A stretch of 59,858 nt of DNA, counting the filler, from Basidiobolus ranarum (Eukaryota): NCBI GenBank assembly GCA_040143965.1. It is 5 parts of 5 records of this genome, joined end to end, with 100 filler letters (N's around TTAATTAATTAA, not from the genome) between each part and the next. Parts side by side here need not be neighbours in the genome. Positions count along the whole stretch, not along the records: positions 36,030 to 47,899 come from JASJQH010000581.1; 4 more parts are not named here. The stretch is one strand, 5' to 3'. The position numbers were made by a program, and so were the translations under genes. Numbering within the stretch: the stretch's first letter is position 1; each line of letters opens with the position of its first letter. Of the stretch, positions 1 through 59,858 are shown piece after piece. The notes beneath the pieces are model-generated. The model did no database searches and was not told the origin of the DNA. It saw only the letters and a list, made by a program, of their open reading frames with translations.

Positions 1-502
1 ATGTTATATTGGTGTATAACTCGGATTGGGGGAGGGGGGATTTGTTTTCATTAATACGTAAAACTAGCCAGCAACCCTGCGCAGGAGAATAATAACATAT
101 ATGAGGGGGAGAATAAGGAGGTTAAACGGAATAAACAAGGAGTAGAAGTAATGCAATAAAGTGAAGGTACTGGAACACTAAAGATATGGAATTCAAAAAT
201 GCAGAAAATGGGAGTATTCGAGCCTTGAAGCTAGCCAATGAGAAAGAACTAAAAACAAATCTAATCTAATAATACTGGAAGGAATTATACAACTGATGAT
301 AGGAAAACATATGAATAAAGTGCAGAATGGAATGCACGTCAAGGTAGGATGGTGGCCAGAAAAAGTGAGGTACTAGAGAGAAAAGTCGATAAAATTGATG
401 GCCGGGATGTATGTATAGTATGCATAAAGCAGATCTGAAAGGGCACTTGATAAGGGGCTTGTATAGAAGATAATAAACGATGTTGAAGATAATAATAAGA
501 AG

Positions 503-1410
503 CTAAACATAGCCATAACCACAGGTGGGATGCATCGAATAGTTATGCATGTTTCCATGGTATGAGTATGGTGTACCATTCTCGTATACGGAGGACATGT
601 AATATTCTGGACTGTAGCTTGGTCTGCTTTTTGGAGATGTATGATACCATTGAACCATGGGTGGATAATGGTAATAACTATACATGTACTCCAAATTGGC
701 AATAGAGTTGATGGAGACTTCAAGTTTCCGCTTTTCACTCGTAATAGGGTTGTGGTCAGTGTGTAGAGTGGCTAACTGGCTATTGCGATTGGATTGCTGA
801 CTAACCAAACGTATAAGGTTCTGAAGCCATTCCAAGTATTCTTTCTCAGTAACATGAATGTTGTAGCATATGGCATCGAGAAACTCAAACTCCATAGTAT
901 TTAGTTCAGATAACGGAATGGACAGCAAATCGGACCATGTTTTACTCGTGTAAGTTGAGTCATCAAGGGATTTTGCAGCTAGTATAAGAGCAACTGCGAG
1001 GATGTTTTCAGGTTTAGAGGCTAAAGAAGTCTTTAAGACTGCCTGGGAGTTCCGTAGACGTTCCACATATTTAAGAGCAACAAATGAAACAGAGTTTGAA
1101 AGCTGAATAGCTTTCAAGGTGTGTCTGGTGTAGTTTTTAAAAGACTCAGGTACTTCGACCAAAGTAGCAGGGGCTGAGAATGAAGAACACACTTTGCCAA
1201 TCCAGATTTGTACAGCTATTTGGGAGACAAAATCAGCAAAGTTCACACCAGTGTGTTCTTGATTGTTTAGAGGATAGTTCTGGCCCTTTTGGTACGATTG
1301 GTAAGAGTAGTAAGAGGCGGAAAATATTGAATGGGTGCCTGCCCGTAATATGACAATTGGGAACCCAGATGATGGGGCTGCATGTGTTGAGAGGCTTGGA
1401 ATGTCAGCAT
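503..1410 (-). CDS. Pho85-type (Pcl/Clg1-like) cyclin; 5' end interrupted by a one-base frame break near 1321-1324
   Basis: Cyclin-box motifs ALKYVERLR, ALILAAKSLDDSTYTSKTWS and ELNTMEFEFLDAICY, followed by a Tyr/Pro/His-rich tail. The ORF-track start at 1246 is a GTG. The best-context ATG (1410) is in a different frame. Confidence 0.85.
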
Positions 1411-1590
1411 ACTTGAATAGATGGAACAGGGCTGAATTTAGAGGAATAGGTTGGGTCGTTAATAAATGAATTAATTGATACGGAAAGGTAAAGAAAGGAC
1501 AATCTTCAAGGAATTGCTAGCAGTGGGATCAGGTCTGATGATGAGCTCGAGACGAACTGACGAGCACAGTCGTGAAGGGAACACGGTGGA

Positions 1591-1599
1591 CTTATATAG
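1591..1599 (-). promoter_or_regulatory. Putative TATA box of the cyclin gene
   Basis: Minus strand reads CTATATAAG, about 180 nt upstream of ATG 1410. Confidence 0.4.
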
Positions 1600-4500
1600 A
1601 GCCATCAGAAGTGCAAAATTAGTGATCCATCTTGAATGCCCCTAATTATAATATCCAAGAAATGAACTATATTGAGCAAACTACTCTATTGAACAATCCG
1701 TTGATTATTGGATACCCGAATTTAACGAGTCAGAAAAATGGGGTGCCCATGGGTTCGAACAATTTGGAGTAGGCACCAGTATTAAACCTGTAAGTACTCC
1801 CAGCGGGCCAATGGGAGGCCCGGCTGATTTAGTTTTTTCCTGTTGATGATGCATTTACATTAGGGAATCCATACATTCCAATATGTACCATGACTTATTG
1901 ATAATTTGTTAGGCTCCCAACTCTGACTGCGTTTTACCAGCGATTGTTACTCAAACACACTTCCGTTCAGGATGATTCAAGTTTGTGTTGGTTTATGAAT
2001 ACAGAACACTCCTCACACTCCAGAAGTATAAATAGTGGCAAGGAAAATATAGTTCCTGTTTGAATTGGAAGATACATTGAAATCTTCCGCCGTAGAAGCC
2101 AGTCATATTGTGGGCTTCATAATTAAATATCCGTTTATTCTTGAGCCGCACCCATTTGCTCATTCAAAGGTACCGAGTGATCACTCTGTGTGAGCCAAAC
2201 CAATAACTGCTCTAGAAGATTTATGGTGCTTTAACCAGAAACAGAAAGACTAGACCCTCAGAGCGAGCATCATTTTCATCATCCTTATCTCATTTGACCT
2301 GGTCAGTCTCACATGCTGGCTATATATTATAGTAGATTCCATTACAGCGAGGCATCGTCGACCACAATTGATCAGCTGGAATGATCGCTCTCCGCACCTC
2401 GCATTCTATTCAATATAAATCAACCTTATATCAGCCGTAGCCCCTTTTATCTGACCAGCATTCATCAGCAATCGCCTGGGTCATTTCGAGACCAGTATTC
2501 CCGTAATAGTTGAAATCTCGGGACAAATTAGGCATCGGAAGAATGACTCAGACAAAACATAGGGCATTTGTGTTTGGGGCAGAGAAAGGCGGTCTTTTTC
2601 GCTGCATCCAGCCAATTGGTACCGAAACTCGAGCTAAATACCTGATTCTAAATATGTGAGGAGATCACTCGTTGGTTGTTGGCTGTGATCGTAATTATCG
2701 AGCTGAGGGACGCAATCGCTCATATAGGTCCAGGAAAGAGCGAGTGATTCTGGATCGGGCCAGCCAAGGCCCAGTAAGCTTCCCCTGTTCGGGATCAGAT
2801 CCGGATTCCTTCGAGGGTCACATTTAGACTGGATCATGCTTGGTTTCGTTTTGCTTATATTTCCATGTTCTAGATCTTCGTGGTTCGCTGCGTGTGTTAC
2901 GAGAGGCACGTTGCGTGCTCAAGTTTGTCACCATTCAACTGTCTAAAATGAGTGATTATAAGCCACTTTCCGATTCCAGTGTGAGCAGGCATGATGGGGG
3001 CATTGGGTCAAGAGGGTCGAATGGTTAGAGATGGCCTGACTCATCCATTTCCATAGGGATCATCCTTCATTGAATGTTCGCGGATGCTTGGGTACTGAGC
3101 AAAAGGAGAGCTCATAAAATGGAAATTCCAACTACTAGTCAAACCAGTATCAGGGACCTGCTAGCGTGGATCACATTTCCATTAGACTAGGGTCATTAGG
3201 TTTGTCGACATGAGCTGCAGTGGCTAATCACCCTGTCTGATGCAACTCCATTCCCAACACCCATACGGTGTAGATGTGAAATCCGCACTCCAATCTCGAG
3301 CTAGGGTGGTTGCCATATGTACAGCAACCACCATGGATCAGTATATAGAAAGCAACCGATGCGGAGGATATGGGGTAGCTGAGCTAGTGAATCAGGATGT
3401 GAAACCATGGCTTCTCTCTCCTGACATTGTTCCATGGTTAAACTAGTAATGCTACGCAACATCCCAGTCGATGACCAAAATCGCCATGATGGTCTTTAAA
3501 ATCAGCGTAATGTGACTCTGATGATGTGCACAAAATACTTCAATGTGTTGCCATACTTGAGCCTGTAAGCTCTAGCTTCGCAAATCCAATACCTTCCACA
3601 TTGCATTGAGGATGATATCCCTTTTGTATATGGTTAGCTGTGCATCATATACATGTGTGCCAGCTAAGTGGGCGACGTATTGTTATTCAATAGTTCCCTC
3701 TATTTAGCCCATGAGTTACATTGCGGCCACCAACCCTCCGTCTACCAATAGTCGGTTGGTTAACCCAATAGGTTAATGGATGCTATCAGTAGGTAATCAC
3801 ATGATATTGGAATGTACAAACCCCCCAATCAACTCCAAGCCACTGACTAGACCAATTTGCAGGACCTATATGCTTCAAAACTTTGATCCGTTAGCGATGG
3901 GAGATTTCATGATGCTAATGGAAAGATTTAAGGTTTTCACATTTAGTGACTAGGTCGAGCCTTTTTCGTTCCGAGTGAAGATGGTCAATTATCTCTCCAA
4001 CTTCCAAGAGCCCCCTATTGGTAGATCCTCAGATAGCACCATTCAGGTTACAGGCCGGTGTATCAGAAGTGGTTGAGAAGGCTGTTGGAACGATATAGTT
4101 ATCGGTAAGTTGAATAGCAGGTGTCCAGAATCCATATTACAGTACGGGTATTGGAAATATTAGACTATACATGGAACCAACTTGTGCTATTGAAGATGGG
4201 AACTTGAATGCCTGGGTTGTATATCGAATCAAAAATGTGAGCAGCATGAGTGTCTCGAGCACATTATGCACAGAGCAAATCAATTGATTCGCTCATCTAA
4301 CCATTGTCACCACATCTCTTATGCACTCCATATAGTGTCTACCAGAGCAATTAGCTGCTCATAATTAATTACTAACATTGATGTACTCCTGTGTGTATCA
4401 ACCACTATCCATCAAGATATCATATGTACAAGATATCTGGATTTGTGTAGAGAGCCACAAGAAATTGAGTCTTGGTCAAATTGTGATACCGCCCAGCAAA

Positions 4501-7500
4501 GCTTGTATCATGAAGCAGTCTAGCTCCTAAGGAATTTAACTGCCAATTGAGAAGTACATTGCTACATTCATAGACATGCTATGTAAAAATATACCAATAC
4601 ATTATCGACACATATGCCCTGGGTTTTCAGCATGGTGGTGACATTTGTGGATACTGTTAGGATTACCTTTGCTCAGCAGAAAAACTCAAGCACTTCCAGG
4701 GATTCAACAAGCTCTGTGTTATTACTGGTACTTCAAACCCCAGTAGACTTTCAAGATGCTAACATATATATACATATGGCCATGGAATGATCTGAGTAAT
4801 GGCACATGGTGATTCCATGCAAACCAACCTATTAAAAGCCCATCATACATTCACTGCGCAACAAAATGCTGTCATCAATCTATCTCTGGATTATTCATTG
4901 CTTAAATGATGAAAAATATATCCTTCCAGGCTACTATGGAATTCCAACCCAAAATTGGAATTTATCACTTAGTCTGGATGATGAGCTTTGAAAGTTTCAT
5001 CTAATATCCCGTGCTTTTAGGTAGCAGTCTTAATTTGAGTAGTAAATGGATTTACTACAGGACAACCCGCTCCAGACCACCTGGAAGAAACACACTCTCA
5101 TTAGCCAAAGCCTGTCCGACCAGCATAATGTATAGGTATAAAAATGCAAACAATTTCACCCATCTTGTGACTATATGTTTCTTGACATCACCCTGAGAAC
5201 CCCTGTCTAAGAGGCACTTTGCTGAAAGCACACTGAATAACCATGAGTCTAGGGTTAGGGTTGGCGATGTTCTATCCTAGAATAATCGGATCATGTAAAT
5301 GCTATAGATTCTGACACTTGAGAGGCGAGATGAAATACCGAAATCACCATCAGAAATAGCTTTTGGATAATATATATACAACTAGTGGTCGATGACAAAC
5401 CCATAATCTTCACATGCTATCCACGGTAACCATGGAGAACAGGGCCCAAGAATAACTAGGTTCTTTTCGGATAAACTGGAAAATAAATGGGGCATGGCGA
5501 TGAAAAAAAGATTGAGAAAATCTTTGTATCAGTGAAACCAGTATAAATCATGAATATGATTCTAATATGTAACCTGAGACTAGTTAGAACGATGTTTTCC
5601 TTTTTCAACATTAGCACGCTATACCATTCGAGCTATATGAAATGGCAATGAATGAGCAGCTCACATTTAGCATATGCAGATTGGGTTTCTCCACATTGTA
5701 TGCAAACTATAGGTAAGCATTCTGAGCACTGAACTAATTAAAGCACCAAAAAAGCAATGATTGATGCAGTTTTGACACTCAATTTACTACAACGTAAGCT
5801 AAGAGTATCGTAGACAATACCTATAGATAGCAAGTGATTTGCATAATAACGTGAGTAGATGATATCAACCCGACTTCTGTCAAAAATTCATCCAACAACC
5901 TTATGGCTAGATTTGGAATGTAGCGTGTCTTGTCCTGCGATAACATTGGGTCCGGAGTCAAGCACCAACCTGATGCCATCATAGCTATCTCAGATGTATG
6001 TGCAGGTGCAAATGGATATCTTCATTCGATAAATAGAAATCCACACATTTCTAGTGCAAAGCGCAAACTATAGCTTGGCGGGATCCGAGATACGCCCAGC
6101 ATCCTACGGTACAACCCTAGCCCTACATTCACGTGAAAGTGATTGCTATCAGTGATTGTATTCGGAGAATATCTATCTCTCTATCATGGCGACTTCACAA
6201 ATGATTTGATAGCATTTCATTCCGTATCCTCAACATTTCGAAATTGGCCCAATGATGTAACAGAAAGCATGTCATAAAATGTGTAGACTAATGAATGGAG
6301 ATCGAAATGCTTAATAATACTCACTTGTGCAACGCTAGTCCCCCTCAACAAGAAAATTGGGGATTCCATACCTGTTATTTTGAACTCGATTTTATAATCC
6401 CGCTCCGAAATCCCCGTTCTGGTATTGGTCTGTTGAAGTTATTCGATTTTTATCCATATTGGACTGAGCACCAGACTAAACGTTCGAAGTAAGAGTGGCT
6501 CACTCTCGCTGGCTTTCTTTCGCATTCTCCAGTAGGTGAGAGTTATCGAGCCTGTATGCAAAAGGCTCTGTAATCTTAGGCTAATTCTAGCTGGCGTAGA
6601 CTTTTGATGGGGTGAGTTATAGGTCGGAGAATAGCCTGTGCTTTGTCTGCTTTCATTGGGGTTCTTAATTTTGGCACTTTCTCTTCAATATCTGTACCTG
6701 ATTCCATAGGTAACAAAGCGGTAGATAGATAGATGTATGAATTACCAGTTATTACTACTACCAACGACTATCACTCCCTCATATTGATTCATTTATAATA
6801 AAGTTACTGAGGATTGTGATACGAAAATAAGCCAGATGAGATTGTCCTGATAGCTTGGACATTGTACAAGTACCGTGGGTATAGCCAAGTGGGAAGAATA
6901 TTTGCTCCGTGTACGGCATGATGTTGGTATGAGTGGCTCCTTCGATTCGATTGTTATCATGCAGTCCCTATCTAACAGTCGACTGTTAATCTGTATTGTG
7001 GGGAAGATTATCACGATCCCAACTACACTCGCAATACATTGTGGTAAGATACTAAATCCCCCAGAGCATATCTCGGCTTGTTTTCAAGATTGGATTGCTT
7101 CAAGCTATTAAAGTCTACACATTGGAGAACCACCCTCACTTCCAAACCCAATTCAACTTGCAAGCCTAAAGCCATTTGTACTGTTTGTAAATCGGGACCT
7201 TTGCAGGCACTAGTGACCGAATTCCTGGAACAGGATACCGCTTCACGTACACCATTTCATTAATTTGGCTTTTCATTCGATAATATTTATATATACATGC
7301 TATTTTAATATGTAACTCTAGCACACTCTTAATATGTTTAAGAGAGCCCAATGATACATCCACGTGAAAATTCTATTAGATTTTCCAGGCTCTTCCTATT
7401 TTATCGATAAATTCATATGTCGACAAATCAGGTTTTCCCTTTCACATGAAATTGTTGGTTAAGTTTGTTTTTCGACCAATTTCGAACTCCTATATATTGG

Positions 7501-7561
7501 CTCCTAGGCTGTTCAATATCTGCGAATTTAAGAATTATTTATTTAGCTTCTCTGTTTCTAT

Positions 7562-8585
7562 ATGGATACATCCCCTTCACACCAACCCCTTAGAGCTATA
7601 GGCACCTCTTTAGGTCCCACTGTTCCTCAAAACACCAGGCCTAATAGACAAAACGCCTTACAGCTAGTAGAAGATATTTTAAATGAGAACGACCTATACG
7701 CTACTTTGGGAGTAACAACGAATGCTACTGCTGAAGAGATCCGTCGAGCATACATATCGAGAAGTAGAATCTGCCATCCGGACAAACTTCCAGGCAATAG
7801 TAAAGCTACAGAAGCCTTTCAAAGTATGTTCATTTATATATTTAGCAAACTTATTTCTCTCCTGTGCTAAACATATCTACCTTTATAGAAATCTCTGTTG
7901 CATACGAAACCTTATCAAATAGAAATAGCCGGAAACTTTATGACCGCAGTGGTACTAGTAGTGATGGTTTTACCGGTGAAGAGACTCTATCCGAGGCGTT
8001 GGTACAAATATTCAAAGAATTTATGGATGGAGATTTTGAACATCTGCTCTCTATCGTTGGTATGTAATTTGGCTAGTGTATTTTGAAGTAGATTAAGACT
8101 AACCTATTTTTCTTTTTCGACAGAACTTTTAAATACCCAAAATCCTGATCTCAACATTGATAAAGAGAAAGCCAATCAACTGTTTGTTCAAGTACGGGAG
8201 AAGTGTATAGGTGAGCGAGATTCTAAATTTATTGTCCTTGTCGCGTGCAAATACTGATATTTCTGAAGTTGTCGGAAAATACTTGACCCAAGTAAAATTC
8301 GAAGTAATGCGACTGTATGAGATCCAATGGGAACTACGTTCTCTTTCTTACTTCAACGTCTTTGGGCGTCTTCGGCTTAGCATTCAGCTTAGTAGAGTGT
8401 TCTTCAATATTCCAGTAAAGTTGAGCACCGCAGTTACAGATGGGAAGATTGCCAACAATCAATTATGCCAGCTGCTGAATGAACTCACCAGTTTGTTGGA
8501 GTTGTTTGAGTGTGCAGTAGGGAAAGTGGACACGTGGCTCACCGCGCAATGGCCAAAGATATCTCTACCTCTCGGAGTTCAGTAG
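7562..8585 (+). CDS. DnaJ/J-domain protein with an uncharacterised helical C-terminus (4 exons)
   Basis: J-domain DLYATLGV...EIRRAY...CHPDK...AFQ/EISVAYETLS. GT-AG introns at 7824-7888, 8060-8123 and 8211-8268. Confidence 0.88.
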
Positions 8586-9108
8586 CTTCCATGATGCCAA
8601 CTACATACCTTATCTCTGGAATCCCCTTTCTAAGCGCACTCTTATAATGTAAATACCCAGCTAATCCTCTGCTATTACGGTCCATTTGAGATTTTCCAGT
8701 ATCAGATGTAAAAAATCCAGAGCATTTTACTGATATCAACAACCTAATATACTTAACTCTTACACCTATTTTTTGTAAAAATATCATGTCAAAATAAATG
8801 CTTACTCTTCGAATTATATAAAGACAAAGTTAAGAAACAACATTTCCCTGCTGATCATTTATTTATTCCTAAGCATGTTGGCTGGTATATAACATCGATC
8901 CCGAGGCGAGGTAATTTCTTTGGGCAGCGATTAAGGTGCTAGAGAAAACTTCCAGTCTGTCGGTATCGTAGATATTTGGAAGTAAATCTTGATATTTTAA
9001 AAACGTACAAATGTGGCTTCACTAGACAAGTGATTTTACTACCAACGATATCAAGGTTGAAGAAGTAAGATTAGAGAAAAACTAAGCGAAGGATAACATG
9101 CTTTTTCT

Positions 9109-10273
9109 TCATTGGTTAGAGGATGCCGGTTTCTTCTTTTTCTCAGCTTCGGCTTCTTTCTCCTTCTCTATTTCCACAACAATTTCTTCAATCTCTGAGA
9201 GCTCCAAGCGCTGTTAGAACTAAGATGTTAACTTCATATGGTCTTATAATAATGCTCGAGAGTGTTACCTTGATTACACCATCGGATGTCATCACTGCAA
9301 TTTCTATGTTTTGAGCACCAGTTTGGACAACCTACAAATAATATCCATCAGTATCAACGATATTTACATTTGCCGTTGAAGAAGACAAACCTCCAACAAA
9401 GATTTGACAGTGAGCTTAATAGTTTGCTTTTTATCCATATCCTCTTTATAATTCTTTTCTAAGAACTCCCTAACAGTTTTGGAACTTCTTCCAACAGCAT
9501 TGGCCTTGAATAAGTGAATGTTTAAGTATATGTCGGGAGTATTAAAGGTTATCAACAAAAATATAATTACCTTCCAGGCCGAATAGATACCGGAGGGTTC
9601 AGTCTGATAAAGCCTGGGAAGGCCGTTGTCAAAACCGATAATCAAAGTAGAAATACCAAAAGGTCTAACTCCACCACTTTGAGTATATTTCTACATTTCA
9701 ACAGTTAACCAGTGAATATTTGGTAGATAAATATTTAGCACAAAAAATACCTGCTGAACACCCGCAATATAACGAGTAATATATTCAACAGAAACGGGGT
9801 CTTCAACGGTAAGTCTATGACTTTGACATTCAACTCTAGCCTTGTTAATCAATACACGAGCATCAGCCGATAAACCTTGGTAACAATGTAACTTTAGAAT
9901 TAGGAATCCAATCTAGACTGACTTTACGCGGCCATATAACTTTTTAAATATTGGAGACAACTTGAAATTTCTCGTACCAGCAAATGCCAGACAAACGTGA
10001 TCGTCTAGCATGTTTATTTTCTGAACTGTACGAGACTCTTGAAGCTTGAGAACAGCTTTTTTCTCAACACCCAATACAGCAACATCTTTTCCTCTAATAC
10101 CAACCTATTAAACGGTGGTTACCTAAGCAAATGAATCTAAACAGGCTATACACAGAGATAAATTAAACACGTACGGCACAAGTTCCCTTACGAACTGCTT
10201 CAAGAGCATATTCAACTTGGAATAAGTGACCATCAGGTGAGAATACAGTTAATGCGCGATCGTATCCAGACAT
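9109..10273 (-). CDS. PRE6: 20S proteasome subunit alpha-4 (7 exons)
   Basis: Spliced minus strand gives [33 protein letters not shown]...[33 protein letters not shown]...KKPASSNQ*. Six GT-AG introns. Confidence 0.95.
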
Positions 10274-10677
10274 GATTGTAATTAGTAGAAAACAAGAATG
10301 CTTGGCAAGCGTAACAATTAGTACACATCTAGGCTTATTCTATAATATCACTTTAGCATTTCCAAAATTTGATTACGTTGTACGTAACAGTGAATCTTGT
10401 CCTGTAACTGTTGATTGCGTAATGCTAACTTTTGCTAGGATCAACGTATATGAATGCTGTTTAAAAACAATCCAAGCATTACTATTGCAAGTATGATTCT
10501 ATCACCACGCGCATACATCACTCCAACCAATTTTTCCTTGATCGTGGTTACAAAAATCTGGGTTAGGTTGTATCACGTGAATGGATAGAATTTTTTTTTC
10601 AAGCAATCGATGTCTACTGAGGCATAAAGGGAACTGGTAGTCGCAAATTGACTCTCTCTCTCACCGTGGTGGCTTGA

Positions 10678-11218
<541 letters not shown>

Positions 11219-11931
11219 GCTTCCCAGTCTACAATCTGAATAAAGACCTTTACAAATCATTTACTTGTGCAGTATGGTGTCTCATACGATGGATGGTTAA
11301 ATTAGACATTGGATATATAATAGCATTAGTGCGATTTGAGCTGATCCAATAGGTACTTCGGGTCCTTAGTTGAAGGTCCAGCTAATTCTGCATGGCGAAT
11401 CTAATTTCATATTATCAGAGCTGTTTGTTCCAAGATAGAGAAGGGCATGGGGTTTCCTTTGACCTAATATTGAAGCGAAATCATCATCTAAATGAGTAGA
11501 ATGGCTCAAGCACTTAGACCTTTGCATGCAAACTGGATATGTGGTTACGGAATCTTCTCTGTAACATACCTGATTGCAAAAACTTTACCTTTGCACCAGG
11601 TTTCTTGTGGTATGCACATGAACATATAAGAGTTGTGAATGCCATGGGGTTGCGATATACCAATGAGCACATATTTGATTGGGTTTCAATACTAGGAATT
11701 TCAATGTTGGAACTATGAAAGTACTGGATGCATACGAAACCAAGCCAGACAACATGTTCAACCTATTTTACTATAATTGCCTTGATGAAGGTTGTGAAAT
11801 TTTGTATGATATTCAATTTATTCACTCTGGTAATAGCGTGGGCCGAGCTACTTTTCTAATGTTCATGAGTGCACCGCCGCCGCGCGGGGGCGGGGGGGGG
11901 GGGGGCGTTGGCAGTGGTGGTGGGATGTGGG

Positions 11932-12031
11932 NNNNNNNNNNNNNNNNNNNNNNNNNNNNNNNNNNNNNNNNNNNNTTAATTAATTAANNNNNNNNNNNNN
12001 NNNNNNNNNNNNNNNNNNNNNNNNNNNNNNN
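11932..12031. other. Artificial contig spacer N44-TTAATTAATTAA-N44
   Basis: Identical 100-nt spacer with stops in all six frames, present four times in the window. Confidence 0.98.
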
Positions 12032-15000
12032 CAAAACAAATCGTATTTCCCCAAAACTATCTCTTCTTTTGAAGGAGAGGAGCGTGTCAAGCTGACAGAC
12101 GAGGATGAGGAAGAGGAGATTGTTATGTTCAAGCAACGTACACTTGAGAATTCCATTTATGCCATCAACTGCAGTCTCCCAAACATATACGTTATACTAA
12201 CGAAGCATCGATTCGATCTAATTCAGACTTTGTTGGATTCACTATCCCGATGGCAATTGTTCTCAAATCCCAGTGATACAACAATCAAGCCACCCTCTAC
12301 TATTCATCTCTCTCCCAAGTTAGATCAGGTTGATGTCTTCGGAAATGCTGATGATAATCGCGGCCCTAAAAGCGAGCAAACTAACATGCTAGATGAGGAG
12401 CAATTAGATTTTGAGCCACCGTGCCAAAGTCTGGCTTCTTTTGTTTCAATAATCCATAATATGGATGTTGTTATTATATGCTCTTCCACGGCCCAACCTT
12501 CGTCATCATCAATAAGTCCACCTAAATTTTATGAACTTCAACTCAGTGAATTAGGATTTTTCGGTGTGGTAAGATTTGAAGGGAAGAGTGTATCTTACTT
12601 CAACTTAGATATAGAGAAGATTTCACTTTCTGACGTGACTACTCCTACGAGTAGAATACCGATCATCTCAAAGGTGAATACCGACATGTTGAAAGCAAAA
12701 CACAGTAAATCCATGTTACTCTCTACCTTCATCATAACTACAAATATGGAGACAGGGAATCGAGACAATTTGGCTACCGTATCAACAAATGATCTGATGT
12801 GGAATTTACAATTAAAGTCAACTTTCATGGAAGATATGGTGGCATTTGGAACTGCTTTGAACGATAATCCTTCGGACGATTCTACTCAATCTACTACTCG
12901 TCTCTTCTTAATTATTGAGAACTCGGTGATTGATTTCGCACCCTTAGATCATCCTACCAAAGCCGTCATTGCTGCTGAGAGCTTAAAACTTTCTACCAAT
13001 CTCATATCGAAATCTCCCGATCTCCTGATTAAAATCTTTCTTCAAAATGCGACGTTTTTCCTGATTGACGATCAAGAATCCATCAATGAAGAGATCCATA
13101 CCGAGGGTAGTGGGCCCTCTTTTAGCAGTCTCAAGGGCTATTATCGAGCTTTGGGATATGCTGTGATTTCTTCGGTAGATTTTCTAGAAGTACTCGTCAA
13201 ACTAAACAAGGACGATCAATTACCACAATTTGATTTGGAAATTACCAACCAAACTTTTCTACTGGAAACATGCCCTGATTCGTTTCAAACTCTGTTGGAA
13301 TTTGTAAATTACATTTCCCAAAGTACAAGTAATTCCAGCGGAAAAAAAGGAAATCCAGCCCAATTAGAAGTGGATGAAGCTCAAAATAACAACAACGATG
13401 ATAGCGTATTGACTGATATGCTGTGTATGTATATTGTTTATTTTTACAACCATTTAGAAGTACCTGAACCTTATTGTTAAATTCTTACAATGTGAATATA
13501 GCCAGCTTGGATGAAAATGCATTTGGTCCACCAAATCCAGATTGCGCTAAACTTGCTAGCGACGTTGGTGAAGGCAATTTAACTTTTGTAGAAGAATACT
13601 ATGCAGCAGAAGTGGATTCCAAGAAGGCACCGAACTACTATTCCAGTGAGGAATCCGATATGCTTGAAGATTACCCATCTGGTTTTGACTTGGAGGATTC
13701 TGGAGACGACGGTATGAGCTCAATACGGATAAATCATTCATTCATAATAACTAAATCTTTGTGCTAGAATGGAAGCCAGTGGAAGCAATCATGTCTCCTC
13801 AATTACCAGAGAATGATTTTAAAGAGTTTGAAATGCCGACATTAGACTCTGAAGATACAGTAAGACCTTTGGATGACGAACAACTTGTCATTGTAGAAGA
13901 CTATTTTACCGTGCCAAGCTTTATGGAGGAGCAAGATCAAACCAAGTTTGTGAACTTTATTCCATCATTGTTATTTGTAGAAAGTGTTCTTACACTGCAT
14001 GATGTTTTCATGTGAAAATAGTATCTCTAAAAGTATCAACCATATCCGAATCTGCGACTTCAATTTCATCTGGAAATTGTACACAGGTAACGACTGGAAA
14101 AAGAGTAAAAATCCATTCGATACTGCTGCACCCAAAGCCGAAGTACACGATCCAGAGAATCTCAAGGGAAAAGATAAAGACGTGTTATATAGCACCAGTC
14201 CAGATTTCGATTATTACATGTACGAACCAGAATTAGCAGCCACTACGCCCTCTGGTTCTGAGTATGCTTCTTCCACTGTATCTTCCGAGAAAGGTTACTT
14301 TGATGACGATCATCGAAGTTTCAGTGATGAAACAATGACTTTACCAGAATCCCATAGCACGGCTGGCCAAATCAATCATTCCCCAAAGAAAGGTAGAAAA
14401 CGAGATAAAAACCGGGCTAAGCAAGGAAGGTCTAGGTCTAGCCAGTTGGATATCAAATTGCTCTCCATCAATGCTGACTACCAACAGTATCCACTGGGAG
14501 TAGAAACGGCCTCTCGAGCTCGATTTTCAATTCGGGATGTTGAAATTATTGACCGAGTACAAACATCTATGTGGAAGAAGTTTTTATCATACTTACGTCC
14601 AGACAGTGACACCAGTCCGAGAGAAACATGGTCCAACATGGTTCGTATTGAGTTGGATGGAGTACGTCCAGTTCCCAACGTTCCGCTTGAAGAAATGAGA
14701 TTAAAGGTAGAAGAAACTCGTTAGAAAAAGATTACTTATACCCAATAGTCCACTAATCTGATGATGGTTTAAAGATTCGTCTCCTTCCCATTCGACTTCA
14801 TATAGATCAAGATACCTTGGAATTTGTGATACGATTCTTCAATGCTCCTTCCAATACGACCAGCCCCGTCCCTTCCGAGAGAAAGGATAACATATATTTC
14901 CGTAAGTTGTGAGTCAACTTCTTGATGCTAAATGCTACTAACCATTGTATTTGATTCTTCTCAGAATATTGCGAGATCCTCCCTATTGTATTGAAATTCG

Positions 15001-16162
15001 ATTATAAGCCTAAACATTTGGATTATGGAAGCTTGAAAGGAGGGAATTTTGCTGAACTTGTGAATTTATTCCGGTTAGAAGAAGCTGACATGATGCTTTT
15101 GGGAGTGAAACTTAGAGGAGTCAGTTCATGTTATTTATAGAAGTCCTTAAAGTTTTTACTTATCAAGTTCGATTTTGTAGATAAGCGGCGTTGAGAGGTT
15201 GCTTGAAGAATTGGGGTCAGCTTGGAAGCCCTATATCATCAGCACCCAAGTTCCAAATGTAGTTACTGGAGTGGCATCGGTAAAAACCTTAGTAAATCTA
15301 GGGAGTGGTTTGGCTGATTTAGTCTTACTACCTGTCGAACAGTACATGAAGGACGGACAATTAATCAGAGGTAAACCATGAATTAAATTATCACACATCT
15401 TTAGTGACATTGGAAATCTTGGATATTAATTGATCAACCAATATACTCAGGTATACAAAGAGGTGCCTCGTCATTTGCGAAAGCAACCACTATGGAGATT
15501 ATTAAATTAGGGACCAAACTAGCAGTAGGAGCGCAGGTACTGTTAGAGCAGGCAGATGACATTCTATCATTTGATCATGATGAAGAACGACTTCGACGAA
15601 ACAGTAATTACGAAGTAGACCCCGAAGAAGACGAGGCCGCTCATCCAAAGAGCAAGTATTCAGAACAGCCCAGCGACTTCAATGAAGGTAAATAGGGGGA
15701 AATCACTAAATGTCCGGGACTCGTGTGAGTTTGAAATCTAAAGTACTTTGAAACGTATAGGAATTGAACTTGCGTACAAAAGCCTTAGTAAAAATATTGG
15801 AACTGCAACCCATTCACTCATCACTGTGCCCATACAGATATACGATCGCTCAGGAGCTCAGGTAATCTAATACCTCCTTTAATATTTAATATGTAAAAGC
15901 GAGAACAGACTTCTCTGATATAAATTCATTATTTGCAGAGCTCTATTCGAGCTTTAATAAGAGGAACCCCCAGTGCAGTACTGAAGCCTATGATCGGGGC
16001 CACCGAAGCTATATCCAAAGTCCTGTTAGGTGCGCGGAACTCTATTGATCCGAACAAACGATTACAAATGGAGGATGTAAGTGTTCACTGTAAAACGATC
16101 ACATGAAAACGAAAAATACTAATTGTGACTTTACTCAAACTGATACTTAGAAATACAAGTAG
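12032..16162 (+). CDS. ATG2: Autophagy-related protein 2, C-terminal part (5'-truncated at contig start; multi-exon)
   Basis: ATG2 motifs LETCPDSFQTL, DVEIIDRVQTSMWKKFLSYL, LRLK/IRLLPIRLHIDQDTL, KFDYKPK, NLGSGLADLVLLPVEQY, KPMIGATEAISKVLLGARNSIDP, ending MEDKYK* after a final intron at 16077-16150. Confidence 0.93.
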
Positions 16163-16896
16163 CCATTTGGTTACTCAAAGCGCTGTGTATGTAAACAATA
16201 TAATATGAGCCCTGGTAAAGGACATTCAATGTATGAAAATAAATATTAGCCACAATCATCAATTCGACGGAATCTATTCTCACTATTTCCGTCAACACTC
16301 CAAGTATGACATTGCTGAACTTTTTTCGATCGCTACAATAATCTGCAGTCATTCCCTTTATCATTTGTACTGCAAGCTTGGGCATTTATATTTTGTCACC
16401 GACATCTTCAGCGAATTCTATTTATAAAGTGGATACTAATACAAGACCGAGTGGAAGAGGAGATGGATAAAAGCTAATTGAACAATCGATAGTTGATGTT
16501 GATTGGCTTTGTTTACATATGAAACATGTTCATCTTAATGAAACAGCTTTCATATATACCCTACGATGAAGTTTATTTCATCGAAAAAGTGTGGGGATGA
16601 TATACGCATATTGAATTTACAAAGTTTAAAACTGATATAATAATTCAAACAAAAAAATTTGATTAAAAAAAATATGAACTCATCCAATCCAAAATATTCA
16701 AAATCTCTAATTATTCGGGGGTTAGGATGAATAGACGTGAAGAACGTGGGAGTTGTGAGCGCTGTCGTGGTTATCACGCGTTTAATATTTGCCACTTCCA
16801 AGTTTACCCACTTCATTCAACCTCTTCTTCGCCCATCTACTCTTCTTGACAATATAGTCACTTCATTGTTGAAGGGATATTCAAACACTGAGTCAT

Positions 16897-18285
16897 ATGT
16901 CGGCCCCAGTACACTTGAATGAGCTATCAAAAAAGCGGGAACGTTCCGAGCATTGGGATAGAGAAGAAACAGTAGCTTTAATTAATTTATATCAGAATCA
17001 TCGTGAAGAGTTTCGTGATCCAAAAAGTAAACCCAAACAAATTTGGGAAACTATCGCGGACCAAATGTTAGATGGTGGTTACGCTAGAAATAGAGAACAT
17101 TGTAGAAATAGATGGAAAGTTTTATGTAGAGATTATAAGGTTTAGTTGGAGTTTTACTTTCCTTTTAGTAAACTTACGTTTTTTTTACTTCCTTTTCTAA
17201 TTCCTTAGGGCTTTGTCCTTTCTCCTTTACTAGAAAGCTCAAGATAACTTCGGTCTGAAAAAATTCAAGTATTATCAGGAAATGGCTAACGCTCTTCAGT
17301 ACAACTCTCCTGATCTTGCTGTGAATATGGGACTAGTCATAGATGGTCAAGGTGTAGATACTGTTTTAGGCACCTCTACTTCAAACCCTATCGCTCTTTC
17401 CTTAGGCTTGGCTGATGCCACCAGCCCACACATTAGCATGGAAAACAAAAAGCGAGAACGTTCGGAGCATTGGCATCGTAATGAAACCATTGCTCTCATC
17501 AACTTCTATAAAAGCCATAAAGCTGAAGGTGGAAAGCCAAAAAAGAAGCCTCGCGATCTATGGGAAGCCATTGCATCTCAGATGCAAGAAGCTGGATATA
17601 TTAGAAATCAGGAGCACTGTAGAAACAGATGGAAAGTATTATGTCGAGATTTTAAGGTAAATCATCTATTAGTAATAAAAGAAATATTGACTCAGATAAC
17701 TCATCCTCTCGTTCTCAGAACAGTAAAGACCAAGGAGAATTGGAATGCGGAAAAAGGTACAAGTATTATGATGATATGTCTTCTGCGTTAGAAGTTCATT
17801 ATTCACATCATCATATCGAGCCTACTCCTCCTATCATGTCGCCATCTCCCTCGCCTCAATCTTCTGTCAAGTTCACCAACAGTATAGCGGACATGCATGA
17901 TAAGACGGACCTTTTATCCAGCAATTATCTAATGACAGCATCTTCACACATACAAAGCCCATCTTCATTAGCCAACAACAAAACCAAAGTGGCTCTAATA
18001 TATGAAGGTCGTCGAATTCCACAGAAGCTGGTGATCTATCCCAATTCTTCCTCCGTAGATTTGGAGAGCACCATTAGAACATTGTGTAGAATACCTGGCA
18101 ACAAAGGGATTCTCTTGCTTGATGATGAAGGAGATGCAGTTCCGATTTCAAATGTTTTGCCAAATGGTGAGGTGTTCACAGTGGCGGTGTTAGATGACAA
18201 TCGATACCGGGGGGAATTAACACTTGACAATCCTCATCCAAATGATCTAATGATGGTAAGTCAGCTAATACAATACCAGCAATGA
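16897..18285 (+). CDS. Transcription factor with two Myb/SANT-like (trihelix) domains and a C-terminal ubiquitin-like-looking domain (3 exons)
   Basis: Two repeats of KKRERSEHW..ET.ALI..Y...W..IA.QM...GY.RN.EHCRNRWKVLCRD[YF]K. Introns at about 17140-17233 and 17657-17718. Confidence 0.85.
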
Positions 18286-18781
18286 TACATCATCAGTAGT
18301 AAACTTATGGAACACTGTCTGTATAGTATAAATCATCGGATCTCTTATTTTAAGGGAACCATCAATATAAGCAAGGTTCCACTTTCGTAGTCGTAGTTGC
18401 CTTGTCACTATTACAAATCCACGGTTACAAGATAATTGCCTGCTTACCGTATGAATTTGGATTAATATCTGTAACGGAATCGCGCCTGTATAACAATTGT
18501 TAATATTGAACAAACTCAAGTAAGCTCGTACAGCATTGACAATGGTACATAACGCCATCCAGTACTTGTCTGGGACGTTCTTTAACCACGTTAAACTTTC
18601 ATCTTCCACTCGCAGAAGAGGTGTTAATTGTCATCCATTAAACATTCATTTATTCATATTGATTTTGTGGTAGCATACATCCATGCAAGTAAACGTAGCT
18701 TATTATATTGACTGCATAAAGCTTATATCAAGTGCGAGTAAGGCTACACCTAAATATACAATAAATTATCGCTCAGATGAT

Positions 18782-19468
18782 TTATTTAGCGGAATTTTGA
18801 AAGCCACACTTTTTGCATTGACTTAAATCTGAGCTGTTGGCATATTTCTCGATAATTGGTTTGAGCTGAGTTCCCAGATCAGTACAATGGAAGCTTTCTT
18901 CGTAAACGACTTCTCGACAGCTGTCACAATACCAACGAAGGCGGTCTAAAATTATGTTTAGCTTGGAGTTAAAATACTCATATATACACAGGAATTTACC
19001 AGTTTCATTTGGCTGCCTTTGGCGCTCTATAACTACTCCAATAGTATCAGCAAAGCGAACCGGATTGTGAGGGATATTGGCTATCAAACAGATACGAGAG
19101 GTTAGCTCTATGTAATACTCTACAGTTGAAAAGAAGTAGATTACCAGGTAACAAAAAGAATTCGCCTTCCTTGATGTTCACATCTTCGAATTTCCCGTCA
19201 TTCATGAGTTTAAGCAACATATCACCTTTATATTGATAAAACCATTCCTAGATAGACCTGAGTTAGTTCCGATACATAACCCTCGAAAACCCAAGTAAAT
19301 CACCTCAGTCTCGTTAATGTGATAGTCGTTGCGTTTATTAGGCCCGCCAACCGCCATGACAATGAAGTCCCCTTTTTGAATGAGATAATTATTGACTGGG
19401 GGCTGGAGTTTATCTTTGTGTTCTTCAATCCACTCTTTAAAGTTAATCGGTGGTAAAACGGAGGGCAT
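18782..19468 (-). CDS. BNA1: 3-hydroxyanthranilate 3,4-dioxygenase (4 exons)
   Basis: [54 protein letters not shown], and rubredoxin-like CxxC pairs (WYCDSC, CKKC). Confidence 0.95.
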
Positions 19469-22400
19469 TGTAGATAGGTGGTCTTTAAGCTTCAGGTTGA
19501 AGTGACTTCAATTGGACATTAATGGCATTTATAGTAAATCCCTGGGAAAGCCTCATTCGCAGTGGGGGTTGATAGATGTAAATACTACGATCACGTGCGA
19601 CATCATTTATGTAATTTATCAACATCCTATGAATATATGGGAATTTAACTAACTGAAAATGGTTATCCTTTGGGCCCTAATTAGGAAACTCACCATATAT
19701 GTGGACTGTGGTATTAGTGTTCAAAGTGCCATGTTCAGTTGTATCATGGAAAGTGCTTCATAGGTTCCCACGACTGATGGATTAGGGATTCAGAAGTTGT
19801 TAAACTGAGGTTGTGAGGTTGATAGCACTGAGCATATTGAGAATACAGGCTGAACACATGATAGTTCGGGATTGTGGTCTTCCCATTTCTCGTTGAACTC
19901 GGTCCTCAGAGCCTGCTGTGACCATTGTATAGAGAAGATTAGGTCTGAATTCTTGGCTTGAATGTGCGGTGTCTACTCTGGTTTGCACATATTCCATGAA
20001 AGCAAGGTGATACAGTAGCTCCAAAGTTCACACTACTATCAACAAAATCGGCGGTCTTACTATGCTAGACCACGTAATCAGTGTACCAAAAAGTAGATTT
20101 CTCCAAGCAGTCAGGATTGTGTACAAATAAGGGATTGGATCACTGAGTCGAATTAATCCATTTGTGACTTACTCTGGGTAGAAATGCTCACGGGAATGAG
20201 GACGAATGGATTGGACGCCTTATACTCGAGAGCGAGAGGGAGAAGAATGTATGCAATCATTCCCACCAACAAACTCATTCATTTAGCCATCCGCTCAATA
20301 AACTAACCATGCCCAAAGCTTCTCTGGCAAACTCTGATTACGAAGTTGCTATATAGATACCTTGGCTTGTATCTCTATCGATTTACTTCGATGTCACCAA
20401 CCTTTCCAGAATTTCTCAATGAGTCTCCAATCAGTTTAGCTGTGTCGGTAGCGGCAGCGTAAGAGTTCATGCTCGTTATCGACGTCTGGTATTATAGTTG
20501 GCATAAGACACCTTTTGAATACCTAAATGTCTAGATCCCGATAAGCATAGGACAATGCAAGGTTATTCCTACGGCGATTGGTCATGTTTCTATCTTACAC
20601 AGTTGTTCATCTTAGTGAGAAAATCAATAACTTTTTTGACCATTCATGCCCTGATACTATATGCAAAGTATACGTGTATGTTGAGAAAAGACTTGTCCAA
20701 AGTACCGCAAGTCTTCACCATAGTCTCTTGAGGAATGCTTCCTCGTTATCGTTCTATCCACTATATATATATCCTATTTAAGCATTAATTACATAAGCAG
20801 AAACCTTGTGTAATTGACTCTACACCGTAGATTCAGATACATCAGAGCTTCTCTTTGGAATTAAAGAGACCAAGGTTAGCAAGGGCTTTTGTATAAATTT
20901 GAGCAGCTTGCTTGCACATTTTTTAGAAGCGATTTCAGAAAATTTCAGCTGTCTTGAGAGATTATGTCAGCCTTAATTTAGCTATAGAAGCGATGTATTG
21001 AGTTGGATCATAGATTGATAACCAACTGTTCTAGTTTAGAAGCTTATCACACGATGGTCAAGACAGTTTTCGAATGAAAAGTGTATGTCTCTCAAAGCTC
21101 TGAACATGTGTATTGTATATATGTTTTGGTGTCAAGCGTGGTCAACGTACAAGCGGAAGTGACTTCTACATAGCAGTTGGATAGATAGTATAGTCAAGAT
21201 TGTAAAATAGGGACTGTTTCTGGTAGTGATGTGCTATCATATTCTCCTAGTGTTTAATGGACTTAATCTTGACATTTTACTCTGACTCATTCCAAACCAC
21301 AGCCTAAATACTGCTGATAATAGTATATATAATAGTAGCCGTAAAGTCATCAAGAATCCATTCCAAAAATACTCCAATAATATTGTAATGATATCTGGGT
21401 TGAAGTTTGGAGTATATGTGTATGGCATACTACATATGATGCGCAATGAAAACTATCTTGTGGCCAACTAAAATTATTCTACCATATTTCACCTGATTGT
21501 TTGGCATAATTGCTATCAATTACGAAGTGAAAATCACATTAATTCCAATGCTCTTAGGTACTACCTTTTCATCTGTGACAGTTTCAATAAACGTCAGTTT
21601 TTTAACTTAACCAATGACTGGGTTGGAATCTTCTATGTTTACTAGTTATCCTGAACACTTGCAATTCCTCACAAATCTTTGCATCAGCACTCCACAGTTA
21701 TCTGATGAGCACAATTCTGCACTCTTTTCACAGTATAAAGCCCAATATATTGTGTATAAACTCTGCTCTTAAGATTCATGTCGAACTAACATATGCTACT
21801 GTTGCACGTTTTCAGGAAATCATAAAATGTATCAACAAATGAGTTTGCCAGTGGTATTGCAAGTACTGGACATTGCAAAATCTCAGCAAATACCATCTGG
21901 AATATACTCCACACCCACCCAGGATTGATTTACTCAACTCTCAACCCATGGTCTCCATATAGCGCCATCATTATCTCAGGTTTTTGAATGCAATTAATCA
22001 GGAAACAATATGGTTGCTCATTTGATTCAGGTTAATTCAATAAGGAGGACAATAGCCGCAGTGAGGTGGGCAGATGTCCTGCAAAATACTTGTTGAATTC
22101 AAGCAGGGCTTCTCTATACTACCCACCAACCAACCAGGTAGATATATTGAAGAAGTCATTCCTGAGACGTGCGTAGTCAAATGAGGACAGGGGTAATAGT
22201 TTACCAATTTCTCATTGGGACACCAGGTGCCATCTTCCAAATAGGTATTCTGAATTGCCCATCTTAAGGGTTTGAGATCAACCTTACGCATGGCATATAC
22301 AAGAAACCTAGACAATGATTCTATATCATACCAGCAACCAATATCGGGCCCCTATATGAGAATCCCTTTAGAATCGGAGCTGGATAGATATTGGATTTAG

Positions 22401-23169
22401 TTTACTCCAACCACAACGCAGTTGCTATGGGAACATCGACAAGTTGCAGAGGAACTACTTCTTATACTTTCCAACTGCCTAAAGACGATCGCTTGTAGAC
22501 AATGGCGTTTTGATCGAAAGGAACTTCGATGGGTGTGAACAATGTGTTGTTGTTTAGAAGCCAATGAATCTCTTGAATATCTCTTGGGCTGCTTTTATTG
22601 CTTCAACAAAGTTACAATATGTTTGCGTCATTGGCTAAGAATAACAGCAATAGAGGATCTTACTATTCATTGACGTCAAGCACCTAGGTTCCAACTGAGA
22701 GCGACTCGTCCGATCTGAGACAACTAATGGCATGCTGATCGCGAACATATGTGCATCCTTTGGTTTCAAACAGATCGGATCTTGTTAGCATAAGCACTAG
22801 AGTCGTGACAACAAACAAAATCACTGTTTAAGTTATGTTGTGAGATAGTTGTTGATTTCACAGTAGGCCGAGATGGCTACGCAAAACATCAGCGCATTTG
22901 TATGGGCGCAAGTTATACTGCAGCTTCAAGAAATCCTTCAGCATTCATATATATACATTAGGTGGAGGGATTATTGTCAACCATCTACATCGTGAAGAGG
23001 TCTACGAGACTACTTTTTAAACTCAATCTTAACTCTCCAGGTGTCTCCATCTAGATTCTCTGAGCACAATCGAACAAAGCGCCTTGTTTTTTCGAACTTT
23101 CGGTACTTGCATTCGAGGAGTGAAATTTGGTCAGATTGGATTGAGATATCCCTCTACGGGTCTAGGTAA

Positions 23170-23942
23170 ATGGGCAAAAGTTGCAGTTATCGCAGCAGCT
23201 ATCCGAAAGTAATAACGAATGAGTATAGTCCACAGCAGGCTCGAGGAAAATGTTGCTATTGCTTTGGGTTTCTACTATGTTTGATATTTGTAGGAGCAGG
23301 GATCACTACATTCCTATTGTATGTGCGTGCTCCCGGCATATCGTTTAATGCCATTGTGCCTCCTGAGCAAGGAGTAGCTCCCTTCGCACTTGAAGGCACC
23401 CAAACCATCGTATTCAACTTCCGATTGAACATTACGGTAGTAAATCCGAACTTTGTTGGCGCGAAATTTGACAAGATCATAGCTACTGTGAGTGAATGGT
23501 TGTGCAGGGATTGAACGCCAAACTGACCTAAGTTATTTTTTAGGGATACCATCCTTTATTGCCCGGTGTGAAGTTTGGTAATGGAACGCTAAAGGATGTC
23601 AACATCACACAGCAGAACTCCACCGTCTTGGTGTTTCCTTTCGCTCTGTATTATGGTAAACCTTTGGACCCTGAAGATAAGGTACTCAAAGATATTGCCG
23701 GCAGATGTGGGCTGATTCCAGGAAAAGAGAAGAAGCCTATTACCATTGAGTATGAAATTGAGTTGTATTTTTCCATATCAACCATTACTGGAATTGCTCC
23801 TACAATTCGAGGGAAAGCCGAATTTGAATGCCCCATACCGGTAATTGATTAAAGCTAGTGATGACCTGTTGATTCATACTAATCCATGTTGTTCCTTTTA
23901 GACTGGAGCGAATTTGGGACCGCTAGGGGCATCCATACTAGG
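23170..23942 (+). CDS. Single-pass membrane protein with a LEA_2-like domain (3'-truncated at contig end)
   Basis: Cys-rich stretch and TM helix followed by NITVVNPNFVG...KIIAT/GYHP...FGNG. Introns at about 23488-23542 and 23841-23900. Confidence 0.75.
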
Positions 23943-24042
23943 NNNNNNNNNNNNNNNNNNNNNNNNNNNNNNNNNNNNNNNNNNNNTTAATTAATTAANN
24001 NNNNNNNNNNNNNNNNNNNNNNNNNNNNNNNNNNNNNNNNNN
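23943..24042. other. Artificial contig spacer
   Basis: N44-TTAATTAATTAA-N44. Confidence 0.98.
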
Positions 24043-24043
24043 G

Positions 24044-24115
24044 GAGGAGGAGGAAGATGAAGAGGAGGAGCCAAGTGACTGTAAGGGAAAAGGAAAGGAA
24101 GTCCTCAAGGAGTAG
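24044..24115 (+). CDS. C-terminal fragment of a gene truncated by the contig start
   Basis: Reads EEEEDEEEEPSDCKGKGKEVLKE*, an acidic tract plus the KGKGK motif common in fungal proteins. Confidence 0.5.
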   Translation, partial: EEEEDEEEEPSDCKGKGKEVLKE

Positions 24116-24534
24116 CAGAGAACGCTAGCGTTAGTATTGCCACCTGAAAATTTCTTAGACAATAAATAAAGTGCCATAGAAGATTTTGGTAGAGAGCATT
24201 GGATATGCATTTCAAATCCTTTCCACAATCCATAGTGACCATCTCTAATTGTGTCGTAATTGAGCGTTGTCCAGATATAGACTCTGGATCAGCTCGTCAG
24301 ATCAGCTATACGCTTTTGTAGCGAATTTATTAGGATTTACGTCATTTATCGACAAACTACTGTCAACCCTTTTAGCCATCGAGAAACAGCTATCATGAAT
24401 CTCAACCTCATATTTGGTCATAAAATTCTGACCATCGATTTTGCCAAGAAATAGTGATTGTAACCTGAATAAAATTACTTCCAAACCTTACTCGTATTAT
24501 ACACGCTTGAATTTTGCAGCACAACACGACACAA

Positions 24535-25482
24535 ATGGAGAGTATCCTTTTTTTCTTTCAAGTATATTGGAGCTGTAAGCGAGATATTTTCAGCTAGGAA
24601 GATAGTTATATTTATGTATCTACTATGTCTTTCATATCTTTAACTTGATGTTCTGCTCTGACTTTGTTTTGAAAAGAAAGTCTTTTTCAGCTAAAGGTTA
24701 GTTTTCTGAGAGTAAATGGTTCCATTCAGCTGTATCGCTTACTTTGTGAACATATCTAGTTTACCACCAAAACTCTTCAAAGACAAGCCAAAAAAGCTAG
24801 TAAAGATGAGACCGTTGAGAAGAACAAACTCAAAAAAGTATTAGACACATCCAGGGTTTAATCAACATTAAGATGTCCAGATTAACCATTTTCATATCAA
24901 ATTATAGGCAATCCAACAAGGTAACATGGAGGGGGCTCGAATCTATGCTGCTAATGCCATTCGTAAGAAGAACGAATCGCTTAATCTATTAAGACTCTCG
25001 TCTAAAATTGATGCTGTTGCTAGTAGAGTACAGACTGCTGTCACTATGAGAAAGGTAACGTGTCGTTTACCTGTACTATTACTATATTGCCGACGTATAC
25101 AGCTTTCATGTAACACTACCTTTGTCTTGATCCTTCTCTTCGATAGGTTACCGCTTCCATGGCCAACGTAGTAAAAGGGATGGATAAGGCTATGCAGTCC
25201 ATGAATCTTGAAAAGATCTCCATGGTCATGGATAAGTTTGAATCTCAATTTGAAGATTTAGATGTTCAAACTGAATATATGGAAGGCGCAATGGGTGGTG
25301 TGACTACTTTGGCTACACCTCAGGAAGAGGTAGATGGTCTAATGCAACAAGTTGCTGATGAGGCGGGATTGGAGCTTAATCATGAGCTTGGAAATACTCC
25401 GTCTGGACTACTTGAAAAGCCTTCTGGACACAAAGATTATGATGAGCTAACGGATAGATTGGCTAAACTTAGAAATATTTAA
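24535..25482 (+). CDS. DID2: ESCRT-III accessory protein Did2/Vps46/CHMP1 (5 exons)
   Basis: Spliced protein [58 protein letters not shown]...[14 protein letters not shown]...[12 protein letters not shown] (MIM1 motif). Confidence 0.95.
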
Positions 25483-26482
25483 CTTTGTTCACTCATTATA
25501 CTTTCGATGCCTTATATTATTTACTCTTTGTAGGTTCATGTTATTAAACTTAGTATTCATCGACTTATGTTGTGACCCTTCTCCCTTTCTTGTTCCAACA
25601 TTTCTTAATGTATAATCCATGAAATGATTACCAGAATCATAAAGCTCATTTAAAGATCTTGCTGTTTTAAAAAAGCCCATCATCGTCTATTGTTACCATG
25701 GACTCGATTAATCGTAGCGGAGTCTATTTAAGGATCTCAATTCCAGAATGATATGTACCCATAGACATTTGTTGATGCACAGGATACTATCGGATCCTTA
25801 CAGGGGATATGTGCATTTGATGATAGATGCCATTAATATCATTTTGTCATGCAGTTGCTGCAGATGGACGATTATTTCCTCGTGGAAAGTTCCAAGATTT
25901 CATGTGTTAATGATTACCAGTCAGGGTAACATTTTCCGGGTTAGGATTCCCTGAACGTTATTCTAGGTTCCAAGCGTTTCAATCGGGAAGTGGGGTACTG
26001 GAGAAAGCACCAGGCTGTTGCTAGTAGTACTCGTGCTGCTCCTTTGCGATCAGACTTCAATAGGCTTTCCATCCTAAAACTCTTAATCACCCCCTTACAC
26101 TGTAAATGGATTGACATGTTGTATTGCCTTGGTGGAAAGGTTGAGGTGGTGACGTCATGGGTGACGCAGGTGAACATTTATGTAGTAATTAAAGAAGATC
26201 TAGGAAGAAGAATGGTGTAGACAGTGCAGGATAATATCGCAGTGTAACCCTGATAAGAGTTACACTAGCGCTGGCATTAGACATCTCTACAGAAGAGACA
26301 GCCATTCTGAGGGTTTGTTTATTGTAGGTAATTGGCCCAAGCCAAAGTAGGATAAAACCGGCAAATGACCCTCCAGCTTCGCCATTTATCAACAATATTT
26401 AATCCTCGGGTTGGTGACAGCATCTGCTCTAGATTAACTCTTACTTTACACCCCACTACTCCTCTAACATCTAACCTTTAAA

Positions 26483-27089
26483 ATGGCTTTTCATTCTGAT
26501 ACTGTATTCAAGGTCGTCAACTGTGTATGCGGCGCTTTAATGGCATTGGGGGGTATCAACCTCCTCATACATGGTGGATTTCAACCAATTGTTATTGGCC
26601 TCTACGCAATGTAAGTAACTTCTATGTGTTGACGGTTTAATGGCTGTCAAACTGACATTTCCTTAGCGTTCTCGGCCTAGCACTCATTGCTCTTGAATTT
26701 CGTATCCCTGGCCCGATCTCTAATCAAATGCCATTCCTATTCAACTTTTTCGGCAAGGGACTATGTAAGTAGAACTATCCATGAATGTTTCTTTCATTGA
26801 ATACATAACAAAGTACACGTACTAATCTTTGTGAAATGTTCATTACTTGTGCACCGCTTCAAGTCTATATATTGTAAGTAGCAGTCGATAACTGAAGCTG
26901 GCAAGGGTTTCATAGGTTTATTTAGGCAATATAACTAATCGACTCTTCTAATCTAGCATTGGCTGCATCATCTTGAACGGACGTGTCATCAACTTAATTG
27001 CCGGTCTAATCGTTATTCTAGCTGGTATCGCCTATGCAGGACTGCACTTTACATCGCTAAAGCCCACCACAGAGACATCTCAAGTATGA
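26483..27089 (+). CDS. COPI-associated / Tvp15-like Golgi membrane protein, 122 aa (4 exons; absent from the ORF track)
   Basis: Exons 26483-26610, 26667-26764, 26864-26873 and 26957-27089 splice in frame: MAFHSDTVFKVVNCVCGALMALGG...LEFRIP...FLFNFFGKGLFYIFIGCIIL...IAYAGLHF. The FLxxxxGxGxFYIFxG motif is typical of the family. Confidence 0.85.
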
Positions 27090-27699
27090 CCGAAATCATC
27101 AGTAATGAATGACCTCTTATAATATTTCCACCAGTACGGCCAACATTGGAAGAAGCCATACACATCATTGCTTCGAATTTGATTTTGTTAAAACATGGGC
27201 ATTGTAAAGATTCTTCGCGACCGGTAAGTTCCTACAACACAGGTCAATATCGTATAGTTTCCAGCTGTTTTTAAATCCTGTTAAATCCCTCATGTAATAC
27301 TCAAATAAACTATAAATCATCATCTAATGCAGCACCTTGGCGCCTTTGAGGCCAAGATCTTCATGAAATTTGGCGTAGGACTAGGGTTAATTCCATTTTA
27401 TACAGTAAGGATGTTACCATCCTTTTCGGTGGATATGTAAAATGAAGGACAAGATACTAACAGTTGAAGATATATTTACATACATATCGGGTACTTCAAA
27501 TAATGTCTATTTATCCAGGAGGGACAGCTGCCGTTTCAGAGAAACAAAGCATCTCTAGATGTATGAGAGTAGTACGTGAATGATCAACATTATCGATTCT
27601 TGTTTCCGTTAACATTTACATTTTTCAATGGATAAAGATCGATCACAATCGCTTTCTATAAGAGCAAGCGATCCGTTACGATGGATGGGAAACAATGTA

Positions 27700-28880
27700 T
27701 TAGGACATGGCGCTATCCCATAAATTACGTCCAATGGTGATTTTAATGAGCTTGAGAAGGCGCGCGTCCCAACCAACTGTATACACGCTCTTAGGCCAAC
27801 GTGAGGTCAGTCCGTGAGTTAAGGCATCAATTACATGTTCTGATGTAGGGGCGGTTTTGGCCAAATGCTCTACTCGAGTAGACATCTCGTCAAGTCCTTT
27901 GACATAATACTTCAGGAGGTTCTCATTTAGCATCCCAGTAAATATGGTTTCTGCGAGCTCCACGAAATCCTGCGACCATTAAAGGGGATTGATGAGCTAA
28001 GGAACTGTTGCGATTTAATCATTGTATAGACTTACCTCAGTTATCACTTTCTGGTGAGGGCTTTGAAATGTTGAACGAAATACACCTATCAATCATTAGG
28101 GAACATATGTGTAAGTATGGTGTATACGAGTAATCAAATCATTTAAATATCTTAATTACCAGGTTCTATGACACAACTAACAACTCCGATTTTACTCAAC
28201 TCCCGACGCCACACATCAGTGATGAGGCCAATGGCGTTCTGGGTCGGACTATGAACACCCGAGTTTCTGTATAACATCCGTTGAGTCATAGAACCAATAT
28301 TAATGATTCTACCTCTACTCTCACATAATAGAGGTAGTAGTTCTTGAGTGAGTTTGACAGCTCCAAAAAGTCGAACCTCAAGTGCGTACTTGATGTAAGC
28401 GTGACACATGAGCTCGTTAGGCAAGCTGGAATTTACACCAGAGTTATTGATAAGTGCTATCAAAGGAATGCCTAGTTCTTTCAAGGTGTTGGAGATGAAT
28501 TGTTTGGCACTGAGGATGGTCGAAGGAGCTGAAAGATTCAGAATAACTGGAATGATTTTTCCACTTCGTTTGACCACACCCAAGTCCTCTTCCAAAAATA
28601 CTCGCTTAGTTAACTCCTCTAAGGATTCTCCCTCTTCTTGGTTCCGTATCCCTGCTAATACTGTATATCCCATTTTTACCAAATGAAGTGCTATATCTCT
28701 GCCGGCGCCACTTCCAGTTCTAGTTATCATGACTGCTGGGTGGGCAGATTCTGTTGGGCAGTGAACAGGTAAAGGTGGAGTGCCATCAAGGAAGAAATAG
28801 GTTAACAAGTGTTTAAAGTAGTGAAGTATGTAAAGGATCTTTTCTAGAAGAAACAGGGACCAGGTGGAAAGAGTAGACAT
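27700..28880 (-). CDS. Short-chain dehydrogenase/reductase (retinol/17-beta-HSD-like) with degenerate catalytic motifs (3 exons)
   Basis: AVMITRTGSGAGRDIALHL, LINNSG, RGRIINIGS, WRREL...VIEPG and C-terminal PKSVYTVGWDA. Introns at about 28086-28158 and 27971-28035. Confidence 0.82.
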
Positions 28881-30389
28881 GGTCGTAAAGGTTAGAGTTT
28901 GTATATTTCACGTATGAGTTAGTTCACTTTGAATTATTAAGAGTTATTGTTTTGCCCTAAGTAAAGCGAAGGTAGCTTGTGTTAAATGTTGGGAAGATAC
29001 AGGGCTGGTTCAAGGAGAGTTTACAAGGGTTTCTAGAAGTAGGTAATTTAGAGTGAAATATACGTTATTAGCGTGGGATTATTAGAGAGAAGGTGAGGAA
29101 AGGAGAACAAGGAAATAACAGGGTGGGAAGACCAGTAGCTTATATGTAGAAGCATGATGATGTGTGGCAAGCTAAATTGAACAGATTTCCTAAACATGGC
29201 CAAGTGAATGCTTCCGACCCATTGAGTATGCATCTATTATTACTATCTACCTTATTACAACATCAAGAAATAACTAGCAATTTCCGAAAAAAGATTTCAT
29301 GCAGGCCGGTACCATATTATCAAATAACAAATACTTTTAGCAGGGCTACCAGGACTGACTAACCAGTATCGAATTATTGTTCAATGATTCGGATAGATAC
29401 GAGACAGATAGTCAATTAGCAAACCTATCATCGATGCTTCCATGTGCTACACAACTATATCCGAGATGCCCTGCAACTTTCGAAGACACATGAATTTCAT
29501 GTGAAAAGTGGATCTGAAATTCAGTTGCTCTGTTTGCTTTATTCCCTTTGCCTTGCAATCAATCGCTGCATTATGGTAAGACATTCTCATTGGAGCATCT
29601 CTATCAGGATGCATTTGAATTTCTACGTATTGTACAGAGCTTCGTGCTGGAAGGATCTAGATAACCTGCTACCCATCCCAAACGTATCACGCTGATCCAA
29701 GTTCGAATCATTATTATGTATTGTCTTAAAGCACCAACTCAACCCCTGCTAAGCGGAATATATAGCATAACGAGAGCTGATCCGTCGACGAAGGATTTGC
29801 AGATTCATTATTCTCCTACAAGAGAGAGTAGTAGGCACACCTGATCCCTTATTCCTATCCGAGCTTAGGCTGCGATCTATTCCGCTTCTCTCGTTGATTA
29901 GAAAGAATACCAAGAGATGCTGTGGAAGTGATTGATGTCTCGCTAGCTTGATCGAGAGAGCGATGAGGAGGGAATCTGCTTGGGCGTACCCTGGCTACAT
30001 ATCGGAAATCATTGATGACCCAAGCCCGTATTGGGTTCTATTGCCACTGTCAGGTGAGGACGATTTGAATGCAGTTATCGTCCTGAATCTATGCTCGAGG
30101 ATTTCGAGTAGGCTTCAGGCTCGTTGTTTGAGAGCGTATCTAAATAAACTTAAAAAAGATCCAATTTGCTTCGAACCCGAGGGTGCCAGTGCTCATTTAA
30201 CCATTTTCTAGAATAGCCAGGTAATCCACAAACTTTATAAATTGAGAAGATTAGCTTTGTCTTCTCAGGTATCGAGACACTGACAGCGATATCCCGCAAA
30301 GAAAAGAACTGACACTTCACATTTCTCAGCAACTATGCAAGTGACAAGCTTTATTGAAGGTGTATTTAGAATGCATAAGATATATACTA

Positions 30390-30944
30390 TCAGGATAATA
30401 ATCCAACACTAGATTTCAGAAAAGTGTAGATCACCTTGGTGATAGCACTCAATCCCAATCGAATAATAGACCCTTTTGAGCCTTTCTCAGTGATAATTTT
30501 GCGAATCAGTCTCAAGTCCCCTTTGGATAAACTCAGACGAAACAGAATTTTTGGTCGACTACCAATTGCTGACTCTAGCGCAAACCTTGAGCCTGGGATC
30601 AAACTGAGAAGCTTTTTAGTCCCCAGTAGCAAAGGTACAAGAAGCCTATCCCTGTCCTCAGAATCGAATTCGGACTCATTGAGAAATTTCGAGACATGGG
30701 TATATTGATTGTCTACTGTACCAACAATATCGGCAGTGGGATTCTCTAGGGTTACTTCAAACAAAAAGTCGTCCTGGGGAAACAGGATATCTCGAATATG
30801 GTTTTCTAGGTTCTCATTTCTGGGTGCTTTTGCCAACTCCCTTAGTGGGGAGCATTGAGTATCTTGACATAGTAGAAGCATGCAAAGACCTAACAAAATG
30901 ATGCGTTTTTTCCAACCTGAGAGATAGCTTGAATAAGAATCCAT
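30390..30944 (-). CDS. Hypothetical secreted protein (~184 aa)
   Basis: MDSYSSYLSGWKKRIILLGLCMLLLCQDTQC-SPL looks like a signal peptide. TATA-like AT-rich runs lie just upstream. No family recognised. Confidence 0.55.
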   Translation of the reverse strand: MDSYSSYLSGWKKRIILLGLCMLLLCQDTQCSPLRELAKAPRNENLENHIRDILFPQDDFLFEVTLENPTADIVGTVDNQYTHVSKFLNESEFDSEDRDRLLVPLLLGTKKLLSLIPGSRFALESAIGSRPKILFRLSLSKGDLRLIRKIITEKGSKGSIIRLGLSAITKVIYTFLKSSVGLLS

Positions 30945-32902
30945 GTTACTTGTGCCCTGTTGTTGATTGAGTCGTCTTTCGCTTAAATATATGTGCCTTG
31001 TGCTTTGAAACAACATCAAGAGCGAAGACAAATGTTTCAAACTATATAATGACGAGAGTAGTGTGGCACATCTGTATTTGGTGACGAAGCAAGCAAGCAT
31101 TCAAAACCGGGGTAAAATTGTAGGATATATGGGATTCAATGAAAGTAGCTACTTTATTGGGCTGCTTTGAGTAAGATGATTCACAATAATTACTGCACAT
31201 ATATACATATACCATATGATGTTCAGAAGTGGCTAGTGAGCTGGGATCTTACTAGAGGAGAGGGAATAAGCCTCGCTAATCTCCGCCCACTTCAATGCAA
31301 ATCAAGCAGCGTCTCTTCAGTTGGCTTTACTCATGGATTTTCTACTCTATTTGGTTAGCAATTCGATTATTTTTTTGTCAAAGTCTGTGTATTTGCTTGT
31401 TATGATACATGTCTCTTGCTCTGACGAGAAAGCCTCACATAGATGGTTACACCTTCGCTTCTAACTACACCGTTAGTAAGACTGCTTTATCCCCTTGACA
31501 GCGACACTATCCGGTAAAATCGCGAAGATATTCTTGAAGCTTGACTCGGCATCTTTTGAGAGCCAAAAGGGTTCTTTCAGTAACTGCTACTCTTGGTGAA
31601 GATGATGTTGATTTGATTGTCTGTATATACAATATCAACAAATGACATACTTTCAACATGAAGCCACTGATGTTTTCCTTATCTATTATGATTGGCTCAA
31701 CTGATGTTATTACAGGTAATATGGAATGTTTCCAATGTGGCGAATGCGGATGCTGATGAAGCAGAATTCGGTTCGTCCAGCATTCGCCGATGATGGCACT
31801 GCCTCAGGACACTTAGATACCAACTATGATGTGCTTTACCATTAACAGTATAGCTACCATGCCGGTGTCATCAGTGCTCGCACTCGCACATGATTCAACC
31901 TGACTAAATGATGAGGAAGCTATCCCTAAAAAACAGGAAACAGGCTCTTTGTTGAAAAAGACTACTCCACCAGGTCCCAGACACATCTGGTGTCACTTCG
32001 AGTTGTGCACAAAGATCGGTTAAGCATAAAAAAAGAGAGCACAACAGATGGGGATACGCCCATGTAGTGACTCTTACGTTAGCGCCATGCACATGCCGTA
32101 CCATGCCTACCCTAAGCAGTGTAATTCCCAGTCTCCAGCGGTGGAATATAATTACCACATTCGTAGCCAAGGGTGTACACTAATCTAAATGGTCTTATAT
32201 CTGACCCAAATATTCTAAATTAGGCTTGAGTTTGGCCGCAGGGTGGTTACACTCAAAATTCGATACTGTCAGCGTGTGTTGTAATTGTGAGAATCAATTA
32301 GTCACCTGCCTGGACCTGGGGAATCCTCTTTGAGTTCCTGACAAGCCTTGGCTTTCACTCGCTTGATTGTTGCGTGAAAGTGGGGCAATTTATTACATCT
32401 CCTTGATTGCGATTTATTCGGCATAGCTTTATTATTGTCGTTTAACTTATCCTAAACGAGCTAGAGAGCCAAGCCCAATGCAACTTCGTCGTAGTGCCAT
32501 GGGCGTATCAGCAGATCAATGGGATAGTAAACGCTGTACGATTCTTCTGCAGAACATATTGAATTAGGGAGATATCAGGTATAAAATCGAATTTTAATAA
32601 AAGTCATGTGGGCTGGAATGCTTACATCGAAAAAGGCCTTACAAACCAGATCAAACCTAGACAACCATATTTATGGGGCGTCCCAATAAGTGTTCGTGAC
32701 GGGCCCTTCCAAGGTAGGAAAATGAATCATGAAATTTTTGAAAGGAGGCACGCATATAAAAGTGCTGCTACTGCTGTACGCAAAATTAACAAACAATTTC
32801 GAGTTGACCTCGCTGGACCATCTCTCTCTTTGCAGTTTCATCTCATTTTTCGAGTAGATCTCGTTCTCTGTTTACAAAGTTTAAAAACACTCTTTTGCCA
32901 AT

Positions 32903-33526
32903 ATGCAACTTGTAAAATCTTCCATCATCTTTACCATTGCGCTAGTCGCTATGTGTAAGCTCGTCAACCCAGCTCCCATTGCTAGTGTTGCCATAAATCC
33001 AACTCAGCAAGATATTAACTCTGGCGTAAACTCTCAAAACCCAGTTGCCTTCGCTACCGGAAATTTTCTGCCAAAGCGATTAACCTCTAGAGGTTACAAA
33101 AGAAAGGGTAACAAAAACAACGGCGGCCAAAGTGACTCAGGAAATCAGACCAACTATGGCCCAACCACCTCATCCACCAGTAGTAGTGCTAAACCCACCT
33201 CCCCTGCAGGAGGTGGTGGTTACTCTGGTGATGGCACCTACTACAGCCCAAGTGTTGGAACTAGCGCATGTGGTACAACCTCTGCTGATACAGAACTTGT
33301 TGCTGCTATTAACGCTCCTCAATGGGGCGCTTCCGCTAACCCAAACAACAGTCCATCCTGTGGAAAATGTGCCAAAGTAACTGGACCCAATGGTACCGTT
33401 ACTGTAAAGATTGTTGATAAATGTCCAAGTTGCGCATATGGTTCCTTGGATTTGAGTCCAACAGCTTTCAGCAAGATCGCAAGTCTTGATGCCGGCCGTG
33501 TTCAAATCACTTGGAGTTATTGTTAA
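32903..33526 (+). CDS. Secreted expansin-like / loosenin-type DPBB (RlpA-like) protein
   Basis: Signal peptide, KR-containing propeptide, S/T/G linker, then GDGTYY...ACG...CGKC...VKIVDKCPSC..GSLDLSPTAF...GRVQITWSY. TATAAAA near 32755. Confidence 0.92.
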   Translation: MQLVKSSIIFTIALVAMCKLVNPAPIASVAINPTQQDINSGVNSQNPVAFATGNFLPKRLTSRGYKRKGNKNNGGQSDSGNQTNYGPTTSSTSSSAKPTSPAGGGGYSGDGTYYSPSVGTSACGTTSADTELVAAINAPQWGASANPNNSPSCGKCAKVTGPNGTVTVKIVDKCPSCAYGSLDLSPTAFSKIASLDAGRVQITWSYC

Positions 33527-33999
33527 CACTTGACATGAATATATTTATCTCAGTGGATTTACTCCTTAAGAATGAATTCGTTCTTTTGTGTTTCTTTCTC
33601 TTCCACGCAGTCATAACTTTATTTCCAACGTTCCATTAGGGAATATCCATCCTTTTAGGATTAGTTTATCTGCAAGAAAAATAAAATCATCAATTATCCA
33701 TGAACTCTTCTTATAGCATGCTGGCTCTGTATCGACCAACTGAACTCATTATATGTGCCCTTTGGTATCTGACAACATTTATATAGGTAGTTTGGTTACT
33801 GGTAGGAAAGAAATGAGAATATTAGAAAATTATGTGTACAAAACTCTCATTAGGAGGACGGTTTTTAAATTGCCTAAGCTACAGCTGATTAGATCATATA
33901 TGAGGAGCATGATATATTGAATGCAAGGAAGTAAAAAAGGGGAAACCAATCGCATGTGTGTACAGTAAAATTCATATTTAAAGGGTGAAGAGGACCGAT

Positions 34000-35929
34000 T
34001 CAATCATACTCCTCCTCACTCAGAACGCTCTTAAAGCTGAAGGGAGTGTATTTGTATCCTGATCCCTCATAAAATTTGTTATTGAACTCAACCCAATGCA
34101 AACGTAAAGCATGTAGAAATGCGGAAAGTCCCTCCATTATCATCAGAATACTCACAGTCAATACAAACCACACCGCAAAACCTGCCCAAATAGCAACGAT
34201 ACATACTGGAAATGGCAACGAGAGTACGATCTTTAGCGTCATATCCCATAGTACGCTCGAGAGCTGAGCGTGAGCTAGCGATAATGCCCACAAGCGAAGA
34301 TAAGACGCAGTGTTTGAAATACAACTGAGACAAAATTCGATGGAATGTATCATTTGATAAATTATTATGTCGCCGAAATCCCACTCTTCTTCCTCTTCTA
34401 TTTCTTCACATATTACTTGAACTGAACCGAGTTCATTCTTTTTGTTTTTCACATCTTGGCTCTCGTTGTACGCATTATATGAGACTTCGACATGTTTAGG
34501 CTTGGCATTCTCCGAATCTTCATAACTGGTATGCTTTCTCTCTTTTTGACGGTTCCTATGTCTTAAGATGAGAGGTTTAGCCAGCAACATCCAGGGAATA
34601 CAGAGTGCAGCAACGAAAATAAGCACTAGCTGGACAGTCCCTTGGCCTGGATACAGTTGATCTTGAGGACTTACGCTTCCAGGACTCAAAAACATATATA
34701 TGAGCATGTTTAACAGACTTGGTGGACCAATCGACTGCCCACTCCAATTGATTAACCATTTGTAGATGATACAAACACAAAGATATCCAAAGATGCATTC
34801 CATAAATAGGAGCTGCGGGAGGAATTCGGCCACAATAGCATACCCCTGACGAAAGTGCACATGATTATAGACGGTTAGAATAACCCCCAAGGACATCTGT
34901 AGCACCCCTAGAATCACTGACATCTTCATTTTATACGAGTTTGTAAAGATCAAGTAGTTATCAGCTCCATGCCATGCTGAATCTAAACCAAATGGATAAA
35001 CTCCAACCGGCTTAGCTTCTACAGGTTGGCCACTAGGAAAGTCTGTAGGCCAGATCCATCCAGAGGGAAATATGGAAAGAGAATAAGAAAATATGTCATT
35101 GTATATGAGTCCTGTGAAGATGGAAAACAACCCCATTAAGAGGAGAATATACCGTCCCTTGAATGTCATGGAGAATATCTCACCACCGTTGAACTGTGCC
35201 ATTGACTTTTCACTGAGGACTAACCACAGAGCAAACGCAGTCATAAGAATACCGTGCCCCAAATCACCAAACATAACCGCAAATAGAAATGGGAAAGTAA
35301 TGACGGTGAAAATTCCAGGGTTAACTTCGCCATATCTTGCCATTCCATAAGCATCTACGATATTCTGAAAGCCCGCACTGAATTTGTTCGTACGGTGGAA
35401 TGTCGGTGGCTCTCTCTTTGTTTGTAGAGGGGTTAAGATCGGATAGATTTGGGACCCCGTGCTTTCAGCAGCTTCGCGAAGCGAGAGTTGAGCCAGGGGA
35501 ATGTCATTTGAAGGACACCATCCTTCAGCAATAAGACATCTACGAGTGGGGTCGTAATTGAATAAGTTCATGGTATGATAGATAGCTTTCTCTTTGGTGA
35601 TCATTATCATCCAACCTGACAGTTTTCTAGCGATTTTCTCCAATTCTGCACGCCTTATTTGCTTTGTCTTTTCCAGGATCTGGCTGAGGTCTGATAGCCT
35701 TGAGTCAATATCTAAAATACGCATACGCCTCTGTGTGGGGTTGGTATTGATCGGGTAGAGAGATGCACCCATTGCTTCGGTAATTTTCCTGATTTTGGAA
35801 AGTATCTCTTGACCATGTGCGAAGATCACGAATGAAGATTTGTGTAACCGATTACCACTTTGCCAATCAGTTAATCCTTCTGAGATCTCGTTTTGGTGCA
35901 TATACAAATTACCACGCAATGTTCTCCAA
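34000..35929 (-). CDS. VPH1: V-type H+-ATPase V0 subunit a (5'-truncated at contig end)
   Basis: PPTFHRTNKFS.GFQNIVDAYG, FPFLFAVMFGDLGHG, NSYKMKMS, SNTASYLRLWALSLAH (essential Arg present), LRLHWVEFNNKFY. Confidence 0.96.
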
Positions 35930-36029
35930 NNNNNNNNNNNNNNNNNNNNNNNNNNNNNNNNNNNNNNNNNNNNTTAATTAATTAANNNNNNNNNNNNNNN
36001 NNNNNNNNNNNNNNNNNNNNNNNNNNNNN
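35930..36029. other. Artificial contig spacer
   Basis: N44-TTAATTAATTAA-N44. Confidence 0.98.
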
Positions 36030-36500
36030 GAGAAGCATATAGCTTCAGTTGAGAAACGTCACAATGGACAACAACATGTTGCTTCAGTTGAGAAGCGTCA
36101 CAATGGTGAAAAGCATGTTGCCTCGGTCGAGAAACGTCACAATGGCGAAAAACAGGTTGCTTCAGTCGAGAAACGTCACATTGGTCAAAATCATGTTGCA
36201 CCGGTTGCGAACCGTCACAATGGCCAAACACATTTTGCTCCAGTCGAGAAACGTCACAATGGCCAACAACATGTCGCTTCAGTCGAGAAACGTCACAATG
36301 GTGAAAAACATGTTGCCTCGGTTGAGAAGCGTCACAATGGCGAAAAACATGTTGCATCGGTTGAGAAGCGTCACAACGGACAACAACATGTGGCCTCAGT
36401 CGAGAAACGTCACAATGGTGAAAAACATGTTGCCTCAGTCGAGAAACGTCACAATGGCCAACAACATGTTGCTTCAGTAGAAAAGCGTCATAACGGACAA
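36030..36500 (+). repeat. 39-bp coding tandem repeat, about 12 copies
   Basis: CAC/CAT-AAY-GGN unit starts at 36060, 36099, 36138 ... 36489, an exact period of 39. Confidence 0.95.
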
Positions 36501-36518
36501 CATATTAATACTATCTAA
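36030..36518 (+). CDS. Kex2-processed repeat protein (KEP)-like precursor, 5'-truncated; tandem 13-aa units HNG(E/Q)(K/Q)HVASVE-KR
   Basis: The frame starting at 36030 reads EKHIASVEKR-[HNGQQHVASVEKR, HNGEKHVASVEKR...]x11-HNGQHINTI*. Differences between units fall mostly at synonymous third positions in this frame. Confidence 0.85.
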   Translation, partial: EKHIASVEKRHNGQQHVASVEKRHNGEKHVASVEKRHNGEKQVASVEKRHIGQNHVAPVANRHNGQTHFAPVEKRHNGQQHVASVEKRHNGEKHVASVEKRHNGEKHVASVEKRHNGQQHVASVEKRHNGEKHVASVEKRHNGQQHVASVEKRHNGQHINTI

Positions 36519-36956
36519 TATGATATGATCAGAAATGAGATTAATGATATTTAGATGTATCAGTATACTTGATATATCACCAATAGTAAATATATCCATT
36601 CCTCCTAAACCAATTTAGTTTGTATACTTTAAGATAACCTGGTGATAGATGTTGGTGAATAGTTCCTTAATAAATCTTTTAGATTTTTACATTATTCACA
36701 TAGTATCTTCCGTTACTTTAATCTTCTTTATACTATTCGTTAATGAAGTATAGACTAAATTCAACTTTGAATATAGGATCGTTTACATACTTTAAAGTGA
36801 GTACATTATTGTAGTATTTTGAAATTTGATAAATATTCAGAATGGTAACAATAAATTTGTTAAATAGTACTTTCTTCACAGTAAAATCCCTTTCTAAAAA
36901 AGAACTCGGAATAATAGTGAACATTTTTATTATGTTAAAAGAGATTCTTTACTTGC

Positions 36957-37355
36957 TTAAAGTACTTTCTTACTAACAAACTGACCTCCAGTATTTCCTT
37001 GTCGTACGAAAGTAGTATCATTTTTAGCTAACCAATTTTCAAGTAACTCAAGGTTATAAATGTTCGCTTTGTACATGACATCTAAAATATCTCCAATGAA
37101 GGGAACCAAACCAATGACCGCATCTATAACGACATTAAGTAACATCATGCCAAGTAAGGTAATGGGAATACCAAGTAGGGAAGATAAATAGATTTGATAT
37201 AGCGAGATGAGTAAACCAGCAATATCACCAATACCTGGAATTAACCCTATGATGGGATCTAACCCAATTCCAAACGGTAATCCGGGAATGGCATCCATGT
37301 ATGAGGCAAATCTACGGATGTTATTCAATACACGTTGCTTGGCGTAAGAGTCCAT
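36957..37355 (-). CDS. DUF4112 family membrane protein
   Basis: MDAIPGLPFGIGLDPIIGLIPGIGD...NVVIDAVIGLVPFIGDILDVMYKANIYNLELLE matches the DUF4112 pattern. Confidence 0.9.
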   Translation of the reverse strand: MDSYAKQRVLNNIRRFASYMDAIPGLPFGIGLDPIIGLIPGIGDIAGLLISLYQIYLSSLLGIPITLLGMMLLNVVIDAVIGLVPFIGDILDVMYKANIYNLELLENWLAKNDTTFVRQGNTGGQFVSKKVL

Positions 37356-37680
37356 CTTGGATAATTAAACTTGAGGATGAATATAAATGGTTTCTAGGAA
37401 TGGAAGTTGGATATTGTACTCGTAAACACTCGGGGAAAAGAGCACACCTTTTATCTACCTACATACTAGGTTAAGTCTACCTTTTAAAGAAGGAAAATAA
37501 GTGTCGTCACCAGGGAGTGATTAATGATTTTTTCACCTAATGTACCTGCAGCCCCTTTTACTTCGTCATCTTCATGCCCACCGTCATCGATGTTTAGCTT
37601 AGCTGCGACGAGAATGGAAATATCAAGTTTCGATTTAGACCAACCAACATTGTGTAATATCATGGGAATTTCAATCAAGT

Positions 37681-38442
37681 TTATTGTGTAGATCTTTTGT
37701 ATTCCAGTTGTAATACACCCAATGGGACGTCATCATCTTCACATGGAGAAGGAACAAATGATGGCAAACTCAAAAGGGTCGATCTCCATGGTGGTTCAAG
37801 ATTAAGGCCTTTAGTGATCATCAAGGATTGTGCTTTGTGAATTATTTGATGAATAAGTAGAATTGAATGAAGTCGACGATGTTCACCATCTCTTAATTTC
37901 TCTAATCCATTAAAATATGCAATTTTGATTAAACTGATGGTTTGTAATTCTGTTACTAAGTGAGAATTGATGTCTCGATAAAACGCTGGCTTAGATGCTA
38001 CCCAAGCTTTAGCGCTACCCCTGCCCCTACCCCTATCCCTGTCCCTATCTGGAGCTCGACCCCTAATCCTGATCTCTTCTTGGTGAATAGTGTCAATATT
38101 TATGGCACTCTCTAAATTAGTAAGATTTCTCCTATCCTTTTCATTTCTTGATTTGGAGTTGGATGCTGAACGAGAAGCGGCACGTTTACTAAATAATCGC
38201 CAACTTCCCCGCTTTGACCTTAACAAACGACCCCAAGAGTGGAATAATATAGAAGTCAGCTTTCTAAAGTTCAACCTTGAATTGGTAACAGAAGAATTGG
38301 TCTCGGTAGTGAATTGGATAGAGATATTGGAAGTGGTTTCCTTTTCAGAAGCATGAAACTTTTGCCTTAAATGGGTCGAATTTTCAGATTTATCAAAGTT
38401 GAAGTTGTATCTTAATTCATTTGACTCGTCCGACATTGACAT
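37681..38442 (-). CDS. Hypothetical protein (253 aa)
   Basis: Long ATG-initiated ORF with an RD/RG low-complexity tract and a C-terminal DDDVPLG motif often seen in fungal disordered proteins. Confidence 0.65.
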   Translation of the reverse strand: MSMSDESNELRYNFNFDKSENSTHLRQKFHASEKETTSNISIQFTTETNSSVTNSRLNFRKLTSILFHSWGRLLRSKRGSWRLFSKRAASRSASNSKSRNEKDRRNLTNLESAINIDTIHQEEIRIRGRAPDRDRDRGRGRGSAKAWVASKPAFYRDINSHLVTELQTISLIKIAYFNGLEKLRDGEHRRLHSILLIHQIIHKAQSLMITKGLNLEPPWRSTLLSLPSFVPSPCEDDDVPLGVLQLEYKRSTQ

Positions 38443-38958
38443 GATACGATGCTATGTGTATGTGAGTGTGAATGTGAATGGGATGAAAATGGCTTTACCA
38501 GATTATTAGATTACTAGGTTACTTTATACAGGTACTGCTCAATGAAGAACAATCAGAGGAAGTCAGGGAAAGTGGGATGTTCAATTACTGATATAGTTTA
38601 CTGCAGACAGGACTTGTGACTCCATCTTATATACACCAATATGAAATAAGAAAATCACAACGTTAATTCGTATTAAAGATGAAACAAGAACCTGTTGATA
38701 CTTCAGTGTGTGGCTGGGGTCCTTCTCGACTAGGCAAAATGACCAGATAGTGTTTGGGCTAAACACCACCAATTCTATATATAGTCCATCGATTAATCAT
38801 GTATTTTACCACAAGTACTAATTCATCTTCTTTTTAGTAGTCGATGTGATCAATTAGTGAGTGATAAGAAGCCAGTTTCAATCAAGTTTCCGAAACAAGT
38901 GGATATTGTATTCTTTCATACTTCGGATAAATTCACACCAACAATTCACTAGTAATAT

Positions 38959-38966
38959 TGAGTCAT
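38959..38966. promoter_or_regulatory. Gcn4/CpcA-type element (TGAGTCAT, reverse complement ATGACTCA) upstream of trpB
   Basis: Perfect TGASTCA core about 115 nt upstream of the trpB ATG. TATAAAA at 39012-39018. Confidence 0.45.
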
Positions 38967-39079
38967 ACAAGGCGTTGGGAATATTAGGATGTATTGAATC
39001 AGGGAAACCTTTATAAAATAAATGGACTTCGGTTTGAAAAGGAAAAAGGAAACGGCTTTTTTCTTATCTTTTTACTACT

Positions 39080-59858: not shown

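Follow-up and report, generated by a model that had tools for sequence, protein, structure and literature searches.

Introduction

Kex2-processed repeat proteins (KEPs) are found in nearly all fungi; they are abundant in fungal genomes, and a function is known for almost none of their peptides. Both surveys that describe the class (Le Marquer et al. 2019, PMC6339444; Umemura 2020, PMC7329392) define it by a SignalP-positive N-terminus and the lack of a transmembrane segment, together with a repeat criterion: at least three similar fragments between KR, RR or KK sites in PMC6339444, which further requires repeated motifs over 15% or more of the protein length, and at least three repeats of 8–100 aa between Kex2 sites in PMC7329392. 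Orphan, "stand-alone" KEPs are common (2560 of 7878 in PMC7329392), and Coprinopsis KEP knock-outs are reported to lack a phenotype in PMC9769878, which also offers a peptidomics protocol for detecting released KEP peptides.

Here, we analysed a window of 59,858 nucleotides from Basidiobolus ranarum (assembly GCA_040143965.1), in which an earlier note had pointed to a Lys-Arg-delimited repeat frame. We conclude that positions 36030–36518 are probably the 3′ part of a KEP gene, encoding a secretory polyprotein precursor whose N-terminal end, with its putative signal peptide, lies off the contig.

Results

Repeat array and contig edge

The window is composed of five contigs of ~11.9 kb, linked by artificial spacers of N and TTAATTAATTAA; besides the linker in Table 1, further copies of this 100-nt element lie at 11932–12031, 23943–24042 and 47900–47999. 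The fourth contig spans 36030–47899, and the sequence 5′ of 36030 belongs to a different contig. The repeat ORF begins at the first base of its contig (36030), i.e., inside the array. Because the contig edge falls within the repeat array, the 5′ end of the gene and any signal peptide are missing; and because the linker separates their contigs, the V-ATPase gene that appears "upstream" of the repeat ORF is no real neighbour. The earlier note had placed the frame at 36030..36518 and called it hidden: its sequence reads as described, but base 36030 is a contig edge and no biological start, and the frame, which is real, was hidden solely through the absent start codon (the stop-to-stop ORF listing gives it as 35982..36518). 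The repeat gene is a routine annotation gain, missed because its start codon is absent at the contig edge.

Translation of the + strand across 36030–36518 in the claimed frame agrees with the tandem HNG(E/Q)(K/Q)HVASVEKR units proposed there: EKHIASVEKR is followed by 11 complete 13-residue units and by HNGQHINTI with a stop codon (Table 1), and the protein stops a few residues past the final unit. Tandem Repeats Finder (TRF) detected a 39-nt period at 36042–36490 (11.5 copies, 82% matches, no indels, score 555) and a higher-order period of 117 nt, or three units (3.9 copies, 85% matches, score 614).

Table 1 Features of the repeat gene and its surroundings (positions in the window).
Feature	Position	Strand	Basis
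Artificial contig linker: 44 N + TTAATTAATTAA + 44 N	35930..36029	.	N runs 35930–35973, 35986–36029
Partial first unit EKHIASVEKR (C-terminal 10 residues, cut by contig edge)	36030..36059	+	Translation
Eleven complete 39-nt units, each an 11-mer plus Lys-Arg site (13 residues)	36060..36488	+	TRF, translation
Pair of degenerate units at the array centre, HIGQNHVAPVANR and HNGQTHFAPVEKR	36177..36254	+	Translation
Divergent last unit HNGQHINTI and TAA stop (protein C-terminus)	36489..36518	+	Translation
AT-rich 3′ flank, from repeat gene to convergent DUF4112 gene	36519..36956	.	
DUF4112 gene, convergent with repeat gene	36957–37364	-	Pfam

The 11 complete units comprise four copies of HNGQQHVASVEKR, four of HNGEKHVASVEKR and one of HNGEKQVASVEKR, plus the degenerate HIGQNHVAPVANR and HNGQTHFAPVEKR. 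Eight are canonical, four reading HNGQQHVASVE-KR and four HNGEKHVASVE-KR. The EK and QQ isoforms (positions 4–5) are present at 4 copies each, like those of multi-isoform peptide precursors. The first degenerate unit has lost its KR site and carries NR, so predicted cleavage at the degenerate units yields a 24-mer. Lys-Arg stands in a V-E-K-R context at 10 of the 12 unit boundaries, and in-silico cutting at KR and RR gave 12 fragments, nine of which are 11-mers that group together at an identity of at least 60%. All 11 units have His1, and 10 have His6; KR is followed by His-Asn in 10 of the units and by His-Ile in the remaining one. The visible 162 aa are rich in His, Val, Glu and Lys, with a GRAVY of -1.41 and no hydrophobic segment. 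The cores are free of Tyr, Trp and Cys, the sole aromatic residue being one Phe in a degenerate unit, and Pro is confined to the two degenerate units.

Purifying selection on each unit

Mainly synonymous change between units had been taken in the earlier note as the mark of the selected frame, and the rates bear this out: pN/pS is 0.07 among the canonical units in this frame, and the other frames give values above 1 or carry stops. Pairwise differences at codon positions 1, 2 and 3 numbered 86, 30 and 240 across all 11 units. Among the 8 canonical units, third positions account for 9 of the 11 variable columns (binomial P = 0.0014, for one given position); none of these nine columns changes an amino acid, and replacements are confined to positions 4–5, where E alternates with Q and K with Q. 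Nei-Gojobori analysis of the canonical units yielded a pS of 0.531 and a pN of 0.037 (pN/pS = 0.07), and that of all 11 units a pS of 0.453 and a pN of 0.087 (pN/pS = 0.19). The other four open or partly open frames gave ratios of 1.4–11.9; a low ratio (0.24) arose in a single reverse frame, which is interrupted by a stop codon in each unit. Conservation is equal across all 13 unit positions, extending beyond the His residues alone.

These results support the conclusion that each unit is under purifying selection and that the array is coding; a non-coding satellite is ruled out by the codon-position pattern. High silent divergence together with identical peptides is expected where every released copy must be active.

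Genes around the array

We ran Pfam on all 30 stop-to-stop ORFs listed for the downstream 11.4 kb (36519–47899) at a length of 70 aa or more; the only matches were DUF4112, a PALP (TrpB-like) enzyme, RasGEF and an M9 peptidase. The window carries genes of eukaryotic, fungus-like character (ArgJ, a Pho80-type cyclin, Atg2, RasGEF and, matching yeast Vph1 best, a V-ATPase a subunit), and its introns are short, with GT..AG ends. The V-ATPase fragment fell into generic eukaryotic clusters only in the Protein Atlas. A KEP host would be a fungus with Kex2 and Kex1; no kexin gene was present among the window ORFs scanned with Pfam. A crude scan of all six frames across the whole window revealed no second KR/RR/KK-delimited repeat ORF elsewhere.

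Homologue and motif searches

The peptide family had gone unrecognised in the earlier note, and our searches agree: those of 5.8 and of 1.84 billion proteins yielded no close homologue, and the peptide strings are absent from the literature searched. Among 5.8 billion proteins, a near-length homologue search returned one match, P0001 (E 1.1e-4), and a search for longer proteins returned 0 matches; a profile search with our alignment (A1) retrieved P0001 and its relative P0061. Using phmmer against 1.84 billion representatives, we obtained 60 matches at E <= 0.001, a score to be read with care for periodic queries, for which E-values are unreliable (unrelated 13-residue repeats scored far better, down to 4e-22). 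We examined 28 of the 60 in addition to P0001. A basic-pair-delimited array of the window type was missing in 26 of these 28, and many looked by eye like satellite translations. P0021 and P0045 have units delimited by basic pairs, but their peptides are unrelated. P0001 and P0061 are the only plausible relatives among the 5.8 billion proteins and the examined matches.

P0001 and P0061 come from JGI data, where they are unnamed "hypothetical proteins"; their N-termini are hydrophobic and resemble signal peptides (MK plus ~15 residues; GRAVY 1.95 and 1.97). Like the window protein, they contain KR/RR-delimited peptides of 6–17 residues, all but one starting with His-Asn, with mostly an aliphatic residue and then Glu or Gln ahead of the dibasic site, a modal unit of 13 residues and the junction motif (V/I)-E-K-R-H-N. 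Unlike it, they have Pro/Ser-rich cores (HNPSNVPSPVE-like) in which the second His is mostly absent, unit lengths varying from 8 to 13 residues, and a conserved C-terminal tail of ~50 residues that the window protein lacks; P0061 also carries an N-terminal domain of ~100 residues without counterpart in the visible window protein. The similarity covers 6 of the 13 unit positions (H1, N2, V10, E11, K12, R13), four of which are the protease site itself. Because it is concentrated there, it may be convergent, and homology of the window protein to P0001 and P0061 is not established.

Searches of metagenome contigs with two patterns from the alignment, KRH[IN][GL][QS]N[HA][VP] and [AS]PV[AQ][NK]RHN[GP], gave 140 matches, none confirmed by tblastn. 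A metagenome locus (L001) found with a degenerate DNA pattern, with two KRHNG motifs 39 nt apart, was taken as a chance match: no ORF of at least 50 aa covers the site. Pfam matches to the repeat were sub-threshold only (PCF11_RFEG_rpt at 20.7 bits, cut-off 43; DUF6150 at 17.6, cut-off 27), and P0001 and P0061 had no Pfam match. The peptide motifs are absent from the main texts and supplements of both KEP surveys, an observation of little weight since the supplements give accessions and species rather than KEP sequences.

Probable Kex2 processing and its alternatives

The Lys-Arg-delimited tandem architecture on which the earlier note built falls within the published repeat-number criteria of both KEP surveys, and the repeats fill ~100% of the visible 162 aa of a protein whose full length is greater. 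An unprocessed repeat protein, intracellular or wall-associated, in which the units are beta-hairpins with Asn-Gly turns or LEA/hydrophilin-like disorder and the Lys-Arg pairs are ordinary charges, is unlikely though credible. Single-sequence AlphaFold2 predicted an all-beta hairpin meander in which each unit forms one strand, with N-G at the turns (pLDDT 74.3, pTM 0.59), and an out-of-frame control from the same DNA scored lower (57.1, 0.24); because a model of moderate confidence beats this control, the conserved residues could serve a fold and not released peptides. Such a protein would also be consistent with the very hydrophilic, His-, Val-, Glu- and Lys-rich composition, and the contig edge leaves no signal peptide to show in the visible repeat protein; purifying selection at all 13 positions is, taken alone, as compatible with a fold as with released peptides. 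However, the predicted meander matches no solved fold (best PDB Foldseek E-value 0.037, TM 0.17–0.25; none at E <= 0.001), and single-sequence models of perfect repeats are artefact-prone. Unit identity this near-perfect at a pS of 0.53 is stricter than is usual for structural or LEA-type repeats. The dibasic site falls at an identical place in each unit, preceded by an aliphatic residue at P4, which fits kexin sites, and the only look-alikes, P0001 and P0061, bear signal-peptide-like N-termini.

Two further alternatives accept cleavage and differ in the product. In an ustiloxin/dikaritin-kind RiPP precursor, clustered enzymes (DUF3328/UstYa, tyrosinase, methyltransferase) would cyclise the KR-delimited cores or modify them in other ways, either ahead of Kex2 cleavage or following it; we think this quite improbable. 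Dikaritin cross-links use aromatic side chains, and the canonical cores are without aromatic residues; nor did Pfam reveal a DUF3328, tyrosinase, methyltransferase or P450 gene in the 30 downstream ORFs scanned (70 aa or more; 36519–47899). Its appeal lies in the architecture, which ustiloxin-type precursors share with the window precursor, in the upstream side of the gene, which lies beyond the contig edge, and in the survey of PMC7329392, where DUF3328 genes accompany 22% of KEP genes, on average 3.09 genes away. The least probable product, one we hardly expect, is an alpha-factor-type mating pheromone. Trp and Pro are typical of the alpha-pheromone core, and the canonical 11-mers have neither; Pfam found no similarity to named pheromone families. 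The tandem copies are delimited by KR as in alpha-factor-type precursors, and an 11-aa peptide falls in the 9–24 aa class matching known ascomycete alpha-pheromones (PMC6339444), but the Ste13 X-Ala/X-Pro dipeptides given there as a signature are absent after KR, where His-Asn stands instead.

Under the KEP reading, a signal peptide on the missing 5′ part would direct the precursor into the ER, a kexin (Kex2-type) in the late Golgi would cut after every Val-Glu-Lys-Arg, and a Kex1-type carboxypeptidase would then trim the Lys-Arg. The predicted secreted products are many copies of the linear, hydrophilic, slightly acidic 11-mers HNGEKHVASVE and HNGQQHVASVE (~1.2 kDa each, with average masses of 1206.3 and 1205.2 Da), with HNGEKQVASVE, the 24-mer spanning the degenerate pair, and HNGQHINTI from the C-terminus as minor variants. 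Each cleavage would leave a peptide with histidine at its free N-terminus. By analogy with what has been proposed for other linear KEP peptides, their role would most likely be in extracellular signalling or biotic interaction, metal chelation being a minority possibility.

Possible metal binding by the predicted peptides

The chelation proposal, which is nested in the KEP reading, holds that the released 11-mers are secreted Zn-, Cu- or Ni-scavenging or buffering peptides, with the N-terminal His (amine and imidazole) and His6 as ligands; we consider it improbable. Kex2 cleavage would expose an N-terminal His on every peptide, next to a nearly invariant His6 (His1 in 11/11 units, His6 in 10/11), and the copper "histidine brace" consists, as described in PMC10952591, of an N-terminal His amine and imidazole with the imidazole of a second His. 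A brace-like ligand set would exist in the 11-mers solely after Kex2 cleavage. The earlier note had drawn a resemblance in H-x-G-x-x-H spacing to a CHFHAGVEHC-type stretch, attributing that stretch to Aspergillus ZrfC. PMC9780748 instead gives it for Candida albicans Zrt1; the resemblance is literal, the pair in the H-A-G-V-E-H stretch of Zrt1 being His156 and His161, both Zn ligands. The Zn site described there also needs Cys162 and His168, which are without counterpart in the 11-mers: Zrt1/ZrfC-type sites combine three His imidazoles and one Cys thiolate within ~15 residues (PMC9780748), and each 11-mer offers two His and no Cys.

Two His per 11-mer are weak evidence, and metal binding argued from these two histidines only is speculative. 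All 13 positions are equally conserved, not His alone, and no metal transporter or metal-regulated gene was found among the 30 downstream ORFs scanned with Pfam (11.4 kb). The P0001 and P0061 peptides also keep the N-terminal His, but mostly lack the second one; should they belong to a family related to the window protein, the conserved feature is not the H-x4-H pair. A fuller version, in which Kex2 cleavage unmasks the N-terminal His to give a secreted, ribosomal, unmodified peptide metallophore for Cu(II), Zn(II) or Ni(II) (through His1, the alpha-amine and His6), with P0001 and P0061 completing an "N-terminal-His" KEP family for extracellular metal capture or buffering, has a slightly slimmer chance still. 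If the peptides did bind metals, they would represent a new functional class for KEPs.

Comparison with known systems

With Zrt1, and ZrfC as its Aspergillus counterpart, the predicted peptides share the two-His spacing with Gly at +2, whereas Zrt1 has an additional Cys and a third His. The fungal zincophores Pra1/Aspf2 are, in PMC9780748, folded proteins of ~300 aa with multi-His C-termini, in contrast to predicted Kex2-released 11-mers, and there is no sequence homology between the window protein and either Zrt1 or Pra1/Aspf2. The ustiloxin-type precursors are described in PMC7329392 as a signal peptide with Kex2-delimited repeated cores; the window protein has such repeated cores but differs in its canonical cores without aromatics and in the lack of a DUF3328 gene in the 11.4 kb downstream.

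The closest likeness is to the KEPs of the two surveys (PMC6339444, PMC7329392). The defining signal peptide of that class lies outside the visible sequence of this gene, cut as it is by the contig edge, but the near-identical 11-aa tandem peptides, the Lys-Arg spacers, the repeat number (11 plus, against the three or more of the definition), the clustering of the repeats throughout the visible protein and the short divergent C-terminal unit are all KEP-like, and the precursor is without close homologues, as stand-alone KEPs are. It is most likely an orphan member of this class, which has thousands of described members. To the known KEPs the locus adds an orphan with two unusual traits: very strong purifying selection on each copy, and an N-terminal His on every predicted peptide, the latter also seen in P0001 and P0061, the only two look-alike proteins found.

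Coding frame and selection on the repeat units

Tandem Repeats Finder resolved the array (36030–36518, +) into a 39-nt period at 36042–36490 (11.5 copies, 82% matches, no indels), with a higher-order period of 117 nt, or three units. In the stop-to-stop ORF listing, the array frame is open from the linker through 36518, and further open frames (two on the plus strand, one on the minus strand) cover parts of the array. Pairwise differences among the 11 complete units numbered 86, 30 and 240 at codon positions 1, 2 and 3 of the noted frame. In the eight canonical units (four HNGQQHVASVE-KR and four HNGEKHVASVE-KR), 9 of 11 variable columns were third positions (P = 0.0014 for a single specified position), all nine silent, and replacements were limited to positions 4–5, counted from His1, where E/Q and K/Q alternate together.

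Nei-Gojobori analysis of the canonical units gave a pS of 0.531 and a pN of 0.037 (ratio 0.07); the ratio was 0.19 for all 11 units and 1.4–11.9 in alternative frames, and one reverse frame with a low ratio carries a stop in each unit. The 28 unit pairs are partly non-independent, since duplication copied units in blocks, as reflected in the 117-nt period; the direction of the selection result is nonetheless unambiguous. These results confirm that the array is coding DNA in which selection keeps each unit's peptide while silent sites drift. The frame claimed by the earlier note is the selected coding frame, on which codon-position pattern and pN/pS agree, and the mainly synonymous unit-to-unit changes it described are borne out by the low canonical ratio and the silent third positions. 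A non-coding satellite was dropped on the codon-position pattern and pN/pS by frame. Notable in the array are the unusually strict conservation per copy and the equal numbers of two isoforms.

At the nucleotide level, all 11 units use CGT for Arg13 and CAC for His1, and 10 of 11 use CAT for His6 (36060–36488, +); beside these fixed junction codons, there is free variation in the codons for Lys, Gly, Val, Ala and Ser. The frozen codons suggest either a constraint acting on the nucleotides or a register for recombination where units meet.

Features of the array and its downstream neighbours
Feature	Position	Strand	Description
Partial unit	Array start, from 36030	+	EKHIASVEKR (translation)
Eleven complete 13-residue units	36060–36488	+	4 HNGQQHVASVEKR, 4 HNGEKHVASVEKR, 1 HNGEKQVASVEKR, 2 degenerate
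Degenerate units	Central in array	+	HIGQNHVAPVANR and HNGQTHFAPVEKR (translation)
Divergent terminal unit	Array end, to 36518	+	HNGQHINTI, then TAA (translation)
DUF4112 gene	36957–37364	−	Convergent (Pfam)
ORF without family	37681–38451	−	256 aa, no Pfam family
TrpB-like PLP enzyme (PALP)	39269–40478	+	Stand-alone; at least 3 short (~50–80 nt) GT..AG introns
RasGEF gene	40988–43190	−	Pfam
M9 collagenase-like gene	44365–46710	+	781 aa, no introns; Peptidase_M9 4.8e-46, Peptidase_M9_N 1.5e-13

Contig edge and neighbouring genes

The window consists of five ~11.9 kb stretches, and the same 100-nt linker (44 N, TTAATTAATTAA, 44 N) separates them at 11932–12031, 23943–24042, 35930–36029 and 47900–47999. 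Since base 36030 is the first base of its contig, the gene is cut there and its 5' part (start codon, any signal peptide) is absent; the assembler was probably unable to span the repeats. ORFs touching a linker are incomplete, for example the V-ATPase a-subunit gene (34000–35929, −), an Atg2-like ORF from 12032 and an ArgJ fragment from 48002; the first lies on another contig and is therefore no true neighbour of the array.

True neighbours are visible downstream only, as far as 47899, and none is known to be connected with peptide maturation. The ORF without a family carries a run of Arg-Asp/Arg-Gly dipeptides, RDRDRDRGRGRG, whose coding DNA is a CTACCC-type short tandem repeat (38015–38049). 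Fungi usually have a fused TrpA-TrpB, from which the stand-alone TrpB-like form differs. The top PDB match of the M9 protein is Clostridium-type ColH (E = 4.5e-61, residues 126–777), and this bacterial-type gene on a eukaryotic contig, amid intron-containing genes, may have been acquired horizontally. Other window genes (ArgJ, Pho80-type cyclin, Atg2, 3-HAO and a DPBB/expansin-like protein) and the top match of the V-ATPase protein, yeast Vph1, fit a fungus. Two long ORFs at 55055–56107 (+, 351 aa) and 56436–58781 (+, 782 aa) matched nothing in Pfam at E ≤ 0.001.

Possible relatives of the array protein

A word-indexed search of 5.8 billion proteins returned one near-length match (P0001, E = 1.1e-4) and no match to longer proteins; phmmer against 1.84 billion representatives returned 60. 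E-values are untrustworthy for this query, because unrelated periodic proteins score as low as 4e-22. Inspection of 28 of the 60 phmmer matches found no basic-pair-delimited peptide array of comparable build in 26, many of which look by eye like translated satellites; the other two (P0021, P0045) are basic-pair-delimited, with peptides that differ from the array's.

The plausible relatives are two unnamed, mutually related JGI proteins, P0001 (202 aa) and P0061 (262 aa, found by profile search), neither with a Pfam family. Both have hydrophobic, signal-peptide-like N-termini (judged by hydrophobicity, not SignalP), KR/RR-delimited peptides nearly all starting His-Asn (HNPSNVPSPVE and similar; His-Asn-Pro-Ser starts), and a common ~50-residue C-terminal tail (QVPASPKPS...WE.AI...); they look like an undescribed type of Kex2-processed repeat protein (KEP) in their own right. 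Common to them and the array units are H1, N2, V10, E11, K12 and R13, which correspond to the protease site plus the two residues that would open the released peptide; this overlap could stem from remote common descent or from convergence. The invariant His-Asn start of the putative array peptides also marks both proteins. Two scans of metagenome contigs for related loci found nothing real, and the peptide strings had no match in the literature searched. The array motifs are absent from the supplements of the KEP surveys (Le Marquer, Umemura), which hold no KEP sequences.

Predicted processing and alternative readings

Le Marquer's rule calls for three or more similar KR/RR/KK-bounded fragments, a repeat share of 15% or more of the protein, a signal peptide and the absence of TM segments (PMC6339444, excerpt); Umemura's calls for a signal peptide and at least three repeats of 8–100 aa between Kex2 sites (PMC7329392, excerpt). 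The array protein has the repeats that both describe, and they exceed the 15% share over its visible part, the 5' end being cut off. Kex2-processed repeat proteins have this architecture, and we therefore read the array as the C-terminal portion of a secretory KEP-type precursor, which we consider reasonably probable and, because the N-terminus lies beyond the contig edge, put no higher. Kexin would cut following each V-E-K-R, with trimming by a Kex1-type carboxypeptidase afterwards; the yield would be at least four copies each of HNGEKHVASVE and HNGQQHVASVE, with EKHIASVE (from the partial unit), HNGEKQVASVE, a 24-mer (one KR having decayed to NR) and HNGQHINTI as minor products. An aliphatic P4 residue suits Kex2; no Ste13 dipeptides follow the array's KR sites. 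The peptides are hydrophilic (computed GRAVY ~ −1.0) with a net charge of ~ −1 at pH 7, a profile that sets them apart from cationic antimicrobial or membrane-lytic peptides.

A structural repeat protein that stays unprocessed is unlikely, although AlphaFold2 without an alignment gave a beta-hairpin meander in which each unit forms one strand and Asn-Gly occupies the turns (pLDDT 74.3, pTM 0.59). An out-of-frame translation of the same DNA scored lower (57.1, 0.24), so the score is not due to periodicity alone; however, the model has no solved-fold match, and alignment-free models of perfect repeats are frequently artefacts. A folded precursor is also compatible with later cleavage. Still less likely is a dikaritin-type RiPP precursor, since none of the canonical cores contains an aromatic residue and ORFs of at least 70 aa over 11.4 kb downstream include no DUF3328 or other tailoring gene. 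For an alpha-pheromone precursor the peptide size suits, but the usual pheromone features are absent from the array peptide, making this reading highly improbable.

Metal capture as the primary function of the released peptides, raised in the earlier note, we regard as improbable. Kex2-type cleavage would leave a free N-terminal His on each peptide; Cu(II) complexes have reportedly been studied for a family of insect peptides that carry His at the N-terminus, which the array peptides resemble. Together with the second His, the free N-terminal His would match the ligand set of the copper histidine brace (PMC10952591, excerpt). The H-x-G-x-x-H likeness to Aspergillus ZrfC holds for the spacing (H-A-G-V-E-H), but the excerpted source assigns that stretch to C. 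albicans Zrt1, whose His156 and His161, spaced as the array's His pair, ligate Zn(II) with Cys162 and His168 (PMC9780748). Against metal capture, each peptide has just two His and lacks Cys, conservation is equal across all 13 unit positions without singling out His, P0001 and P0061 retain His1 usually without a second His, and no metal-related gene lies in the 11.4 kb downstream of the array.

Comparison with known KEPs

KEPs are found in nearly all fungi: excerpts of two surveys give 1193 in 226 species (PMC6339444) and 7878 in 1345 strains, 2560 of them stand-alone without homologues (PMC7329392), and linear KEP peptides have been seen by mass spectrometry (PMC9769878, excerpt). The array would share their mode of working and shows the features assessable on a 3' part, its membership being provisional with the signal-peptide end off the contig. 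On present sequence grounds, the array protein is best classed as an orphan KEP, with a new peptide sequence in an already known class.
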